Part shown: positions 1-64,000 of the stretch, piece after piece
Layout: each line of letters starts with the position of its first letter
Numbering within the stretch: position 1 is the stretch's first letter
The notes under the pieces: generated by a model
Told to the model about the DNA's origin: nothing
The model's input: the letters and a program-made list of their open reading frames with translations, nothing else
The model's database searches: none
Assembly: GCA_938083445.1 (NCBI GenBank)
Contig: CALKCP010000001.1
Coordinates: 22,141 to 86,140, forward strand
Origin: an uncultured Ulvibacter sp.
Lineage (GTDB): Bacteria; Bacteroidota; Bacteroidia; Flavobacteriales; Flavobacteriaceae
Reading direction: 5' to 3'
Length of the DNA: 64,000 bases
Program-made: the position numbers and the translations under genes

Positions 1-269
1 TCCTTTTCTAAGGATTGAATAAACTGAACAGAAGCGTCGATACTGCATCCTGAAGCCGATGCATTTTCCTGATTCAATCCAAAAACAATAAACCTGTTAT
101 ATCTTAGTTCAAATGCTGCTTCTAAGTCTTGTCCATGAGCCGTCCATTGCTGCAGAAACAATTCCGTTTTGGATGCGACAATCTCCACTTCACTTTCAGA
201 TAACTTTCGGCTTGCCTGATACACCCATACTCTGGCGTTATCTGGCAACATTTTAAATTCAACTAACAT
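1..269 (-). CDS. Conserved Bacteroidota small protein, often labelled 'ABC transporter ATPase'; 3' end runs off the window
   Basis: Manual translation from ATG at 269: MLVEFKMLPDNARVWVYQASRK...QWTAHG...SGCSIDASVQFIQSLEK, open to the window edge; recalled as a conserved Flavobacteriaceae protein. Confidence 0.8.
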   Translation of the reverse strand, partial: MLVEFKMLPDNARVWVYQASRKLSESEVEIVASKTELFLQQWTAHGQDLEAAFELRYNRFIVFGLNQENASASGCSIDASVQFIQSLEK

Positions 270-271
270 AA

Positions 272-1063
272 TTATAATTCATCTGCATTTGCAATCATTT
301 CGGCGACATCCATCACTTGTACTTCACCCTCTTTTTCTTTTCCTTTTACGCCATCTGTTAGCATTGTATTACAAAACGGGCAACCCGCTGCTATAATACT
401 AGGCTTTAACGCTATTGCTTCTTCCGTACGTTCTATATTGATATCCTTAGCTCCAGCTTCTGGCTCTTTAAACATCTGAGCTCCTCCTGCCCCACAACAT
501 AGTCCACGAGATTTACATCGTTTCATTTCCACAAGTTCCACTTCCAACTTTTGAAGCAATTCACGGGGCGCTTCATATTCGCCGTTGGCGCGGCCCAAAT
601 AGCAGGGGTCATGAAAGGTAATACGCTTGCCCTTGTATTTACCACCTTCAACCTTCAAACGACCTTCACTCATTAAAGCTTTTAAGAACTGCGTATGATG
701 CATTACCTCATAATTACCACCTAGTTCGGGATATTCATTTTTAATGGTATTAAAACAATGGGGACAGGCAGTAACGATCTTCTTTACCTCGTAGGCATTG
801 AGCACTTCGATATTTCCCATGGCTTGCATTTGGAATAAAAACTCGTTTCCAGCTCTTTTTGCTGGATCACCTGTACAGCTTTCCTCCGTTCCTAATACTG
901 CAAAATCAATTTTCGCTTTGTGAAGTAATTTCACAAAAGCTTTGGTAATTTTCTTAGCCCTATCATCAAAACTACCAGCACAACCGACCCAGAACAAGAC
1001 CTCTGGCTGCTTTCCTTGGGCCATATATTCGGCCATCGTAGGTACTTTTATTTGATCACTCAT
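272..1063 (-). CDS. (Fe-S)-binding protein with two CCG domains (HdrB/HdrD/GlpC-like)
   Basis: 263 aa; FWVGC, SCTGD...TACPHC, FHDPCYLGR, CCGAGG, GCPFC motifs. Confidence 0.9.
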   Translation of the reverse strand: MSDQIKVPTMAEYMAQGKQPEVLFWVGCAGSFDDRAKKITKAFVKLLHKAKIDFAVLGTEESCTGDPAKRAGNEFLFQMQAMGNIEVLNAYEVKKIVTACPHCFNTIKNEYPELGGNYEVMHHTQFLKALMSEGRLKVEGGKYKGKRITFHDPCYLGRANGEYEAPRELLQKLEVELVEMKRCKSRGLCCGAGGAQMFKEPEAGAKDINIERTEEAIALKPSIIAAGCPFCNTMLTDGVKGKEKEGEVQVMDVAEMIANADEL

Positions 1064-1076
1064 TATGCTATGCTTT

Positions 1077-1511
1077 TTATTCTTTAAATACTTCGATGGT
1101 TACTTTTTTCTCAATAAGATCTGAAAAATTCCCCTTGTATCTGGTTGCTTTTACTATGTGATTATCAACCCAATGATAGTTTCCTCCTCTTGGTTTTCCA
1201 ACAAGTAGCGAGTGGTATTTGAAACCATGCTTTTTTAACCAAGTTTCTGTGACGCCACGATGCTCTTCAGTACGAGAGGTGAAAAAACAGATAATATGTC
1301 CTTCATCGTACCATTTATTTAATGTAATCAATGCATCTGGAAATGGTTCACAAGTGGCCATTCGCTCAGGTTCTTCGTTGGGAACATCATCCGTAATGGT
1401 GCCATCAATATCAATCAAATAATTTTTAATTCCCCCATGAAGAACCGGACTTATCAGTTCTCCTTCCTCTTTTTTCTCTGTTAGAAATTCTTCCCCTTTT
1501 TTATTTTCCAT
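1077..1511 (-). CDS. Small cap-less HAD-superfamily phosphatase (LNS2-like)
   Basis: DIDGT motif I, FFTSR motif II, GKP motif III, WVDN motif IV; ATG at 1511 preferred because the 1562 start overlaps the upstream gene. Confidence 0.8.
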   Translation of the reverse strand: MENKKGEEFLTEKKEEGELISPVLHGGIKNYLIDIDGTITDDVPNEEPERMATCEPFPDALITLNKWYDEGHIICFFTSRTEEHRGVTETWLKKHGFKYHSLLVGKPRGGNYHWVDNHIVKATRYKGNFSDLIEKKVTIEVFKE

Positions 1512-1513
1512 TT

Positions 1514-2836
1514 TTATAATTCGTTTTTCCAGTTTAATCGATCCATTTGGTTGAAAGGCCACGGCGCTCCATTGTTCTCAATGTTTGTCATGGTTACATT
1601 TAGTTCAGTCGGTGCTGCAGATTGCTCCATCACCAGGTATTGCCTCATTTCCATAATGATAGACATAGGGTCAATACTAACTGGACAGGCCTCTACACAT
1701 GCATTACAACTTGTACAAGCCCACAACTCCTCTCGTGAGATATAGTCGTCAAGCAATTGCTTTCCATCGGGCACAAACACCTTATTTTTGTCTACGTTCT
1801 TGCCAATCTCTTCAATCCGATCGCGCGTATCCATCATAATTTTACGAGGAGACAACTTCTTCCCACTTATGTTTGCTGGACATTCACTCGTACAACGACC
1901 ACATTCAGTACAGGTGTATGCGTTGAGTAATTGTACTCTGCTCAAATCTAAAGCATCACTAGCACCAAACTTTGCCGGTGCCTCTGTGCCTTCGGGAGCT
2001 GCTGCAAATGGATCAACATTTGGATCCATCATTAGTTTTACTTCATTCGTAACAGCCTTATTGTTTTTAAACTTTCCTTTTGGGTCTACGCTTCCGAAGT
2101 AAACATTAGGGAAAGCCAACATGATATGAAGGTGTTTAGAGAAGTATAGATAATTAAGAAATACCAGGATCCCTAGGATGTGAATCCACCATGCGCTGCG
2201 CTCAATAATTACAACTGTGGCTTCTGAAAAACCTGCAAAAAGAGGCGCAATAAAACTACTAACGGGAAATGTGCCCGCCTTCGTGTAATGCGCTGCATCC
2301 ATTTGCTGTAACACCTGGTCTGAAGCATTCATTGTTAAGAACAGCACCATTAGCACTACTTCAAAATACAGAATGTAGTTCGCATCATTCTTAGGCCAAC
2401 CTTTCATTTCAGGTGACATAAATCGTTTTATTTTCTGAACATTTCTTCGAATCCAGAAAGCAATAACGCCAACCAGAACAAGAAGTGCCAGTATTTCAAA
2501 GGTCGCGATCAAAAAGTCATAAAATACACCCAAGAATGAAAATACGCGATGAGTTCCCAGCAGCCCATCAATAATAATCTCTAAGACTTCTATATTAATT
2601 AATACAAACCCTACATACACGACAACATGAAAAAGACCTGCGACGGGTCGAACAACCATTTTTGATTGCCCTATTGCAATTCGAAGCACGTTGCCCCATC
2701 GTTCTTTTGTATGGCCAGACGCGTCAACTGTCTGCCCTAGTTTGATATTGCGAATTATTTTACGAATGTTCAGAGTAAAATAGCCAACGCCAGCTACCAA
2801 GGCAATGAGAAATATTATATTAGGTAAATAGTGCAT
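1514..2836 (-). CDS. Membrane-bound (Fe-S) oxidoreductase subunit: cytochrome b-like TM domain plus 2x[4Fe-4S] (FadF/HdrE-D-like N-terminal half)
   Basis: Several TM segments with His residues (GLFHVV, WWIHIL, SKHLHIM); CTECGRCTSECP and CTSCNACVEACP ferredoxin motifs. Confidence 0.88.
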   Translation of the reverse strand: MHYLPNIIFLIALVAGVGYFTLNIRKIIRNIKLGQTVDASGHTKERWGNVLRIAIGQSKMVVRPVAGLFHVVVYVGFVLINIEVLEIIIDGLLGTHRVFSFLGVFYDFLIATFEILALLVLVGVIAFWIRRNVQKIKRFMSPEMKGWPKNDANYILYFEVVLMVLFLTMNASDQVLQQMDAAHYTKAGTFPVSSFIAPLFAGFSEATVVIIERSAWWIHILGILVFLNYLYFSKHLHIMLAFPNVYFGSVDPKGKFKNNKAVTNEVKLMMDPNVDPFAAAPEGTEAPAKFGASDALDLSRVQLLNAYTCTECGRCTSECPANISGKKLSPRKIMMDTRDRIEEIGKNVDKNKVFVPDGKQLLDDYISREELWACTSCNACVEACPVSIDPMSIIMEMRQYLVMEQSAAPTELNVTMTNIENNGAPWPFNQMDRLNWKNEL

Positions 2837-2839
2837 CAA

Positions 2840-3790
2840 TTATTGAATGGAATCGTTAGGCGCTGCGTACTCTTTCTGCTTTTTTCCAAATACTGAAACG
2901 TGAACATATCGCTTTGGATTTAATCGCACGTCTTCTAACAACTTTTCTAGTTCTTTAGAAGCGCCCTCTAAATTCTCATAAAGCTTTTCGTCCTTTAATA
3001 GTTTTCCAACAGAACCTTCTCCATTATCTAATCCAGTTACGATAGCATCAAAACGACCAATAACACCTTGTAAGTCGGCAACCAATTTACCTGTTTGAAT
3101 TTGTGCAAGCGAGTCTGAAAATTTAGAAAAATTAAGAGACATTTCGTCAAGATTGGTAAAGGTGCGATCCATCTTCCCTGCATTATTTGCTAAAAGGGTG
3201 TTGAGTTTTCCGGACACACCGTTGAGTGAACTCATAGTGCCGTTTAAATTTTGAATCGCCTGTTTTAGGTGAAGCCTTGTATCCTTGTCTAAGATGTCGT
3301 TTACGCTCAAAAGCATAGAATCAACAGATATTAAGGTTGATGTTAACCGATCTTCCAATGGGCCTAGCGCTTTGGTTACAGCATCCAACATTCCTCCATC
3401 AATAGCACCACTTAAGGTGTCGCCCGATTTTGCTATATTTTCAGGATCGTATTCTAGGAAAATGCCAAGTGATTTACCACCGATAAGACCATCGCTATAT
3501 ATACGCACTTTACTGGTTTTTGAAAAAACAAACGCATTGTCTACTGTAAACTTCACAACAAGTCCTCCATTGCCATCGGCAAACCTAATGTCGTTCACCT
3601 TACCTACATTTAAGCCATTTATTGTTACGGGTGCAGATGTAGCCAATCCTTCGACATTTTTATACTTCACAAAGAAAACACGACTGTCTTGAAAAAGGTT
3701 TGTTCCCTTTAAGAAGCTATAACCAAATACAAAGAGTAGGATAGCACCTATAGCAAGTATTCCTGTTTTTACTTCTCGAGAGACTTTCAA
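2840..3790 (-). CDS. MlaD/MCE family protein
   Basis: N-terminal TM anchor, GL...APVTINGLNVGKV MCE motif, helical C-terminus; TTG at 3790 (MKVSREVKTGIL) preferred over 3811. Confidence 0.88.
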   Translation of the reverse strand: MKVSREVKTGILAIGAILLFVFGYSFLKGTNLFQDSRVFFVKYKNVEGLATSAPVTINGLNVGKVNDIRFADGNGGLVVKFTVDNAFVFSKTSKVRIYSDGLIGGKSLGIFLEYDPENIAKSGDTLSGAIDGGMLDAVTKALGPLEDRLTSTLISVDSMLLSVNDILDKDTRLHLKQAIQNLNGTMSSLNGVSGKLNTLLANNAGKMDRTFTNLDEMSLNFSKFSDSLAQIQTGKLVADLQGVIGRFDAIVTGLDNGEGSVGKLLKDEKLYENLEGASKELEKLLEDVRLNPKRYVHVSVFGKKQKEYAAPNDSIQ

Positions 3791-3844
3791 ATGATACAGT
3801 TTAAGGTTCAAGCAAATTTAAAAATAATTATAGAGAAATCTTCT

Positions 3845-4960
3845 TTATTTATCTTCCGATTTCAAGACTTCTGAAAGTTTCATTTTATCACCATTTTTAA
3901 AGGCAACAATATAGCAAGAAGGGTAGCCGCTTTTTATCGCAAACGCTCTCATTAACAGAATCTTGTCGTAATCAGAAGTGCTTCCGTAGTAGTATTTATA
4001 CATCCTACCTTCGAGGGAGCGACTTATTTCAGTAAGCCCTTTAAAATTGTACGATTTCAGCGCTAATTTTTTCGAACCAGCAGCTAGCTGAACTTTAAAA
4101 GTAATCCCTGGATACACTTTTTCTCCTGTAGCACTTTGCCCATTTTGATTTTCATCCGATGCGACAGCTATCGTTGCCAAGTCAATGGTCTTTTGATAGG
4201 ATACAATAGCTTGAGTAATAGATGTGGCCATTTCTTTTTGTCCCTTTGAAGAGTTTAAATAGGCTCCTTCTGTCTTATTCGTCAAAAAACCCGTTTCAAC
4301 TAGCACACTTGGCATATAGCTTTGGTGTAAAACAATAAAACCAGCTTGCTTTATACTTCTATCCTTTCGCTTTAATTTGTTAATGAAATTGTCTTGAATC
4401 AAGCTAGCGAGCAAAATACTCTGATCCAAATACTCTTCTTGCATTAATGTTAGACCGATAAAAGATTCTGGCGAATTTGGGTCATAACCTGCATAATTTT
4501 CTTGATAATTTTCTTCGAGCAAAATCACCTCATTCTCTTTCTTGGCTACTTCTAAATTTCGTTTATTCGCATGCAAACCCAAAACAAAAGTACCCGCGCC
4601 ATAGGCGTTGCTCGTATGCGAATCGCAGTGCACAGAAACGAAAAGGTCGGCATCTGCTCTGTTTGCTATCGCTCCCCTCTCAAAAAGTTCTACAAAGACA
4701 TTTTTCTTCCTAGTATAAATCACCTTTATATTCGGATTCTTTTCGAGTTCAGCACCTACCTTAAGCACTATTTTTAGTGCGATATCCGATTCTTTATATC
4801 CGTTTCCTACATTCCCTGGGTCATGTCCTCCATGCCCAGCATCTAAGACAACAACAAACCGTTTTATTGGTTTTAACAGATTTGAACTGTTACCTTCATA
4901 AGAGGAAAATAGTATGAAGCTAATAGGTAGCAATATAGTATGTAACAGTATCGTTTTCAT
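3845..4960 (-). CDS. N-acetylmuramoyl-L-alanine amidase (Amidase_3)
   Basis: VVVLDAGHGGHDPG, FVSVHCD, SVLVETGF zinc-amidase motifs; signal peptide. Confidence 0.95.
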   Translation of the reverse strand: MKTILLHTILLPISFILFSSYEGNSSNLLKPIKRFVVVLDAGHGGHDPGNVGNGYKESDIALKIVLKVGAELEKNPNIKVIYTRKKNVFVELFERGAIANRADADLFVSVHCDSHTSNAYGAGTFVLGLHANKRNLEVAKKENEVILLEENYQENYAGYDPNSPESFIGLTLMQEEYLDQSILLASLIQDNFINKLKRKDRSIKQAGFIVLHQSYMPSVLVETGFLTNKTEGAYLNSSKGQKEMATSITQAIVSYQKTIDLATIAVASDENQNGQSATGEKVYPGITFKVQLAAGSKKLALKSYNFKGLTEISRSLEGRMYKYYYGSTSDYDKILLMRAFAIKSGYPSCYIVAFKNGDKMKLSEVLKSEDK

Positions 4961-5028
4961 TTATAACAAACGTATGTTCAAAGTTGATATTTTAAAAAAA
5001 TGAATTTAAAAAGTTCAGCCGAAAAAAT

Positions 5029-7830
5029 ATGCTTAATTTTGAAATTCAAAAAACTAAGTCAAAACTACAAAATAATCATATCGTAGCATTGCAAACACGA
5101 CAGCAATATTTATATGTTTTCCTTTTAACTTTGCTCTTGTGCGGGAGCATTAGTTATTCTCAAGATATCCCACCCAAAAGTGACGTAAATCTGCCATCTA
5201 AGGCGCAAGACGAAGTTATTGTAGAGCCTGTAACAGATACGATATCATTATTTTCAGAGCCTTTCAACCCAGAAATAAGTGAAGCAATAACAGATACTGT
5301 AAAGATAGATTCTTTAGAGCCTAAGAAAGAAATGCTAGATGACATTGTTTCCTATTATGGGGAGGACTATGTCTATATCGATCAAAAGAAAAGCAAAGTC
5401 TATTTATACAATAAAGCCTATATCATTTATGGAGACTTGCGCATCGATGCGGGCCTCATTATTCTGGACTATGAAAAAAACGAAGTATATGCCCGGGGCA
5501 TTGACAGCGCCGGTGTTTACAGCCAAAAACCTAAATTTGTTCAGGCCTCAAATGAGGTAAACCCGGATTCTATTCGTTTTAACTTCGACACAAAAAAGGC
5601 GCTCATTTACAACTCAAGAACGATGCAAAACAACTTTAATGTTATTGCTGAGGTTACGAAACGAGAAAATGATTCGGTTATTTATGTGCGAAATGTAAAA
5701 TTTACGACTTCTGATAATATCGATGATCCTGACTATTATTTCTATTCGAGAAGAGCGAAGTTTGTGCCTAAAAAAAAGATTGTTACCGGGCTTACAAACA
5801 TGTATATAGCAGATGTCCCCACGCCCATAGGCCTGCCGTTTGCCTTTTTTCCATTAACTGAAGATAGGGCGTCTGGTGTTATCATACCTACAATTGGAGA
5901 TGGTAGTGAACGTGGTTTCTTTTTTCAGAATGGAGGGTATTACTTTGCTATTAATGATTATGTGGATGTAACGCTAACGGGCGATTATTACACCAATGGG
6001 AGTTATGGGTTGAGAGCCGAATCGGCCTATGTTTTAAAGTATAAGTTTCGTGGTAACGTAAGCGTACGATATGAAAATTTACTCAATGAAGAAAGAGGTT
6101 TTCCAAACTTCAACCAAAGTACAGTATATAACATACGATGGAGCCATACACAGGACCAGAAGTCGAGCCCGAGCTCTAGGTTTTCTGCTTCTGTGAACTT
6201 AGGGAGTAGTGAATATTATCAGCAATCTATAAACCAGACAAACAACGCGAGCGCACTCGTGAACTCATTGAGCTCCTCAATTTCATACTCAAAGAGTTTT
6301 GAGGGAGAGCCTCAGGTAAATACCGCAGTTTCTCTAACACATTCGCAAAACAGTAATACGCAACAGATAAACATGTCTCTTCCGAGTATTACAACAAGCG
6401 TTTCTCGAGTTTTCCCATTTGCACCAAAATCTGGTACTAAAAAAGGCATTATTGACAATATAAATTTTCAATATGATTTTATTGGCGATAATAGAATTAA
6501 CACCGTAGATTCATTGTTTTTTAAGAAAGAAATGTTCAATAAGGCGCAGGTAGGTGCTCGGCATAGAATTCCAATTAGCACGAACTTTAAAATACTAAAG
6601 CATCTGAGTGCATCTGCGAGCACAACCTATCAAGAAACATGGACCTTGAAGACTTTCACAAAACGATATGATGATGGTGCAAATAACGGCGCAGGAGAGG
6701 TTGTAACCGATACTGTTTCTGGCTTTGATAGTTACAGAACTTACAATTTTGCATCGAGTCTTGGGACAACCATATATGGAACATACAATTTTGGAAAAGA
6801 CAAAAAATTTCAAGCGATACGACACGTGATGCGACCCAGTGTTAGTTATGGAATCAATCCTGGTTTCGACAATACGTATGACTCCTATGCCGTGCCAATT
6901 GTTTCGGCAGATCCTAATATTAATGAAGAAGTGGTTTCTTATTCCCGTTTTGAAGGTACTTTGTATGGTGCTCCTGGCCGCAACTTTTCAAGTAATGTTG
7001 GAATTTCATTAAGCAATACTCTTGAAGCCAAAGTGCGGGATAAAGACACGACTGCAGTTAGCCCCAAGAAAATAGTTTTATTAAACAACTTAAACTTTGC
7101 AACCGGATATAACTTGAAGGGTGACTCTTTAAATTGGAGTCCTGTTTCTTTTAGTGGTAGCATCCCTATTATTGAAAAATTAGACTTAAACTTTAATGGT
7201 GCTTTAGACCCCTATGCTCTCAACAACAGCAACGTTAGAATTGATGAATTTAATATTAATAATGGCGGAAGTATTTTTAGATTAACCAATGCCAATATTA
7301 GTTTTAATTATAATTTTTCTAGCAAAGATTTTGAAGGCAAGGGCAATGATGAAGAGAACTTTAACAACGATACCTTCAGAAATGGAGGGCGTCCTGATGA
7401 TCTTTTTGGGGACTCAACCCTTCTTAATAACACGTCCAATGCAGGCAATAAAGAAAAAAACCAAAGCAACCCGAAAGAAGACTGGTATAATTTCGACATC
7501 CCTTGGGATTTGAGAATCGCGTATACAATGACCTACTCGAATGGGCAAAGACAGAACGAAATATCGTCTCAGTCGCTTATGTTTAGTTCCAATGTAGAAC
7601 TCTCACCACGATGGCGGGTTGGCGTTTCTTCTGGGTACGATTTTAAAAACAAGGGAGTGACACTAACTCAGTTCCGTTTTGTGCGCGATTTAGAAAGTTG
7701 GAACATGAGTTTTAACTGGACTCCAATTGGCAGTGTTAATACGGCCTGGTATTTCTTTATAGGAATCAAGTCTGGGGTTCTAAGTGATATCAAATATGAC
7801 AAACGAAGAGAGCCAGATAGGAATTTTTAA
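5029..7830 (+). CDS. lptD: Putative LPS assembly protein LptD (Bacteroidota type)
   Basis: 933 aa; OstA-like N-domain, PTPIGLPF motif, aromatic-rich beta-barrel pattern; the true start may lie downstream. Confidence 0.8.
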   Translation: MLNFEIQKTKSKLQNNHIVALQTRQQYLYVFLLTLLLCGSISYSQDIPPKSDVNLPSKAQDEVIVEPVTDTISLFSEPFNPEISEAITDTVKIDSLEPKKEMLDDIVSYYGEDYVYIDQKKSKVYLYNKAYIIYGDLRIDAGLIILDYEKNEVYARGIDSAGVYSQKPKFVQASNEVNPDSIRFNFDTKKALIYNSRTMQNNFNVIAEVTKRENDSVIYVRNVKFTTSDNIDDPDYYFYSRRAKFVPKKKIVTGLTNMYIADVPTPIGLPFAFFPLTEDRASGVIIPTIGDGSERGFFFQNGGYYFAINDYVDVTLTGDYYTNGSYGLRAESAYVLKYKFRGNVSVRYENLLNEERGFPNFNQSTVYNIRWSHTQDQKSSPSSRFSASVNLGSSEYYQQSINQTNNASALVNSLSSSISYSKSFEGEPQVNTAVSLTHSQNSNTQQINMSLPSITTSVSRVFPFAPKSGTKKGIIDNINFQYDFIGDNRINTVDSLFFKKEMFNKAQVGARHRIPISTNFKILKHLSASASTTYQETWTLKTFTKRYDDGANNGAGEVVTDTVSGFDSYRTYNFASSLGTTIYGTYNFGKDKKFQAIRHVMRPSVSYGINPGFDNTYDSYAVPIVSADPNINEEVVSYSRFEGTLYGAPGRNFSSNVGISLSNTLEAKVRDKDTTAVSPKKIVLLNNLNFATGYNLKGDSLNWSPVSFSGSIPIIEKLDLNFNGALDPYALNNSNVRIDEFNINNGGSIFRLTNANISFNYNFSSKDFEGKGNDEENFNNDTFRNGGRPDDLFGDSTLLNNTSNAGNKEKNQSNPKEDWYNFDIPWDLRIAYTMTYSNGQRQNEISSQSLMFSSNVELSPRWRVGVSSGYDFKNKGVTLTQFRFVRDLESWNMSFNWTPIGSVNTAWYFFIGIKSGVLSDIKYDKRREPDRNF

Positions 7831-7910
7831 GGAGTTTACAAAACAGATTTGAAATAGTACTAAGACCCAAAGAGTGCTTCATTATTGAATTCAATTTAAA
7901 TAATTATTTA

Positions 7911-8291
7911 ATGAAAAAGATTATAACAACCAAAAATGCACCCGCTCCAATAGGACCATACAGCCAGGCTGTTTTAAACGGAGGCATGCTATATACATCA
8001 GGACAGATTGCTATCGACCCAAAAACTGGGGCCTTGGCATTAGGCGATATAAAAGCGGAAACAAAACTTGTAATGGAAAACCTAAAAGGCATACTTTCTG
8101 AGGTAGGGATGACCTTTGAAAATGTTCTAAAGACGTCAATTTTTATTAGCGATATGGAAAATTTCTCTAAAATTAATGAAGTCTATGCCACCTATTTTAA
8201 TGAAGTGACAGCACCTGCCAGAGAAACAGTTGAAGTTGCAAACCTACCAAAATACGTGAATGTAGAAATTTCACTAATCGCATCGCTTTAA
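7911..8291 (+). CDS. ridA: RidA/YjgF family enamine deaminase
   Basis: APAPIGPYSQA, TSGQI, PARETVEVANLP, VEIS motifs. Confidence 0.93.
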   Translation: MKKIITTKNAPAPIGPYSQAVLNGGMLYTSGQIAIDPKTGALALGDIKAETKLVMENLKGILSEVGMTFENVLKTSIFISDMENFSKINEVYATYFNEVTAPARETVEVANLPKYVNVEISLIASL

Positions 8292-8319
8292 CGAAATGCC
8301 ATTGGCCGATCTAAAAACC

Positions 8320-11300
8320 TTAGATTCCCTTTTTGTTATTTGGCGAAACGAATTGGACAGGTAAATTATCGTCTGTTACAGCGGGTAACGCTTCTTCAGA
8401 CTCCAATGTTAGCTTTTTATGAAAGAGCTTGTTTACTAATTCGCTAAAGGTGTCAAAATTGACGGAATACGTGAGCCCAACCCCTTGCTCAAAGGTTTGA
8501 TCTTCACCAATAAATTGCAAATCTGCTTCACGATTAAAAAATTTCATTCTTAAACTACCATCCTCGTTTACAAGCCACTGAACCTCAATATCACCAGCAA
8601 TAGTCGTGTCGGTTGACCCTCCAACGGGCACCCCTACCTTCCCATTAATTAAAAGGCGTTCACTTATTTGAGTTGATATTGTTATCCCCAATCTATCTGA
8701 AGTTTCTTGATTTGGAGTTCTGTTTCCAGCAGAATAATCCAACCCTACTCGAAACTTCCCATCTTCGTCTGCAAAAAGATCATTCACCATCCCCGAAACG
8801 CGCTGTGCTAAAGTTCCGGAAAAGGTGTTAGAACTTTGATAATTATCGTTTACAAAAGAACCGGTTGCAAGCAAAAACAGTGCTTGTTTCTGATTCTGTT
8901 CTTGACTTTGGAGTTTGTATTCTAATTCACTTCGTACTGTTGAACTTACTTTCGGAAAACCAATATTAAAATTGAGGTCAGGTTGTATAATTTCACCTTT
9001 CAAATCTACAATAACCTCCACAGGTATATCTCGATTAACTGAGGGATTGTCTAGTAAAGTAGCCGGATTTGCATCCAAATTATATTTCGCACTAATATTA
9101 AGCCTCGCTCTCTCTGGGGCACCTTCCCAGACAATAAAGCCCCCTCCTACCACATCAATATCCTTTTGAATAATACCTCCATATCTAAAATCGTAGGATC
9201 CTTCGATTACTGTAAACTCGCCCCACATCTGAAATTTTCCCAGTGTGTTAATACGAATTAAGAGTGTACCATCTCCCCTTCCTTTAAGTGTCGAATTGTT
9301 TACTTTATCAACCACAACCTCTACCTCGGCTTTATTATTTATATCCAAATCGAAGTTCAGTGACAAGCCTTTAATTTCTCTTGAAACAAAGGGGTCACCA
9401 CTAATTATAGCTTGTTTCTGTTTAGGTGATAAAAACGTGATAAAAGAATCTTCTCCAATTGTTTCGGCATCACTTAATGGAATTTTGAAGGTCGTTCCTT
9501 CTTCTGTTGTAGCAGTAACGTCTATAACCAATTCATCTATCGGGCCTAAAATGTCTGCCGAACCGCTAATGAATGCTGTTCCATAGTATAGTGCTTCATC
9601 GTCGGGCGGGGTATTTAAAACAAGCAGTCGCTCTGGCGCTTCAATATGTAAGTTCAATTCCCAATCACTAAAATTTTCATGGGTAGCATTTCCAAAGAAA
9701 GTCCCTTTTGTTTTAAACTGAGAGTCGGTAATTGTAACATTTCCAATCTCTAGCTTGTTTTTAGTCACTAAAATTTCTGCCTTGTTTTCAATTTCAAAAT
9801 CTGTATTAATCTCAACAACCCTTAAACCACTATTTTCAAGAGAAAAGTTGCCTCGTATCTCTGGCGAGCCATAGTCTCCTGTAACTTTTGCTTTGCCAGA
9901 AACCAATCCTCTTATGTCTGTAATAACTTCCGCTCCAAAGGGGCTAAATGCACGCATATTGAATTCATTCAACGCTACATCTACATCAAGATTAGAACTG
10001 TTTTTTGAAACATCAATACTACCTAACGCCTCAATTGACTTCACTTGATCGTTAATAAGAGTGGAGTTAATAGAATATCTCGTTAGATCCTCATTTCCAG
10101 AAACCAGCAAACTAAAATCTCCAAAGGCTATGTCGTTTATAAGCACACTATCAATGCGAACCACCGAACTGGGATAGTATCGTTTGTTTTTCTGAACAAG
10201 ATTAAATTTCCCATTCAGATTCCCTTCAAGTCTAAGACTATCAACTGTTGGAATCAAATTTCCAATATTTACGTCATTAAAACGCATCCTCAGGTTCTTA
10301 TAGGTAGAATCCCTAATGGTTCCTGCAAAATGAATGATTTCTTTGTTGTGATTTAAAACTAAGGAATCGACTCGAACCGTATTAAAATTATCATCAAAAA
10401 CAACTTTATTATAACGGTTATTATGCTCATTTAAGAACCAGATATTTTCTTTATAGGTGATATCTGATTTTTTTACACCAACAACCGATTTCCCCTCTGG
10501 ATTGATCGTGTGATACAGCGATAAATTAAACAAGTCTTCTTTCTTTTTACCTCCATTAAATTCAGAACGGATGTACAGCGTATCATTTAATGTCTTATTT
10601 ATCAAACTAACATCCTTCAGATTATAAACGCCTGTATACACCGAATCGATGGATACGTAGGTATTGAACAACGGATTGTCGTTATCAACTTGAATATTTA
10701 ACTTGGAAAGATAATTGTCAAAAAGCAGTAACTCAGGAGATTTGAAGTTTAATTTAAACTTCGATTCATCAGAAAAAACAGAGCCCTTAATCCTAGTGTT
10801 TTCACCAAATTCTAATTGCGGCACAAAGAGTTCCACAATTTTATTATAAATAACGAATTCATAATCTATGTATTGATTGCTCGTTACTTCCTTTGGTATA
10901 AAATTGGCATATATGCTGGCAATTCCATTTCGAAAGAGACTTGGAATGTCTTTTAATAAAAATTCACCGCTAATTTCTCCGTTAATAATATCGGGGGATG
11001 TTACTTCAATAGTTCTAATTTTCGAATCAAAAGATGAGATGATTTTTAGATCATCAAAATAAAAATTATCTCGTTCATTTTGATAAAAAGTCTCACTTAG
11101 GCTTATGCTCCCTTCGGCGTCTTCAAAAGTGGTTCCATCCATATCCATAACAACCTTCCCTGCGAATACAGAAATACTATCTCGCTTTACTAGGTTTAAT
11201 TTGTTCAGCTCAGCGAAGCTAATATTGGCTTCAAAATCATATTGATTAAAATCATTAGAAACATCAATTAGGCCGACAAAGTCCATTTTTAAATTTGGGT

Positions 11301-12756
11301 CATTAACGGTAAGACCTCCATTAAACAATGGGTCTTTCATGGTTCCAGAGATGTTGATGTTTTGGTATTCATATCCTTGAAAAGAAAAGTTCGTTATGGC
11401 TCCATCTATTCCTGTGTTTAAGGTGGTTTGAGTAAAACCACTTCCGTCAAAAACCAAGTCTGCAGTAACGTTTCCTAAAGATGAAGTCCCTGTCATTTTT
11501 CCCAAATTAAATTCGGTGAAGGCGATCGAACCTTTATACGAGGTATTCTCTAAATCATGAAAATCACCAAGGGTCAAGTTCGCATTCATATTTCCAATGT
11601 CACTTTCAATCGCACTAACAGTATTCAGGTCTGATGTTGTAACCACAGTAGTTCCCATAAAACTAAAGGTTCCCAAGCGTTTCATTTCTGATGGTAAGAC
11701 AGCGCCCAAGATTCGTGGCATAAAATCTCGTAGCTCGTAATAACTAGTTGTAATCTTATGATTTTTTAACTGTATTGAATAAGGACTGTTCTTTTTAAGT
11801 AGGTTCTTAAAGCTAAAGTCTCCAACTATTTTTGTTCGACCTGTATTTATATTTCCATTTAGAAAGCTAAAATTATTGAGCGTTCCTTTAATGTCTCCAG
11901 AAAGGTAAATGGTTTGATTTAATCCAAATTCGTTGTAAAAAGAATTTAAATCATCTGTTAAAATCTTTGTGTTTTCAAAGTCTGCTGTAATAATCACATC
12001 GTTGTAAAAGTCTGAAAAACCCTTCCCACCATGAAATAATGAGATGTCACCACTTACTTTTGAACCAGCAGTCTCTAATTTCAAATCGTTTAATACTATA
12101 CCCTCAACTGAATATAAAAAATCTCCCTCTAGCTGTTTTAAAATGAGACCCCTTTTTGAAAAAAGAGACAATTTCAAGATTTCAGCCTCAACCTGAGGCC
12201 CTGTTAATTTGAAGTCATTGGCTGCAATGTTAATTCCGCTAAAATTAAAAACTTCAGCCGTTTCTAAATTTTCATTTAGTATGGTAACGACGCCATTTAT
12301 TAGTTCAAGATTTTTTGTTCCTAATGTAAAAACAGAACCACTCGACTGCCTTCCAGTTTGAAATTTGTCTCCAAATAAAGATAGATTGTCCCGTTTCTCG
12401 CCCTTGTATTGTTTGTAATACAATTTTGCGTTCGTTAGGCGCGTATTTCCTAACCCCATTTTATTATTTAAGAGATTCCGAAAGTTTAAAAAATCAGTTT
12501 GTACTTTCTGAGAATAAATTAAAGTGTCGTCGTGATGATCTTTAATTAACACTTCCCTAATATCTACTTGTCCTTTCCAATTGAGCCCCAGTCGCTCTAT
12601 TTGCATGTCTGTGCTGTAATGGTCATTCACATATGTTGTAACTCTTTTCGCAATCTCTGTTTGTACAGAAGGAGTCGAAAGAAAAATCAGCAGTATCAAT
12701 AGTAGCAAAACAATGATAGCGAATGAGCGAAGTATTATTTTCCTAAGTTTTTTGAT
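8320..12756 (-). CDS. tamB: Translocation and assembly module TamB; probable ATC start at 12756 (ORF track start is TTG 12708)
   Basis: About 1478 aa; N-terminal basic/hydrophobic anchor, long beta-rich repeats, DUF490-like C-terminus; frame open to the in-frame TAA at 12763-12765. Confidence 0.88.
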   Translation of the reverse strand: MKKLRKIILRSFAIIVLLLLILLIFLSTPSVQTEIAKRVTTYVNDHYSTDMQIERLGLNWKGQVDIREVLIKDHHDDTLIYSQKVQTDFLNFRNLLNNKMGLGNTRLTNAKLYYKQYKGEKRDNLSLFGDKFQTGRQSSGSVFTLGTKNLELINGVVTILNENLETAEVFNFSGINIAANDFKLTGPQVEAEILKLSLFSKRGLILKQLEGDFLYSVEGIVLNDLKLETAGSKVSGDISLFHGGKGFSDFYNDVIITADFENTKILTDDLNSFYNEFGLNQTIYLSGDIKGTLNNFSFLNGNINTGRTKIVGDFSFKNLLKKNSPYSIQLKNHKITTSYYELRDFMPRILGAVLPSEMKRLGTFSFMGTTVVTTSDLNTVSAIESDIGNMNANLTLGDFHDLENTSYKGSIAFTEFNLGKMTGTSSLGNVTADLVFDGSGFTQTTLNTGIDGAITNFSFQGYEYQNINISGTMKDPLFNGGLTVNDPNLKMDFVGLIDVSNDFNQYDFEANISFAELNKLNLVKRDSISVFAGKVVMDMDGTTFEDAEGSISLSETFYQNERDNFYFDDLKIISSFDSKIRTIEVTSPDIINGEISGEFLLKDIPSLFRNGIASIYANFIPKEVTSNQYIDYEFVIYNKIVELFVPQLEFGENTRIKGSVFSDESKFKLNFKSPELLLFDNYLSKLNIQVDNDNPLFNTYVSIDSVYTGVYNLKDVSLINKTLNDTLYIRSEFNGGKKKEDLFNLSLYHTINPEGKSVVGVKKSDITYKENIWFLNEHNNRYNKVVFDDNFNTVRVDSLVLNHNKEIIHFAGTIRDSTYKNLRMRFNDVNIGNLIPTVDSLRLEGNLNGKFNLVQKNKRYYPSSVVRIDSVLINDIAFGDFSLLVSGNEDLTRYSINSTLINDQVKSIEALGSIDVSKNSSNLDVDVALNEFNMRAFSPFGAEVITDIRGLVSGKAKVTGDYGSPEIRGNFSLENSGLRVVEINTDFEIENKAEILVTKNKLEIGNVTITDSQFKTKGTFFGNATHENFSDWELNLHIEAPERLLVLNTPPDDEALYYGTAFISGSADILGPIDELVIDVTATTEEGTTFKIPLSDAETIGEDSFITFLSPKQKQAIISGDPFVSREIKGLSLNFDLDINNKAEVEVVVDKVNNSTLKGRGDGTLLIRINTLGKFQMWGEFTVIEGSYDFRYGGIIQKDIDVVGGGFIVWEGAPERARLNISAKYNLDANPATLLDNPSVNRDIPVEVIVDLKGEIIQPDLNFNIGFPKVSSTVRSELEYKLQSQEQNQKQALFLLATGSFVNDNYQSSNTFSGTLAQRVSGMVNDLFADEDGKFRVGLDYSAGNRTPNQETSDRLGITISTQISERLLINGKVGVPVGGSTDTTIAGDIEVQWLVNEDGSLRMKFFNREADLQFIGEDQTFEQGVGLTYSVNFDTFSELVNKLFHKKLTLESEEALPAVTDDNLPVQFVSPNNKKGI

Positions 12757-12805
12757 ACGCTTTTATTGTTTTAATTTTATACCCACTAAATAGGTCCATT
12801 CCATT

Positions 12806-13828
12806 TTGAAAGAAAAAAACTGTTATATTTTAGGTATTGAGTCTTCTTGCGATGATACGGCCGCTGCTGTTATTAACAACGGTATCGTATTATCAAATGT
12901 TGTCGCCACTCAAAAAATTCACGAGGACTATGGCGGTGTAGTCCCAGAGCTGGCGTCACGTGCGCATCAACAAAATATTGTTCCTGTTGTCGAGCAAGCG
13001 CTTCGGAAAGCAAATATCGATAAAAAACAGTTAAGTGCCATAGCTTTTACAAGGGGTCCTGGCTTGATGGGATCGCTTCTAGTAGGTACCTCATTTTCCA
13101 AGTCGTTGGCTTTGGGTTTAGGGATTCCATTAATTGATGTAAATCATATGCAAGCCCATATTTTGGCTCACTTTATAAAAAGTGAAAGCCAGAAAATTCC
13201 AAAATTCCCCTTTATTGCATTAACAATTAGCGGAGGACATACTCAAATAGTGAAAGTAACTGACTATTTTTCTATGGAAATTCTTGGACAAACGATAGAT
13301 GATGCAGTAGGAGAAGCATTCGATAAAAGCGCCAAGATTTTAGGCCTCTCCTATCCTGGAGGTCCTATATTAGATGCGTTTGCGCAAAAAGGAAATCCCA
13401 AAGCCTACACATTCCCTAAGCCTAAAGTGAATCCCATGGACTTTAGCTTTAGTGGTTTAAAAACGGCCATCCTGTACTTCGTGGAGAAAGAAGTGAAACA
13501 AAACTCAAATTTCATCACTGAGAATATGGAAGATATTTGTGCTAGCATACAGCATACAATCGTAGACTATCTGATGGACAAATTGAAGAATGCAGTAAAG
13601 CATACCGGGATTAAGGAAATTGCCATTGGTGGCGGTGTCTCTGCCAACAGCGGGGTACGTAAAGCGATTACAGAAGCAGAGAGTAAATATGGTTGGAATA
13701 CCTACATACCTAAATTTGAATACTGTACAGATAATGCTGCGATGATAGCAATTGTAGGAGAATTAAAATATCGGAACAACCTATTTGCCAATAGCGATGT
13801 TCTTGCCGCAGCCCGATTAAAACTATAG
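12806..13828 (+). CDS. tsaD: tRNA t6A biosynthesis protein TsaD
   Basis: ILGIESSCDDT, GGVVPELASRAH, NHMQAH, SGGHT, DDAVGEAFDK, TDNAAMIA. Confidence 0.97.
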   Translation: MKEKNCYILGIESSCDDTAAAVINNGIVLSNVVATQKIHEDYGGVVPELASRAHQQNIVPVVEQALRKANIDKKQLSAIAFTRGPGLMGSLLVGTSFSKSLALGLGIPLIDVNHMQAHILAHFIKSESQKIPKFPFIALTISGGHTQIVKVTDYFSMEILGQTIDDAVGEAFDKSAKILGLSYPGGPILDAFAQKGNPKAYTFPKPKVNPMDFSFSGLKTAILYFVEKEVKQNSNFITENMEDICASIQHTIVDYLMDKLKNAVKHTGIKEIAIGGGVSANSGVRKAITEAESKYGWNTYIPKFEYCTDNAAMIAIVGELKYRNNLFANSDVLAAARLKL

Positions 13829-14027
13829 CGATTTTATGATGGGCAATACATTGCAAATGCAAAGCCCATATATTGTTAAAAGACATTGAAAGTACTTATG
13901 TTTGTTTCTAAATAGGGAGCCTCTATGGAGCGAAGGTTGTATTTTCTTTTAGACCTTAGAGATCCCTATCAATTTCAAAAATCAACCTATGTAATAGGGC
14001 GATTATACACCAATAAATAGATACACC

Positions 14028-14738
14028 GTGAATCTTTTTTACCTACCAAATATCAATGAAACTTCCAAGGATGTCATTTTCGACAAAGAAGAAAGCAGGC
14101 ACATATCTAAAGTTCTGAGAAGAGTCGAAGGCGATACAATCAAGCTCACTAACGGGAAAGGGTTTTTCTTTGACGCCAAATTAACAGATACAAACCCGAA
14201 GCGTTGTATTGCATCCATTTTTAGTAAAGAAAAGCAGGCACCTCTGCCATATCAACTGCATTTGGCGGTTGCACCAACGAAACTTAATGACCGATATGAG
14301 TGGTTTTTAGAAAAGGCAACAGAAATAGGCATCACAGAAATCACTCCCATTGTATGTGATCATAGCGAACGGAAAGTCATTAATAAAGAGCGCTATAACA
14401 AGATTATTCAGAGTGCAATGAAACAATCTTTAAAGGCATATCTGCCAATACTAAATGAGGCCACTTCCCTTAAAGATTTCCTAAACAAAGAGCATCCTGA
14501 AGAAATTAGATGTATTGCTCATTGCGAAGACACGCAAAAGCAATCGCTAAAAAGCATTGTTAAGAAGGATTCATCATTATTAGTATTAATTGGACCTGAA
14601 GGCGATTTTTCTAAAGATGAAATTACAAAAGCTATTTCAATTGGAATAAGACCTATAAGTCTTGGAAACAGTAGGTTAAGAACTGAAACTGCGGCAATTT
14701 CAGCTTGTCATAGCGTGTATTTTATCGCTTCAAACTAA
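14028..14738 (+). CDS. rsmE: 16S rRNA m3U1498 methyltransferase
   Basis: HISKVLR, EKATEIG, LIGPEGDFS, LGNSRLRTETA. Confidence 0.96.
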   Translation: MNLFYLPNINETSKDVIFDKEESRHISKVLRRVEGDTIKLTNGKGFFFDAKLTDTNPKRCIASIFSKEKQAPLPYQLHLAVAPTKLNDRYEWFLEKATEIGITEITPIVCDHSERKVINKERYNKIIQSAMKQSLKAYLPILNEATSLKDFLNKEHPEEIRCIAHCEDTQKQSLKSIVKKDSSLLVLIGPEGDFSKDEITKAISIGIRPISLGNSRLRTETAAISACHSVYFIASN

Positions 14739-15115
14739 GGTTCATTAAAAGCTGAGGAATATTATGAAATAATTCTTAAATATTGCTTATCCTTGTTTAG
14801 CTTAATTTAGTATAAAAATGTTTCTTCAACCAAACCACACATTGGATGCTTTCTACTACTAAGGGTAAAAACACATCCCTAATTCCTAAAGAAATATCTA
14901 ATTCGGGTAAGCTGCTGCAGCCTTCTTTAGTCGACAATTCTAGGGTTGATTCTTTGCTGAAGAAAATAGATATCGAATCTAAAATTGAAACTGTATCTGA
15001 TTTAAACCAGGAATGGACACTCTTTATAGACGACTTGAATACAAAAATGTTCGACAAAATTTCTTTTTAAAATAAACCCACTTTTTCATTTCGTGTTTTT
15101 GTATTTTTGGATGCT

Positions 15116-15760
15116 ATGCGTTTAAAAATATTCTATTTATTTATAGTGTTTTCCGTCGGTACCATTGAAGGCCAAAATATCGCAGTATTGCAGTACAGCG
15201 GTGGCGGTGATTGGTATAGTAATCCAACTTCTATAGCAAACCTCGTTCGTTTTTGCAACGAAAATATTCAAACAACGATCCAGCAAAAATCTGTTACAGT
15301 GACTCCAAACAGTATTGATATTTTTGATTATCCTTTGGTTCATATGACTGGTCATGGGAATGTGTTTTTCACTCAAGATGACGCGAAAAATCTTAGAAGC
15401 TACCTTTTAAGTGGTGGTTTTTTACATATTGACGATAACTATGGAATGGATCAATATCTGCGAAAAGAACTAATCAAAATTTTTCCTAATAAAGAATTAA
15501 AGGAAATTCCTGTAGACCATCCTATTTTCAGTTACGTTTTCAATTTCCCTGAAGGATTGCCGAAAATTCATGAGCATAATAATGACAGACCACAGGCATT
15601 TGGACTATATGAAAAGGGTCGATTAATGTTATTGTATACGTATGAAAGTGATTTAGGTGATGGTTGGGAAGATCCAGAAATACACAATGACCCGGAGTCT
15701 GTTAGGCTAAAAGCACTTCGGATGGGCGCAAATATTGTAAAGTATGCTTTTGAAAATTAA
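15116..15760 (+). CDS. DUF4159 domain protein
   Basis: GGGDWYSNP, HMTGHG, GGFLHIDDNYG, DLGDGWED; ATG at 15116 is in frame with the ORF-track start. Confidence 0.85.
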   Translation: MRLKIFYLFIVFSVGTIEGQNIAVLQYSGGGDWYSNPTSIANLVRFCNENIQTTIQQKSVTVTPNSIDIFDYPLVHMTGHGNVFFTQDDAKNLRSYLLSGGFLHIDDNYGMDQYLRKELIKIFPNKELKEIPVDHPIFSYVFNFPEGLPKIHEHNNDRPQAFGLYEKGRLMLLYTYESDLGDGWEDPEIHNDPESVRLKALRMGANIVKYAFEN

Positions 15761-16278
15761 TGGCTCTTCAACATACCCATACAACCACCCCCTTTGTTAC
15801 TAAAAAATTTCCACTAGTTGTTTTATGTGACGGAGTTAACAGCCCTGCCAATGCTGGAGGTTTGTTCCGCATCTGCGAGGCCTTTGGTGTGGATGAGATC
15901 GTGTTTTACAATGGAAATATAGATGTTCATTCTTCGCGTCTAAAAAGAACAGCTAGGCAGACGCATAAATTGGTGAATTATTCTGTCAGCCACGATATTA
16001 GAGAAACCTTGAGAGGATTTAAAAAACTAGAATATGATATCATCGCTTTAGAGGTAAGCGACATTAGTATTCCTTCAGAAAAGATTGTTTTGGACAAAAG
16101 ATCTCTTGTTTTAATCATTGGAAATGAGCAACATGGGGTTTCTGAAGAGGTTTTAGCATTAACGCCAAAGCATATGCATATTGAAATGTATGGCAAAAAC
16201 AGTAGCATGAATGTTGTTCAGGCCTCAAGTATTGCGCTGTATACCCTCGTTCATAAATTAAATCAGTTAATTGAATAA
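15760..16278 (+). CDS. TrmH/SpoU family RNA methyltransferase
   Basis: NAGGLFR, LIIGNEQHGV, IEMYGKNSSMNV SPOUT motifs. Confidence 0.9.
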   Translation: MALQHTHTTTPFVTKKFPLVVLCDGVNSPANAGGLFRICEAFGVDEIVFYNGNIDVHSSRLKRTARQTHKLVNYSVSHDIRETLRGFKKLEYDIIALEVSDISIPSEKIVLDKRSLVLIIGNEQHGVSEEVLALTPKHMHIEMYGKNSSMNVVQASSIALYTLVHKLNQLIE

Positions 16279-17440
16279 CAGCATTTTACATAAAGAAATA
16301 CAGGATTTTATACGCAGCTACTCTTTGCCATTATCCAAGCTAGCGTTTGCCGGAAGTCCCTTTAGTAAGGTAACTGTTCAAGAACTTATGCAACAGATTG
16401 AAAGTAGAGTGAAAATTAAAAGCAAGTTGCCTACTTGGTACAAAAATCATCAAATATATTACCCACCCAAACTAAATCTAGAACAAACCTCTTCCGAATT
16501 AACCGCAAAATACAAGGCCTCTCTAATATCTGGAAGTTCTCTTGCCGACATTAGTGGGGGTTTTGGCGTAGACTCTTATTATTTTTCTAATTCTATTAAT
16601 AAGGTGGACTCCTTCGAAATAAATGGTGACCTATCGGAAATTGCAAAGCATAATTTCAATATTCTAAAAAAGTCGAACATACATTGTTACCAAAAGGATG
16701 GTTTAGAGAAGGTTTTACAGCAGGCCTATCAATTTATTTATGCCGATCCCTCAAGACGTAATGATACAAAAGGGAAGGTATATCTATTGGAAGATTGTGA
16801 GCCAAACATTCCTAAAAATATCGATAAACTCCTCAACCAATGCAGTATTTTAATGCTAAAAACTTCGCCAATGCTAGATATTTCTGCCGGGTTGAGTGAA
16901 TTGAAAAGGGTTTCCCAAATACACATAGTTGCAATAAATAATGAAGTAAAAGAATTGATCTGGCTCCTGGAAAAAGATTCAGATGCGCAGCCAGATATAT
17001 ATACGCTGAACTTGAAAAAAAGTTCTTCCGAAACTTTTAACTTTAAATGGAAGACAAGTGCCGAGAACACAATTAGCGACCCTTTACGTTATTTATATGA
17101 GCCCAATGCGGCCATACTAAAGGCAGGGGCTTTCAGCCTACTTACCGAAAAGTTTAAAGTAGAAAAATTACACAAGCATACACACCTCTATACCAGTAAA
17201 ACGAAACGGGATTTCCCCGGACGCCGATTTGTAATCGAACAAGTAATTCCGTATTCTAAAAAGGAAATACGAAAAAACATAGGTGGTAAGAACGCTAATA
17301 TTACCATCCGTAATTTTCCTGAAAGTGTCGCCAGTTTAAGAAAGAAATGGAAAATTGATGAAGGTGGCAGCAGCTATTTATTCTTCACAACAATCGCAAA
17401 TGATAAAAAAGTAGTAATTGTTTGTTCAAAAGCTAGGTAG
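16271..17440 (+). CDS. Class I SAM-dependent methyltransferase with THUMP-like C-terminal domain
   Basis: LNLEQTSSE, ADISGGFGVDS, YADPSRR, KTSPMLDI, YLYEPNAAILKAG. Confidence 0.85.
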   Translation: MNNSILHKEIQDFIRSYSLPLSKLAFAGSPFSKVTVQELMQQIESRVKIKSKLPTWYKNHQIYYPPKLNLEQTSSELTAKYKASLISGSSLADISGGFGVDSYYFSNSINKVDSFEINGDLSEIAKHNFNILKKSNIHCYQKDGLEKVLQQAYQFIYADPSRRNDTKGKVYLLEDCEPNIPKNIDKLLNQCSILMLKTSPMLDISAGLSELKRVSQIHIVAINNEVKELIWLLEKDSDAQPDIYTLNLKKSSSETFNFKWKTSAENTISDPLRYLYEPNAAILKAGAFSLLTEKFKVEKLHKHTHLYTSKTKRDFPGRRFVIEQVIPYSKKEIRKNIGGKNANITIRNFPESVASLRKKWKIDEGGSSYLFFTTIANDKKVVIVCSKAR

Positions 17441-17522
17441 AATCTTCTCATTTGAATAAATTTTGACCCTTAATCAATTAATTTTGAACTGAATAAAAAA
17501 GCGTTAAAAAAACAGCCTAAAT

Positions 17523-17554
17523 TTTGCGTTATTAGAATTGAAAAGGTACATTTG
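17523..17554 (+). promoter_or_regulatory. Bacteroidota housekeeping promoter for the tRNA cluster
   Basis: TTTG (17523-17526), 20-nt spacer, TACATTTG (17547-17554); matches TTTG-N19/21-TAnnTTTG. Confidence 0.7.
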
Positions 17555-17590
17555 CAAGCGCATTTTTAATGTGATAGTTCATATTTTATT

Positions 17591-17675
17591 GGAGAGTTGC
17601 CAGAGTGGTTAATGGAGCAGTTTGCTAAACTGTCGACGGGTAACTGTCGCGTGGGTTCGAATCCCACACTCTCCG
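17591..17675 (+). tRNA. tRNA-Ser(GCT)
   Basis: GGAGAGT/ACTCTCC acceptor stem, GCAGT-TTGCTAA-ACTGT anticodon arm, long variable arm, GGTTCGAATCC T-loop. Confidence 0.96.
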
Positions 17676-17711
17676 CAATTTTGAATACTATTTTTATTCA
17701 ACAAACACCAT

Positions 17712-17786
17712 CGGGGTGTAGCGTAGCCCGGTTATCGCGCCACGTTTGGGACGTGGAGGCCGCAGGTTCGAATCCTGCCACCCCGA
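17712..17786 (+). tRNA. tRNA-Pro(TGG)
   Basis: CGGGGTG/CACCCCG acceptor stem, CCACG-TTTGGGA-CGTGG anticodon arm, GGTTCGAATCC. Confidence 0.96.
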
Positions 17787-17791
17787 CAAAA

Positions 17792-17827
17792 TTAAATGAT
17801 GCGTTTTTATAAAAACACATCATTTAA
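17792..17827. terminator. Near-perfect 36-bp palindrome after tRNA-Pro (terminator or processing hairpin)
   Basis: TTAAATGATG-C-GTTTTT-AT-AAAAAC-A-CATCATTTAA. Confidence 0.5.
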
Positions 17828-17883
17828 AAATATAAAAGGAACATTGGCTTACATCGTTACTTTTAAAATAAACACCCTTAAAT

Positions 17884-17957
17884 GGGCTCGTAGCTCAGCT
17901 GGATAGAGCACCTCCCTTCTAAGGAGGCGGTCATAGGTTCGAATCCTATCGGGCTCA
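17884..17957 (+). tRNA. tRNA-Arg(TCT)
   Basis: GGGCTCG/CGGGCTC acceptor stem, CCTCC-CTTCTAA-GGAGG anticodon arm, GGTTCGAATCC. Confidence 0.96.
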
Positions 17958-17961
17958 CATC

Positions 17962-17989
17962 AACCCTTCGATTATTCGAGGGGTTTTTT
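17962..17989 (+). terminator. Intrinsic terminator after tRNA-Arg
   Basis: AACCCTTCGA-TTAT-TCGAGGGGTT followed by a T run. Confidence 0.85.
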
Positions 17990-18077
17990 GTTTCATATAA
18001 ATAAAGCAGAAATTGGTAGGGCGCATTCGTGCGTAACTTCTACCAACTTTAGTATCTTGCATTTACAAACTAAATCT

Positions 18078-18302
18078 ATGAAAATAAACCTATTGTCTTG
18101 CGATGCTCAGAGGCCAGATCAAAGAGCGATTGCAAGATGTATTTCAGAAATTTCATTTAACATGGACGCGTCCTTGTCAAATGAACTTACGAGCATACTC
18201 TTAGAAGGTGATGCCATAGAAATTGAAGTGGAAGATAAAAACACAAGCTCTGCTCTTAGAGCCTTGCGAAAACTGAGTGTTGATTACGAGATCTTAGACT
18301 AG
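18078..18302 (+). CDS. Small hypothetical protein (74 aa), possibly L7/L12-CTD/ClpS-like fold
   Basis: ATG at 18078 after an A-rich leader and TATCTTGC promoter-like element; amphipathic alpha/beta pattern. Confidence 0.7.
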   Translation: MKINLLSCDAQRPDQRAIARCISEISFNMDASLSNELTSILLEGDAIEIEVEDKNTSSALRALRKLSVDYEILD

Positions 18303-18393
18303 GCAAGGGAAACTCCAAGCTTTTCTCTTTGCAACTTCAATAGAACGCTAGTTACTAACTGTGAGCCGTCGCTGTTGTTTTTGTCGGCAATGT

Positions 18394-20439
18394 CTATTCA
18401 GGATACTCTACTCTTAAATGGTACATATTATTTAATTTCTTCTTTAGTACCTTTTTTATTCTCTGAATTTCCTTCAAGGTGATATCTGAATTTAGAAACT
18501 GACCCTGCTCCATTTGCCCATCAATTATTTTATCAACATAGGCTTCAAACTTTATAGAGGTGGGTTCTTTTATACTTTTACTGGCTGCTTCAACGCTGTC
18601 GGCCATCATTAATATCGCGGTTTCTTTTGAAAAAGGAATAGGTCCAGGGTATTTAAAATCTTCAGGGTTAGTGGTGCCTCTCATCTCCTTTTCCTTGTTG
18701 TAAAAATAATACACCAAACTATTACCATGATGGGTTCTAATAAAGTCTATAATACGATCCGGAAGGTTGTTTTTTCTGGCAATTTCAATCCCAGTAATTA
18801 CATGATCTATGATAATTTGAGCACTTTCTTTAGGATCTAATTCGTCATGAGCGTTAATTCCATTTGCTTGATTTTCTATAAAATAAGTTGGATTTGCCAT
18901 TTTACCGATATCGTGATAAAGCGCCCCTACCCTTACTAACATAGAGTTTGCCCCAATTTCATTGGCTGCTGCTTCAGCCAAATTAGCTACGTTTAGTGAA
19001 TGATGAAAAGTACCTGGTGCTTTATTCGATAGTTCTTTAAGCAATTTACTATTTGTATCACTTAACTCCAGAAGGGACACGTCTGACACAAGACCAAATA
19101 TTTTTTCGTATAAATAGATTAGAGGATGCGCAAACAGCGTTGCCAATCCACACAAAACAAAATAGCCGAAAGTTTCCCATTCAATTACTTGAATATTTCC
19201 CTCCTGAATTAAATAAAATGCAAAATATCCGATGATGTAAATAAGTGTAATCTGCCCTACGGAAATAAATAGATTTGCTCTTTTATATAATTCTGAAAGC
19301 GTTAAGATCGTTACAACTCCAGCTATTATTTGAAGAAACATATACTCAAAGCTATTTGGAACTACAAAGCCCAGCAGCAGTATGGTAAGCACATGAACAA
19401 ACATACCTAATCGCGGATCAAAGAAGGCTTTTAATATGAGTGGCAATATACACAGAGGCACAACGTATACATACTTAGCATCTAGTTTTACAACAATAGT
19501 TGTTAGTAAAACCATTAGAAAAACATTAAAAAAGATGAATGTAACTTTCGTATTGTTGTTGAAAATCTCGAGTCTGTATTTTTTTAAGAAAAGAAAAAGC
19601 ATCAAAAAAACCAGAGATACTAGCAATGAATAGCCAATAAGCAACCAATAAAAGTTAGATTTACTCCAAACTTGAGACTGGTATTCAGATTTTAAAGAGT
19701 TAAGAATCCGAAATTTATCTCCTTCTACAACTTCCCCTTTTGCAATAATTCTACCTCCCTTTTCTATGACTCCTTGATTCGGGTTTATTCCGCTTATTTC
19801 AGATTTCTGAATCGACTCAGTGAGTTCGCGATTCAAAGAAACGTTGGCAACAATGGTTCGTGCTAGAATTTTTTCTAACAAAATATTCGCTTCATCGGCA
19901 GACCCTTCTGGTATGCCCAAAGCTACTTTTTCATTTATATTTATTTTCTTGAAGAATCGTTTATAGGTTAGTTCTTCAATCTCTTTGCCTTTCTTCAGAT
20001 AGATAATTTTTTCGGCATCAAATTGATGAACCTCATCTATTATACCAGTGGTGTACATGTCTTTTGTCAGCGCAACGCCTAGGTTCTGAAAATCTTCCAA
20101 GGATAGTACATACAAACTGTCAACAAAAACTTCAGACAATAACTTTAGAAAGTCGGTTTCGCTCTTCTTCGCAATGGTTACATTATAATCGAAATATGGC
20201 GTCGCTTCATTGATTATATCCTCACGTTCTTTTACAAGTGTTTCAGAGTCCTTCTTAATTGTAAAACTAAATGGCGCATAGAGGTTCTCATATTGCCAAG
20301 GCTTCCCTTTTTGAAAATTATATTTAAATTGACCTCCTTTAGGTAGCAAATAAATGACTAGAAAAGTAGCTATGACAAAAAGGAAAGCCTTGTAAATAAA
20401 GGATTGGTTTTTTGTAAATAGTGCGAAGATGTTTTTCAT
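18394..20439 (-). CDS. 7TM-HD (HDIG) family phosphohydrolase, PgpH-like
   Basis: Extracytoplasmic domain, 7 TM segments, APGTFHHS, YHDIGK, HHG, LMMADSVEAA. Confidence 0.92.
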   Translation of the reverse strand: MKNIFALFTKNQSFIYKAFLFVIATFLVIYLLPKGGQFKYNFQKGKPWQYENLYAPFSFTIKKDSETLVKEREDIINEATPYFDYNVTIAKKSETDFLKLLSEVFVDSLYVLSLEDFQNLGVALTKDMYTTGIIDEVHQFDAEKIIYLKKGKEIEELTYKRFFKKININEKVALGIPEGSADEANILLEKILARTIVANVSLNRELTESIQKSEISGINPNQGVIEKGGRIIAKGEVVEGDKFRILNSLKSEYQSQVWSKSNFYWLLIGYSLLVSLVFLMLFLFLKKYRLEIFNNNTKVTFIFFNVFLMVLLTTIVVKLDAKYVYVVPLCILPLILKAFFDPRLGMFVHVLTILLLGFVVPNSFEYMFLQIIAGVVTILTLSELYKRANLFISVGQITLIYIIGYFAFYLIQEGNIQVIEWETFGYFVLCGLATLFAHPLIYLYEKIFGLVSDVSLLELSDTNSKLLKELSNKAPGTFHHSLNVANLAEAAANEIGANSMLVRVGALYHDIGKMANPTYFIENQANGINAHDELDPKESAQIIIDHVITGIEIARKNNLPDRIIDFIRTHHGNSLVYYFYNKEKEMRGTTNPEDFKYPGPIPFSKETAILMMADSVEAASKSIKEPTSIKFEAYVDKIIDGQMEQGQFLNSDITLKEIQRIKKVLKKKLNNMYHLRVEYPE

Positions 20440-20604
20440 GAAAATTTTTCCTATGAGTAAAGGTATAAATTACCGTTGATTATTCATATATGCATCTCTC
20501 TTAAAGATTGATATTTTAATTTTTAATATGTAAATTTGCTTCTCTTTTTCAAAAGGCACTGAAGTCTGTCAAAGAGCTTAATTATTCAAAATAAAATTCA
20601 AAAA

Positions 20605-21783
20605 ATGAGCAAAGAAGTTGTAATTGTTTCTGCCGTTAGAACTCCAATTGGAAGCTTTATGGGAAGTCTCTCTTCCTTAAGTGCAACCCAATTAGGTTCG
20701 GTAGCGATAAAAGGCGCTATGGATACAATTAATTTAGATCCGACTTTGGTTCAAGAGGTTTTTATGGGTAATGTGGTGCAAGCCGGTGTTGGGCAAGCCC
20801 CAGCCAGACAAGCAGCACTTGGAGCTGGCATACCAAACACGGTGCCATGTACAACTGTAAACAAGGTGTGTGCTTCAGGAATGAAAGCTTTAATGAATGC
20901 TGCACAGGCAATCGCATTAGGAGATGCCGACATTGTTGTTGCAGGTGGAATGGAAAGTATGAGCAATATCCCGCACTACGTGCACATGCGTAAGGGAACA
21001 AAATTTGGTCCTGCATCATTAATAGATGGAATGCAAAGAGATGGACTCGTTGATGCCTATGATAAAAATGCCATGGGTGTTTGCGCCGATGCCTGTGCTA
21101 CAGAATATACATTTTCAAGAGAAGATCAAGATGCCTATGCCATTCAATCGTATGAGCGCTCCGCGAAAGCATGGTCTGAAGGTAAATATAGTGACGAGGT
21201 AATTCCTGTTTCTGTGCCACAAAGAAGAGGCGAACCCATAATCATTTCCGAAGATGAAGAATATAAGAACGTACGGATGGATAAAATTCCTGCCTTGCGT
21301 CCTGCATTTTCAAAAGATGGAACTGTGACCGCCGCAAACGCCTCCACCATTAATGATGGTGCCGGCGCTATGATTCTTATGAGTGCTGAAAAAGCGCAAG
21401 AACTTGGATATACGCCTCTTGCTTCAATAAAAGGATATGCAGATGCAGCTCATGAACCAGAGTGGTTTACTACTGCCCCAGCAAAAGCCCTACCAAAAGC
21501 ATTGGCTAAAGCAGGACTCAATCAAAGTGATGTGGATTATTTTGAATTTAACGAGGCATTTGCTGTAGTAGGCTTAGCAAACATGAAAATATTAGGTCTT
21601 ACCGACTCCAATGTTAACGTAAATGGAGGAGCTGTTTCACTAGGACATCCATTAGGTTGTAGTGGTGTTCGTATCGTAATTACCTTAGTAAATGTTTTAA
21701 AACAAAACAATGCCAAAATTGGAGCCGCAGCAATTTGTAATGGTGGCGGTGGTGCTTCAGCAATGGTCATCGAAAGAAAATAA
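20605..21783 (+). CDS. Acetyl-CoA C-acyltransferase (thiolase)
   Basis: NKVCASG, NEAFA, GHPLGCSG, AICNGGGG. Confidence 0.96.
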   Translation: MSKEVVIVSAVRTPIGSFMGSLSSLSATQLGSVAIKGAMDTINLDPTLVQEVFMGNVVQAGVGQAPARQAALGAGIPNTVPCTTVNKVCASGMKALMNAAQAIALGDADIVVAGGMESMSNIPHYVHMRKGTKFGPASLIDGMQRDGLVDAYDKNAMGVCADACATEYTFSREDQDAYAIQSYERSAKAWSEGKYSDEVIPVSVPQRRGEPIIISEDEEYKNVRMDKIPALRPAFSKDGTVTAANASTINDGAGAMILMSAEKAQELGYTPLASIKGYADAAHEPEWFTTAPAKALPKALAKAGLNQSDVDYFEFNEAFAVVGLANMKILGLTDSNVNVNGGAVSLGHPLGCSGVRIVITLVNVLKQNNAKIGAAAICNGGGGASAMVIERK

Positions 21784-21813
21784 TAATAACCGAGACTTTT
21801 CAATGTACCCTAA

Positions 21814-22563
21814 ATGACGTACGGCGTTTGTAATCTAAGTATTATTCCTCTAAGAGCGGAAGCTTCCGATAGTAGCGAATTGGTAAGTCAAATTCTCTAT
21901 GGTGAAATTTTCAAAGTGCTTGAAAAGCGATCCAAATGGAGCCGCATTCGTTTGGCATTCGATTCGTATGAAGGATGGGTAGATAACAAGCAATTCGCAG
22001 CCTTATTAGAAGAACAATATAATGACTTGCAGAAAGAGAAGCTGCATATGTCTTCCGATTTGGTTGAGTTTATAACGACTTCAGAAAATCAGTTGCTTTC
22101 AATCTGTCTAGGTAGCACATTAAATCCGGTCCATATATTAAAACATAGCTTTGAAGGAAAATCAATTTCTGAAACTCTTCAGAAACAACACCTTGTAAAA
22201 ACTGCCTTACTCTATTTGAATGCGCCCTACTTATGGGGAGGAAAAACACCCTTTGGTATTGATTGTAGTGGATTCACACAAATGGTGTACAAGCTGAACG
22301 GCTATAATCTAAAAAGAGATGCGAGTGAGCAAGTTACCCAGGGACAGGCCTTGAGCTTTATCGAAGAAAGCGAACCTGGAGATTTAGCATTTTTCGACAA
22401 TGCAGAAGGAAAGATAGTGCATGTAGGCATTATTATGAAGGACAATTCTATAATACATGCCCATGGTAAAGTGCGTATTGACGGCTTAGACCATACTGGA
22501 ATTTTTAATTATGAGTCCAAGACATATTCACACCAATTAAGAGTCATAAAAAAAATTGTATAA
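21814..22563 (+). CDS. SH3b plus NlpC/P60 (C40) peptidase
   Basis: YLWGGKTPFGIDCSGF, HVGI, IHAHG; N-terminal SH3-like domain. Confidence 0.93.
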   Translation: MTYGVCNLSIIPLRAEASDSSELVSQILYGEIFKVLEKRSKWSRIRLAFDSYEGWVDNKQFAALLEEQYNDLQKEKLHMSSDLVEFITTSENQLLSICLGSTLNPVHILKHSFEGKSISETLQKQHLVKTALLYLNAPYLWGGKTPFGIDCSGFTQMVYKLNGYNLKRDASEQVTQGQALSFIEESEPGDLAFFDNAEGKIVHVGIIMKDNSIIHAHGKVRIDGLDHTGIFNYESKTYSHQLRVIKKIV

Positions 22564-22565
22564 AA

Positions 22566-22594
22566 AAATCCTCTCAACATGGTTAAGAGGATTT
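22566..22594. terminator. Probable bidirectional terminator between convergent genes
   Basis: AAATCCTCT...AGAGGATTT stem with A/T flanks. Confidence 0.7.
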
Positions 22595-22618
22595 CAATTT
22601 TATAAATAAGACGTAAAA

Positions 22619-23887
22619 CTATTGACCCTCTTCCAGAGTTGTTAAAAGCGTCTTCATCTCTTTTACTTTGGCATCTTCACCCAATTGACTATAAATACCC
22701 TTTAGTGTTCTAACAATATCAACGTCGTCTGATCGATATTGTAGTGCAGATTCAAGATATGGCAATGCTGAACGATACAGCGTAATTTTCTCAGCTTTTA
22801 ATTCGTCGTAACGATCATAATCAGCTTTTGATGTGCCTAAAGCGTTCATTGCCTCATTATACTCTTTTTCACCATCAAGTATTAAAACAGCTATGTTTAT
22901 TAAGGCCCCAGGATTTTCTGGTTTTAATTCAATGGCTTTATTGTAATATTTTATCGCTTCATCTTTCAAACCAAGTTTTGCATTTGCTACACCCAAATTG
23001 TTATATAAATCAGAATTTAATGGATCCAAGGCAATCATTTCTTGCATCAACTCATTATATCTCACGATGTTCCCTTGCTTGTATACCAAATCCGCTTCCA
23101 CCTGTATTAAGATAAGATCTTTTGGATTCGCCATGCGCACTTGATTAATTACTTCAAGGGCTTCTTCACTCTTTTCATTTGCGATATATATCTGAGCCAA
23201 GCTTAAAAGAACGGTCTCTCGTTTTGATTCGGACATCTTCTCCATTGGCTTCACATGTGTTCCTGCCTTCACCATCAAGTCTCTACTTGATTTACTTACA
23301 AATGGCTCCTCCAAACCCGTCTCTTTGCTAACTGCCATAAATTGTTTCTGCATACCTGTGTAGCCCAAATCTGATAGTTTTAAAAAATAAGATTCGGCAT
23401 TGTCAAAGTCATTCCCAATTTTAGAAGACAAGGCTGCATTAAACAAAAACAGTGTATCTGCTGGACTTAGCGAATAAGCAGTATAAAATTTATTCGCTGC
23501 CATTTTATAGTTTTTAGCCTTATAATCTGATGCGGCACCCGATTCTAACGACGTCTTTAGTGCTTGTTTTTCGTTGTTTATAGCCCTTGTGTTTTTTCCT
23601 TCTACATCTACTTCTTTTGCCATAGCAAAAGCCTCAGAAGCTAATTTCATTTTTCCTACATCGGAGCCTGCACTTGCCATTAACGCTTTCCCTTTAACGA
23701 GATAAAACTGTGACTTAACACCGCTATCAGCACTTTCTAAAAGGCCTTCTGCCTCACTTAGATAGCCCATGGCTTCTGAATAATTTCCAGAGTTCACGGC
23801 TTTTTCAGCTTTTTTAATCTCTTTCTTTTGACCATATGATACAGCAGATAACAACAATACACCTGCTAATATTAATTCTTTTTTCAT
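22619..23887 (-). CDS. Tetratricopeptide repeat protein with signal peptide
   Basis: TPR patterns (YNNLGVANAKLG...EAIKYYNKAIELKP); N-terminal signal peptide. Confidence 0.85.
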   Translation of the reverse strand: MKKELILAGVLLLSAVSYGQKKEIKKAEKAVNSGNYSEAMGYLSEAEGLLESADSGVKSQFYLVKGKALMASAGSDVGKMKLASEAFAMAKEVDVEGKNTRAINNEKQALKTSLESGAASDYKAKNYKMAANKFYTAYSLSPADTLFLFNAALSSKIGNDFDNAESYFLKLSDLGYTGMQKQFMAVSKETGLEEPFVSKSSRDLMVKAGTHVKPMEKMSESKRETVLLSLAQIYIANEKSEEALEVINQVRMANPKDLILIQVEADLVYKQGNIVRYNELMQEMIALDPLNSDLYNNLGVANAKLGLKDEAIKYYNKAIELKPENPGALINIAVLILDGEKEYNEAMNALGTSKADYDRYDELKAEKITLYRSALPYLESALQYRSDDVDIVRTLKGIYSQLGEDAKVKEMKTLLTTLEEGQ

Positions 23888-23902
23888 TTCTTAATGTTTA
23901 AA

Positions 23903-26425
23903 TTATTCTTCTGTATTTGTTTGAGGTGATTCGTTATCAAGAGGCGTATCGCTTTCTAAATCTCCTTCTAACTCCTCAATATCATCATCATCGTGCATTA
24001 CTTTAGCAACGGCTGCTATAGAATCTCCCTCCTTCACTTTTATCAAACGAACGCCTTGCGTTGCGCGACCCATTACTCGCAGATCGGCAACTGCCATTCT
24101 TATTGCGATTCCTGATTTGTTTATAATCATCAAATCATCAACGTCCAAGACCACTTTGATCGAAACTAAATTCCCCGTTTTTTCAGTAACATTTATGGTT
24201 TTAACTCCCTTTCCACCGCGATTGGTGATTCTATAATCTTCTAGGGTTGATCTTTTTCCATATCCATTTTCTGAAACCACAAGGATGTCAGACTCCTTAT
24301 CATTCACGGCTATCATTCCAATTACCGCATCGTCTTTATGAGCGAGTGTAATACCGCGAACTCCGGAGGCATTTCTTCCCATAGGTCTTGTTTTACCCTC
24401 TTCAAAACGAATCGCTTTACCAGACGCAAGAGCCAACATTACCTGACTATCACCAGTTGTTAACTTTGCTTCAAGTAATTCGTCATTATCTTTAATAGTA
24501 ATGGCATTAATACCATTCGTTCTCGGACGAGAATATTGCTCCAATGGGGTCTTTTTAACCTGCCCATTTTTGGTTGCCATTATTACATAGTGACTATTAA
24601 TGTATTCTTCATCCTTTAGATCTTGTGTACATATAAATGCTTTCACCTTATCGTCTGGATCAATGTTTATTAAGTTTTGAATGGCTCTTCCCTTGGCCGT
24701 TTTTGAACCTTCAGGAATTTCGAATACGCGCATCCAGAAACATTTTCCTTTTTGGGTAAAGAATAACATGTACTGGTGATTCGTGCCAATAAATAAATGT
24801 TCTAAAAAGTCCTCGTTTCTTGTAGCTGATGCTTTTTGGCCAACGCCTCCTCTATTTTGAGTCTTATACTCAGTTAATGAAGTACGTTTAATATATCCAG
24901 CATGGGAAATGGTAAGCACAACCTGTTCATCGGCTATCAGATCTGTAATACTTACATCACCTCCAGCATACTCAATTACAGAGCGTCTCTCGTCACCGTA
25001 TTTGCTTTTAATTTCCTGTAATTCCTCTTTTATGATGTCCATTCGAACCTCTTTGTTAGCAAGAATGTTCTCGTAGTTTGAAATCGTTTTCATTAATTCG
25101 TCATACTCCGAACGCAGTTTATCTTGCTCTAGACCCGTCAATTGACGCAGTCGCATTTCAACGATTGCCTTGGCTTGAATTTCAGACAGGTCAAAAGCTT
25201 TTACCAAAGAAGCACGGGCTTCGTCAGCGTTCGCACAGGCTCTTATTAGTCGGATTACTTCATCTATGTTGTCTGAAGCTATAATTAAACCTTCTAGTAT
25301 GTGTGCTCTTTCCTTCGCCTTCCGCAGTAAATATTCTGTCCTACGAACAACGACTTCATGACGATGCTCAACAAAATAATGAATGAGCTCCTTCAAATTT
25401 AGCATTTGAGGCCTCCCTTTCACAAGGGCGATATTGTTTACGCTAAAACTCGATTGCAATGCTGTATACTTGTAAAGCATGTTAAGTACGATATTTGGAA
25501 TCGCATCTCTCTTAAGTATATAAACAACACGCATTCCATTTCTATCGCTCTCATCCCTAATATTAGAAATACCTTCAATCTTCTTGTCATTAACAAGATC
25601 GGCGGTTTTTTTAATCATGTCTGCCTTATTGACCTGATATGGAATTTCTGTCACAATTATACACTCGCGACCTGCAACTTCTTCGAAACCTGCCTTTGCA
25701 CGCATTACAACACGTCCCCTACCCGTATGAAAGGCTTCCTTAACCCCATCATACCCGTAGATAGTACCTCCCGTTGGAAAATCTGGAGCTTTGATGTGCT
25801 CCATAAGTCCGTCAATGTCAATTTCATTGTCTTCGATATAAGCAATTGTTCCGTCTATCACCTCGGTTAAATTATGTGGCGGCATATTTGTCGCCATACC
25901 CACCGCAATTCCGGAAGCACCATTTATCAATAATCCTGGAACTCTCGTTGGAAGTACTTTAGGCTCGTGTAATGTATCATCAAAATTCAGTTGATGATCC
26001 ACGGTTTCCTTATCAATATCGGCAAGCATGTCTTCAGAAATTTTCTGCATACGTGCTTCTGTATAACGCATAGCGGCCGGGCTATCTCCATCCACAGACC
26101 CAAAATTTCCCTGACCATCCACAAGCATATAACGAAGGCTCCATTCCTGAGCCATCCGCACCATTGCATCATAAACGGAGGTGTCACCATGCGGGTGATA
26201 CTTTCCTAAAACCTCACCCACTATTCTGGCAGATTTCTTATGAGCACCAGTTGCTCGGATTCCTAATTCGTGCATTCCAAATAAGACCCTTCTGTGAACG
26301 GGTTTCATGCCGTCTCGAACATCTGGCAATGCACGTGACACAATGACCGACATCGAGTAATCGATGTAGGCCGACTTCATTTCGTCCTCAATGTTTATTG
26401 GGATTACTTTTTCACCTTCAGCCAT
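23903..26425 (-). CDS. gyrA: DNA gyrase subunit A
   Basis: [29 protein letters not shown], GyrA-box QNRGGVG, acidic tail. Confidence 0.98.
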
Positions 26426-26687
26426 AAAATATTTTCTTTAATTTTGTGTTTCAATTCTAATGAAGCAATATACACTAATTTCAGTGTTTTGTAGCGCTTT
26501 TTATTATCTCTTATTCACGATTTTATTAACAAATATGAACCCCAAAAACGTTAATAACTATCACTGTTTGAGCTTTGATATCACTAAGTTTTTTCGTCTT
26601 TTTACTACCATTCAGGGAATAAAGGAACGGTTGTTGTCTTTTTAAGGCTAATTTTAGTAATTTTATACAGGAACTGGATACAAATAT

Positions 26688-29240
26688 ATGGATGATAATT
26701 TTTCACCGAGAGTAAAAGACGTAATAGCCTACAGTAAGGAAGAGGCCCTGAGACTGGGGCATGACTTTATTGGCACCGAGCACTTAATGTTAGGATTGTT
26801 GCGTGATGGCAGCGGAAAAGCTGTGACTATTTTAAATGCATTAGAAATTGATTTGAATCATTTGCGCAGGAAAGTAGAAATATTAAGTCCTGCAAATCCA
26901 AGTTCTGGAATAAGTTCAAACGATAAAAAAAACTTGCACTTAACGCGGCAGGCAGAACGTGCTTTAAAAACAACCTTCCTAGAAGCGAAGTTGTTTCAAA
27001 GTTCTTCTATAAATACGGCCCACCTATTGCTGTGTATTCTGCGTAATGAAAACGACCCAACAGCAAAATTATTAAACAAAATGGAGGTTGATTATGACGG
27101 CGTTAAAGACCAATTTAAACTTATGATGGCAAGCGATGAAGATTATATAGAGAACCCAACATCTGAATTTTCAAATGAAAGTGATGATGCCCCGTCTGAT
27201 GATTCTGGAAAAGAAAATCTTTTTGCTGGAACAAGCTCGAAGGCTAGTAAAAAATCAAAAACTCCGGTTTTAGATAACTTCGGAAGAGATTTAACCGTCA
27301 TGGCCGAAGAAGGCAAACTTGACCCTGTGGTTGGTAGAGAAAATGAAATCCAGCGTGTTTCACAAATACTAAGTCGACGAAAAAAGAACAACCCCCTGCT
27401 TATCGGTGAACCTGGTGTTGGAAAATCTGCAATTGCAGAAGGACTTGCCTTACGCATTATACAAAGAAAGGTTTCAAGAATCTTATATGACAAACGTGTC
27501 GTAACCCTAGATTTAGCAAGCTTGGTGGCTGGAACAAAATACAGAGGGCAGTTTGAGGAACGCATGAAGGCAGTGATGAATGAATTGGAAAAGAATAAAG
27601 ACATCATTCTCTTTATTGATGAAATTCACACCATTGTTGGTGCAGGAGGCTCTACGGGATCTTTAGACGCCTCTAACATGTTTAAACCTGCGCTTGCAAG
27701 AGGTGAAATTCAATGTATTGGAGCAACCACTTTAGACGAATACCGTCAATATATCGAAAAAGATGGTGCCCTTGAACGACGCTTTCAGAAAGTACTAGTG
27801 GAACCTACGACGGTAGAGGAAACCATTGAAATTTTAAAAAACATAAAAGACAAATACGAAGCCCACCATAATGTGAAGTATACCGATGATGCTCTGGTGG
27901 CTTGCGTCAAACTGACCAACCGTTATATGACGGAACGTTTTTTGCCAGATAAAGCCATCGATGCTCTGGATGAAGCTGGGTCTCGTGTTCATATTACCAA
28001 TATTAAAGTACCTGAAAAAATACTGACCATCGAGTCTAAATTAGAAGAGGTTCGTGAACTCAAGAATTCCGTAGTTAAAAAACAGAAGTACGAGGAAGCG
28101 GCGAAGCTGAGAGATGATGAAAAAAATCTAGAAAAAGAATTGGCAGTTGCTCAAGAAGCATGGGAAATCGATTCAAAACTTCATAAAGAAACTGTAGATG
28201 AAGAGAGCGTTGCTGAAGTTGTTTCTATGATGACAGGCGTTCCTGTGAATAAAATAGCACAGAAGGAAAGCAATAAACTGGCCGAATTACCTGCACGTAT
28301 AAAAGGGAAGGTTATAGGGCAGGATGAAGCCGTAGCTAAAGTTGTAAAAGCGATTCAACGCAATCGAGCTGGACTAAAAGACCCCAACAAGCCCATAGGG
28401 TCATTTATTTTTTTAGGGCAAACAGGGGTAGGTAAAACGCAACTAGCGAAAGTATTAGCACGAGAGTTATTTGATTCTGAGTCTGCTTTGGTGCGCATTG
28501 ACATGAGTGAATACATGGAGAAATTTGCTATATCGAGATTGGTTGGAGCGCCTCCAGGATACGTAGGCTATGAAGAAGGAGGCCAATTAACCGAAAAGAT
28601 TAGAAGAAAGCCATATGCTGTCATTCTTTTAGATGAAATTGAAAAGGCGCATCCAGATGTATTTAACATGCTACTTCAGGTCCTTGATGATGGACACCTT
28701 ACAGATAGTCTTGGGCGAACTATTGATTTCCGAAATACCATCATAATAATGACTTCAAATATTGGAGCCAGAAAACTTAAAGACTTTGGTCAGGGAGTAG
28801 GCTTTGGAACATCGGCTAAGACAGATCAGGCAGATGCAAATGCCAAGAGTATTATTGAAAATGCCCTTAAAAAGGCATTCGCTCCAGAGTTTTTGAATCG
28901 TGTTGATGATGTTATGGTTTTTAATAATTTGGAAAGAGAGGACATACACAAAATCATTGAGATTGAGTTAGAGAAGCTGTTTACCAGAATAAAAGACCTT
29001 GGTTATCATATGACCTTAACGGATAAAGCGAAGGACTATATTGCCGATAAAGGATTTGACAAGGAGTATGGAGCGAGGCCTTTAAAAAGAGCCATTCAGA
29101 AATACATTGAAGATGCCTTAGCAGAGGAAATTATTAATTCAAACCTCCAAGAAGGAGATAGTATTACTATGGACCTGAATAAAAAGACCAATGAGTTGAC
29201 TATCAAAATTAAAAAACAAAAAAAGAAAACCGAATCCTAA
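26688..29240 (+). CDS. clpC: ATP-dependent Clp protease ATP-binding subunit (ClpC type)
   Basis: Clp-N repeats, two Walker A motifs (GEPGVGKS, GQTGVGKT), UVR-like middle domain. Confidence 0.95.
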   Translation: MDDNFSPRVKDVIAYSKEEALRLGHDFIGTEHLMLGLLRDGSGKAVTILNALEIDLNHLRRKVEILSPANPSSGISSNDKKNLHLTRQAERALKTTFLEAKLFQSSSINTAHLLLCILRNENDPTAKLLNKMEVDYDGVKDQFKLMMASDEDYIENPTSEFSNESDDAPSDDSGKENLFAGTSSKASKKSKTPVLDNFGRDLTVMAEEGKLDPVVGRENEIQRVSQILSRRKKNNPLLIGEPGVGKSAIAEGLALRIIQRKVSRILYDKRVVTLDLASLVAGTKYRGQFEERMKAVMNELEKNKDIILFIDEIHTIVGAGGSTGSLDASNMFKPALARGEIQCIGATTLDEYRQYIEKDGALERRFQKVLVEPTTVEETIEILKNIKDKYEAHHNVKYTDDALVACVKLTNRYMTERFLPDKAIDALDEAGSRVHITNIKVPEKILTIESKLEEVRELKNSVVKKQKYEEAAKLRDDEKNLEKELAVAQEAWEIDSKLHKETVDEESVAEVVSMMTGVPVNKIAQKESNKLAELPARIKGKVIGQDEAVAKVVKAIQRNRAGLKDPNKPIGSFIFLGQTGVGKTQLAKVLARELFDSESALVRIDMSEYMEKFAISRLVGAPPGYVGYEEGGQLTEKIRRKPYAVILLDEIEKAHPDVFNMLLQVLDDGHLTDSLGRTIDFRNTIIIMTSNIGARKLKDFGQGVGFGTSAKTDQADANAKSIIENALKKAFAPEFLNRVDDVMVFNNLEREDIHKIIEIELEKLFTRIKDLGYHMTLTDKAKDYIADKGFDKEYGARPLKRAIQKYIEDALAEEIINSNLQEGDSITMDLNKKTNELTIKIKKQKKKTES

Positions 29241-29257
29241 AAGAAATAGAATTTTTT

Positions 29258-29299
29258 AAATAGCATCTAAAATCAGTTATTTTAGATGCTATTTTTTTT
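29258..29299 (+). terminator. Intrinsic terminator after clpC
   Basis: AAATAGCATCTAAAAT-CAGTT-ATTTTAGATGCTATTT plus T run. Confidence 0.85.
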
Positions 29300-29307
29300 G
29301 ATATAAA

Positions 29308-29634
29308 GTGAAACAAAAACAGGACATAAAAAACCGAATTGAAGAAGAGCTTATAATCACTTCAAAAAAAATTGAAGAATATAGAGAACTCACAAAACCT
29401 ATTTCGCCAGAAAATGCAATAGGAAGAGTCTCTAGAATGGACGCTATCAATAATAAGAGTATTAACGATGTTGCACTCCGCAAGGCAGAATTAAAATATA
29501 ATAATCTTAAAGTTGCCCTTTCAAAAATAGAAGATTCCGATTTTGGATTGTGCAGAAAATGCCATCAGCCTATTCCACTAGGGAGACTGTTATTAATGCC
29601 TCAGGTAATCACTTGTGTTCATTGCAGTAGGTGA
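29308..29634 (+). CDS. TraR/DksA C4-type zinc finger protein
   Basis: Coiled coil with GRVSRMDAI tip, FGLCRKC...CVHC. Confidence 0.88.
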   Translation: MKQKQDIKNRIEEELIITSKKIEEYRELTKPISPENAIGRVSRMDAINNKSINDVALRKAELKYNNLKVALSKIEDSDFGLCRKCHQPIPLGRLLLMPQVITCVHCSR

Positions 29635-29640
29635 ATGATG

Positions 29641-30531
29641 CTAATTGATTAGAACCTTAAAAGTCCTTTGCTTGAAAAGTAAATCATAAGCTACAAGAAG
29701 ATAAACACCACTCCCATAACCAGAAAAATCTAATAAAAGGCTGTGCTCTCCGCCATTCGAGATCGATTGAAGTCTTTGGCCGCTCAAGTTGTATATATCT
29801 AGCAATCGCACGGAAGTTGTATTCAATAATTGACAATGGTTGTCTTGCCCCGTGTTCACAACAGTAAGTGCATCAAGGGTTGAATGGTTCAATGAATTGC
29901 TTAAAATTACGGGCTCACAACCACCTATAGAATCTAGGTTTGAATAGAACAATTCACCATTTTTAAAAAAGCAACTCAAGTGTCCCGCGCCATTAATATC
30001 TGGATCTCCACTAGGTGCATTAATTAGTGACAAAGAACCTACTCCTTCAATCCAAGTAGCGTTTGTTGCACTAATAGGGTTTGTCGCAGTGGGAGAAAGA
30101 TAAAAGTGACGATACTCGTTCCCATCTGCGAGTGGACGATTTATGATAGAATCTAATCTATAATAACCAGCCTCTTCTGGAAAAGGTGAAATAGGATTTA
30201 GCATAGGTATCGAGTCGCCAATAGTCAACGAAAAATCATATAGTAAATATTCTTCGTTCATGGCACCGTCAACAAGGGTTAGAGAAACCTTTTTAGTCGA
30301 AACCTCTTCATGAAGCAAGAAAGTTCGTGATATATAATGAGATCCATCTAAAACCTTATAAACCTTCCCGTTTACGGTGGTATCTCCATCCGTATAGTAT
30401 ACGTCTGTCAAGCATCCAAAATAGCAGGATGTAACATGCCATTCATTAAAGTTATCAAGTAGAGGCTTATAATCCTGGGCTGACATGGTCATACAATAAC
30501 TCAGAAAACTAAAAACAAGTACTTTTCTCAT
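29641..30531 (-). CDS. Secreted protein with T9SS type A C-terminal sorting domain
   Basis: Signal peptide from ATG at 30531; WIEGVGS motif; CTD motifs IYNLSGQ, SGVYLL, KVLIN. Confidence 0.8.
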   Translation of the reverse strand: MRKVLVFSFLSYCMTMSAQDYKPLLDNFNEWHVTSCYFGCLTDVYYTDGDTTVNGKVYKVLDGSHYISRTFLLHEEVSTKKVSLTLVDGAMNEEYLLYDFSLTIGDSIPMLNPISPFPEEAGYYRLDSIINRPLADGNEYRHFYLSPTATNPISATNATWIEGVGSLSLINAPSGDPDINGAGHLSCFFKNGELFYSNLDSIGGCEPVILSNSLNHSTLDALTVVNTGQDNHCQLLNTTSVRLLDIYNLSGQRLQSISNGGEHSLLLDFSGYGSGVYLLVAYDLLFKQRTFKVLIN

Positions 30532-30580
30532 TGTAATTTTAGAATTGAATTCATAATTCAGTCTCAAATGATTCCATTAT

Positions 30581-32089
30581 TTAAAATAAAAGGTCATCAT
30601 CAATTGAGAAGCTTTTCAAAAAATGTATCGAAGCTTGAATATCATCAGACATCAAACGATCTTCTTCCATAAAAGGCGACACCTCTCTAAATGATGCTAT
30701 AAAGGACTCAATAAATGGCGATGACTTTTTTGGACTTCTAAATGCTAATGCCTGTGATGCATTCATTAATTCTATCGCTAAAATAGTTTCAATATTATCT
30801 ATGATGCGCAAACATTTGGTAGCCGAGTTTGCCCCCATACTCACATGGTCTTCCTGCCCGTTTGAAGAAACAATTGAATCGATAGAAGCCGGAGAAGCCA
30901 GTTGCTTGTTTTGACTTACAATACTAGCCGCTGTATACTGCGGTATCATAAAGCCACTATTAAGGCCGGGGTTATTTACCAAAAAGGCAGGTAAACCACG
31001 AAGTCCTGAAATTAACTGGTAGGTTCGTCTCTCCGAGATACTTCCTAATTCTGCCATTGCGATTCCTAAATAATCCAAACCAAGAGCTAAGGGCTGCCCG
31101 TGAAAATTTCCTCCAGAAATAATAAGATCTTCACCCACAAATATATTCGGGTTATCCGTTACTGAATTAATTTCAGTTTTGATGGTCTTAGCGACAAAAG
31201 AGATAGTGTCTTTTGTAGCCCCGTGAACCTGAGGAATACAGCGAAACGAATAAGGATCTTGTACATTGTTCTTTTTAGATGATGCAATCTCACTGTTCTC
31301 CAGAAAAGTAATAATTTGCTCTGCAGTTTGAACCTGACCCCTGTGCGGGCGCACCATATGAACTAATGGATTATAAGGACTCAAACTACAATTAAAAGCA
31401 TCCGCTGAAATGGCTGCTATAAGGTCTGCCAGATATGATAATTTGTAACTTTGTAGCAAGCAATGCACTCCAAAAGCACTCATAAATTGAGTGCCGTTTA
31501 GCAATGCCAATCCTTCTTTGGCTTGCAGTTCAATTGGTTTCCAATGGTACTTTTTAAGTATTATTTCGGAATCCACAATTGCATCTTCAACGTAGACAGA
31601 TCCCTTTCCTAAAAGGGGTAATGATAAGTGAGCCAAAGGCGCTAAATCTCCAGATGCTCCCAAACTTCCTTGGGAATAAATTACCGGTAAAATATCATTA
31701 TTATAAAAATCAACTAAGCGTTGAACCGTTTCTAATTGAACCCCACTATAGCCATAACTTAATGATTGAATTTTAAGCAATAACATCAATCTAATAATAG
31801 GTTTTGCAACCTTCTCACCCGTTCCACAAGCATGAGAAAGCACTAAGTTCTCCTGAAGGTGCGTAAGTTTTTCAGATGAAATTTTCACGTCACACAAAGA
31901 TCCAAATCCAGTATTAATACCATATACGGGAGTCTCATTATCAGTTAATTTAGAGTCCAAATACGCTTTCGATCTTTTGATTATTCGTACGGCCTCCTCA
32001 GAGAGTTCTAATTTTTTTTTGGCATCTACTATGCCCTTAATTATTGGTAAGTCAAGTATTTCAGGACTGATATAATGTACCTCTTGCAT
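30581..32089 (-). CDS. hutH: Histidine ammonia-lyase
   Basis: YGINTGFG, MIO-forming GASGDLAPL, QDPYSFRCIPQVHG, NGQEDHVSMG; ATG at 32089 preferred. Confidence 0.96.
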   Translation of the reverse strand: MQEVHYISPEILDLPIIKGIVDAKKKLELSEEAVRIIKRSKAYLDSKLTDNETPVYGINTGFGSLCDVKISSEKLTHLQENLVLSHACGTGEKVAKPIIRLMLLLKIQSLSYGYSGVQLETVQRLVDFYNNDILPVIYSQGSLGASGDLAPLAHLSLPLLGKGSVYVEDAIVDSEIILKKYHWKPIELQAKEGLALLNGTQFMSAFGVHCLLQSYKLSYLADLIAAISADAFNCSLSPYNPLVHMVRPHRGQVQTAEQIITFLENSEIASSKKNNVQDPYSFRCIPQVHGATKDTISFVAKTIKTEINSVTDNPNIFVGEDLIISGGNFHGQPLALGLDYLGIAMAELGSISERRTYQLISGLRGLPAFLVNNPGLNSGFMIPQYTAASIVSQNKQLASPASIDSIVSSNGQEDHVSMGANSATKCLRIIDNIETILAIELMNASQALAFRSPKKSSPFIESFIASFREVSPFMEEDRLMSDDIQASIHFLKSFSIDDDLLF

Positions 32090-32197
32090 GCTTGTGAAAA
32101 TGTTTACAAGCAAAAATACCAATTTATGTTAAGGTTTTACCAATTTTTACAAACTCATTAAATAACTCGTATTTTTGATTATCAAAAACCAAATCCA

Positions 32198-33226
32198 ATG
32201 AAATATTTATTTCTAATAATACTGGCTATTGCAGTAACTGCATGTCAAAAAGAGACAAAAGACTATGTCACCTTTTCAGGGAAAATCACAAACAAAAACA
32301 GTGATTCCATAGTGATACGAACACGCGGTTTTTCCCAAACTATAAAAGTACAGAACGACGGTACTTTTACCGATACCTTAAAGGTAAAAGCAGGGATTTA
32401 TAATTTCTATGACGGTGGAGAATCGACCAATATATTCCTAAAAAACGGATTTGAGATCACGATGACATTAGACACTGAGATGTTCGATGAGACGGCTAAA
32501 TATGAAGGGAATGGTTCTGAAAACAGTAATTTCTTAGCTGAGAAGTCACTCCTTGAAGAAAAACTAATGGATGTGAATTTTGGCGATTTAGATGAACAAG
32601 GCCTGGACAAGACGTTCGTCGGAATAAAATCTGAAATTGTTGCATTTATCAATGCATCAAAAGGTTTGGATACGATGGTAACCAATACAAGCTTACGCAA
32701 TGTTGACGGGATGATAGAAGGTAACAAGGGGTATTTTGCTGGTATTTTAGCTATGAAAAAAGCCTTACCTAAAGGGGCTCCCTCACCTACTTTTGAAGGT
32801 TTTGAGAACTATAATGGTGGTGAAACATCTATGGATGATTTAAAGGGGAAATACGCATACATTGACGTTTGGGCTACCTGGTGTGGGCCTTGTAAAGCAG
32901 AAATCCCGGCATTGAAAGAACTTGAAAAAGACTATCACGGAAAAAACATTCAGTTTGTGAGCATGTCTATTGACGACGACAGATCACACAAAGGCTCCTG
33001 GGACTTAGCGAGGCAAGATTGGAAAGCCATGGTTGCCGATAAGGAACTTGGCGGAATTCAAATATTTGCTCCAAAAGGTTGGGAAACAAAATTTATTCAG
33101 GAGTATAAAATAAAAGGGATTCCAAGATTTATTTTAATTGATCCAAACGGAAATATTGTCAATGCAAGTGCACCTAGGCCTTCAGATCCGGCCCTTCGAA
33201 TTATGTTTGACGAATTAATGATGTAG
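32198..33226 (+). CDS. TlpA-family thiol:disulfide oxidoreductase lipoprotein
   Basis: Lipobox AVTAC, WATWCGPC, IKGIPRFILID. Confidence 0.92.
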   Translation: MKYLFLIILAIAVTACQKETKDYVTFSGKITNKNSDSIVIRTRGFSQTIKVQNDGTFTDTLKVKAGIYNFYDGGESTNIFLKNGFEITMTLDTEMFDETAKYEGNGSENSNFLAEKSLLEEKLMDVNFGDLDEQGLDKTFVGIKSEIVAFINASKGLDTMVTNTSLRNVDGMIEGNKGYFAGILAMKKALPKGAPSPTFEGFENYNGGETSMDDLKGKYAYIDVWATWCGPCKAEIPALKELEKDYHGKNIQFVSMSIDDDRSHKGSWDLARQDWKAMVADKELGGIQIFAPKGWETKFIQEYKIKGIPRFILIDPNGNIVNASAPRPSDPALRIMFDELMM

Positions 33227-33257
33227 CTGTAGGTTGCAAAAAAAAACACGAAACTAG

Positions 33258-33294
33258 AAACACGCCCTTCAAAACCATATTGAAGGGCGTGTTT
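33258..33294. terminator. Bidirectional terminator
   Basis: AAACACGCCCTTCAA-AACCATA-TTGAAGGGCGTGTTT, perfect 15-bp stem between convergent genes. Confidence 0.88.
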
Positions 33295-33297
33295 ATT

Positions 33298-34848
33298 TTA
33301 TGAAGGTTCTTCTTGAGTTTCTTCTATTGGATCTGGTTCTTGTTCAAACAAGGCCAAGTAGGCTTTTCCAATAGCGTTACTAATATCACTTGCCATCAAT
33401 GACTCAAATCCAATTTCTTGAGTGATCAGGTTTCCTGCGCTTCCGTGCAAATAAACACCCAATACAGCCGCTATCAGAGGCTCATAGCCTTGAGATAGTA
33501 ATCCGCAAATCACCCCCGACAATACATCGCCGCTACCTGCAGTTGCCATTCCTGGATTTCCGGACGAATTTATAAAAAGTGTATCATCTCTAACAATCAT
33601 ACTGTTCGCTCCCTTAACAACGACGATAACCTCATATTTTCGAGAAAATTCTTTCACTTTTCTAAGTCGATCGTAGTCATTTGTCCATGTTCCAATAAGA
33701 CGTTCTAGCTCCATTAAATGGGGCGTAAGAATAGAGTTCTTTGGAATTATTTTCAATAAAGAAGTTTCTATAGAAATACAGTTCAGTGCGTCTGCATCAA
33801 GAACCATTGGTGATGTGGTTTTCTTTAACAAATTCTCCAAAGCAACTATGGTTTCAGAATCTGTTCCAATACCCATGCCAATCGCAATAACCTTCGGCTC
33901 AAAATCTACAGAAATTGATGTGATAGAAGTTTCATTGGTATCTGTGATGACCATCGCTTCTGGTAATGCCGTTTGTAAAATTGAATACCCACATTTCGGA
34001 ATAAAACAACTCACAAGACCGGCTCCTGCTCTAAAAGCACCGTTCCCAGCTAAAATAACTGCCCCTATCTTACCATAACTACCCCCAATGATCAAGGCAT
34101 GACCATAATTCCCTTTGTGAGTAAACTTCTCTCGTTGTTTATAAAACGTTTGTGCCTCTGTTTTTGTAATTAGATTTGCTAAGGGTTCTGTCTTTAGCAG
34201 ATAGTCAGGGTCCAAGCCCACATCCAACACTTCAAAGTAGGGTACTAATTTTCCAGTATCGGGTAAAAAGAAAGAAAGCTTTGGCGCCTGGAATGTGAGG
34301 GTGTGATTTGCCTTAAGTATTGCATCTAGATCTTCCTGCGGAGCGTTCGCATACAAACCACAGGGCATGTCAATCGATAATTTAAAAGATTTCAAAGCAT
34401 TTAAATAGTGGACCAACTTCAATACCCAACCATCTAAGCATCTATTTAATCCAATACCAAAAATAGCATCGATAATAATATCATCTTCTTCAATTTTAGG
34501 AAAATCTTTTTCAGAAGTCAATAATACAGGCCACGAATTGCTTACGTTCTTTATCCTGTCATAATTGATCAGAAAATTACTAGACCGTTTATCGCTGCAG
34601 TTTACGACAAACATATGTACGTTATAGCCACTCTCAATAAGCAGACGGCCAACAACCAATCCATCACCCCCATTGTTCCCAATACCGCAAAAGATATGAA
34701 TTGGGACTTGAGCTCCTTGCATACGATGATGCAGCCAATTAAAAACTTGACTTCCTGCTCTTTCCATCAAATCGGCGCTGGAAATTTGCTGTTTTTCAGT
34801 CGTAATTTTGTCTGCCTCGTTTAATTGTTCCGAAGAAAATATTTTCAT
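33298..34848 (-). CDS. nnr: Bifunctional NAD(P)H-hydrate epimerase/dehydratase
   Basis: LMERAG, GNNGGDG, HKGNYG, DADAL, TPHLME, GMATAGSGDVL. Confidence 0.95.
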   Translation of the reverse strand: MKIFSSEQLNEADKITTEKQQISSADLMERAGSQVFNWLHHRMQGAQVPIHIFCGIGNNGGDGLVVGRLLIESGYNVHMFVVNCSDKRSSNFLINYDRIKNVSNSWPVLLTSEKDFPKIEEDDIIIDAIFGIGLNRCLDGWVLKLVHYLNALKSFKLSIDMPCGLYANAPQEDLDAILKANHTLTFQAPKLSFFLPDTGKLVPYFEVLDVGLDPDYLLKTEPLANLITKTEAQTFYKQREKFTHKGNYGHALIIGGSYGKIGAVILAGNGAFRAGAGLVSCFIPKCGYSILQTALPEAMVITDTNETSITSISVDFEPKVIAIGMGIGTDSETIVALENLLKKTTSPMVLDADALNCISIETSLLKIIPKNSILTPHLMELERLIGTWTNDYDRLRKVKEFSRKYEVIVVVKGANSMIVRDDTLFINSSGNPGMATAGSGDVLSGVICGLLSQGYEPLIAAVLGVYLHGSAGNLITQEIGFESLMASDISNAIGKAYLALFEQEPDPIEETQEEPS

Positions 34849-35085
34849 ATAAAGTGATATTATTTAATGCTCAGTTGCGTAAAAATAATACTTTTACGCC
34901 TTTAATACGATGAAAAGAAAAATCTTCCATATTAATTTTAGTTTTGAAAACACCATTTTTTGGAGTGCTTCAACAAACCGCGCTATTACCCCCGTCGGGG
35001 TATCTATTTAAACATATCATCTTAAGTTTATTTTTCTTTTACTGAAAAAAGAGAATACATTATTATTCAATTTACAAGTACATAT

Positions 35086-37524
35086 ATGAAAGTTTTAAAA
35101 TTTGGAGGAACGTCTGTAGGAAGCGTTGAAAATATTGAGAAAGTAATTTCAATTATAGAGGTAGCTTCTCAAGAGAATAAAATTGCTGTTGTAGTTTCGG
35201 CTTTTGGAGGTATCACGGACCAATTAATCCAGGCGGGAGAACTGGCAGCCGCAAAGGATTCTAGTTATGTAGCCTTATTTAATAGTATCAAAGAACGGCA
35301 TCTGTTGGCAGTATCTAAACTGCAAATCGAAGAAAAAAGTCCCAAGCTTCTAGAGAATATCCTCAATAGGTTAGAAGAATTACTAAAGGGAGTATTTTAT
35401 ATCAATGAATTATCCCCAAGAACAAAAGATCGATTGGTCGCCTTCGGTGAATTATGTTCTTCCCTAATAATTGCAGAGGCGATGCAAGCCAAAGGGCTCG
35501 ATTCAAAAAGAAAAAATGCTACCGAATTAATCATAACACAGACTGAAGGAACGCTAAATTCGGTGAATCTAAAAGTATCGAATAACAAAATAGTGTCTTA
35601 TTTTTCAGACAATAAGGAAAGGATCACAGTTCTTCCTGGTTTTGTATCTGCAGATGAGTTAGGGGAAGTTACAACTTTAGGAAGAGGCGGATCCGATTTC
35701 TCAGCTGCACTTATCGCAGCAGCAACAAATGCTTCAGAATTACAAATATGGACCGACGTGAGCGGAATGTACACCGCCAACCCCTCCATAGTGCAACAAG
35801 CGCGTCCAATTAAAAACATATCTTATCAAGAAGCTATGGAGTTATCACATTTTGGGGCGAAAGTTCTGTACCCGCCAACGATTGTTCCTGTAATGTTAAA
35901 AAACATACCAATTGTTATTAAAAATACTTTTAAGCCCGATGATAGAGGCACTCGAATTGCAAATGGGAATTTAAAGACTAGAAAGTCGGTAAAAGGTATA
36001 AGCAATATCGAAAACATTGCTTTACTAACGCTTGAAGGAAACGGAATGGTTGGGGTGCCTGGAATTTCAAAACGGTTATTTGAAACCCTTTCACAGCAAT
36101 TTATAAATATAGTCTTTATAACTCAGGCCTCTAGTGAGCATAGCATTTGTCTTGGCGTTCTTAAAAGTGATGCAGAAATCGCAAGTAAAGCTGTTAATAC
36201 GGCGTTTGAATATGAAATTCAATTGGGTAAAATAGATCCACTGATAGTTGAAACCGATCTTTCGATAATCGCTCTCGTTGGTGATAACATGAAAAACCAT
36301 CAGGGAATTAGTGGGAAAATGTTTAGCAAGCTGGGCAAAAACAATATCAATATTAGAGCAATAGCTCAGGGAGCCAGTGAAAAAAACATCTCTGCGGTAA
36401 TAGATAAGAAGGATGTTAAAAAAGCGCTTAATGTTTTACACGAGCGTTTTTTCGAAGATCAGTTTAAACAAATCAATTTATATATCGCAGGCGTTGGAAA
36501 TGTTGGTGAAAAACTTTTAAACCAAATAGCTGAGCAAAGTCAATATTTAAAAGAAAAACTTCGTTTAAATGTAAGAGTTCTTGGAATCACAAATTCTAGA
36601 ACAATGTATTTCGATTCTGAAGGAATTCTACTCGAAAATTGGAAAGAAAAACTTTCGGGAGGTTCAAAAAGTAGTATCCAAGGTTTTCACGATAAAATTC
36701 TCGAGGATAACAGACGAAATAGCGTGTTTGTTGATGTTACGGCCAACTCTGAAGTCGCAAGTAGTTACGCTTCATACTTGAAAAAAAGTATCGCAGTTGT
36801 AGCTTGTAATAAAATAGCCTGCTCTTCAGATTATACGAAATATGAAGAGTTAAAAAGCCTATCGACCGAGTATAACGCACCTTTTTTATTCGAAACAAAT
36901 GTTGGTGCGGGATTACCTATAATTGACACTTTGAGCAATCTAATGGCCTCGGGTGATGAAATTATTAGCATTAAGGCAGTTCTTTCTGGAAGTTTAAATT
37001 TTGTTTTTAACAATTATAAAGAAGGGGTTTCTTTTCACGATGTCGTGAAGCAAGCTCAGGCTGAAGGTTATACAGAACCAGATCCAAGAATTGACCTTAG
37101 CGGAGTAGACGTAGCTCGAAAGATTTTAATTTTAGCTAGGGAAAGCGGATTAAAGATGGATTTAAATGACGTTACTAACCTACCGTTTCTAACAAATAAA
37201 AACCTTGAAAGTAATACAGTTGATCATTTTTACGAAACATTAATAGAAGATGATTCACATTTTCAGCAGCTGCTAGCAACCGCGAATGAAAATGGCAGTC
37301 GACTTAAATATGTGGCTCAACTAGAAAATGGTAAATTGAAAGTTGGACTTGAAGAAGTACTTCCATCCCATCCTTTTTATAATTTAGAAGGGAAAGATAA
37401 TATTGTATTATTCTATACCAACAGATATCCCGAGCAGCCCCTTATCATTAAAGGTGCTGGTGCTGGTGGCGATGTAACTGCTTCTGGATTATTTTCAGAT
37501 ATTATACGAATGAGAACTTATTAA
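35086..37524 (+). CDS. thrA: Bifunctional aspartokinase/homoserine dehydrogenase I
   Basis: KFGGTSV, TLGRGGSD, two ACT domains, GVGNVG, ETNVGAGLP, GAGAGGDVTA. Confidence 0.97.
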   Translation: MKVLKFGGTSVGSVENIEKVISIIEVASQENKIAVVVSAFGGITDQLIQAGELAAAKDSSYVALFNSIKERHLLAVSKLQIEEKSPKLLENILNRLEELLKGVFYINELSPRTKDRLVAFGELCSSLIIAEAMQAKGLDSKRKNATELIITQTEGTLNSVNLKVSNNKIVSYFSDNKERITVLPGFVSADELGEVTTLGRGGSDFSAALIAAATNASELQIWTDVSGMYTANPSIVQQARPIKNISYQEAMELSHFGAKVLYPPTIVPVMLKNIPIVIKNTFKPDDRGTRIANGNLKTRKSVKGISNIENIALLTLEGNGMVGVPGISKRLFETLSQQFINIVFITQASSEHSICLGVLKSDAEIASKAVNTAFEYEIQLGKIDPLIVETDLSIIALVGDNMKNHQGISGKMFSKLGKNNINIRAIAQGASEKNISAVIDKKDVKKALNVLHERFFEDQFKQINLYIAGVGNVGEKLLNQIAEQSQYLKEKLRLNVRVLGITNSRTMYFDSEGILLENWKEKLSGGSKSSIQGFHDKILEDNRRNSVFVDVTANSEVASSYASYLKKSIAVVACNKIACSSDYTKYEELKSLSTEYNAPFLFETNVGAGLPIIDTLSNLMASGDEIISIKAVLSGSLNFVFNNYKEGVSFHDVVKQAQAEGYTEPDPRIDLSGVDVARKILILARESGLKMDLNDVTNLPFLTNKNLESNTVDHFYETLIEDDSHFQQLLATANENGSRLKYVAQLENGKLKVGLEEVLPSHPFYNLEGKDNIVLFYTNRYPEQPLIIKGAGAGGDVTASGLFSDIIRMRTY

Positions 37525-37525
37525 A

Positions 37526-37662
37526 ATGGAATAAAAGTGTTTTAACCTGCATCGATTGCCAACCTAAATTGTGAATTTGACGTTTTAGGGGTATCATTAG
37601 AGGGTATCGGAGATGAAATAACCCTTCGGAAAGTTCCACAAAAAGGTATAAAGATTACCAAT
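37526..37662 (+). pseudogene. thrB: Homoserine kinase 5' remnant
   Basis: Corrected frame reads ME-IKVF*PASIANLNCEFDVLGVSLEGIGDEITLRKVPQKGIKIT; 1-nt frameshift after ATG GA, in-frame TAA at 37543-37545, truncated after about 45 codons. Confidence 0.88.
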
Positions 37663-37694
37663 AAGGATATGATGCATAACTACGCCTTAATTTA

Positions 37695-37702
37695 TACATT
37701 TG
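37695..37702 (+). promoter_or_regulatory. -7 promoter element for gcvT
   Basis: TACATTTG matches TAnnTTTG, 22 nt upstream of the ATG. Confidence 0.6.
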
Positions 37703-37724
37703 TAAGCATAAAAAATGAATTAGA

Positions 37725-38807
37725 ATGAAAAATACGGCACTCACACATATACACGAAAGTTTAGACGCTAAATTGGTCCCTTTTGCGGGGTACAACATGC
37801 CAGTGTCATATGAAGGTATTAACCTAGAACACGAAACAGTTCGCAAGGCAGTTGGTGTTTTTGATGTTTCTCATATGGGAGAGTTTCTAATTGAAGGCCC
37901 AAATGCATTAGAGCTCATTCAAAAAGTAACTAGTAATGACGCTGCTAAATTGGTAGATGGGCAAGCACAGTATAGTTGTTTCCCTAATGACAAAGGAGGT
38001 ATTGTGGATGATCTCATTGTTTATCGCATGCATGATGACAAGTGGTTACTCGTTGTAAATGCATCCAATATAGAAAAAGATTGGGACTGGATTAGCAGTC
38101 ATAATACAATGGGTGCTAAAATGACGAATCTTTCTGAAGCATATTCATTGCTGGCAATACAAGGGCCTAAGGCTATCGAGGCGATGCAATCGTTGACTTC
38201 AGAAGACCTAAATAGCATTGGTTTTTACACCTTCAAAGTGTCAGATTTTGCGGGAATCAAGGATGTTATTATTAGTGCAACGGGCTATACCGGAAGTGGC
38301 GGTTTTGAAATTTACTGCAAGAACGGTGACGCAGAACACATTTGGAATAAGGTAATGGAAGTAGGTTCAGGTTTTGGAATAAAACCAATAGGTCTGGCTG
38401 CTCGCGACACACTACGACTGGAAATGGGATACTGTCTTTACGGAAACGACATTAATGATACCACCTCGCCTATCGAAGCTGGTTTGGGTTGGATTACGAA
38501 ATTTACAAAGGACTTTATAAATGCTGAAGGTCTTAAAAAAGAGAAAGAGCAGGGTCCCGAAAATAGGCTCATCGCTTTTGAATTAAATGAGCGCGGGATT
38601 CCAAGACAAGGCTATGACATTTTGGATGGTAGTGGTCATAAAATTGGCCTTGTAACAAGCGGAACCATGTCACCATCACTAGGCAAAGGTATTGGAATGG
38701 GATATGTGAAGCAGAATTTTAAAACTCCTGGAACTGAATTGCATATTCAAATTCGCAAGAAGGCTGTCCCAGCAACGGTTATCAAACTCCCATTTTACAA
38801 AGGTTAA
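37725..38807 (+). CDS. gcvT: Glycine cleavage system T protein
   Basis: [40 protein letters not shown]. Confidence 0.97.
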
Positions 38808-38809
38808 AC

Positions 38810-39652
38810 TTGAATAAAATTCTTATCCTTGGCGCTAGTGGCTTTATCGGTCGCAGTATTTACTTAGAGTTACAGTCATATTTTGATGTATTTGGAACCT
38901 ACTGCTCAAATGACAAAGACTATATAAACAATCAAGTTTACTTTAAATACTGCCTGGAAGAAGGGAAACTAGACACGATTCTTCAGACAGTCCAACCAGA
39001 TATAATTATTTCTTCACTTAAAGGGGATTATAAGCTCCAATTCGCAGCACATAGGCAATTATGTGACTATATAAGTGGCCATCGTGGTGCTCGAATTATC
39101 TATATATCATCGAAAAAGGTCTTTGATGGAAAGTACACCCTTCCCTCCTATGAGAATGATGAACCTCTGGCAGAAAGCGACTACGGATTGTTTAAGGTTT
39201 CTATAGAAAAAATGTTATCCAAACACATCCCTGTGCAAACCATTATTTTGCGGTTGCCCATGGTTTTAGGTTTTCATTCTCCACGAATACTCCAGCTTCG
39301 GCAGGCTATCAAGTACAAAGCCACTTTCGAAATTTACCCTAACTTAACAATTAGTGCTACTACTGTAGATAAAGTGGCGCAACAAATTCACTATATTATT
39401 AGCAAAAAATTAGACGGAATTTTTCACCTTGCTAGCGATGACATGGTTCATCATGATGATTTATTTAGAGATATCACTTCAAAAATTGGAGATAAAAAAC
39501 CTATCTTTAAAAATGTTTTTAGGAGAGATAAGAATGAATATTTAGCGATTCTTCCGAAGAAAAATAAATTGCCAAAACAGTATCGCATCAGTGTTGCTAA
39601 GGTCATCGAGGACAGCACACTAAGCGAAGAAATAACTACATTTAAAAATTAA
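38810..39652 (+). CDS. RmlD-like NAD(P)-dependent sugar-nucleotide reductase (extended SDR)
   Basis: GASGFIG, SSKKVFDG, YGLFK (YxxxK). Confidence 0.8.
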   Translation: MNKILILGASGFIGRSIYLELQSYFDVFGTYCSNDKDYINNQVYFKYCLEEGKLDTILQTVQPDIIISSLKGDYKLQFAAHRQLCDYISGHRGARIIYISSKKVFDGKYTLPSYENDEPLAESDYGLFKVSIEKMLSKHIPVQTIILRLPMVLGFHSPRILQLRQAIKYKATFEIYPNLTISATTVDKVAQQIHYIISKKLDGIFHLASDDMVHHDDLFRDITSKIGDKKPIFKNVFRRDKNEYLAILPKKNKLPKQYRISVAKVIEDSTLSEEITTFKN

Positions 39653-39656
39653 GAGT

Positions 39657-39938
39657 ATGAAAGCATTCACTGAGTTCGAAGTACAAGCACGAATGTCAAC
39701 GATAGACGGATGGGAATATAATGAAAATGCAATCCATACTTCTTTGGAGTTCAATGACTTTAAGGATGCCTTTTCAGTGATGACGCGCATCGCCTTTGAA
39801 GCTGAAAAACTAAACCACCACCCAGACTGGTCTAATGTTTATAAAACACTGAATATCACATTATCCACACACGATGCAGGTGGGTTAACTCAAAAAGATT
39901 TTGAATTGGCCAAGATTATTGATGCTTTGGTAAGTTAA
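39657..39938 (+). CDS. phhB: Pterin-4-alpha-carbinolamine dehydratase
   Basis: AEKLNHHPDW, LSTHDAGG. Confidence 0.92.
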   Translation: MKAFTEFEVQARMSTIDGWEYNENAIHTSLEFNDFKDAFSVMTRIAFEAEKLNHHPDWSNVYKTLNITLSTHDAGGLTQKDFELAKIIDALVS

Positions 39939-39995
39939 ATGTATCTGTGATGCATATTTTTATATTTTTGTTGAATAGATAAAAAATAATTTACA

Positions 39996-40709
39996 ATGGG
40001 AAGAGCTTTCGAATTTAGAAAAGCAAGAAAAATGAAGCGCTGGTCTGCCATGTCTAAGGCGTTTACACGTATTGGAAAAGACATCGTCATGGCGGTTAAA
40101 GATGGAGGGCCCGATCCCGACTCTAATTCGCGTCTTCGTGCAGTGATTCAGAATGCAAAGGCAGTAAATATGCCGAAAGACAATGTAGAACGAGCGATTA
40201 AAAAGGCAAGCGACAAAAGCTTAGGTGATTATAAAGAAATTATCTTTGAAGGGTATGCGCAGCATGGAATTGCCGTTCTCATTGAGACTGCTACAGATAA
40301 CAATACACGAACAGTCGCGAATGTGCGTATGTGTTTTAATAAAACTGATGGAAATTTAGGCACTTCAGGATCTGTAGTATTTATGTTTGATCATACGTGT
40401 AACTTTAGAGTGGATGGTGAAGGATTGGATTTAGAAGAATTAGAACTCGAATTAATTGACCACGGTATTGAAGAAATATTTGAAGATGAGGACGGTGTTT
40501 TAATCTATGCACCCTTTGAGAGTTTTGGTGACATTCAATCCTATTTAGAAAATGCAAATATTGAAATCTTGTCATCTGGATTTGAACGTATTCCTCAGGT
40601 TACCAAGAAGCTTTCAGAAGAACAGGCAGCCGATGTTGAAAAACTTTTAGAACGATTGGAAGAAGATGACGATGTTCAAAATGTATATCACACCATGCAG
40701 GAATCCTAA
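39996..40709 (+). CDS. yebC: YebC/PmpR family protein
   Basis: MGRAFEFRK, NMPKDNVERAI, EGYAQHG, TDNNTRT, DDDVQNVYH. Confidence 0.95.
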   Translation: MGRAFEFRKARKMKRWSAMSKAFTRIGKDIVMAVKDGGPDPDSNSRLRAVIQNAKAVNMPKDNVERAIKKASDKSLGDYKEIIFEGYAQHGIAVLIETATDNNTRTVANVRMCFNKTDGNLGTSGSVVFMFDHTCNFRVDGEGLDLEELELELIDHGIEEIFEDEDGVLIYAPFESFGDIQSYLENANIEILSSGFERIPQVTKKLSEEQAADVEKLLERLEEDDDVQNVYHTMQES

Positions 40710-40804
40710 AAACCTGAATCACCTTTTTTCTATCTAATACTGGAAATTTTATTTTGATGAAAAGAGCGTATTCTTTCAAAGAATAGGTTTCGTATCTAAG
40801 GGAA

Positions 40805-41332
40805 CTAGGAATTCTTTCCTTCCATCCCTTTAAAAAAATTGCGAAGCTCCAGTTCATCCTTTTCAATATCGCCTGTCGGATAAAATTCTTTTCCTATAGA
40901 AATGGTTTTTGTGGGATAATCTAGTCCTATTGGAATGATAGGGACTTTGGATCGCTGTGCTATAAAATAGTAACCCGTTTTCCAGGTGTCTACTTTTTTT
41001 CTTGTTCCCTCTGGCGCGATAGCGAGTCGAAACTCATCTAAGCCATCATACACTTTTGAAATAGCTTCCACTTTGTTTTGAGCCTTACGTCTTTCCAAAG
41101 GCTCTCCCCCCATCCATTTAAAATACCATCCAATTGGCCAAGAAAAAAGCGCCTTTTTTCCAACAAAATTTATTTGAATTTTAAGAATGCGTCTCGTAAA
41201 TGAACAAATAATAAAATCGTAATTAGTCGTATGAGGAGCGACAATAAGTACCGATTTCTTTATACTTCTGTCAAAATCACCTTCAATCTTCCAACCTAGA
41301 ATAGTATGAAATATATACTTTGTGATAGACAT
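40805..41332 (-). CDS. 1-acyl-sn-glycerol-3-phosphate acyltransferase family
   Basis: APHTTNYD (HxxxxD), APEGTR. Confidence 0.88.
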   Translation of the reverse strand: MSITKYIFHTILGWKIEGDFDRSIKKSVLIVAPHTTNYDFIICSFTRRILKIQINFVGKKALFSWPIGWYFKWMGGEPLERRKAQNKVEAISKVYDGLDEFRLAIAPEGTRKKVDTWKTGYYFIAQRSKVPIIPIGLDYPTKTISIGKEFYPTGDIEKDELELRNFFKGMEGKNS

Positions 41333-41379
41333 AAATAAAGTTTGGTTAAAGATTACAATTTTTGGTTAAAGCGCTCAAT

Positions 41380-42129
41380 CTATCTCGGGTCTATATTCCC
41401 CTCTTTTAAGACTTTATTAGCCCGAATTAAGTCTTCAGGTGTGTCTATTGCAATTCCTTGTGTGTTTGAAATCTCCATTTTTATATTTTTACCGTATTCA
41501 AGATATCGGATGCATTCAATTTTTTCTGCGGCTTCAAGAGAACGCATTGGCAGCCGATAAAAATCGAGTATTGCCTGCTTTCTAAATGCGTAGATTCCTT
41601 TATGCTTATAATACTGCATAGGAGCATTTTTATCGCGAGGATACGGCACAGGCGAACGCGAAAAGTAGAGCGCAAAATTTTCCTTGTCAACAATTACTTT
41701 TACACAATTAGGGTCACTAATTTCTTTCCAATCGTAAATTTTGAACATAAGCGATGCTAAATCTATTTTATCGGCATCTTGTCCTTCAAAAACACCTAGT
41801 ACCTGCTCTAAATCTTCTTTGCTCGTAAATGGTTCATCTCCTTGCACATTTACCACAATGTCGACATCCATGTGTTCAACAGCCTCCGCAATGCGATCGC
41901 TACCACACTCGTGCTCCCTTATGCTCATTATAGCCTTCCCTCCATTTAATTCGATTTCTTGGAAAATCACTTCGCTATCGGTAACTACATATACTTCATC
42001 AAATAAACCGGTTGCCTTAGCGGCTTGATAGGTCCGAATAATTACGGTTTTGCCACCCAAATCTTGCATTAGTTTTCCGGGAAATCTGGATGCTCCATAT
42101 CGAGCAGGAATCATTGCTATTATCTTCAT
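41380..42129 (-). CDS. kdsB: 3-deoxy-manno-octulosonate cytidylyltransferase
   Basis: [41 protein letters not shown]. Confidence 0.95.
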
Positions 42130-42349
42130 ATACTAAATTAGCAGTTCATTATTAGATGTGAAAACTCGTATTAGGTTGCCTGTTTATAAAAGTTTTAAAT
42201 CGCATCGAATTACAAAAATTGCGCTTTTATACAAGACTGCCAAAAATAAGAAGAGCTTATACCTCGAAGACAGGTAATCTAATGGATTTTTTAGGGGATA
42301 TTTGTAACAAAGAATACCCTTAGACTACTTGAAAAAAATAAACACTACA

Positions 42350-43777
42350 CTAAGATTCTTCAAAAAATTCGTTCTTAAAACCAATGAGGTATAATTTTTC
42401 TTTCGCACGGGTTATCGCGGTATAAAGCCATCTCAGGTAGTCTTTGTCAATGCCATTTGGTAAATACGGCTGCTCTACAAATACGGTGTTCCATTGCCCA
42501 CCTTGTGATTTATGACAGGTAATTGCATAAGAAAATTTAACCTGTAAGGCATTAAAGTATTTGTTCGATTTTACAGCCAGAAACTTTTTATACTTCGATT
42601 TTTCAGAGGCATAATCCAGCTGCACCTCTTGGTAAAGCTTATTCGATTCTTCATAGGGCAATGAGGGTGTTTCCGAAGTTAAGGTATCTAAAAGCAAGAC
42701 TGTTTCAAAGGGTTTCATTTTTGGATAATCAACCATTTGCACCATTACCTCCGCAAATTTAAAACCATAGAGCTCTTTAAGGCCCATAATTTCTAATACT
42801 TGAATAATATCGCCATTTGCAATAAACCCCGCTTCACTTTCGGTTTTAACCCAAAAATAATTATTCTTCACTACCATCAAATGATCGCCTGCTGAAAGCT
42901 CTTCCTCCTGAAAAAGAATGCGATTACGAATACTTTGATTGTAAAGGTTTGCCCTCTTGTTAGAACGCACCACTACAACCGTTTCTTCCTTTCCTTCCTC
43001 GTTATAACTGTCGCTAATTGCGTCCATTATTTCTTGACCGTCTAAGGGACGAACAACATCTGCATACAACATTTCAGTAAACTTAAAGTCTTCAAAAAAT
43101 CCATCTGCTAACCGCTCTCTCAGTTTTGTCGCGTTTATTAAAATTCCGCTATCTATTTGTTGTCTAACCACCTCATCAAGTTCCAATTCGATGACCGTTT
43201 TATTAAATTGATCCTCCAATATACGTCGCTCTAAAGCTGGACTGATATCGAGTTTTACAGGGGGTAATTGTGCCGTATCACCAATAAGCAGTAACCGACA
43301 GTTGTAACCACTATAAACATAATGTATAAGGTCATCCAAGAGGGAGCCATTCTCAAATAATTTTGCATCTTGAATGATATCTGGAATCATAGAAGCTTCA
43401 TCCACTATAAAAATTACGTTTCGATGTTTGTTCGCTTGAAGCGAAAAAGAGACACCCCCTCCTTTTTCTCTTTTAGGATAGTAAATCTTTTTATGAATTG
43501 TAAATGCCTCTTTTTTGGAGTACAAACTCATTACTTTTGCAGCACGACCTGTCGGAGCAAGCAATACAGCCGATCTTTTAACTTTCCCTAAATTCTTGAC
43601 AAGCGTCCCTATAGTAGTGGTTTTACCTGTTCCGGCATATCCCTTTAGTAGGAATATCTCATTTTTCACATCACTAGTCACAAATTTTGCGAGCAATTGC
43701 AGCGCAATATCTTGTTTGGTCGTTGTATTGTGAGGAAAGTCGGTTTTTAAAAGACCATAAAACTGTGAAACATCCAT
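42350..43777 (-). CDS. RecD-like SF1 ATP-dependent helicase (AAA_30 plus UvrD_C)
   Basis: GYAGTGKT, APTGRAA, VDEASM, IGDTAQLPPV, YAITCHKSQGGQW. Confidence 0.92.
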   Translation of the reverse strand: MDVSQFYGLLKTDFPHNTTTKQDIALQLLAKFVTSDVKNEIFLLKGYAGTGKTTTIGTLVKNLGKVKRSAVLLAPTGRAAKVMSLYSKKEAFTIHKKIYYPKREKGGGVSFSLQANKHRNVIFIVDEASMIPDIIQDAKLFENGSLLDDLIHYVYSGYNCRLLLIGDTAQLPPVKLDISPALERRILEDQFNKTVIELELDEVVRQQIDSGILINATKLRERLADGFFEDFKFTEMLYADVVRPLDGQEIMDAISDSYNEEGKEETVVVVRSNKRANLYNQSIRNRILFQEEELSAGDHLMVVKNNYFWVKTESEAGFIANGDIIQVLEIMGLKELYGFKFAEVMVQMVDYPKMKPFETVLLLDTLTSETPSLPYEESNKLYQEVQLDYASEKSKYKKFLAVKSNKYFNALQVKFSYAITCHKSQGGQWNTVFVEQPYLPNGIDKDYLRWLYTAITRAKEKLYLIGFKNEFFEES

Positions 43778-43905
43778 GAGTGTATACTAAATTATGAGCC
43801 TTTAAAGATAGGTCGCTTTTTTTCAGAATATACTTTTACGAACAAAAAAAAATTGTAGTTTTGTGAATAACCTATTTGAATACAAAATTCTTAAAAAATC
43901 ATAAC

Positions 43906-44571
43906 ATGAAATTAGTGCTTCAATTATTTCTTTGGCTTGTAATTATCTTCCTTGGATGGAAATTATACAACTCTGTAAACGGTCCAGTAGAATTTAACAA
44001 GGCAAAAGAAGTGCGTTATGCCAAAGTAATTAAAAAACTCAAAGACATTAAGGCCGCAGAAATGGCTTACAATGAAATTACAGGGAAATTCACAGGGAGT
44101 TTTGATAGTCTGGTACAGTTTATCGATACGGCTCAATTCGCCAATGTAGAGCGAAGAGATACGAGTTATGCGGATGTTGCTAGAAACAGGGCTTTTGGTA
44201 TTAAAGAAGGCTATTTTGTGGAGGACATTGTATTAGACACCTTAGGCTTTACTCCTGTTAAGGAAGCCATTTTTGAAGATAATGTTGAACGTTATCAAAC
44301 CATGATGAACATCACTATCGATGGGATTGAATCAACATTTGAATTACAAGCAGGAAAACTTGAAAAAAACGGAGCTACATATTCAGTTTTTGAAGCAAAA
44401 GTTTCAAAAGATATCATCTTAAAAGGGTTGGATCTAGATTTAATTGTTCAAGAAAAACAAGTTGTTTCTGTAGAAGGTGTGAATGGACCAACGATAAAGG
44501 TTGGCTCTATGACTGAAGTAAACACGAGTGGTAACTGGCCAAAATTATATGATACAGCAAAAAAGCAGTAA
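43906..44571 (+). CDS. Conserved hypothetical membrane-anchored protein
   Basis: N-terminal TM segment from ATG at 43906; TAGTTTTG promoter element at 43856-43863. Confidence 0.75.
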   Translation: MKLVLQLFLWLVIIFLGWKLYNSVNGPVEFNKAKEVRYAKVIKKLKDIKAAEMAYNEITGKFTGSFDSLVQFIDTAQFANVERRDTSYADVARNRAFGIKEGYFVEDIVLDTLGFTPVKEAIFEDNVERYQTMMNITIDGIESTFELQAGKLEKNGATYSVFEAKVSKDIILKGLDLDLIVQEKQVVSVEGVNGPTIKVGSMTEVNTSGNWPKLYDTAKKQ

Positions 44572-45373
44572 CATTTCGAAAAACATACATCATAGATTGT
44601 CCGTTCAAGTTTCATTGACCGGACTTTCTTTTTTAGTAAAAGGTCTAGATACCGAAGAAACTTTATTTTTCACACAAAAACAGGTTGGCAGTCGTTCAAC
44701 TCCCGAAGAATTATTACTTGAAATAGATTCTATTATTGCTAAAAATGATATGCTTCAATTGAAATTCGATGAAGTTATTCTGCTTTATTCCAATAATGTA
44801 TATACCCCAGTCCCCGCCTCTTTATTTGATGAAACAAAAGCAAGTGAATATTTAAAATTTAATTCTAAGATCCTTTCAAATGATTTTATTGCCTACGACC
44901 GAGTTGAAAGTAACAATATGGTCGTCGTTTATATTCCTTATGTAAATATCAATAATTACTTTTTTGAACGGTTTGGCGCATTTCAGTATTTCCATGCTGC
45001 ATCTATTTTTTTGAAGGATGTTTTACCATTAGCTAAACATGGCACAGGGCCTAAAATGCACCTTAATGTTCAAGAAGAACAGTTGGATGTTATCATTCTG
45101 GAAGAAGGGAAACTCTTGCTTTGCAATAGTTTTCTTTTTAAAACTTCAGAAGACTTTATTTATTATATTTTATTTTGCCTGGAACAGTTAAAATTAAATC
45201 CAGACAGTATCCCATTAATTCTCAGTGGCAGTATAGACAAAGAAGATTCAAATTATGAACTTCTTTATACGTATGTGCGGAATATATCATTCGTTGAAGA
45301 TACGTCTGGTTCTACTGCCAAATCAACCACCGAGGTATACCATAACAACTACCTTCTCAAAAACAGTTATTGA
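44549..45373 (+). CDS. DUF3822 family protein
   Basis: LSVQVSLTGLSF, EYLKFN, EDFIYYILF; start uncertain (44528 GTG or 44549 ATG). Confidence 0.8.
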   Translation: MIQQKSSNISKNIHHRLSVQVSLTGLSFLVKGLDTEETLFFTQKQVGSRSTPEELLLEIDSIIAKNDMLQLKFDEVILLYSNNVYTPVPASLFDETKASEYLKFNSKILSNDFIAYDRVESNNMVVVYIPYVNINNYFFERFGAFQYFHAASIFLKDVLPLAKHGTGPKMHLNVQEEQLDVIILEEGKLLLCNSFLFKTSEDFIYYILFCLEQLKLNPDSIPLILSGSIDKEDSNYELLYTYVRNISFVEDTSGSTAKSTTEVYHNNYLLKNSY

Positions 45374-45909
45374 TGCGGATAATTTCAGGCAGATATAAAG
45401 GGAAACGACTTTCAGCCCCAAAATCCTTACCCGTGCGACCCACAACAGATTTTGCAAAGGAAGCACTGTTCAATATTCTAAATCACAGGATTGATTTTAG
45501 TGAGGTAAGCCTCCTTGAATTGTTTGCAGGAACAGGCAATATAAGCTATGAATTTGCTTCAAGAGGAACAAAAGACATTAGCTGTGTAGATGCAGACTTT
45601 GGCTGTATAAAATTTATCAGTAAAACTGCAGAAGAGCTCTCTTTTCCAATTAGCGCTATTAAATCGGACGTTTATAAATATGTAGCCTCTGCCAAAGGCA
45701 CGTTTGACGTAGTTTTCGCAGATCCTCCATATGCTTTCACTATGGAGCAAATGGAATCACTTGTACAAAGTTTGTTTGCAAACGATTGGATTGAACAAGA
45801 TGGGATGCTCATCATCGAGCACACCAAGCACATCGACTTATCTTCAATCCTAAACTTCTCTGAAGCAAGAAAATATGGCGGCTCTGTTTTTAGTTTCTTT
45901 CAAAAATAA
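45370..45909 (+). CDS. rsmD: 16S rRNA m2G966 methyltransferase
   Basis: MRIISG, RPTTDFAKEALF, LFAGTG, FADPPY. Confidence 0.93.
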   Translation: MMRIISGRYKGKRLSAPKSLPVRPTTDFAKEALFNILNHRIDFSEVSLLELFAGTGNISYEFASRGTKDISCVDADFGCIKFISKTAEELSFPISAIKSDVYKYVASAKGTFDVVFADPPYAFTMEQMESLVQSLFANDWIEQDGMLIIEHTKHIDLSSILNFSEARKYGGSVFSFFQK

Positions 45910-45969
45910 GGACAACAGTACGTCATTGCCCTTTAAAAGGAATTCTCAAATGCAGTATAATTAAAAAAA

Positions 45970-46285
45970 GCAGGCCTATAAGCCGGATTCTGTCTCCGAA
46001 TTAACTTCGGAGCCTTATCATTTATCTAGCCCTAACATTACTATTAGAGTCTATCTGTCTACCCTCCTGCATCGGGCGGGAACCCTCAAGCACAGGTTTA
46101 CATGACATTTCACCGCATAGAGTTTACCTGGTTTCACTACAGCATGATCTGTACATTCTTTCTGTTGCACTGGTCCTAATCCCGATATTAAATCGAGTTG
46201 ACGGCCGTTAGCCGCTATGCATCCCTATGGTGTCCGGACTTTCCTCCCTTCTTAACGAATTAAGAACGACGATAAGGCGGCCTGC
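45970..46285 (-). ncRNA. rnpB: RNase P RNA
   Basis: Minus strand has GAGGAAAGTCCGGAC near the 5' end and ACAGAATCCGGCTTAT near the 3' end; terminal GCAGGCC/GGCCTGC P1 helix; TACTTTTG promoter element at 46291-46298. Confidence 0.96.
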
Positions 46286-46379
46286 TGTTGCAAAAGTAAC
46301 CAATGTTAATAAATACACTAAATTAGCGCAAGCTATTTTTTAAAAACTAGCTGTACATCTTTATATTTGTTTCACTTCT

Positions 46380-47465
46380 ATGGAACACTTTATAGTATCA
46401 GCACTTAAGTACAGACCAACCACATTTAAAGATGTGGTGGGGCAACAGTCGATAACAAATACCTTACAAAATGCCATCCAGCAAAATCACTTGGCTCAGG
46501 CATTGTTATTTACAGGACCGCGTGGTGTTGGTAAGACGACCTGTGCCCGTATTCTGGCCAAACAGATCAATCAGGATGGAACCCAAAAAGAAAATGAAGA
46601 TTTTGCCTTCAATATTTTTGAACTGGATGCTGCGTCAAACAACACTGTAGACGACATAAGAAGTTTAATTGATCAGGTTCGAATTCCCCCACAAGTTGGA
46701 AATTACAAAGTATATATCATTGATGAAGTACATATGTTATCTCCATCAGCGTTTAATGCATTTCTTAAAACACTTGAAGAACCGCCAAAGCACGCCATAT
46801 TCATATTAGCTACCACTGAGAAGCATAAAATCATTCCTACGATACTCTCAAGATGCCAAATTTTTGATTTCAAACGTATCACCGTCAATGACATTAAAGG
46901 CCATCTAGCACATGTTGCAGAAGCTCAGGGAGTAGCTGCAGAAGATGATGCACTGCATGTAATTGCACAAAAAGCGGATGGAGCGCTGAGAGACGCACTT
47001 TCTATTTTTGATCGAGTCGTAAGCTTTTCAGGGAAAACGCTGAGTAGAGAAGCTGTCACTGAGAATCTAAATGTATTAGACTACACCTACTATTTTAATA
47101 TCACAGATCTTTTGATACAAAACAATATTCCAAAAGTATTGGTTGCCTTTAATGACATTCTAGCGAAAGGATTTGATGGGCATCATTTTATTATGGGTTT
47201 AGCATCTCATTTCAGAGATTTATTGGTTTGTAAGAATGAGGAGACCATTGCTTTATTAGAAGTTGGAGAGCAGGTTAAATCGATGTATTTTGAACAATCT
47301 CGCAACACAGTGAATTCTTTTCTAATCGAGGGGATTACACTCGCCAACAGCTGTGATTTAAAATACAAAAGTAGCCGTAACCAAAGACTTTTAGTTGAGT
47401 TATGCCTTTTACAATTAGCTTCGCTCACCGCTGTGGTTGAAAAAAAAAATCTAAGCGGTACGTAA
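46380..47465 (+). CDS. dnaX: DNA polymerase III gamma/tau, zero-frame product (gamma-like, 361 aa)
   Basis: KYRP, GPRGVGKTT, ELDAASN, IIDEVHML, SRC, ALRDA; TATATTTG promoter element at 46362-46369. Confidence 0.96.
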   Translation: MEHFIVSALKYRPTTFKDVVGQQSITNTLQNAIQQNHLAQALLFTGPRGVGKTTCARILAKQINQDGTQKENEDFAFNIFELDAASNNTVDDIRSLIDQVRIPPQVGNYKVYIIDEVHMLSPSAFNAFLKTLEEPPKHAIFILATTEKHKIIPTILSRCQIFDFKRITVNDIKGHLAHVAEAQGVAAEDDALHVIAQKADGALRDALSIFDRVVSFSGKTLSREAVTENLNVLDYTYYFNITDLLIQNNIPKVLVAFNDILAKGFDGHHFIMGLASHFRDLLVCKNEETIALLEVGEQVKSMYFEQSRNTVNSFLIEGITLANSCDLKYKSSRNQRLLVELCLLQLASLTAVVEKKNLSGT

Positions 47466-48193
47466 TACCTCCCTCCCATTTTAAACAACCTGAATTAAAA
47501 GACGAGGCAGGCGACACCTCCGGTCTAGATCAAGACAAGAACCATGTGGACCAGGTTGTAAATCATAATTCAACGTCAACGCAGAACGAGGTTGCAACCG
47601 AAACTATAGAGAAACCTGAAGGTTCTTCAGTAATTAAAACTGAAGCACCCGAGAAAACACTGCTTAAAAATTCTCCAGCCAAATTTGAGGAAAGGCCAAT
47701 TGAACGCCCTGATATACTTACGGAACGAAAAGTGAAAAAAGTATCAGCACTATCGTTAAAGAGTATTCAGAAAAAACATGAAATGAAGCAAGAGTTGGTT
47801 GCTAAAAAACCAGACTCAAAAAACTTGCCTTACAAGGATTTTACTGAAGAGGAGTTGCTTATTGCTTGGAAATCGTACAGTGACATCATTGAAAAAGAAG
47901 GAAAATACAATTTACTTTCACATCTTTCCATGGGTGTACCTAAATTGGAAGGAGTGATTATTCACTTAGAGTTTCCAAACAATACCATAAAAATTGAAGT
48001 TGAACGTTCTAAATATGAACTATTAGAATTTTTAAAAGAAAAACTTCAAAATTACAGTATCAACTTATCCATTGAGGTGAATGAAACTTCAGCCAAACGC
48101 TATGCATATACTGATAGAGAGAAGTTTCAGAAGCTAAAAGAAGTAAATCCATTAATGGACAAACTTAGAACTGAGTTTGATTTAGACGTATAA
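47441..48193 (+). CDS. dnaX: DnaX tau C-terminal extension in the -1 frame
   Basis: The -1 frame is open from 47441, immediately after TGA at 47438-47440, to 48193; linker followed by a tau-like C-terminal domain (AWKSY...LKEKLQNYSINL...NPLMDKLRTEFDLDV). Confidence 0.85.
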   Translation, partial: KKKSKRYVIPPSHFKQPELKDEAGDTSGLDQDKNHVDQVVNHNSTSTQNEVATETIEKPEGSSVIKTEAPEKTLLKNSPAKFEERPIERPDILTERKVKKVSALSLKSIQKKHEMKQELVAKKPDSKNLPYKDFTEEELLIAWKSYSDIIEKEGKYNLLSHLSMGVPKLEGVIIHLEFPNNTIKIEVERSKYELLEFLKEKLQNYSINLSIEVNETSAKRYAYTDREKFQKLKEVNPLMDKLRTEFDLDV

Positions 48194-48276
48194 CACCTAT
48201 GGAAGGCTTTGTTTAATTGGCCTCTGTACAATTTATGAATTAAAAATAGTGCCCATTGAATACCCAGAAAAAGAAC

Positions 48277-48858
48277 ATGTTAGGTTTAAAATTACCAACA
48301 GACCCGCGTTGGATCAATATTGTTGAACTAAATATTGAGGAAATCTTGACAGATCACGCATACTGTGAACAAAAGGCTGCCTCAACTGCAATTTCTTTGA
48401 TTGTAAGTTTTCCTGAATTTACGGAACTGGTACAAGAGATGATTTCCTTAGTTAAAGAAGAAATTAGTCACTTTAAAATGGTTCATGATAAAATTATTGA
48501 AAGAGGTTGGATTATGGGACGTGATCGCAAAGACGAATACGTACTTCAGATACGAACGTTTTTTCCAAAAGGAGGAAGCCGAGAAACGCAACTAGTACAT
48601 CGTCTGCTGTATGCAGCTTTAATTGAAGCAAGAAGCTGCGAACGTTTCAGACTACTAAGTGTTTCTTTAAAGGAACCTGAGCTGAGAGAATTTTATCGCA
48701 AACTCATGGTAAGTGAAGCCAATCATTATACGATGTTTCTGGCTTTTGCTCGAAAGTATGGGGATCGAAACGAGGTCGATCAAAAATGGCAAGAGCTGCT
48801 TGCATTTGAGGCTGAAGTCATGAAAGAACTCGGAAATAAAGAAACAATTCACGGATAG
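48277..48858 (+). CDS. miaE: tRNA-(ms2io6A) hydroxylase
   Basis: LTDHAYCEQKAA, EEISHF, ALIEARSCERF, SEANHY di-iron ligands; ATG at 48277. Confidence 0.92.
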   Translation: MLGLKLPTDPRWINIVELNIEEILTDHAYCEQKAASTAISLIVSFPEFTELVQEMISLVKEEISHFKMVHDKIIERGWIMGRDRKDEYVLQIRTFFPKGGSRETQLVHRLLYAALIEARSCERFRLLSVSLKEPELREFYRKLMVSEANHYTMFLAFARKYGDRNEVDQKWQELLAFEAEVMKELGNKETIHG

Positions 48859-48906
48859 CTTTTAATAATTCTCCTAGATAGTAGACCTAAATCTGAAAAG
48901 CCATAA

Positions 48907-49818
48907 TTAGTCTTGAGGGATATTTTCCGCATTTTTATCATTGTATAGGCTTTTAATAATACCATCTGAAAGCCCAATTTTAGGAACGTACATGCTTTTT
49001 GCTCGACTCCACTTCATTGCCGATAAATAAATACGCGTTGCAGATTCGATTACATCGGCGCGGTCGGGATTCATATCAAGCTCAATAATTCGTTCATCAT
49101 TAGAATACGACTTCACCAATTCATAAAAAGAGACCAAATAAAAATAGCTCAGTGGCGATCCCATTTTTTTTCCACTATGTTTAAAAATACGATTGATATT
49201 TCCGCCTGATCCAATCACATCAATTTTTTTAAATGTTTTGGTTTGTTTTTGAATCCAGTCTTTCATCTCAATCCAAATATCATCATGAACTCTGCCGTTT
49301 AATAGTCTAACGGTACCAATAGCAAAAGAATGAGAAGCGATTTTTTCGCCATTTTCAAATACACTTAGTTCTGTACTACCACCTCCTACATCAACATAAA
49401 GAAACACACGGTCGTTCTGTAGTAGCGATTTTAAATGGGTGGAGGCAATAATGGCGGCTTCTGCTTCTCCATCGATAATATGAATCTTTATACCTGTCTT
49501 TTCTTCAATAATATCGACCACCTCCTCGCTATTGGCTGCCTCTCGCATTGCCGACGTTGCACAGGCTTTATAGCGTGTAATGCCATGGGTATTCATCAAG
49601 AGTTGGAATGCATTCATTGCATCTATGAGTCGTGATGCATTTCTCAGAGTAATATTTCCGTCAAGAAATACATCCTCTCCCAGACGAATAGGTACTCTTA
49701 CAAGCGATGTCTTCTTAAAGATAGTGGGCTTGTCTTTTTGCTCAATGACTGTAGCAATGAGAAGACGTATTGCATTTGACCCAATATCAATTGCCCCATA
49801 TTTTTCAATCTTTAACAA
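48907..49818 (-). CDS. ppx: Ppx/GppA family exopolyphosphatase
   Basis: AIDIGSNAIR, ATSAMR, DVGGGSTE, GSGGN; lies downstream of ppk1. Confidence 0.92.
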   Translation of the reverse strand: MLKIEKYGAIDIGSNAIRLLIATVIEQKDKPTIFKKTSLVRVPIRLGEDVFLDGNITLRNASRLIDAMNAFQLLMNTHGITRYKACATSAMREAANSEEVVDIIEEKTGIKIHIIDGEAEAAIIASTHLKSLLQNDRVFLYVDVGGGSTELSVFENGEKIASHSFAIGTVRLLNGRVHDDIWIEMKDWIQKQTKTFKKIDVIGSGGNINRIFKHSGKKMGSPLSYFYLVSFYELVKSYSNDERIIELDMNPDRADVIESATRIYLSAMKWSRAKSMYVPKIGLSDGIIKSLYNDKNAENIPQD

Positions 49819-49819
49819 A

Positions 49820-51916
49820 TTAATTGTTTTTAAGTTTATTTAAATAATAGTCGTACATCACAAACTGAGAACGCACCAAAGCCTCGCCATTATTTCTATA
49901 AGCATTGTCGTTGTTATTTGAAATCTCTCTTGCTTTCACATTATCACTCCAGCCAATTTCGAACATCTCTACGATTTGTTTTTTTATATCCAAATCGTAT
50001 ATTGGACAACTTACTTCAACTCTGTTATCTAAATTCCTTCCCATAAAATCGGCAGATGAAATGTAAATGTCATTTTTACCGTTATTTGAAAAAATAAACA
50101 ATCTTGGATGCTCCAAAAACTTCCCAATAATACTAATTACTTCTATATTTTCACTCATCCCTTGAACCCCTGGAATCAAACAACAAAGTCCTCTAACGAT
50201 TAATTGAACCTGAACTCCTGCATTACTCGCCTCATAGAGTTTATCGATTATACCATGATCAGACAAACTATTTAGCTTTAACTTTATGCCACTAATAACT
50301 CCAGATTTCGCGTTCAATATTTCAGTATCAATCATCTCGTATATTGCATTCCTAGTATAATGGGGCGACACTATTAAGTGGTTGTATTTTTTGATTTCAT
50401 AGTTAACTTCGAAGAAATCGAATACCTTATTTATTTCTTTGCATATCTTAGAATTAGAGGTAAATAAAGAATAGTCGGTGTACACCTTAGCTGTCGACTC
50501 ATTAAAATTTCCTGTGCTAACAATCGCATAACGCTTTAATTTCTTGTTTTCCAACCGTTCAACTAAGCACATTTTACAATGAATCTTCAAGCCAGCCACA
50601 CCGAAAATCAATTTAACGCCCTCACTTTGCATCTGTTCTGCATATCGAATATTGGCTTCCTCATCAAAACGAGCTCGAAGTTCGATCTGAACAGTAACAT
50701 CCTTTCCATTTTTTGCTGCATTAATGAGAGAACTTGAGATATGAGACAACTGTGCCAATCTATAGATTGTAATTTTAATAGTCTTAACCTTGGGGTCTAA
50801 GGCTGCCTCTCTTAAAAATTTAATGATATAAGAGAATGTTTGATAGGGAGCATGAAGCAAATAATCTTTTTTAGCTATCTTATCTAATAAACTTCCTTCT
50901 AGGCTCAATCCAGCAATTGGAACAGGTGTCTTGGGCTCATATTGCAAATCATTTCGCCCCAAACTCGGAAAATCCATATAATCCCTTCGATTGTGATAAC
51001 GTCCGCCTGGAATAATACTATCTGTATTATTAATTCCCATTTTATCTAACAAAAACTGAAGGGTTGCACTATCAATTGATTTGTCATAAACAAATCGAAC
51101 GGGATCACCTTTACTTCTTTCTTTAACACTCTTAGAAATTTTATCAATAAAACTTCTACTTAAATCACTGTCAATATCTAATTCAGCGTCACGACTAATC
51201 TTAATCATATGGGCTGATATACGCTCATATTTGAAAATATTAAAGAGATTATGAAGGCAATATCGAATTAAATCATCCAAAATAATAATGTACTGCTTAT
51301 CTCCTTCTTGCGGTAAAACAACAAAACGCTCAACTGATCTCGGGATTTCGATAAGTGCGTATAGTTTTTTAGCGTCAAGGGATGCATCTTCATTAGAAAT
51401 AACCATTTTTACCGCCAGATATGCAGCCGTATCTTTTAAGCTTGGGAATTTATCAAGTTCACTTATCATAATAGTGACTAAGGCCGGACTTACCTTACTG
51501 ATAAAATAATCCGAAATGAACTCACCTTGAGACGGAGTGACTTCGGTTTCGTCAATAATAAAGATGTTTTCTTTTTCTAATTGTTTATTAATTTCGGCTA
51601 AAACCTTCAGGCTGTTCCTTTGTTGGCTTATAACCGTTTGAGTGATTTCTTCCATTAATTCTTTAGCTGAATACCCTCCTAAAAAACTCCTACCCCCTTT
51701 TCCAGCATCGTCGATTCTTTTTATAGTCGCATATCTAACCTTAAAAAATTCATCTAAGTTATTCGAAAATATTCCGATAAAACGCAATCTTTCAATAAGC
51801 GGTACAGAGACATCTTCGGCCTCTTGAAGTACGCGCGCGTTGAATTGCAGCCAACTTAATTCGCGGTTTCTATATTGATTTTTAACGGTCTTATGCTTAA
51901 TTGTCTCTTCTTTCAT
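49820..51916 (-). CDS. ppk1: Polyphosphate kinase 1
   Basis: NRELSWLQFNARVL, SNNLDEFF, LHAPY, ELRARFDEEANI, HCK, TGNFN, SSADFMGRNLDNRVE. Confidence 0.97.
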   Translation of the reverse strand: MKEETIKHKTVKNQYRNRELSWLQFNARVLQEAEDVSVPLIERLRFIGIFSNNLDEFFKVRYATIKRIDDAGKGGRSFLGGYSAKELMEEITQTVISQQRNSLKVLAEINKQLEKENIFIIDETEVTPSQGEFISDYFISKVSPALVTIMISELDKFPSLKDTAAYLAVKMVISNEDASLDAKKLYALIEIPRSVERFVVLPQEGDKQYIIILDDLIRYCLHNLFNIFKYERISAHMIKISRDAELDIDSDLSRSFIDKISKSVKERSKGDPVRFVYDKSIDSATLQFLLDKMGINNTDSIIPGGRYHNRRDYMDFPSLGRNDLQYEPKTPVPIAGLSLEGSLLDKIAKKDYLLHAPYQTFSYIIKFLREAALDPKVKTIKITIYRLAQLSHISSSLINAAKNGKDVTVQIELRARFDEEANIRYAEQMQSEGVKLIFGVAGLKIHCKMCLVERLENKKLKRYAIVSTGNFNESTAKVYTDYSLFTSNSKICKEINKVFDFFEVNYEIKKYNHLIVSPHYTRNAIYEMIDTEILNAKSGVISGIKLKLNSLSDHGIIDKLYEASNAGVQVQLIVRGLCCLIPGVQGMSENIEVISIIGKFLEHPRLFIFSNNGKNDIYISSADFMGRNLDNRVEVSCPIYDLDIKKQIVEMFEIGWSDNVKAREISNNNDNAYRNNGEALVRSQFVMYDYYLNKLKNN

Positions 51917-52401
51917 TCCTTTAAATCTCTCGGTAAAATTACCATTTTTGTAACTCCAGTCTTAATTTTATTCCAACTATCAGTATCGAATTCTATCATT
52001 AGAAATCCACAGGTAGGCAAGTTATCAAAATATGTATTGCCTAACATATTCGCAATTGATGTAAATGCATGGTTATGACCCACAATCATTATTGATGACA
52101 AGGAGTTATCAAATTCTTTTATTACTCTCATAACATTTTGGCCTCCAAAGTCGTACAAATCATGATTCGTTATAAAATCTGCACTGTTAACTAACAAGGC
52201 TTCTTTAAAATATAAAGCAGTGGATTGGGCTCTAATTGCATCACTAGATACTATTTTCTCTGGTATGATACCTGCTTGTTTTAATGCACTCGAAACTAGC
52301 TCACAGTCCTTTTTACCGCTGCTCTTCAAGGGACGTTGATGATCAATAACGTCATCCTTCCAAGAAGATTTAGCATGCCTAACCATATACAGTGTTTTCA
52401 T
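51913..52401 (-). CDS. sixA: SixA-like histidine phosphatase
   Basis: VRHAKS, SSDAIRA, VGHN; ATG at 52401. Confidence 0.85.
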   Translation of the reverse strand: MKTLYMVRHAKSSWKDDVIDHQRPLKSSGKKDCELVSSALKQAGIIPEKIVSSDAIRAQSTALYFKEALLVNSADFITNHDLYDFGGQNVMRVIKEFDNSLSSIMIVGHNHAFTSIANMLGNTYFDNLPTCGFLMIEFDTDSWNKIKTGVTKMVILPRDLKE

Positions 52402-52524
52402 AAATTCAAATTTCGAATATCGCCTACCTATGCAGGGTTTCAATCTTAATTAATTGTAGTAATGGTAAGCCAGCGCATCTGCGCCTCTCCGCGGAATAAC
52501 ATTTAAAATTCGCAGCTCTTAGGG

Positions 52525-53169
52525 TCATGGAGCCAACCTCTGAATAATCCAACTTCCTTTATCTAACGTATACCGAATTCTATCGTGCAGGCGGTTAGGC
52601 CTGCCTTGCCAGAACTCTATAGTTAGAGGTGTAACAATATATCCCCCCCAATTAGTGGGCTTCGGCACCTCTTTATTTTCGTACTCTAACTCGAGCTCCT
52701 TTAAATGATTCTCCAAAACATCTCTATTTTTTATAACAGTGCTCTGGTTAGATACTAAGGCTCCAATTTGACTTCCTTTTGGTCTCGAATGAAAATACTT
52801 TTCAGAATCAAGATTGGATGTTCTTTTTGCTGTTCCTTTAATAATAATTTGACGTTCCATATTTGGCCAAAAAAATGACAGGGAAACCTTATTATTTATT
52901 TCAATCGATTTGCCTTTTTCACTATCGTAATTCGTGTAGAAATAAAATCCAAACGCATCATACTTCTTCAGCAGAACGACTCTTCCACGAGGAAATCCTT
53001 CCAAATCGATGGTGGTAAGCGTCATTGCATTAACTTCTACAACACCACCAGATTCAAGACATTCACTATACCAACTCTTAAATTGCTGAAGCGGGTTATT
53101 AGCAACAGATTTTTCAGAAAGCGCGCCTTTTTCATATGATTTTCTACTAGTATACAGATCTTCTTTCAT
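52525..53169 (-). CDS. pdxH: Pyridoxamine 5'-phosphate oxidase
   Basis: RVVLLK, FYTNYDSEKG, RPKGSQIGA, EFWQGRPNRLHDR, RLAP. Confidence 0.96.
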   Translation of the reverse strand: MKEDLYTSRKSYEKGALSEKSVANNPLQQFKSWYSECLESGGVVEVNAMTLTTIDLEGFPRGRVVLLKKYDAFGFYFYTNYDSEKGKSIEINNKVSLSFFWPNMERQIIIKGTAKRTSNLDSEKYFHSRPKGSQIGALVSNQSTVIKNRDVLENHLKELELEYENKEVPKPTNWGGYIVTPLTIEFWQGRPNRLHDRIRYTLDKGSWIIQRLAP

Positions 53170-53589
53170 ATACAAACTTTGATGCAAGTTACGAGTTTTG
53201 AAGAATGTTTAAAAGACTCTTTCAATTAAGTTGTATTCCTAAGTTTAAGTAAATTCTTTAAAAACAAAATTTCGCCCACGAATTACCCAAAACATTTCGT
53301 TTTCTAACTATTAATCACAAAAGAAAACTGATTAAAAATACCTATTTTCGTCTACTAAATTAAAAAATAATTTTTCATTGAAATCAGCGAAGAATTGGGT
53401 TATTTCAAAATCTCTTGCTGCATTAAATATGGCAGATTGGGAGAAGGTGACGGCTAAACCCATCCAAATGAAGTTATATGCAAAACATAAAAACCCCTTA
53501 ACACATCTTTTTATGTCATCGATTTTACATTTTGTTTCTCCAAGTGCTTTTGAATTGAGAAAACCATTTAAAGCCAAATTCAATAGCGT

Positions 53590-54600
53590 ATCGACTCTTT
53601 AACTCAAATAGTACTTGGTGCGTCTGTCGCAGAAGCTACTCTTGGAAGAAAGATTGGCAATAAGGCTATGCTATATGGTGCCATTGCCGGTACGTTGCCA
53701 GATTTGGATGTACTATTAAACTTTGTTACTGATGAAGTTTCAGCTACAGCGATGCATCGCGGGTTTTCACATTCGCTTCTTTTTTGTCTACTATTCTCCC
53801 CCATACTGGGTTGGCTTCTTGTTAAATTGGACCGAAAGAAGGAGGCAACTATGAAGCAATGGACTCTCATGTTTTTCTTGGTTTTGGTTACCCACCCCAT
53901 CCTAGATGCCCATACCACCTGGGGAACTCAATTTTTTTGGCCCTTAGATATTAGATTGGCTTTCAATAACATATTTGTGATTGATCCAATGTACACCTTC
54001 CCATTTCTAATTTTAGTTCTGGCTGCGATGTTCTACAAGAGAACAAGTAACAAGCGCAGGAGATTAAACAATTTGGGCTTAATGCTAAGCTCCGCCTATC
54101 TTTTGCTTACTCTAGTTTTCAAGGGCATTGGTTTCTATATGTTTAAAAAGACCTTACTGCGACAAGACATTGAATATTTTTCACTTGTAACCAAGCCTAC
54201 TCCTTTAAACACCATTTTATGGAACGCTCAAATCGAAACGGAAAACGGCTATCGTTTTGCATACTACTCATTGTTTGATGAGAAGCCCATATCATTTCAT
54301 TCGGAAATACCAAAAGGACATGATTTATTAACTCCTTATAAAGAACAGGAAGACATTAAAGCAATAATTAAATTATCACGAGGGTTCTATACTGTGGAGG
54401 AAGTCGAAGGTGGTTTCATTTATACGGATTTAAAATTTGGGCAATACGGTTTTACTAAAGACGCACCCTATGTTTGGCAGTACAAACTCATGAAAAATTC
54501 TGAAGGAAGCTTAGGTATTAAAAAAATAGATTTTACTAGCGATTTCAAAAGTACACGAAATGCATTTAGCTCTCTTATAGATAGAATTAAGGGGAATTAA
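53590..54600 (+). CDS. YdjM-like metal-dependent hydrolase (inner membrane); probable ATC start at 53590 (ORF track start is 53668)
   Basis: (I)DSLTQIVLGASVAEA, GTLPDLD, HRGFSHS, THPILD, FVIDP; frame bounded by TAG at 53584-53586. Confidence 0.88.
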   Translation: MDSLTQIVLGASVAEATLGRKIGNKAMLYGAIAGTLPDLDVLLNFVTDEVSATAMHRGFSHSLLFCLLFSPILGWLLVKLDRKKEATMKQWTLMFFLVLVTHPILDAHTTWGTQFFWPLDIRLAFNNIFVIDPMYTFPFLILVLAAMFYKRTSNKRRRLNNLGLMLSSAYLLLTLVFKGIGFYMFKKTLLRQDIEYFSLVTKPTPLNTILWNAQIETENGYRFAYYSLFDEKPISFHSEIPKGHDLLTPYKEQEDIKAIIKLSRGFYTVEEVEGGFIYTDLKFGQYGFTKDAPYVWQYKLMKNSEGSLGIKKIDFTSDFKSTRNAFSSLIDRIKGN

Positions 54601-54645
54601 ACACTTGGTTGTGTTAAATTTATGATCAATCTTGAGGTCAATTTT

Positions 54646-55551
54646 TCAAAAAATGATCGACTTTCCGTCTTCTGCAAGTTCCACATTCTCAAAAACTTGT
54701 TGCGCCTCTTTTCTGAAAACTTCATAATCGCCATAGCGTCCAGAATAATGACCGAGTAATAAGGCAGTAACCTTGGCATCCTTCGCTATCTGAGCAGCTT
54801 CCATTGCTGTACTATGCTTTGTTTTTTCTGCCAATTCTTGATGCTCACTTAAAAAAGTTGACTCGTGATATAGCAGTGTACTGTTCGTTATTTGTGGAAT
54901 AATTTTTGGCTCATAGGCTGTATCACTGCAGAATGCATACGATTTTGGCGCATCAGGTTCAAGACTAAGCTCGCTATTGGAGATGAGTTGTCCACTTTCA
55001 CTAGTTACATCAAATCCCTGTTTAATCTTTTCATAATAACTCATACTCACATTGGCCTTTTTAGCAGCGTCAATATTAAGCTTGCGCTCTCCCAGTTTCT
55101 CTTTAAAAAGGAACCCATTACAATAAACACGATGCCTCAACGGAATAGTATGAACAGTAACCGTATCGTCTTCATAGATTTGTTGAGAATCTTTACTTTC
55201 TAATTCATGAAAAATCAACGCATAATTTGTCCAAGATTTACCTAATTTCAACTGTAGCGTAATTGCCTCCTTAATTCCCTTAGGTCCGTAAACATGTAAC
55301 TCCGACTCTCTCCCAAGGAGCCTAAACGTTGAGATGAGACCTACCAATCCAAAAAAGTGATCTCCGTGTAAATGTGAAATGAAAATATGACGTATCCGTG
55401 AAAATTTTACTTTAAACCGCCTTAACTGAACTTGAGTTCCTTCTCCACAATCGATTAAGAACAAATGGCCTTTTACTTCTAGAACCTGAGCAGTTGGATT
55501 AGAATTCCAACGTGGTGTCGCCGAATGACATCCGAGAATAGTTAATTTCAT
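54646..55551 (-). CDS. rnz: Ribonuclease Z
   Basis: IDCGEGTQ, HLHGDH, CSDT, HESTF, GHYSGRY. Confidence 0.96.
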   Translation of the reverse strand: MKLTILGCHSATPRWNSNPTAQVLEVKGHLFLIDCGEGTQVQLRRFKVKFSRIRHIFISHLHGDHFFGLVGLISTFRLLGRESELHVYGPKGIKEAITLQLKLGKSWTNYALIFHELESKDSQQIYEDDTVTVHTIPLRHRVYCNGFLFKEKLGERKLNIDAAKKANVSMSYYEKIKQGFDVTSESGQLISNSELSLEPDAPKSYAFCSDTAYEPKIIPQITNSTLLYHESTFLSEHQELAEKTKHSTAMEAAQIAKDAKVTALLLGHYSGRYGDYEVFRKEAQQVFENVELAEDGKSIIF

Positions 55552-55653
55552 ATATATTGGCCGGAAAGACCGGTAACTTTTTTAAACTTCTTACAGACCG
55601 TATCTGTCTGTGTTCACCTCTCAAAAAAGACAAGAGTAATCCTTGTAGGATAC

Positions 55654-55989
55654 TTAAAGTCCCAGATCCCGCTCAATCTCCTCCATTTCTACAATGTCTC
55701 CAGCCTCATCTAGCGTTGGAACAACAATCATTTCCTCTGGAATATCGTCAATGTTCATAGCATCATTTACAATAACAAAAGAATGCTTTGTAGAGCGATG
55801 ATAATTTGAAAGCTTCAATAGCACTAATAATTTACTGAGGTCCATATCTTTATATTTCAATAAATCAACAACCACGTTATGTTCCTCATATTTAAGAGGC
55901 ACGATTCGCTCTAAATAGTGGGCGAATTTTACAAGATCATTATGCTGATCTACAAGCACGATATATTTTTCAGACCGACTAGTCTTCAT
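55654..55989 (-). CDS. Conserved hypothetical protein between pyrB and rnz
   Basis: 111 aa; VVPTLDEAGDIVEMEEIERDLG C-terminus; start overlaps the end of pyrB. Confidence 0.8.
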   Translation of the reverse strand: MKTSRSEKYIVLVDQHNDLVKFAHYLERIVPLKYEEHNVVVDLLKYKDMDLSKLLVLLKLSNYHRSTKHSFVIVNDAMNIDDIPEEMIVVPTLDEAGDIVEMEEIERDLGL

Positions 55990-56917
55990 TATGTTTAATT
56001 TTAGATGCTAAAAGATACAAAACAGCCATTCGGATGGCCACACCGTTTTGTACCTGATCGAGTATAATTGATTGTTTACTGTCTGCGACATCACTCGTTA
56101 TTTCTACGCCTCGGTTTATTGGACCTGGATGCATTACAACAATTTCTTTATTCAATGAATCTAACAGTTTCTTATTCACCCCAAATTGTTGCGTGTATTC
56201 TCTTGTTGTTGGAAAATAACTTATATCCATTCGTTCATTTTGAACCCTCAACATATTAGCTACATCACACCATTCTAGTGCGGCACGAAGATCAGGCTCT
56301 ACACCTACTCCTATTTCACCTATATACTTTGGCAATAGCGTTTTAGGTCCACATACTTTAATCTCAGCTCCAAGCTTTTGGAGGGCGAAAATATTAGACA
56401 ATGCTACCCTTGAATGTAAAATATCACCTACTATAACCACCTTTTTTCCAGCAACATCGCCGAGTCTTTCCCGTATCGAATAACAATCCAATAATGCTTG
56501 CGTAGGATGCTCATGCGCACCATCGCCCGCATTGATAATACTCGCATTTATATGCTTGGCCAAAAAGACACCAGCCCCCGGATTTGGATGGCGCATAACC
56601 ACCATATCCACTTTCATAGAAAGTATATTATTTACAGTATCAATTAAAGTTTCACCCTTCTTTAACGAAGATGAAGCGGCAGAAAAGTTTATTACATCTG
56701 CAGAAAGTCTCTTTTCAGCAAGCTCGAACGACAATCGTGTTCTTGTGCTATTCTCAAAGAAAAGATTTGCTATTGTTATATCTCGAAGCGATGGCACCTT
56801 TTTAATGGAACGATTGATAACCTCTTTAAAATGATCGGCAGTTTCAAAGATGAGTTCGATATCGGCTTCGGATATGTATTTAATTCCCAGTAAGTGATTT
56901 ACACTTAGTTCGCTCAT
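55979..56917 (-). CDS. pyrB: Aspartate carbamoyltransferase catalytic subunit
   Basis: FFENSTRT, NAGDGAHEHPTQALLD, HPGPINRG. Confidence 0.97.
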   Translation of the reverse strand: MSELSVNHLLGIKYISEADIELIFETADHFKEVINRSIKKVPSLRDITIANLFFENSTRTRLSFELAEKRLSADVINFSAASSSLKKGETLIDTVNNILSMKVDMVVMRHPNPGAGVFLAKHINASIINAGDGAHEHPTQALLDCYSIRERLGDVAGKKVVIVGDILHSRVALSNIFALQKLGAEIKVCGPKTLLPKYIGEIGVGVEPDLRAALEWCDVANMLRVQNERMDISYFPTTREYTQQFGVNKKLLDSLNKEIVVMHPGPINRGVEITSDVADSKQSIILDQVQNGVAIRMAVLYLLASKIKHNED

Positions 56918-57011
56918 TCGAAAATATTAAATTTAAACGTTTTTTTATTTTCATTCTAAAGATGCTTAATCAAAAACACCCTAGACCTCTTCTTTAATTA
57001 GAATCTTTCGT

Positions 57012-57551
57012 TTAGCTGTTTACTAAATAAACGGCATCTTCTCCATCTTGTTCCCTCCAACACACTCTTACTTTTTCATCTCCTATAGCATCGACCTGTC
57101 TGCCACGATAATCTGGTTGAATTGGCAGATGCCTGCTGAATCTTCGATCAATCAGTGTTAGTAATTCAATTTCAAGAGGACGGCCAAAGGACTGTATTGC
57201 CGTTAATGCCGATCTAATACTGCGACCAGTATAGAGCACATCATCAATAAATACAATGTTCTTATCCTCTACTGTGAAATCAATACTTGTTTTATTTGCT
57301 TCTAGTGTTTTATCACCTCTTCTGAAATCATCCCTGTAGAAAGTAATATCGAGATACCCCAACTGAACGTTCTTTAGTTTATATTCCTTTTCGAGAATTT
57401 CTTTTAAGCGCTCAGCCAAATAGACACCCCTCGGCTGTATTCCGATAAGTGCTGTATTATTAAAAGTATCGTGATTTTCTATTAATTGACAAGCCAAACG
57501 ATGAAGAGCAATTTTTACTTCTGTTGCGTTTAATAACACTTTTTGACTCAT
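57012..57551 (-). CDS. pyrR: Bifunctional pyr regulator / UPRTase PyrR
   Basis: GYLDITFYRDD, FIDDVLYTGRS, RHLPIQPDY; TATTTTTG promoter element at 57581-57588. Confidence 0.95.
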   Translation of the reverse strand: MSQKVLLNATEVKIALHRLACQLIENHDTFNNTALIGIQPRGVYLAERLKEILEKEYKLKNVQLGYLDITFYRDDFRRGDKTLEANKTSIDFTVEDKNIVFIDDVLYTGRSIRSALTAIQSFGRPLEIELLTLIDRRFSRHLPIQPDYRGRQVDAIGDEKVRVCWREQDGEDAVYLVNS

Positions 57552-57820
57552 AGGGTAGTTTCTGAAATCTATTCAGGATACAAAAATAGTATATTTTTAA
57601 TAACTAGTTGCTAATAATTGTTAGTGCTTTAAAACGTTTTCTTCCTCACTGCAGACACCTGAACCTCAAATCGTATTTATAATTATGGCTTCGAAGTCGT
57701 TTTGATCTGTTTTAAAAAATAAAAAATAAGAATAGAAGCGTGCAATACTGCTTATAAAGAGATGTTGTCAACGGCTAATCTTGAAAGCATTAAAGCCCGA
57801 TTCAACAAAGAGAAGAGAGC

Positions 57821-57851
57821 ATAAAAAAAGCCTCCCAAAGTGGGAGGCTTT
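57821..57851 (-). terminator. Intrinsic terminator downstream of rpsA
   Basis: AAAGCCTCCCA-AAG-TGGGAGGCTTT with a T run on the minus strand. Confidence 0.85.
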
Positions 57852-57912
57852 ACTTTTAGAATAAATGGCTCTGTCTTGCTTAACCTCTAAAAGGCGAGCA
57901 TACAGATTTAGA

Positions 57913-59970
57913 TTATTTTCCGTCCATTTTATCTTTAAGAGCTTGAAGCGCTGCATTGGCATCACCTAAAGTAGGCTTAGAATCCTCTGCTTGTGCCGCT
58001 TGTTTTTTAGCAGCTTGCTTTACAATTTTAGCTTCTTCTTCCTTATGAATAGCCATGTGAGATGCAACTATTTTCTTGAATTCTTTGTTGAACTCAATAA
58101 TTTGAAATACTGCTTCTTCACCTTTCTTAAGATGTTTTCCATCCTCTTTCTCTAAGTGACGTGATGGGACAAAAGCTGTTATATCTTCATTGAAGTTAAT
58201 GATAGCTCCTTTATCAACAATCTCATCAATACTAGCCGTGTGCTTGCTACCTAAACCAAACTCAGCTTCGTATTTATCCCAAGGATTTTCCATTGTTTGC
58301 TTGTGACCTAAACTCAATTTACGTCCTTCAACATCCAACTCCAACACAAGCACCTCTAAGGTTTCTGCTATGCTCGTAAATTCACTTGGGTGTTTCACTT
58401 TCTTAGTCCAAGAAAGATCACTTATGTAAATAAGCCCGTCAATTCCTTCTTCTAGCTCAACGAATACACCAAAGTTAGTAAAGTTACGAACGATACCTTT
58501 ATGTTTCGAACCAACTGGATATTTCTTAGTGATATCAGTCCAAGGGTCTGGTGTCATTTGTTTGATACCAAGAGACATTTTTCGCTCTTCGCGATCCATC
58601 GTCAATACTACCGCTTCAACTGTATCTCCAACATTTACGAAATCTTGAGCACTACGCAAGTGCGTAGACCAAGACATTTCACTAACGTGGATAAGGCCCT
58701 CAACACCTTCAGCAACTTCGATAAATGCACCGTAGTCTGCAATAACAACTACTCTACCATTCACTTTATCACCCACTTTAAGCTCTTCACCTAAAGCATC
58801 CCAAGGGTGAGCACTCAATTGCTTAAGACCTAACTGAATACGTGTCTTATCTTCATCGAAATCAAGAATAACAACGTTCAGTTTTTGATCTAATTCAACT
58901 ATTTCATTCGGATGGTTGATACGAGACCAAGAAAGGTCTGTAATATGCACCAATCCGTCAACACCACCTAGATCAACAAACACACCATAAGAAGTAATAT
59001 TTTTAACAATACCTTCTAATACTTGTCCTTTTTCTAATTGGCCAATGATTTCTTTCTTTTGTTCTTCGATATCCGCTTCAATTAGCGCTTTATGCGATAC
59101 AACAACATTTTTGAACTCGTGGTTTATTTTCACCACTTTGAATTCCATTGTTTTACCAACGTATATATCGTAATCACGTATTGGCTTCACATCTATTTGT
59201 GAACCTGGAAGGAATGCTTCGATTCCAAACACATCTACGATCATACCACCTTTTGTTCTACACTTAACAAAACCATTAACAATCGTAGCTTCATCATGTG
59301 CTGTATTTACGCGCTCCCAAGCTTTAATTGTTCTTGCTTTACGGTGAGAAAGGATTAATTGTCCCGTACTATCTTCACGCACATCAATAAGAACCTCAAC
59401 GGTATCTCCAACTTTAAGATCTGGATTATAACGGAATTCATTTAATGATACGACACCTTCACTTTTTGCATTGATATCAATAATGGCGTCACGATCGGTA
59501 AGAAATACTACTTTCCCATCAACTACTTCATCATTTAATGTGTCAACAAAATTTTCAGTAACTAATTTTTCAAACTCTTCTAACTTACCATCATCAACAG
59601 GATCAATTCCTTCTTCGTAGTTATGCCAGTTAAAATCTGTTAAGAATTTTTCAGGATCTCTTTCTTTAAGAGAAAGCTCTTTAACTGGTTCTGCAGTTAC
59701 CTCAACCTCGGTAGCTACTTCTTCCACAGTCGCCTCAACGGCTACTTCTTCCACTTGAGCAGTTGCATCTACAGCTACTTCTTCCACTTCCGCAGTCGCC
59801 TCAACGGCTACTTCTTCCACTTGAGCAGTTGCCTCTACAGCTACTTCTTCCGCTTTTTCTTTTGCTTTTACTTTTTTAGCAGCAGGTTTCTTCTTTGCTA
59901 CTGTTTCTTTTTTTGTTGCCGTTGCAGTTTTCTTGTCTACTACAGCATCTTTTTTTGCTTTATCAGCCAT
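57913..59970 (-). CDS. rpsA: 30S ribosomal protein bS1 with long low-complexity N-terminal extension
   Basis: Repeated S1 domains (FLPGSQID, GVDGLVHITDLSW, GVEGLIHVSEMSW); ends DANAALQALKDKMDGK. Confidence 0.97.
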   Translation of the reverse strand: MADKAKKDAVVDKKTATATKKETVAKKKPAAKKVKAKEKAEEVAVEATAQVEEVAVEATAEVEEVAVDATAQVEEVAVEATVEEVATEVEVTAEPVKELSLKERDPEKFLTDFNWHNYEEGIDPVDDGKLEEFEKLVTENFVDTLNDEVVDGKVVFLTDRDAIIDINAKSEGVVSLNEFRYNPDLKVGDTVEVLIDVREDSTGQLILSHRKARTIKAWERVNTAHDEATIVNGFVKCRTKGGMIVDVFGIEAFLPGSQIDVKPIRDYDIYVGKTMEFKVVKINHEFKNVVVSHKALIEADIEEQKKEIIGQLEKGQVLEGIVKNITSYGVFVDLGGVDGLVHITDLSWSRINHPNEIVELDQKLNVVILDFDEDKTRIQLGLKQLSAHPWDALGEELKVGDKVNGRVVVIADYGAFIEVAEGVEGLIHVSEMSWSTHLRSAQDFVNVGDTVEAVVLTMDREERKMSLGIKQMTPDPWTDITKKYPVGSKHKGIVRNFTNFGVFVELEEGIDGLIYISDLSWTKKVKHPSEFTSIAETLEVLVLELDVEGRKLSLGHKQTMENPWDKYEAEFGLGSKHTASIDEIVDKGAIINFNEDITAFVPSRHLEKEDGKHLKKGEEAVFQIIEFNKEFKKIVASHMAIHKEEEAKIVKQAAKKQAAQAEDSKPTLGDANAALQALKDKMDGK
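59714..59851 (-). repeat. In-frame tandem repeat (27/33-bp units, EEVAVEATA(Q/E)V) inside rpsA
   Basis: GCTACTTCTTCC recurs at 59714, 59741, 59774, 59807 and 59840. Confidence 0.95.
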
Positions 59971-60124
59971 TAGATATCATTTATGATTTTTCCGAAATAC
60001 ATCTTCAAAATCAAACTTTTGTATCCTGTGTTGTTACTGGATTTTACTGCAACTAGCCCACAGAAGGGTTTTTATAGTTTTATCTTCAGTCCCCTTTAAT
60101 CCAGTCTCGTTGCTAAAAGGGGTG

Positions 60125-60132
60125 CAAAAATA
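60125..60132 (-). promoter_or_regulatory. -7 promoter element for rpsA, giving a leader of about 150 nt
   Basis: TATTTTTG on the minus strand. Confidence 0.7.
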
Positions 60133-60563
60133 ACAGTTATTTTTCTAATTTCAAAAGGATTAGAGGACATAAACACAAAAGAAAATTCAAAATTTACACA
60201 ACTAACGAACAACTTTTAAAAAATGTTTTTCACAAAATCAAACTCTGAGTAGTTTAAAACACATGCTGCCTAAAAAACCAGTGCTCATTCTAACCCTAAA
60301 TATCCTAAGCCTGAATCTCGGTAACACTAGTAAATACATGGTGTTAAAGGATACTATACGACATCAAGACATTTTATGCTTTGTGAAAAAAGTGGTAACA
60401 GGCTTTCTGTAGAATATGATTCTCAACAAATTAGAAGGATCGAAACTGATCTTTTGTAATGGAACAAACGAAGCTGTATTTCATTTTTTAAAAGTTAATT
60501 AAATCAAAAGATTCAAGTGCTTATATTTTATATCTTTAAGATTCAATTCAAACACCCGTAAAA

Positions 60564-61991
60564 ATGAAATATATTCTATTCTTATTAGCAACGATTATTG
60601 GCACTTCAATTTCTGCTCAGGATCTTTCAGAAAACAAACGACATATTTTAAAATCGGTCGAAAAGCATGAAGCCAAACTTATTGAGATTAGCGATGCAAT
60701 CTGGGCAAGTGCCGAAATCGCTTTTGAAGAAAATCAGTCATCCGATTTATTAGCAGATTATGCAGAAGAGAACGGGTTTAAAGTTGATCGAGGTGTTGCA
60801 GGAATGCCGACTGCATTTGTTGCAACCTATGGAAGCGGAAAACCTGTGATCAGTGTTTTAGGCGAGTTTGATGCCTTGCCGGGCATTTCGCAGAAAGCAG
60901 TGCCTACAAAATCCCCTTTAAAGATAGGTGCTGCCGGTCATGGGTGTGGTCATAATCTTTTTGGCGCTGCAAGTCTTGGGTCTGCAATTGCTGTTAAGGA
61001 ATTAATAGAAAAGGGTAATATTGAAGGAACTATTAAGTTTTTAGGCACGCCCGCCGAAGAAAAATTCTTTGGAAAACTTTGGATGGCTGAAGCAGGACTA
61101 TGGGATGATGTTGACGTTAATATGAGTTGGCATCCTGCCGCCGAGATGAAAGCAGATGTGCAAAGTTCGTTGGCATTAGTAGATTTTATTGTTGAGTTTT
61201 ATGGGCAAGCCGCTCACGCTTCTGCAGACCCATGGAACGGCAGAAGCGCCAGTGACGCATTAGAGTTATATACCACAGGAATTAATTACTATCGGGAACA
61301 TATACAACCAACTGTTCGAATGCATTATCATATACAAGATGGAGGGCAGGTCGTAAACGTGGTTCCTGATTATAGTAAATTATGGGTCCGAGTAAGAAAT
61401 ACAGATCGAAAAGGAATGATGCCTGTCTATGAACAGGTTATGAAAATGGCCGAAGGCGCTGCAATTATGGCAAATGTCGAGTACAAGGTTTCTCTGGTCT
61501 CTGGACTATATGAAGTATTAGTTAATCGCCGAGGAGGTGAGATAATGCAGCAGAATCTTGAACTTTTAGGACCCATAGAATATTCTGAAGAGGAAGTTGC
61601 ATTCGGAAAGATGATTCAAGAGGAAACAGGGAAACCACAGGTTGGAATGGATAGTGAAATCAAACCATTAGAAGCTACAAAAGAACATCCAGGAGGCGGT
61701 TCGACCGATGTTGGTGATGTTAGCTGGAATGTAGCCAATATTAATTTAGGGGTAACAACAGCTCCAAAAGATACGCCATGGCATTCATGGGCTGTCGTTG
61801 CTTGTGGAGGCATGTCGATAGGACACAAAGGGATGACTTACGCTTCAAAGGCATTGGCCTTTACAATGATAGATCTATTTGAAGACCCAGAAAAGGTAGA
61901 AGAAGTTAAAGCTGAATACAAGGAACGAAAAGGAGATCATATATACAAGGCAATGATTCCTGAAGGCCCCCCTCCAATAGGTAGTAATTAG
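60564..61991 (+). CDS. M20 family amidohydrolase (AbgB-like) with signal peptide
   Basis: EIAFEE, GEFDALPG, HGCGHN, GTPAEE, GGSTDVGDVSW. Confidence 0.9.
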   Translation: MKYILFLLATIIGTSISAQDLSENKRHILKSVEKHEAKLIEISDAIWASAEIAFEENQSSDLLADYAEENGFKVDRGVAGMPTAFVATYGSGKPVISVLGEFDALPGISQKAVPTKSPLKIGAAGHGCGHNLFGAASLGSAIAVKELIEKGNIEGTIKFLGTPAEEKFFGKLWMAEAGLWDDVDVNMSWHPAAEMKADVQSSLALVDFIVEFYGQAAHASADPWNGRSASDALELYTTGINYYREHIQPTVRMHYHIQDGGQVVNVVPDYSKLWVRVRNTDRKGMMPVYEQVMKMAEGAAIMANVEYKVSLVSGLYEVLVNRRGGEIMQQNLELLGPIEYSEEEVAFGKMIQEETGKPQVGMDSEIKPLEATKEHPGGGSTDVGDVSWNVANINLGVTTAPKDTPWHSWAVVACGGMSIGHKGMTYASKALAFTMIDLFEDPEKVEEVKAEYKERKGDHIYKAMIPEGPPPIGSN

Positions 61992-62051
61992 CCCATGCAG
62001 CTGCCTAAGCAACCTATCTTCTATAGCATTCATTCATGGCTGTAAGCAAAT

Positions 62052-62075
62052 AGCAGGAAGGATAATCTTCTTGCT
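62052..62075. terminator. Probable terminator between convergent genes
   Basis: AGCAGGAAG-GATAAT-CTTCTTGCT (one G-U pair). Confidence 0.55.
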
Positions 62076-62092
62076 GAAATTTTATAATAAAA

Positions 62093-62788
62093 CTACAATC
62101 TCCCGGCTATTCTATCTTTAGCCAGTTGTAAGATGATATGAAATTGATCCTCTAGGTTCATTTCACTATTGTCAATTTCGATTGCGTCCCCCGCTTTAAC
62201 CAATGGTGAGTCTTCACGTGTTGTATCTATATGATCTCGCTCTCGAACATTCTCAAGTACTTCAGTATAGGTTACGTTATCTCCGTGAGCTATTAATTCG
62301 TCATAGCGTCGTCTGGCTCGCTTATCGGCAGAGGCGTTCATGAAAATTTTTAATTCCGCGCCTGGAAATACGACAGTCCCTATATCACGACCATCCATAA
62401 CAACACCTTTACCTTCACCCATTTGTTGCTGCTGTTCTACTAATTTTACTCTTACCGAAGAAATGGTCGCGACTGAGCTTACTAGTTCGGAGACTGTCAT
62501 CAAACGAATTTCTCTCTCGACATTTTCACCATTAAGGTACATCTCGGCTTTACTACTTGAGTTTTCTTTTTTAAAGCTCAGGCTAATTTCATCTAAGCAT
62601 TCTTCCAATTTCCTCTTGTTAAAAACTGTAGTTGAAATATGCCCCTTTCGCATAGCATATAAGGTAACCGCGCGATACATGGCTCCGCTGTCTACGAACA
62701 CATATCCTAGCCAATCTGCCAATTGTTTGGCAACTGTACTTTTTCCTGTAGAAGAAAAACCGTCAATCGCAATCGTAATTTTACCCAT
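62093..62788 (-). CDS. cmk: Cytidylate kinase
   Basis: IDGFSSTGKST, DSGAMYR, MDGRDIGTVVFP, RDHIDTTREDSPL. Confidence 0.96.
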   Translation of the reverse strand: MGKITIAIDGFSSTGKSTVAKQLADWLGYVFVDSGAMYRAVTLYAMRKGHISTTVFNKRKLEECLDEISLSFKKENSSSKAEMYLNGENVEREIRLMTVSELVSSVATISSVRVKLVEQQQQMGEGKGVVMDGRDIGTVVFPGAELKIFMNASADKRARRRYDELIAHGDNVTYTEVLENVRERDHIDTTREDSPLVKAGDAIEIDNSEMNLEDQFHIILQLAKDRIAGRL

Positions 62789-63810
62789 TATTGTAAATCT
62801 ATATTAATACCGAAAAAACTCGAAGTCGCCGCTGAACTAAATTTTGAATACGAGTAACTTAAACGAAGGTAATTGAACTTCACTGAAAACCCTGCACTAA
62901 GTCCTGCAAAAGCTCTTTTCTCTATGATTCTAAGTTCTTCAGCCCTTCTTAGATTATAACCCAATCGCAGGTTAAAACCGCTTTCTGGAAATATCTCTAT
63001 TCCGATAATCATATGCCTAAATGCATTATCAATAAAATTGATTTTTTCACTAGTAGCATTTCCTTCAAGATCAATTTCATCTCGATTTGGGTTTGCAAAC
63101 GCTATATTCCACTGTTGCATATTTTCCAAAGTGAAATGCCATCGAATGGGAACATTTTCTAGTGTTTGGGATATTCCAAAGATGAGTTCAAAGGGCAGTT
63201 TTTCAAGTACCGTATCATAGGGTGTTAACTGAGTACCAATATTACGGGCAACTCCAGTTACATGCAAATCCCAATCCTCGTACAAATACATCACTCCGAG
63301 ATCAAGGGCAACTCCAAAAGATGCGTAGGACTCTAAAGTAGAGGATATAAATTTTAAATTTCCTCCAATATGAAAATTAGTAAATGCTACATTACGAGCA
63401 TGGCCAAAAGAAAGAGCGACCTCACTCCCACTGAAACTATCAGTTGGATCTCCCATTTCATCGTAACCCGCAAATTGACCATAGTTCACATAAGTGATCC
63501 CTGTATGAAGCACTTGGGTTCTTCTGTCCCATAAATAGGCATAGGAAGCAGATCCGTAATTTACATCCCCGATATAGTTTACATAATTAAGCGAGAGTTG
63601 ATTGTCCATTTTTGCATTAATTGTTGCAGGATTGAACAATGCCTGTGTAGGGTCGTAATCGTAGTTCGTTACCACCTTTCCACCCAATGCTGCTTGCCTT
63701 GGAGAGTTCACTAGGTTTAGAAATTGATATGTAGAGCGTCCACCTATCTGAGCCGTCAACACTGTGACGAATAATAATGAGGTCAATAAAAATAAAACCT
63801 TTTGGTTCAT
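62788..63810 (-). CDS. porQ: Type IX secretion system protein PorQ
   Basis: YQFLNLVNSPRQAALGG, FNPATI, LRLGYNLRR; adjacent to cmk; ATG at 63810 preferred. Confidence 0.88.
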   Translation of the reverse strand: MNQKVLFLLTSLLFVTVLTAQIGGRSTYQFLNLVNSPRQAALGGKVVTNYDYDPTQALFNPATINAKMDNQLSLNYVNYIGDVNYGSASYAYLWDRRTQVLHTGITYVNYGQFAGYDEMGDPTDSFSGSEVALSFGHARNVAFTNFHIGGNLKFISSTLESYASFGVALDLGVMYLYEDWDLHVTGVARNIGTQLTPYDTVLEKLPFELIFGISQTLENVPIRWHFTLENMQQWNIAFANPNRDEIDLEGNATSEKINFIDNAFRHMIIGIEIFPESGFNLRLGYNLRRAEELRIIEKRAFAGLSAGFSVKFNYLRLSYSYSKFSSAATSSFFGINIDLQ

Positions 63811-63937
63811 TGGGACGTTATACCTTTTCCTGAGTTTAAACGAATGCAAGTATAATTTATTTTCGGCTTACTAAAAAGTCTTTAGTATTTTGTATTCAAT
63901 AAAGGATTTACTTTATCAAATAGCCAAACAATAATTG

Positions 63938-63968
63938 AAGTAGGCCCTTCAAAATGAAGAGCCTACTT
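63938..63968. terminator. Hairpin, probable terminator of a gene outside the window
   Basis: AGTAGGCCCTTCA-AAA-TGAAGAGCCTACT. Confidence 0.55.
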
Positions 63969-64000
63969 ACTATTAAAAGAGTTATAACTTTTTGGCATTC

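What the first reader, a model, noticed from the sequence alone, without database searches (positions are those of the whole stretch)
37526..37662. thrB reduced to a decayed stub and thrC missing: truncated threonine operon
Seen: 1 nt after the thrA stop lies a homoserine-kinase N-terminus with three lesions. These are a 1-nt deletion after ATG GA, TAA at codon 7 of the corrected frame, and Glu in place of the Gly of the NLxxGFD motif. Similarity ends after about 45 codons, and gcvT follows with its own promoter. thrA is intact. Inference: threonine synthesis was lost (possible Thr auxotrophy) while thrA was kept for Lys/DAP and Met precursors. The ORF track misses this completely.
Basis: partly seen in the sequence, partly recalled or inferred. 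Interest (0 to 1): 0.65.

Follow-up and report, generated by a model that had tools for sequence, protein, structure and literature searches.

The report
Deletion scar of threonine genes thrB-thrC
A widespread uncultured marine flavobacterium has recently lost its homoserine kinase and threonine synthase genes in one 2.07-kb deletion, leaving a decaying stub behind an intact thrA. It therefore probably depends on outside threonine, which is an ordinary kind of gene loss, here caught early.

Summary
One nucleotide after the intact thrA (35086..37524) lie the first 47 codons of thrB (37526..37663). They carry a 4-nt frameshifting deletion, TCA>TAA, and GGA>GAA at a glycine that is invariant in 80 of 80 relatives.

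Compared with the closest intact relative (ThrA 94% identical), a single deletion of about 2,066 bp removed the rest of thrB and nearly all of thrC. Contigs from 8 marine metagenome runs of 8 studies, plus a TARA scaffold, carry the same junction. This is not an assembly collapse.

All of about 158 related loci have thrA-thrB-thrC. The decay is young. thrA stayed under purifying selection after the loss.

New finding: ancestry switches at the junction. thrA plus the stub group with one neighbouring lineage, while gcvT and the other flanks do not. A recombination import therefore ended at, or inside, the deleted segment.

Threonine auxotrophy is a reasonable inference but is not shown, because the rest of the genome could not be searched. 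This is an ordinary gene-loss event, well documented here, of modest interest.

The parts
34849..35085 (+). thrA upstream leader. It is conserved in the clade, holds a 33-codon ORF (34910..35011) and a GC hairpin CCCCCGTCGGGG (34989..35000), and is retained in the window.
   Evidence: Alignment A2 has 81% mean column identity, and the hairpin is conserved as far as Ulvibacter. No Rfam family matches.
35086..37524 (+). thrA, bifunctional aspartate kinase / homoserine dehydrogenase I. It is intact (812 aa) and under purifying selection.
   Evidence: All Pfam domains are present. NCBIfam NF006959 scores 1027 bits against a cut-off of 726. dN/dS is 0.13 against L082, which carries the same deletion: 8 nonsynonymous to 17 synonymous changes, P 1.2e-6 against neutrality. 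RNA contigs lie on it.
37526..37663 (+). thrB remnant: the start codon plus codons matching residues 4-47 of intact ThrB.
   Evidence: tblastn E 8.6e-21, 95.5% identity to L083 ThrB. NF002288 E 5.9e-10. The left side of the joint matches L083 through position 8582.
37530..37532 (+). Site of the 4-nt frameshifting deletion. L083 reads ATGGAAGTAATAAAA and the window reads ATGGAATAAAA.
   Evidence: 'Left out 4' in contigs of X2, X3, X4, X9 and X16.
37543..37545 (+). Nonsense codon TAA, in place of TCA (Ser) in relatives.
   Evidence: Shared with L082.
37573..37575 (+). GAA (Glu) in place of GGA/GGC, the Gly of the C-G-F-D motif.
   Evidence: Gly is invariant in 80 of 80 relatives. The same motif is present in solved homoserine kinase 4p52.
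37664..37666 (+). Deletion joint: three letters, AGG, that fit neither side exactly.
   Evidence: read laying joint 8582->10649 on L083, 'skips 2066', with AGG between, in X3, X4, X9 and X16. The equivalent joint 12578->14649 on L002 skips 2070, in X1, X2, X5 and X17.
37667..37683 (+). thrC 3' relic: part of a Tyr codon, then Met-Met-His-Ser and the stop. Ser has changed to Asn, and the stop TAA has mutated to TAC.
   Evidence: Direct comparison with the thrC ends of L083, L085, L002 and L084.
37684..37724 (+). Conserved thrC-gcvT spacer with a Bacteroidota-type -7 box, TACATTTG, at 37695..37702. No terminator is present.
   Evidence: TAnnTTTG lies upstream of gcvT in 16 of 18 loci where thrC and gcvT are adjacent. 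No terminator-like site was found in 37300..38000.
37725..38807 (+). gcvT, glycine-cleavage aminomethyltransferase. It is intact.
   Evidence: Pfam GCV_T and GCV_T_C. NF001567 scores 461.8 bits against a cut-off of 300.

Best explanation
The region 37526..37683 is the scar of one deletion of about 2.07 kb. The deletion removed thrB from codon 48 onward and thrC up to its last four codons, in a lineage whose relatives all carry thrA-thrB-thrC-gcvT.

Shown here:
- The deletion is real, is shared by conspecific genomes from many ocean samples, and appears fixed.
- The remaining thrB piece is dead three times over (frameshift, stop, loss of an invariant Gly). It lacks every catalytic part of a GHMP kinase.
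- The decay is recent. Apart from the two disabling substitutions, the stub's amino-acid sequence still equals that of the nearest intact relative.
- thrA has stayed under purifying selection since the loss.

Inferred:
- The cell can still make aspartyl phosphate and homoserine through ThrA, for methionine and, via aspartate semialdehyde, for lysine/DAP.
- It cannot convert homoserine to threonine, so it takes threonine or threonine-containing peptides from seawater. This is a streamlining or 'Black Queen' type auxotrophy.

Origin of the deletion (partly shown):
- Ancestry changes at the joint. thrA plus the stub were imported by recombination from a lineage close to L083.
- The import ended at, or inside, the deleted segment.
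- Either the import itself made the deletion (a homologous anchor in thrA and an illegitimate downstream joint), or a later independent deletion removed the end of the imported tract.
For: Homology and lesions.

Synteny: thrB and thrC follow thrA in 80 of 80 species-representative genomes. They do so in all informative metagenome loci except L082, which is conspecific with the window (98.3% identical over 12.35 kb) and has the identical scar.

The junction is real:
- Single contigs span thrA, the stub and gcvT in X2, X3 and X5.
- The tool calls the same joint in X1, X2, X5 and X17 and in X3, X4, X9 and X16. That is 8 runs of 8 studies.
- About 20 runs hold the junction's 31-mers.

No second close copy: no contig at least 80-85% alike covers the thrB interior in X1, X5, X9 or X17 (X3, X4 and X16 show only short low-depth stretches there). 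Only short conserved thrC patches from other organisms appear.

Young decay:
- Changes shared by the window and L082 in the stub are 5 synonymous substitutions plus the two disabling ones.
- The window and L082 differ at 5 of 129 stub positions, against 38 of 3522 in thrA plus gcvT, Fisher p 0.017.

thrA under selection after the loss: 8 nonsynonymous to 17 synonymous differences between two deletion carriers, P 1.2e-6 against neutrality.

Ancestry switch:
- dS between window and L083 is 0.37 in thrA, against 0.69-1.3 in the flanking genes. dS between L083 and L085 is flat across the region.
- Window-L083 differences are 74 of 999 in the 1 kb before the joint and 147 of 998 in the 1 kb after it, p 1.6e-7. 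The control pair is unchanged, and the interaction p is 3e-5.
- The five-lineage distance matrices conflict between thrA and gcvT.

Context: auxotrophy in free-living taxa is associated with streamlining and is frequent in Bacteroidetes (PMC10665431). The window lineage shows other local deletions.
Against: - Only 64 kb of the genome was visible. A divergent paralogue or a horizontally acquired thrB/thrC elsewhere cannot be excluded.
- The genome-average nucleotide identity of this lineage to the references (about 83-86%) is close to the 80-85% threshold of the read test. A native relocated thrB could therefore have been missed.
- Logan contigs drop rare variants, so a minority intact allele cannot be excluded.
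- Genome-based auxotrophy calls are often wrong, notably for homoserine kinase (PMC5764234). No substitute for threonine synthase is known to me.
- The test for neutral evolution of the stub rests on 5 differences.
- The short repeat at the breakpoints (ATTGAAGG / ATTCAAGG) is no better than chance, occurring in 16% of random pairs.
- The coincidence between the end of the recombination tract and the joint is weak evidence for a coupled event, because the tract could have ended anywhere in the deleted 2 kb.
Confidence: 0.62

Rival explanations
1. The deletion is real, but the organism still makes threonine. A second thrB/thrC pair, or thrC plus a non-orthologous homoserine kinase, lies elsewhere in the genome and made the native copy redundant before it was lost.
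For: - Only 64 kb was searched.
- The read test cannot see copies below about 80-85% nucleotide identity.
- One X5 contig, of depth 24 against 28 for this organism, matches 116 nt of thrC at 80% identity and cannot be assigned to an organism.
- Missing-kinase gaps are often filled by unrelated kinases (PMC5764234).
Against: - In about 158 related loci the only thrBC seen is the one behind thrA.
- No contig resembling thrB was found in the X1, X5, X9 or X17 communities that carry this organism at 2-28x; X3, X4 and X16 show only short low-depth stretches inside thrB.
- No substitute for threonine synthase is known (own knowledge).
Confidence: 0.3
2. Assembly or binning artefact: thrB and thrC were collapsed out of the contig by misassembly.
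For: The Logan contig L001 ends 8 nt after the thrA stop, which at first looked like an assembly break at the locus.
Against: - That break is a SNP bubble (A/T at 37533).
- Independent contigs in 8 runs of 8 studies and a TARA scaffold carry the identical joint and the identical small lesions.
- The stub shows its own point mutations, which a collapse would not create.
Confidence: 0.01
3. The deletion is a strain-level polymorphism: an accessory loss in part of the species, with intact alleles common in other populations that cross-feed or recombine.
For: - Contigs hide minority variants.
- X3 shows low-depth sequence (2.9x) running a little past the left breakpoint into thrB.
- This lineage recombines with neighbouring lineages.
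Against: - Every contig that carries this lineage's thrA 3' end (over 98% identical) continues into the stub and gcvT.
- No loose ends are reported at 37660.
- The window and L082, 1.7% apart, share all lesions. The allele therefore predates their split.
Confidence: 0.07

Closest known systems
thrA-thrB-thrC(-gcvT) cluster of related Flavobacteriaceae, for example Ulvibacter litoralis DSM 16195 (NZ_FNBA01000002, L003), MAG JBLHIC010000009 (L002) and metagenome contig Ga0075467_10000076 (L083)
   Same: Same gene order on both sides. Same 1-nt thrA-thrB spacing. Same thrC-gcvT spacer with TACATTTG. ThrA is 72-94% identical.
   Different: The window lacks 2,066-2,070 bp: thrB codon 48 to thrC codon about 429. 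The residual thrB start is frameshifted, carries a stop, and has lost an invariant Gly.
Gene-loss auxotrophies of streamlined free-living bacteria. Examples are the SAR11 glycine/serine and reduced-sulphur requirements under the 'Black Queen' idea, and the survey in PMC10665431.
   Same: A free-living, widespread marine bacterium has lost a biosynthetic step whose product is available from the community. Other small deletions lie nearby.
   Different: Here the loss is caught young, with a recognisable scar and an intact sister lineage. The nutritional requirement itself is untested. I found no paper that names threonine for marine Flavobacteriaceae.
Apparent threonine-pathway gaps that are not auxotrophies (Price et al. 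2018, PMC5764234)
   Same: Canonical thrB is missing while thrA is present.
   Different: In those cases thrC is present and an unrelated kinase fills the gap. Here thrC is deleted as well, and a decaying remnant shows that the genes were lost rather than never present.
Homology-facilitated illegitimate recombination, described for naturally transformable bacteria such as Acinetobacter and Streptococcus (own knowledge, not checked in the paper library)
   Same: A donor-like tract (thrA plus the thrB 5' end) abuts a non-homologous joint on one side only. The joint has a few unassignable letters and a short imperfect repeat.
   Different: The tract may have ended anywhere inside the deleted 2 kb. 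The repeat is not better than chance. No donor sequence is available.

Membership tests
Homoserine kinase ThrB (GHMP kinase; NCBIfam NF002288 / TIGR00191) | Sequence homology to ThrB at the orthologous position, directly after thrA | tested here: met
   tblastn E 8.6e-21, 95.5% identity over residues 4-47. NF002288 E 5.9e-10.
Homoserine kinase ThrB (GHMP kinase; NCBIfam NF002288 / TIGR00191) | Full-length match above the curated cut-off, including the GHMP phosphate-binding loop and the C-terminal domain | tested here: not met
   38.7 bits against a cut-off of 194. Only model positions 1-42 of 303 are matched. There is no Pfam GHMP domain, and residues 48-308 are deleted.
Homoserine kinase ThrB (GHMP kinase; NCBIfam NF002288 / TIGR00191) | Open reading frame with the invariant N-terminal C-G-F-D glycine | tested here: not met
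   4-nt frameshift, TAA at 37543, and Gly>Glu at 37573-37575. Gly is invariant in 80 of 80 relatives.
Threonine synthase ThrC (TIGR00260) | Any ThrC-like coding sequence in the window | tested here: not met
   ThrC of L002, L083 and L003 gives no tblastn hit in 64 kb. Only a 17-nt 3' relic remains at 37667..37683.
Gene remnant / unitary pseudogene made by deletion | Orthologous position, with both ends of the lost segment recognisable | tested here: met
   The thrB 5' end and the thrC 3' end flank one joint. Gene order with L083 is otherwise colinear.
Gene remnant / unitary pseudogene made by deletion | Loss of selective constraint on the remnant | tested here: inconclusive
   5 of 129 differences between the window and L082, against 38 of 3522 in the flanking genes (p 0.017). 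2 of the 5 are nonsynonymous. SNPs are dense in metagenomes. The numbers are small.
Gene remnant / unitary pseudogene made by deletion | Present in independent samples of the lineage, not in a single assembly | tested here: met
   8 runs of 8 studies plus a TARA scaffold. Contigs cannot exclude rare intact alleles.
Threonine auxotroph | No thrB/thrC or functional substitute anywhere in the genome | not testable with these tools
The indirect test excludes only copies at least about 80-85% identical.
Threonine auxotroph | Growth requires external threonine | not testable with these tools
   Needs a culture.
Bifunctional aspartate kinase / homoserine dehydrogenase I (ThrA, NF006959) | Full-length match above the cut-off, with all domains, under purifying selection | tested here: met
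   1027 bits against a cut-off of 726. AA_kinase, ACT x2, NAD_binding_3 and Homoserine_dh are present. dN/dS is 0.07-0.13.
Homology-facilitated illegitimate recombination product | A donor-type tract on one side of the joint only | tested here: met
   Window-L083 divergence is 7.4% before the joint and 14.7% after it (p 1.6e-7), with the control pair unchanged. dS values are and the five-lineage conflict.
Homology-facilitated illegitimate recombination product | Microhomology at the illegitimate joint, and a tract end exactly at the joint | tested here: inconclusive
   A 7-of-8 repeat, ATTGAAGG/ATTCAAGG, occurs in 16% of random pairs. The position of the tract end within the deleted 2 kb cannot be known.

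The most novel reading that the evidence does not exclude
A cosmopolitan free-living marine flavobacterium became a threonine auxotroph very recently. It did so in a single event, in which DNA imported from a sister species recombined homologously in thrA and joined illegitimately at the end of thrC. The loss of the pathway would then be a by-product of inter-species recombination, not of slow decay. The allele then spread through the species while thrA was kept by selection.
Probability: 0.15. Interest if true: 0.5.

Novelty: new member of a known kind. Interest (0 to 1): 0.3.

Why it matters
- If the lineage truly needs external threonine, that is a concrete cultivation hint for an abundant uncultured marine Flavobacteriaceae population: add threonine or peptides.
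- It would also be a dated natural example of biosynthetic gene loss in a free-living bacterium. An intact sister lineage (94% ThrA identity) is available for comparison.
- The scar, the retained thrA and the ancestry switch at the joint make the locus a usable marker. It could track this population in metagenomes and help ask how such losses arise and spread.
- It does not reveal a new kind of system.

Tried and rejected
- Pfam on the read-through stub gave no hit. The first 47 residues lie outside the GHMP_kinases_N model. NCBIfam full-length models and direct comparison with relatives were used instead.
- Microhomology at the breakpoints: a 7-of-8 repeat was found, but the same is seen in 16% of random pairs, so it is dropped as evidence.
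- Polarising ThrA substitutions with L085 and L002 as outgroups was abandoned. The flanking genes show the window lineage is not sister to L083 genome-wide. This led to the recombination finding.
- Rfam gave nothing for the thrA leader or the stub.
- The terminator scan found nothing between thrA and gcvT.
- The sigma-70 promoter hits in that scan were ignored, because Bacteroidota use a different consensus.
- X17, a run labelled with an organism name, was tried as a possible isolate in order to search the whole genome. The bacterium is there at only about 2x depth, so it is not informative.
- Literature searches for threonine auxotrophy in marine Flavobacteriaceae or Prosiliicoccus found nothing relevant.
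- The taxon name of the window lineage could not be established. My guess that it belongs near 'Candidatus Prosiliicoccus' is untested.

Full report
WHAT IS IN THE SEQUENCE

The window is a chromosomal stretch of a marine member of the Flavobacteriaceae, with 37.3% G+C. It carries gyrA, a ClpB/ClpA-family Clp ATPase gene (below both curated cut-offs), tsaD, rsmE, a thiolase gene, hutH and similar genes.

thrA lies at 35086..37524 and is intact:
- It encodes 812 aa with AA_kinase, two ACT domains, NAD_binding_3 and Homoserine_dh.
- It scores 1027 bits on NCBIfam NF006959, against a cut-off of 726.

The thrA stop is at 37522-37524 and an ATG follows at 37526.
- In that frame the ATG is followed by GAA TAA.
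- The frame starting at 37528 reads GIKVF*PASIANLNCEFDVLGVSLEGIGDEITLRKVPQKGIKITN.
- gcvT starts at 37725.

IS IT MORE THAN CHANCE?

Yes.
- ThrB from the closest intact relative (L083) hits the 64-kb window once, at 37531..37662. Identity is 95.5% over residues 4-47, E 8.6e-21.
- ThrB from L002 gives E 8.8e-19.
- With the frameshift and stop read through, the 47-residue stub hits the curated homoserine kinase model NF002288. E is 5.9e-10, at model positions 1-42 of 303, and 38.7 bits against a cut-off of 194.
- Pfam sees nothing, because its GHMP domain starts further in.

THE LESIONS

I aligned the ThrB N-termini of 80 species-representative genomes and compared codon by codon with four close lineages.
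- (i) ATGGAAGTAATAAAA in relatives is ATGGAATAAAA here. This is a 4-nt loss (one codon plus one base), not 1 nt. It is called independently as 'left out 4' in metagenome contigs.
- (ii) TCA>TAA at 37543-37545. That residue is Ser in 77 of 80 relatives and Ala in 3.
- (iii) GGA>GAA at 37573-37575, the Gly of C-G-[FY]-D. It is invariant in 80 of 80 and present in solved homoserine kinase 4p52.
- (iv) Similarity to thrB ends at 37663.
Relatives read AT ATG ATG CAT AGC TAA, so Ser has become Asn and the stop has mutated to TAC. The conserved thrC-gcvT spacer follows.

No ThrC-like sequence exists elsewhere in the window.

ONE DELETION

Metagenome contigs were laid on the intact loci, and the tool called a single joint in every run tried.
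- On L002 the joint is 12578->14649, 'skips 2070', with 7 unassignable letters, in X1, X2, X5 and X17.
- On L083 the joint is 8582->10649, 'skips 2066', with AGG between, in X3, X4, X9 and X16.

The event removed thrB from codon 48 and thrC up to its last four codons.

An imperfect repeat, ATTGAAGG / ATTCAAGG, sits at the two breakpoints of intact relatives. A 7-of-8 match occurs in 16% of random window pairs, so it says nothing about mechanism.

NOT AN ARTEFACT, AND NOT A SINGLE GENOME

- About 20 marine metagenome runs from at least 9 studies hold 68-90% of the 31-mers of 37200..38000.
- Single contigs span thrA, the stub and gcvT in X2, X3 and X5.
- The joint and the 4-nt loss are found in 8 runs of 8 studies.
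- A TARA scaffold (L082) is 98.3% identical over 12.35 kb and carries the identical scar with all lesions.
- The Logan contig L001 stops 8 nt after thrA because of an A/T SNP bubble at 37533.

COMPARATIVE CONTEXT

- thrB and thrC follow thrA in all 80 species-representative loci, wherever the contig allows.
- They do so in all informative metagenome loci except L082.
- The nearest intact lineage, L083 (Ga0075467_10000076, ThrA 94% identical), has thrA-thrB-thrC-gcvT. It is otherwise colinear with the window.

AGE AND SELECTION

- In the stub, the changes shared by the window and L082 are five synonymous substitutions plus the two disabling ones. Otherwise the stub's 43 codons encode exactly the L083 protein. 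thrB was therefore under constraint until shortly before the window-L082 split.
- Since that split, the stub differs at 5 of 129 sites, 2 of them nonsynonymous. thrA plus gcvT differ at 38 of 3522 (Fisher p 0.017). Metagenomes show 7 variable sites within 75 nt of the stub. This fits neutral decay, but on small numbers.
- thrA differs between the two deletion carriers by 8 nonsynonymous and 17 synonymous changes. dN/dS is 0.13, and P is 1.2e-6 against neutral expectation. thrA has therefore been maintained by selection after the loss of thrBC.
- Metatranscriptome contigs lie on thrA. They also run from inside the stub across the joint into gcvT (X25 37615-37849, X26 37596-37790, X27 37596-37742). 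DNA carry-over cannot be excluded.

THE gcvT PROMOTER CLAIM

- TACATTTG at 37695..37702 fits TAnnTTTG, the Bacteroidota -7 consensus (own knowledge).
- The motif lies upstream of gcvT in 16 of 18 loci where thrC and gcvT are adjacent.
- There is no terminator-like site between thrA and gcvT.
- The RNA contigs start upstream of the box.

An own promoter is therefore plausible, but read-through from thrA is also likely. The same holds in intact relatives, where the spacer is only 40 nt.

A NEW OBSERVATION: ANCESTRY SWITCHES AT THE JOINT

- Synonymous divergence between the window and L083 is 0.37 in thrA. It is 0.69 in nnr, 0.87 in gcvT, 0.92 in the thioredoxin-like gene, 1.2 in hutH and 1.3 in yebC.
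- Over the same genes, L083-L085 divergence is flat: thrA 0.64, nnr 0.70, gcvT 0.71.
- Window-L083 differences number 74 of 999 in the 1 kb before the joint and 147 of 998 in the 1 kb after it (p 1.6e-7). For L083-L085 the counts are 122 of 1004 and 108 of 1000 (p 0.36). The interaction p is 3e-5.
- With a fifth lineage (L084), the window nests beside L083 in thrA, whereas in gcvT it is the most distant of the five.
- The upstream boundary is diffuse, at about 33,900-35,400.

The simplest reading is that thrA plus the 5' end of thrB were imported from an L083-like donor. The downstream end of that tract lies at, or inside, the deleted segment. Two scenarios fit:
- a coupled event, with a homologous anchor in thrA and an illegitimate joint at the thrC end; or
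- an ordinary import followed by an unrelated deletion.

I cannot separate these two. The second needs no special coincidence, because the tract could have ended anywhere in 2 kb.

CONSEQUENCE

Shown: this locus cannot make homoserine kinase or threonine synthase.

Inferred from the standard aspartate-family pathway: ThrA still supplies aspartyl phosphate and homoserine, for methionine and, via aspartate semialdehyde, for lysine/DAP. Homoserine can no longer be turned into threonine.

Whether the organism is auxotrophic depends on the rest of the genome, which I could not search.
- As an indirect test, no contig at least 80-85% identical to the thrB interior of L002 or L083 exists in X1, X5, X9 or X17, communities where this organism has 2-28x depth; X3, X4 and X16 show only short low-depth stretches there. 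Only short conserved thrC patches from other organisms appear.
- This lineage is only about 83-86% identical to those references genome-wide. A relocated native copy near the threshold, or a foreign copy, is therefore not excluded.
- Price et al. (PMC5764234) show that missing homoserine kinases are often false gaps. The loss of thrC is harder to bypass.
- Ramoneda et al. (PMC10665431) link auxotrophy in free-living taxa to streamlining and find it frequent in Bacteroidetes.

Consistent with streamlining, the window also lacks three items found in L002 and L003:
- a glutaminase gene;
- a DUF4126 gene;
- the Fe-ADH half of a KdsB-FeADH fusion, which has left a terminal relic.

VERDICT

The operon truncation is real, recent and population-wide. 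The auxotrophy is likely (about 0.6) but unproven. This is a well-resolved instance of a known phenomenon, and the recombination breakpoint at the scar is its only unusual feature.

Noticed in passing
window 33900..37663 versus 37664..40709: Phylogenetic affinity changes at the deletion joint. thrA and the stub are closest to L083 (91% nt, dS 0.37). gcvT and all other flanking genes of the window are the most divergent among five related lineages (dS 0.7-1.3). This implies a recombination import whose downstream end lies at, or within, the deleted segment.
   Followed up: yes
window 41332..41402 (minus strand, downstream of kdsB 41380..42129): In L002 and L003, kdsB is fused to an iron-containing alcohol dehydrogenase domain (604-609 aa). 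In the window, kdsB is 249 aa. Only a weak match (8 of 14 residues, E 3.1) to the last ~14 codons of the Fe-ADH part lies after its stop, possibly a second internal deletion scar of about 1.1 kb.
   Followed up: partly
window 42130..42349: A 192-aa DUF4126 gene lies between kdsB and the helicase gene in L002. It is absent from the window, and no relic was detectable.
   Followed up: partly
window 38807..38810: A 304-aa glutaminase gene sits between gcvT and the RmlD-like gene in L002, L003 and about half of the related loci. It is absent here, and also absent in L083 and L085, so this loss is older than the thrBC deletion and not specific to this lineage.
   Followed up: yes
window 34849..35085: The thrA 5' leader is strongly conserved within the clade. 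It holds a 33-codon ORF (34910..35011) and a GC hairpin CCCCCGTCGGGG (34989..35000), which also occurs in Ulvibacter. No Rfam family matches. It may be an attenuator-type leader and is still present although thrBC are gone.
   Followed up: partly
window 37596..37849: Metatranscriptome contigs from three runs run from inside the dead stub across the joint into gcvT. This suggests read-through transcription from thrA into gcvT. Two contigs start at 37596, next to the polymorphic site 37595, so that position is an assembly break and not a transcript start.
   Followed up: partly
window 37533, 37560, 37579, 37581, 37594, 37595, 37606: A cluster of polymorphic sites within the stub is seen in metagenome contigs. 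It splits the Logan assemblies into 57-71-nt unitigs there and explains why contig L001 ends at 37532.
   Followed up: yes
runs X17 and X30: The junction sequence also occurs at low depth in two runs that are labelled with a (coded) organism name, not as metagenomes. This hints that the bacterium accompanies some cultured or sampled eukaryote.
   Followed up: no
window 17591..17957 and 45963..46288: Three tRNA genes lie in a row on the plus strand, and a bacterial class A RNase P RNA lies on the minus strand. These are ordinary features.
   Followed up: no
L057 15248..19004: In this related metagenome contig, gcvT, the RmlD-like gene, the pterin dehydratase gene and yebC all give only partial tblastn matches. 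Either several genes are damaged or the contig is of poor quality.
   Followed up: no

Follow-up and report, generated by a model that had tools for sequence, protein, structure and literature searches.

The dnaX gene of an uncultured marine flavobacterium, contained in the 64-kb stretch of DNA analyzed here (the window), is divided over two reading frames that meet at a run of ten adenines (A10), and in this arrangement standard decoding of the gene gives a gamma-like protein while a recoding event at the run is needed to produce tau. Transcriptional slippage at A10, also known as programmed transcriptional realignment, is probably how this recoding is achieved and represents the best explanation for the organization of the locus. 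The initial annotation of the window had left the mechanism open, and the evidence presented here leans toward transcriptional slippage over ribosomal frameshifting. The principle itself is already published: two-ORF dnaX genes with an A10 run in which recoding is needed for tau were described by Antonov et al. (2013; PMC3711429; NAR 41:6514), and the window is a further case, from a lineage whose closest relatives are organized in the usual way.

The first open reading frame of the locus (ORF1, 46380..47465; this and all features below lie on the + strand) encodes a gamma-like clamp-loader subunit of 361 aa that contains the ATPase domains I-III and ends in ...VVEKKNLSGT*. It matches the Pfam families DNA_pol3_delta2, AAA, DNAX_ATPase_lid and DNA_pol3_gamma3 as well as TIGR02397 (dnaX_nterm), and corresponds to positions 1-369 of the 614-position NCBIfam model NF011531 (DNA pol III gamma/tau). 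Read from the ATG at 46380, frame 0 finishes as GTT GAA AAA AAA AAT CTA AGC GGT ACG TAA. The A10 run, which is the recoding site and the proposed slippage motif, occupies positions 47440..47449 and starts at the second position of the GAA codon (codon phase G-AA AAA AAA AA-T). The unshifted (gamma) frame is closed 13 nt past the run by a TAA (47463..47465) that is contained in two conserved tau-frame codons, V/I-I (GTA ATA), and the +1 frame is closed only 2 nt past the run by another TAA (47452..47454). The -1 frame is shut directly 5' of the run by a TGA (47438..47440), which sets the 5' limit for any shift, and is then open as ORF2 (47441..48193), which consists of 250 codons and a TAA (48191-48193) and encodes a linker and the tau-specific C-terminal domains. 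ORF2 corresponds to NF011531 positions 394-613 (E = 1e-22). Since ORF1 and the -1 ORF are collinear with this single model, they form the halves of a single dnaX gene with a -1 offset between them, and one added A is enough to produce a continuous protein of 604 aa. The earliest possible start codon in the -1 frame is a GTG (47546..47548), located in a poorly conserved linker downstream of RYVIPPSHFK; if tau is made by slippage, this GTG is superfluous. The positions that the initial annotation had given for the A10 run, the ORF1 stop, the -1-frame TGA and the open frame to 48193 all agree with the sequence and the ORF list, and its reading that standard decoding yields the gamma-like 361-aa protein, and that the 604-aa tau requires a -1 shift restricted to the A run, holds as well.

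In the slippage model, the rA:dT hybrid of about 9-10 bp formed by RNA polymerase on the T10 template would slip and give rise to mRNAs with A9, A10, A11, A12 and so on. Translation of the unslipped A10 mRNA would stop at the TAA at 47463-47465 and produce gamma (361 aa, clamp-loader domains I-III only). mRNAs with A11 (and also A14) would fuse ORF1 to the -1 frame and produce tau (604 aa), with the junction ...VVEKKKSKRYVIPP..., and A9 and A12 mRNAs would be read as far as the TAA at 47452-47454, generating a slightly shorter gamma variant that ends after ...EKKI or ...EKKKI. ORF2 would be accessible only through an mRNA with one extra A (A11) or through a -1 ribosomal shift. The tau:gamma ratio would be set by the slippage spectrum, and in the nearest relatives, in which tau is in frame, the same process would yield gamma. 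In characterized systems, the C-terminal domains of tau bind the replicative helicase and the alpha subunit of Pol III. We infer equivalent functions for these domains in the window organism, as we do the occurrence of slippage and its efficiency.

Several known systems resemble this locus to different degrees. The closest are the two-ORF dnaX genes of Antonov et al. (2013; PMC3711429), reported in Flavobacterium johnsoniae, F. psychrophilum, Cytophaga hutchinsonii, Capnocytophaga ochracea, Chlorobi and Coraliomargarita (GeneTack dnaX cluster). That set comprises 17 genes from 12 genera. Nine of the genes have A10, those of F. johnsoniae and F. psychrophilum among them, and transcriptional realignment was predicted for the set by analogy with Thermus, with no dnaX experiment. 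The features of this gene type are all present in the window, namely an ORF1 that encodes the N-terminal part of dnaX, a poly-A run near its stop, a tau C-terminus in the -1 frame and conservation across species. The two cases share the gene, the position of A10 at the boundary between the common and the tau-specific parts, the -1 offset in the DNA and the predicted transcriptional realignment; they differ in the organism, which here is an uncultured marine flavobacterium with in-frame tau in its nearest relatives, and in the base that follows the run, which is T in the window instead of G. Consequently, the inverted logic proposed by the initial annotation is real in the window but is not new: Antonov et al. 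(2013) had already described it, and Atkins et al. (2016; PMC5009743) took it up again. In the dnaX gene of Thermus thermophilus (Larsen et al., 2000), an A run is found at the same functional boundary, with nearby stops in both off-frames, and tau and gamma likewise come from one gene. However, the templated frame of Thermus encodes tau and slippage leads to gamma, whereas that of the window encodes gamma; moreover, the Thermus run is A9 rather than A10, and slippage was shown experimentally in Thermus while it is predicted for the window. The dnaX gene of Escherichia coli also makes two products at an A-rich slippery sequence located at the same boundary, but its zero frame encodes tau, its stimulators are defined and its mRNA is uniform, while in the window the roles of the frames are reversed and no stimulators are found. 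Another related system is mxiE of Shigella flexneri (PMC1088944), in which a one-nucleotide transcriptional insertion is also needed for the longer functional product; there, however, slippage on a T run fuses two ORFs, and the product acts as a regulator, unlike dnaX, for which similar amounts of the two products are required. No experiment on the recoding of any Bacteroidota dnaX was found in the literature searched, and neither a 2025 bioRxiv paper on frameshifting nor Baranov et al. (2005) contains anything on dnaX of this phylum.

How general this arrangement is was assessed in 190 unique orthologous loci obtained from three protein-seeded scans of GTDB species genomes, of which 137 share at least 72% identity with ORF1 and are classed as Flavobacteriaceae-like, and 53 belong to other Bacteroidota (Chryseobacterium, Pedobacter, Cytophagales, Chitinophagales and Bacteroidales). 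The F. johnsoniae site, rebuilt from Figure S3 of Antonov et al., had no match in the genome contigs, and this species was also not returned by the protein-based scans. A run of exactly ten A's is present at the homologous domain boundary in 165 of the 190 loci, and the frame offset across it varies. Among the A10 loci, 99 encode tau in frame (79 Flavobacteriaceae-like, 20 from other groups), 60 place it in the -1 frame (46 and 14, respectively) and three in the +1 frame. Other combinations are less common, with tau in +1 after A11 or A9, in -1 after A12, and in frame after A11. Nine loci lack the run; none of them reaches 72% identity to ORF1, and most carry the label Bacteroidaceae or Bacteroidales. 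A few genome assemblies have odd run lengths (A7, A9, A11, A12, A13) or contigs that end inside the run. The suggestion of the initial annotation that the split gene is lineage-wide is thus correct for the A10 run, which extends across the phylum, but not for the inverted frame, which is patchy (46 of 137 Flavobacteriaceae loci) and is not shared by the closest relatives.

The way in which the run is conserved is informative about the level at which it acts. Its codon phase is nearly always 1 in Flavobacteriaceae, while outside this family phases 0, 1 and 2 occur in 7, 17 and 14 loci, respectively, and the length is always 10. A constant length at every codon phase points to a nucleotide-level element of about the length of the RNA:DNA hybrid and not to a codon-phased heptamer. 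In line with this, 23% of the Lys codons elsewhere in the surveyed dnaX genes are AAG, and the unbroken run is therefore maintained at the nucleotide level. The base 3' of the run is variable (G in 87 loci, T in 62 and C in 29). In addition, stops in the frames not used by tau cluster around the site: compared with random positions in the same genes, which served as control, the tau-1 frame is stopped within 3 nt in 78% of the loci (control 18%) and the tau+1 frame within 15 nt in 91% (control 31%). The homologous TAA, located within ATAATT, shuts the tau+1 frame 13-14 nt past the run in most orthologues, and both non-tau frames are shut within 30 nt in 166 of 174 loci.

These features bear on the principal alternative, in which programmed -1 ribosomal frameshifting on a uniform A10 mRNA, at A_AAA_AAA or A_AAA_AAT and in a manner similar to E. 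coli dnaX, would be the main route to tau or contribute to it. This alternative is possible, although we consider it unlikely. The E. coli shift takes place at A_AAA_AAG, with an upstream Shine-Dalgarno (SD)-like element and a downstream stem-loop. Both in-phase heptamers, A_AAA_AAA and A_AAA_AAT, are present in the window, but any A10 contains such sequences and their presence is non-discriminating. More specific support comes from relatives: in most -1-type Flavobacterium loci the run is followed by G, which produces A_AAA_AAG, the E. coli dnaX heptamer, and one complete genome (L116) has only A7, still as A_AAA_AAG, in the -1 arrangement. Atkins et al. (PMC5009743) also describe tau in such genes as 'being derived from frameshifting'. 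However, ten A's are kept, at any codon phase, where a heptamer of seven would suffice, the base after the run is free to vary, and a -1 shift would not produce tau from the +1 arrangements, all of which favors slippage. Use of both shift directions was the criterion by which Antonov et al. (2013; PMC3711429) called transcriptional realignment. The closure of both off-frames, as in Thermus dnaX, whose slippage delivers transcripts to all frames, likewise favors slippage, as does the absence of a stimulatory structure in the window. Regarding the latter, the GGTA-CGTAA-TACC hairpin noted in the initial annotation does exist but is negligible, with a fold of -2.6 kcal/mol that is not significant with respect to shuffled sequences (z = -0.55). 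The downstream 81 nt (z = -1.09) and the upstream stretch (z = -0.06) are also indistinguishable from shuffles, and RNA structure was rejected as a frameshift stimulator because the hairpin and the flanking sequences fold like shuffles. Upstream of the run, the sequence gctgtggttg contains no GGAG, and no SD-like element is found at a useful distance in the window.

RNA assemblies of relatives provide a further, indirect argument against a purely ribosomal event on a uniform mRNA, namely the existence of contigs with A11, A12 and A15. In a freshwater metatranscriptome with -1-type Flavobacterium relatives (X46), A11 accounts for 75.9 and A12 for 3.9 of a total word depth of 149.1, beside A10, although the RNA runs were examined as assembled contigs, which are a poor measure of variant frequency and give crude depths. 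Many X46 contigs start or end exactly at the ends of the A run, which is the pattern that a run of variable length leaves in a de Bruijn graph. In an isolate transcriptome of a -1-type Flavobacterium relative, one contig has A15 (X43), and another data set of the same study has A10 (X40). As a DNA control, JGI metagenome contigs were searched with the same Flavobacterium motif allowing 0-3 extra bases, which returned 79 contigs with A10 and one with A11. The main A11 contig of X46 also differs from the A10 contigs by a SNP (A>G at L163 position 1134), and part of the A10/A11 split in X46 could thus be a DNA difference between strains. Stutter at homopolymers can also be added by reverse transcription and PCR (PMC5737552). 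RNA runs searched with the in-frame Flavobacterium-like locus L098 returned only the same contigs of -1-type species, none of them downstream of the run. In the window population itself, the whole run is covered by one metatranscriptome contig (X30, depth 3.2), which has ten A's. This plain A10 is what is expected for the unslipped class of mRNA, and X30 displays no length heterogeneity. A second RNA contig (X26, depth 15.4) ends exactly at position 47449, the last A of the run, with five non-matching letters, while no DNA contig breaks at this position and all pass through it.

Two further explanations are both very improbable. According to the first, ORF2 would be translated on its own from the GTG at 47546 and no fusion protein would exist. 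This GTG is indeed in frame, and annotation pipelines often call two genes at such loci (Antonov et al., PMC3711429). Nevertheless, conservation of the -1 frame starts at the first codon past the run (RYVIPPSHFK), 100 nt upstream of the GTG, which itself falls within the variable linker, and both parts form one continuous ORF in 99 orthologues. Furthermore, judging from E. coli biochemistry, a detached tau C-terminus would be unable to couple the polymerase to the clamp loader. According to the second, replication slippage would generate A10 and A11 subpopulations by phase variation at the DNA level, and tau would be made only in A11 cells. Homopolymer tracts are classic sites of phase variation, and A11 was found in one of the 80 metagenome contigs with the Flavobacterium motif. 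Against this explanation, which we consider just as doubtful as independent translation of ORF2, an essential replication subunit is unlikely to be subjected to an on/off switch, and all DNA assemblies of the window population have only A10, although contigs would hide rare variants.

The run is indeed a real feature of the DNA of this population. A10 followed by the same spacer, without any indel, was found in each of eight marine metagenome DNA assemblies (X1-X8, from at least five studies). Their contigs pass straight through the site, and they differ from each other by SNPs, which means that they represent independent populations or strains. A homopolymer sequencing error or an assembly artefact is therefore ruled out for practical purposes. 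Tau is essential in characterized systems, which also argues against a decayed gene. Hence, even though homopolymers are error-prone and a few assemblies have odd run lengths, an artefact hiding a true A11 or a recent frameshift pseudogene is the least probable of all explanations and can be practically dismissed, given the eight independent assemblies, the good conservation of the downstream frame, the fixation of the -1 arrangement in 60 unique loci and an identical 37-mer (GATGGAG-A10-GTTGAGCAATTCATAATTCC) in 60 Flavobacterium species genomes. The mere occurrence of such a run in the window is not remarkable. Shuffled versions of the window (37% GC) lead to an expectation of 5.9 A10/T10 runs where one is observed, and by composition alone an A10 is not unusual. 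What is non-random is the position of this sole run exactly at the dnaX frame junction, together with its conservation.

Comparison with the closest relatives suggests how the window acquired its arrangement. With identities of 82-86%, these relatives comprise Aequorivita, Altibacter, Pukyongia and related MAGs, and all of them have an in-frame tau. The Altibacter locus L017 reads A10-gtctaaatcc... and the window A10-tctaagcgg..., which amounts to a single base missing after the run. The -1 frame of the window aligns with the in-frame orthologues from the first codon past the run, and the C-terminal 170 residues are well aligned throughout. With one extra A, the product of the window contains EKKKSK-RYVIPPSHFK, compared with EKKKSKSRYVIPASAFK in Altibacter L017, and the junction that the initial annotation had predicted (VVEKKK-SKRYVIPP) aligns residue for residue with the in-frame orthologues. 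The window lineage has lost one base, the G that follows the run in Altibacter-like relatives, and in the slippage model this loss swaps the product that needs slippage. Most of the genus Flavobacterium has the -1 arrangement as well, and the flip in the window probably occurred independently of that in Flavobacterium. A broader scenario, in which we have moderate confidence, is that A10 would be an ancient slippage element of nearly all Bacteroidota (and, on the evidence of Antonov et al., 2013, also of Chlorobi and some Verrucomicrobia). Slippage near 50% would let the tau frame drift almost freely. Single-base indels next to the run would repeatedly flip lineages among the three arrangements (in-frame, -1 and +1), with a new tau:gamma ratio after each flip and with the window as one fresh and independent flip. 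The principle of this frame drift was anticipated by Atkins et al. (2016; PMC5009743). The systematic picture, with three arrangements, a strict length of 10 at any phase and both off-frames shut, was not found in the literature searched.

In all, the present analysis adds to the published principle the occurrence of A10 throughout the phylum, the existence of all three frame arrangements and the first, indirect hints of run-length heterogeneity from public RNA assemblies. For annotation, the locus should be described as one functional dnaX gene with two products and flagged as recoded, and not as a truncated gene followed by a hypothetical protein. In this clean natural example, non-standard decoding is required for tau, an essential replication subunit. 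Data from the whole family show that a single-base change can swap the product that needs slippage, which supports the idea that the slippage spectrum of the polymerase determines the tau:gamma ratio.

The dnaX gene of the window, in which an A10 run (47440-47449) marks the boundary between the gamma part and the tau-specific part, has neighbors on both strands. Directly upstream and on the opposite strand is a complete RNase P RNA gene of the bacterial class A (45963-46288, minus strand; Rfam RF00010, 184 bits, E = 5e-59), and a gene for an RsmD-like methyltransferase (45370-45909, plus strand; Pfam Cons_hypoth95) is also close by. Immediately 3' of dnaX is the gene of the tRNA hydroxylase MiaE (48256-48858, plus strand), followed by that of a Ppx/GppA phosphatase (48907-49818, minus strand). 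Because an ORF of ~198 amino acids comes after dnaX in many of the orthologous loci, comparison of these sequences suggests that the dnaX-miaE gene order is conserved. Elsewhere in the window, three tRNA genes (Ser-GCT, Pro-TGG and Arg-TCT) are clustered at 17591-17958 on the plus strand.

In the orthologous dnaX loci of Bacteroidota (L-numbers), short-read assemblies can break at the run or mis-size the homopolymer. The contig of L071/L148 (Winogradskyella immobilis) terminates within the run, at A13, and a run of the same length is internal to the contig in L282. A single A11 occurs among the 80 metagenome contigs carrying the Flavobacterium motif (L329; JGI contig Ga0123391_1111467, 1061-1098), in a sample that may be DNA or RNA; this additional A would bring tau in frame. 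The run is reduced to just A7 (GAG AAA AAA G) in the complete genome of Flavobacterium sp. P21 (L116), in which tau is still in the -1 frame and the in-phase heptamer A_AAA_AAG, that of E. coli dnaX, is retained. This A7 is either a homopolymer error of long-read sequencing or the mark of a lineage that depends on ribosomal frameshifting.

In three loci from Flavobacteriales, Paludibacter and Bacteroidaceae MAGs (L242, L244 and L291), an A10 run is combined with tau domains in the +1 frame, an arrangement of which no mention was found in the literature searched on recoded dnaX. Production of tau from these loci would require the loss of one A or the gain of two. Finally, seven loci (L250, L252, L254, L261, L273, L288 and L290), labeled mostly as Bacteroidaceae or Bacteroidales, have no boundary A run of at least seven nucleotides, and their dnaX is one ORF of 560-640 amino acids. 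In some of the Bacteroidales, the slippage element has apparently disappeared.

Follow-up and report, generated by a model that had tools for sequence, protein, structure and literature searches.

Probable AUC start codons of tamB and of a YdjM-like gene in a marine flavobacterium, and the AGCGT sequence found before both

ATC is included among the start codons of NCBI table 11, and a near-cognate start is known from the pcnB gene of E. coli, which begins with AUU. Another case is infC (IF3), whose start is AUU in E. coli and ATA in Flavobacterium johnsoniae, as stated in the available part of PMC7797042. In Enterococcus faecalis, a rare ATT start is described for EbpA (available part of PMC4447247). 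Furthermore, a Kozak-like, A-rich start context is described for Bacteroidota in PMC6847099, the searched main text of which contains no match to AUC, ATC, near-cognate or non-AUG.

The window considered here, a stretch of 64,000 nucleotides, belongs to an uncultured Ulvibacter sp. whose genome (G000; 2.31 Mb, 38 contigs, 37.6% G+C) has as its relatives by TamB similarity marine Flavobacteriaceae, e.g., Ulvibacter, Aequorivita and Altibacter. It carries two genes, tamB and a gene for a YdjM-like inner-membrane protein (Table 1), that are read from ATC, and sequence comparison makes it very probable that translation of each is truly initiated at this codon. The best explanation, with a probability of roughly 0.67, is that these are two genuine near-cognate (AUC) starts differing greatly in age, and that the AGCGT shared in front of them is coincidental. 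While near-cognate AUH starts are already known (infC, pcnB and EbpA), no published ATC or ATT start of tamB was found in a literature search, subscription-only papers being outside its scope, and a term search of the accessible text of PMC12045153 gave no mention of such a start.

tamB resembles infC in that a housekeeping gene has a conserved non-AUG AUH start and is mis-annotated by gene callers. The two differ in that the weak start of infC serves a demonstrated autoregulatory loop of IF3 while tamB is not known to have a regulator or feedback, and in that the tamB codon is mainly AUC and lies where tamB and tsaD share a bidirectional promoter region. In 24 relatives, the homologous codon of the infC frame is mostly ATA, with ATC in three (L155, L156 and L161), ATT in L157 and CTG in L140; the start was assigned in these by analogy with the ATA start of F. 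johnsoniae (PMC7797042, available part), and in the present genome a contig end truncates infC (C21:2-70), so that its start is not readable. The likeness to EbpA (PMC4447247, available part) and pcnB is that of a weak start on a surface or envelope protein keeping expression low, with a downstream ATG mis-annotated as the start; however, those are species-level cases with Shine-Dalgarno sites, whereas the weak start of tamB is kept across a class in which initiation does without Shine-Dalgarno pairing. Like the Kozak-like context (PMC6847099, available part), the tamB leader is A-rich and unstructured (-2.1 kcal/mol vs -2.95 for shuffles), and, when its ATC context is scored against the ATG-start contexts of this genome, it reaches the 92nd percentile. 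Unlike typical starts here, which are A-rich at -3 to -1, both ATCs are preceded by the G/C-rich GCGT. Neither of the two start regions folds better than shuffles.

Table 1. Positions of the two ATC-started genes and of neighbouring features in the window
Feature	Position	Strand	Basis
tamB, 1478 codons plus stop, read from ATC	8320..12756	-	Pfam, hydropathy, ORF
AAAAGCGT-ATC, reported string at the tamB head	12754..12764 (12764-12754)	-	sequence read-out
Conserved block, -22 to +24 around the tamB ATC: A-rich leader including AGCGT, and codons 1-8	12733..12778	-	66 distinct clade sequences
Intergenic region of 49 nt, divergent tamB/tsaD	12757..12805	.	coordinates, neighbour analysis
-7-like box TAATTTTA, 26 nt before the tsaD TTG	12772-12779	+	putative, predicted from sequence
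tsaD (tRNA t6A37 threonylcarbamoyltransferase), divergent neighbour of tamB	12806..13828	+	TIGR03723 E=2.6e-125; PF00814
Non-coding stretch of ~60 nt upstream of the YdjM-like gene, kept in sister species G003	53530..53589	+	ungapped comparison
AATAGCGT-ATC, reported string at the head of the YdjM-like gene	53582..53592	+	sequence read-out
YdjM-like gene (inner-membrane protein), read from ATC, 336 codons and a stop	53590..54600	+	ORF, Pfam, codon comparison

Probable start codons of tamB and of the YdjM-like gene

The forward strand reads AATAGCGTATC at 53582-53592, with ATC at 53590-53592 and a TAG stop at 53584-53586, one codon upstream; the reverse strand reads AAAAGCGTATC at 12764-12754, with ATC at 12756-12754 and a TAA stop two codons upstream. 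An earlier note on this DNA had described each ATC as preceded by an in-frame stop within one or two codons, which is correct (one for the YdjM-like gene, two for tamB), and had taken both as candidate gene starts. Both are the homology-defined first codons of their genes according to ortholog codons, Pfam alignment and synonymous-only variation, and neither gene has a canonical start in the interval from the in-frame stop upstream to the conserved N-terminus.

The product of tamB matches TamB PF04357 with E=8e-58 and 196.9 bits (cut-off 22.4). Read from ATC, its N-terminus is IKKLRKIILRSFAIIVLLLLILLIFLS, the form of a signal anchor, and the hydropathy in a 19-residue window rises to 3.15 over residues 7-25. 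The first canonical start in the ORF is a TTG at codon 17, within the hydrophobic helix, and starting there would cost TamB its positive n-region, KKLRK, and the membrane helix would lose half of its length. In the window, the upstream stop is separated from codon 4 by AAG, CGT, ATC, AAA and AAA only. A contig from an RNA library of another marine data set (X2) spans 12570-12773 with zero differences from the window, and an error of assembly is thereby excluded as the source of the ATC.

The codon is kept widely, with the provision that the ortholog counts concern loci related by descent and not independent events. The projected first codon of tamB is ATC in 24 and ATT in two of 30 order-level loci; of the other four, L030 has ATC one codon off, L049 a GTG one codon upstream and L052 an adjacent ATG, and L047 is unclear. 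In named Flavobacteriaceae, ATC stands at all 80 loci; these were searched with six peptide patterns, one of which, IKKLRKII, biases codon 1 towards Ile but is neutral between ATC, ATT and ATA. ATC makes up 18% of the Ile codons in this genome, and in the pooled 101 distinct Flavobacteriaceae sequences codon 1 is ATC in 99 and ATT in 2. In the same 101 sequences, Leu at codon 4 is encoded by CTT (59), TTA (13), CTC (8), CTG (6) and CTA (2), and codon 5 shows all six Arg codons, i.e., CGG (32), AGA (21), AGG (18), CGT (10), CGA (4) and CGC (2). This synonymous variation indicates that translation has begun at or before codon 4. At the nucleotide level, codon 6 is AAA in 100/101 and codon 7 is ATA, which accounts for 26% of Ile codons, in 101/101.

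In other Bacteroidia families (26 loci), codon 1 of tamB is ATC in 14, ATT in seven, GTG in two and TTG in one, and is unclear in two. As read by eye, ten of the class-level loci with ATC or ATT lack any ATG, GTG or TTG from the upstream stop to the start codon. I-K-K aligns in all tamB orthologs compared. In database gene calls, most of 43 orthologous TamB proteins are 1452-1464 aa long, their first residue being an M, V or L that lies within the helix, and the NCBI-named TamB of Aequorivita lipolytica is among the mis-started examples. As part of the best explanation, the AUC start of tamB (AUU in some lineages) would be ancient, kept in Flavobacteriaceae and in most of the Bacteroidia families sampled.

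The YdjM-like gene presents a different history. Its residues 2-178 fall on positions 2-173 of the Pfam profile YdjM PF04307 (117 bits, cut-off 29), so that ATC corresponds to profile position 1. The first canonical start of the ORF is the ATG at 53668, codon 27, and between the TAG stop and codon 2 there are only CGT and ATC in G000. In 18 other genomes with a full-length ortholog, two weak paralog matches (L021 and L022) being left out, the homologous first codon is ATG in 16, TTG in one and ATC in one. The sole other ATC-type gene is that of the nearest relative, G003, with 79% protein identity. Between the two species, codons 2-26 show 8 synonymous changes and no non-synonymous one, the remainder of the gene having dN of 0.13 and dS of about 2.1, and this synonymous-only change shows that both species translate the segment that precedes the first ATG. 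A degenerate pattern, ATC-GAY-WSN-YTN-ACN-CAR-AT, encoding ATC plus D-S-L-T-Q-I, gave four matches outside G000 in 400 family genomes, none of them at a YdjM start, and the change is therefore recent and lineage-specific. Probably, ATG was changed to ATC in the common ancestor of the G000 species and its nearest relative, and the change would have been tolerated, with the full-length protein still being produced. Similarity to G003 continues upstream of the gene for about 62 nt (ungapped) and then stops, though the synonymous sites of the gene are saturated; this kept stretch is probably the promoter and leader of the YdjM-like gene.

The sequence in front of the two ATC codons

The near-identity of the two strings ending in ATC, from which the earlier note had set out, is confirmed on the sequence, 10 of 11 positions being equal. 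Among 200,000 random pairs drawn from the 1883 first-canonical-start contexts of this genome, two contexts share at least seven of eight upstream bases with P=0.0022 and are identical at -5 to -1 with P=0.0038. The match is nominally unusual (P about 0.002-0.004), but it is a post hoc observation on two sites (n=2). An unrelated gene (G000, C11:131513) also contains, in another frame, 18 nt identical to the tamB start (ATAAAAGCGTATCAAAAA), so such matches do arise by chance.

From this match it had been proposed that AGCGT might license or tune AUC initiation. The proposal is not supported, and most of the tests named for it beforehand, of enrichment and of conservation, go against it. AGCGTATC occurs 59 times genome-wide, where 34-55 copies are expected (Markov orders 1-5), and three times in the window, where 0.88 is expected and 3/100 shuffles reach three. 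Enrichment at gene heads, defined by an upstream stop at a distance of no more than 2 codons and a following ORF of 100 codons or more, is not seen: two of the 59 sites qualify, namely the two at issue. Before canonical starts, AGCGT is found in 1/1883 cases. Conservation in tamB orthologs holds in part: CGT-ATC is kept in 83/101 sequences within the Ulvibacter/Aequorivita-type clade, but the motif is not conserved beyond it, AGCGT being present at 6/26 family-level loci (own count) and at 0/21 class-level loci with ATC or ATT. It is also absent from the ATC-type YdjM gene of G003, which reads AACAGCCT-ATC, i.e., AGCCT. In other genera the ATC or ATT of tamB is preceded by TCT, GCT, CCT, GGC, ACT, GTT or CTT, and in other families by AAAGTT, AAAGGT or AAAATT. 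Because ATC or ATT is kept behind so many other contexts, AGCGT is not needed for the persistence of the start. AGCGT thus looks like a coincidence laid over lineage-specific conservation rather than a signal that licenses AUC, and it is not to be taken onward as a motif.

Genome-wide scans agree in giving no further convincing case. ATC codons in a good start context are not in excess across the genome (9/87, similar to other codons). A scan for coding potential in the stretches from stop to first canonical start, in which the prfB frameshift, serving as a control, was found again and the YdjM-like gene took 8th place, gave no further convincing ATC case genome-wide. When a start-context matrix was run over 116 in-frame ATC candidates, tamB came second and no third convincing ATC start was found among them; the other high-scoring candidates have good Met starts downstream, as was checked for C34:9773 and C17:170482.

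There is a shorter bias in the flank. At family-level tamB loci, -3 is C in 17/26, -2 is G or C in 23/26 and -1 is T in 22/26, A never being found at -2 or -1 in the 26 loci, and T occupies -1 in 19/21 of the class-level ATC/ATT loci. The two ATC-type YdjM genes have CGT (G000) and CCT (G003), while C[GC]T precedes the start in 0/17 of the ATG/TTG orthologs and in 55/1883 of the canonical starts of the genome. The triplet preceding the assigned near-cognate start of infC in the 24 relatives is mostly GCC, GTC or GTT and not A-rich, the commonest arrangement being GCC-ATA. The tamB and YdjM starts may share a weaker bias, non-A at -3 to -1 with T at -1.

Such a bias could mean that a shorter context element, non-A, G/C-rich at -3 and -2 and with U at -1, aids the acceptance of AUC by the ribosome, AGCGT being one instance of it. 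A candidate route is extended codon-anticodon pairing, in which U at -1 pairs with A37 of the initiator tRNA and offsets the third-base mismatch. The tamB, YdjM and infC flanks just described all speak for this element. However, the tamB loci all go back to one inherited state and the YdjM genes to a single event, infC has mostly C and not T at -1, ATC in good contexts is not in excess genome-wide, and a TAnnTTTG box on the opposite strand explains T at -1 and the run of A equally well (see below). As an account of the two ATC starts, the element is unlikely, though it survives better than the readings from promoter structure that follow.

The tsaD-tamB control region

tamB is divergent from tsaD in 30/30 order-level and 24/26 class-level loci. 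The gaps between the two genes are mostly 19-115 nt across loci (49 nt here, 49-61 nt in most family-level loci), and both promoters must therefore lie in or overlap this short region. Within the block at -22 to +24 around the tamB ATC, most positions are at least 0.9 identical among 66 distinct sequences, whereas third-codon positions further downstream average 0.72; the 66 rows were chosen on TAA at -9 to -7 and CGT at -3 to -1, so that those positions are 1.00 by construction. In the clade of the window, the 22 nt before the ATC and the first 8 codons would form one conserved, A-rich, unstructured translation-initiation region, of which GCGT is the sole G/C patch.

The promoter -7 box of Bacteroidota has the consensus TAnnTTTG. 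At 15/21 class-level ATC/ATT loci of tamB, the bases from -7 to +1 read YAAAnnT followed by the A of the start codon, which is the exact reverse complement of TAnnTTT[AG]; YAAAnnT occupies -7 to -1 before 23/1395 of the ATG starts of G000. In other families this flank may be the -7 box in reverse complement, presumably for the divergent tsaD, and such a reading accounts for T at -1 of tamB (19/21) and for the run of A. It leaves unaccounted the non-G third base of the tamB start, since G makes up only 13% two bases 5' of TA in the -7 logo of this genome. In the window the likeness is imperfect, as the reverse complement, TACGCTTTT, is one base too long for a proper -7 box, and in the clade to which the window belongs this extra base breaks the box. 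L035 and L036 have a perfect TAATTTTG, the end of which is 26 nt from the tamB ATC on its upstream side. From this position and the spacing class of leaderless genes, TAnnTTTG-N4, a tamB leader of ~22 nt is predicted; this would match the beginning of the conserved block and agrees with the RNA-library contig, which reaches -17.

Similar boxes suggest another explanation, that the mRNAs are near-leaderless: a -7-type box would lie 5-8 nt before the ATC, (A)GCGT would be the region where transcription starts, and the weak codon would be selected by its nearness to the 5' end and not by its context. In 13/26 family-level loci the tamB start follows, at a distance of 5-8 nt, the end of a relaxed box, [ACT]AnnTTT[AG], compared with 43/1113 genes genome-wide. 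The genome also has 11 genes of the form TAnnTTTG-N4-start, which is consistent with leaderless mRNAs, and ATG-type YdjM orthologs have TAnnTTTG ending 7-10 nt before the ATG, e.g., TACATTTG, TACTTTTG and TATGTTTG. On the other hand, the box in the tamB flank of the window is degenerate (AAACAATA), the box of L035 and L036 predicts a leader of ~22 nt, and the RNA-library contig extends to 17 nt upstream of the tamB ATC. The last point is weak, because the depth is 2.9 and carry-over of DNA is possible, and the RNA data are assembled metatranscriptome contigs, which carry neither transcript ends nor strand. Near-leaderless transcription is thus a little less probable than the shorter context element.

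In a further alternative, the C of the tamB ATC would be fixed by overlapping promoter DNA of tsaD and not by translation, with TTTTTTGAT on the opposite strand acting as the TTTG element at -33. Indeed, the opposite strand has TTTG, 17 nt and then the -7-like box of Table 1, and the intergenic region is short enough in most family-level loci for such an overlap. However, spacers of the -33 TTG in this genome peak at 19-20 nt (10/182 boxes each), with 2/182 at 17; loci with tsaD 150-191 nt distant (L034, L044 and L051) still have ATC; in seven class-level loci ATC is replaced by ATT, which has no G on the opposite strand; and the explanation is inapplicable to the YdjM-like gene. It is very improbable. 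Finally, that the ATCs are sequencing errors or start-loss mutations, with the proteins beginning at the next canonical codon or not being made, agrees with the internal ATG, GTG or TTG at which gene callers put the start of orthologous TamB (43 database proteins), but is already contradicted by conservation over ~130 loci from independent assemblies, by the same sequence in the second data set, by synonymous-only variation upstream of the canonical codons in both genes and by the loss of the n-region and half of the helix that a TTG-17 start would impose on TamB.

Possible meaning of a weak tamB start

With an ancient AUC start of tamB as the preferred reading, the ordinary initiator tRNA would begin translation at a weak codon, which may keep the output of a very large, essential membrane protein low, and the start might be sensitive to IF3 as that of infC is. 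In F. johnsoniae, tamB (Fjoh_4592) is essential and its native promoter resisted replacement, according to the available part of PMC12045153; this result would fit a tamB start buried in a shared control region. A more far-reaching proposal, tentative and on balance doubtful, is that, ever since the class Bacteroidia arose, its TamB, an essential protein of outer-membrane biogenesis, has been made from an AUC/AUU start that is weak on purpose and lies in a control region shared head-to-head with the essential tRNA-modification gene tsaD; TamB output would be set by initiation fidelity (through the level of IF3, as for infC) and physically coupled to tsaD transcription, and the G/C-rich flank with U at -1 would aid the acceptance of AUC. 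If this is true, the TamB start would act as a translational rheostat that balances growth of the envelope against capacity for translation.

Public TamB sequences from these bacteria, NCBI-named ones included, are short by their first 14-26 residues and hence by half of the membrane anchor. The truncated annotation touches structure prediction, topology calls, and the design of tagging and promoter-swap experiments. Natural, deeply conserved AUC starts are rare, and Bacteroidia initiate without Shine-Dalgarno pairing; beside infC, tamB is a conserved test case for start-codon choice and fidelity in this class.

Candidate non-canonical starts in the genome and its relatives

Stretches between the upstream stop and the first canonical start (ATG, GTG, or TTG) were scanned genome-wide for coding potential, with the programmed +1 frameshift of prfB (RF2), the top hit of the scan, serving as a positive control. 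Outside the window, a RecX-like gene probably represents a further non-canonical start: only ATA or CTG is available as a start codon. In this gene a conserved N-terminus, TYTVSEATRRLESYCAYQERC, precedes the first ATG. There is also a 250-codon ORF within the window, whose first canonical start is a GTG located after a 35-codon stretch. This stretch has a positive coding-potential score, and the start of the ORF may be mis-placed or non-canonical.

In infC of 24 relatives (loci L140–L163), ATA (mostly), ATC, ATT, or CTG is found where Flavobacterium johnsoniae has its ATA start, and the triplet preceding this putative near-cognate start is mostly GCC, GTC, or GTT. infC of the Ulvibacter genome itself is truncated by a contig end.

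Positions of the features discussed (W, window; C, contigs of the Ulvibacter genome)
Feature	Position	Strand
tamB codons 6–7	W 12736–12741	-
250-codon ORF	W 47441 onward (C1:69581)	+
Intergenic region	W 53188–53589	
RecX-like gene	C3:73715	-
prfB frameshift	C14:70060	-
18-nt match to tamB start region	C11:131513	-
infC (truncated)	C21:2–70	
4-nt spacing, example	C11:119343	-
4-nt spacing, example	C12:2307	+
4-nt spacing, example	C34:5146	-

The 5′ end of tamB

Codons 6–7 of tamB, AAA-ATA, are invariant at the nucleotide level in Flavobacteriaceae, with AAA in 100 of 101 distinct sequences and ATA in all 101, to be compared with the share of ATA among Ile codons, only 26%; the pair is mostly kept across the class too. 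The pair may serve as a further near-cognate start, slow decoding early in the gene, or belong to the promoter on the opposite strand.

A few relatives of the Rasiella type (loci L068, L069, and L074; proteins P0011 and P0012) have an in-frame ATG nine codons 5′ of the conserved ATC, from which a TamB of 1487 aa beginning MSKLKHYxR-IKKLRK is read. This may be a secondary gain of a canonical start. Elsewhere in the Ulvibacter genome, an unrelated gene contains 18 nt that match the start region of tamB exactly and are read in a different frame (G-I-K-A-Y-Q-K-E-V); this is a chance match.

Promoter spacing and possible short leaders

The distance from the TAnnTTTG box to the start codon has its main peak at 16–19 nt in this genome, and 11 genes genome-wide form a distinct class in which this gap is exactly 4 nt, a spacing consistent with leaderless mRNAs. 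The intergenic region between the PNP-oxidase-like and YdjM-like genes is unusually long (~400 nt), and its conservation with the sister species is limited to the last ~60 nt. In ATG-type YdjM orthologs of relatives (L003, L004, L006, L007, L015, L016, and L018), a TAnnTTTG-type box ends only 6–10 nt 5′ of the ATG, and this closeness suggests very short leaders for the YdjM gene family in Flavobacteriaceae.
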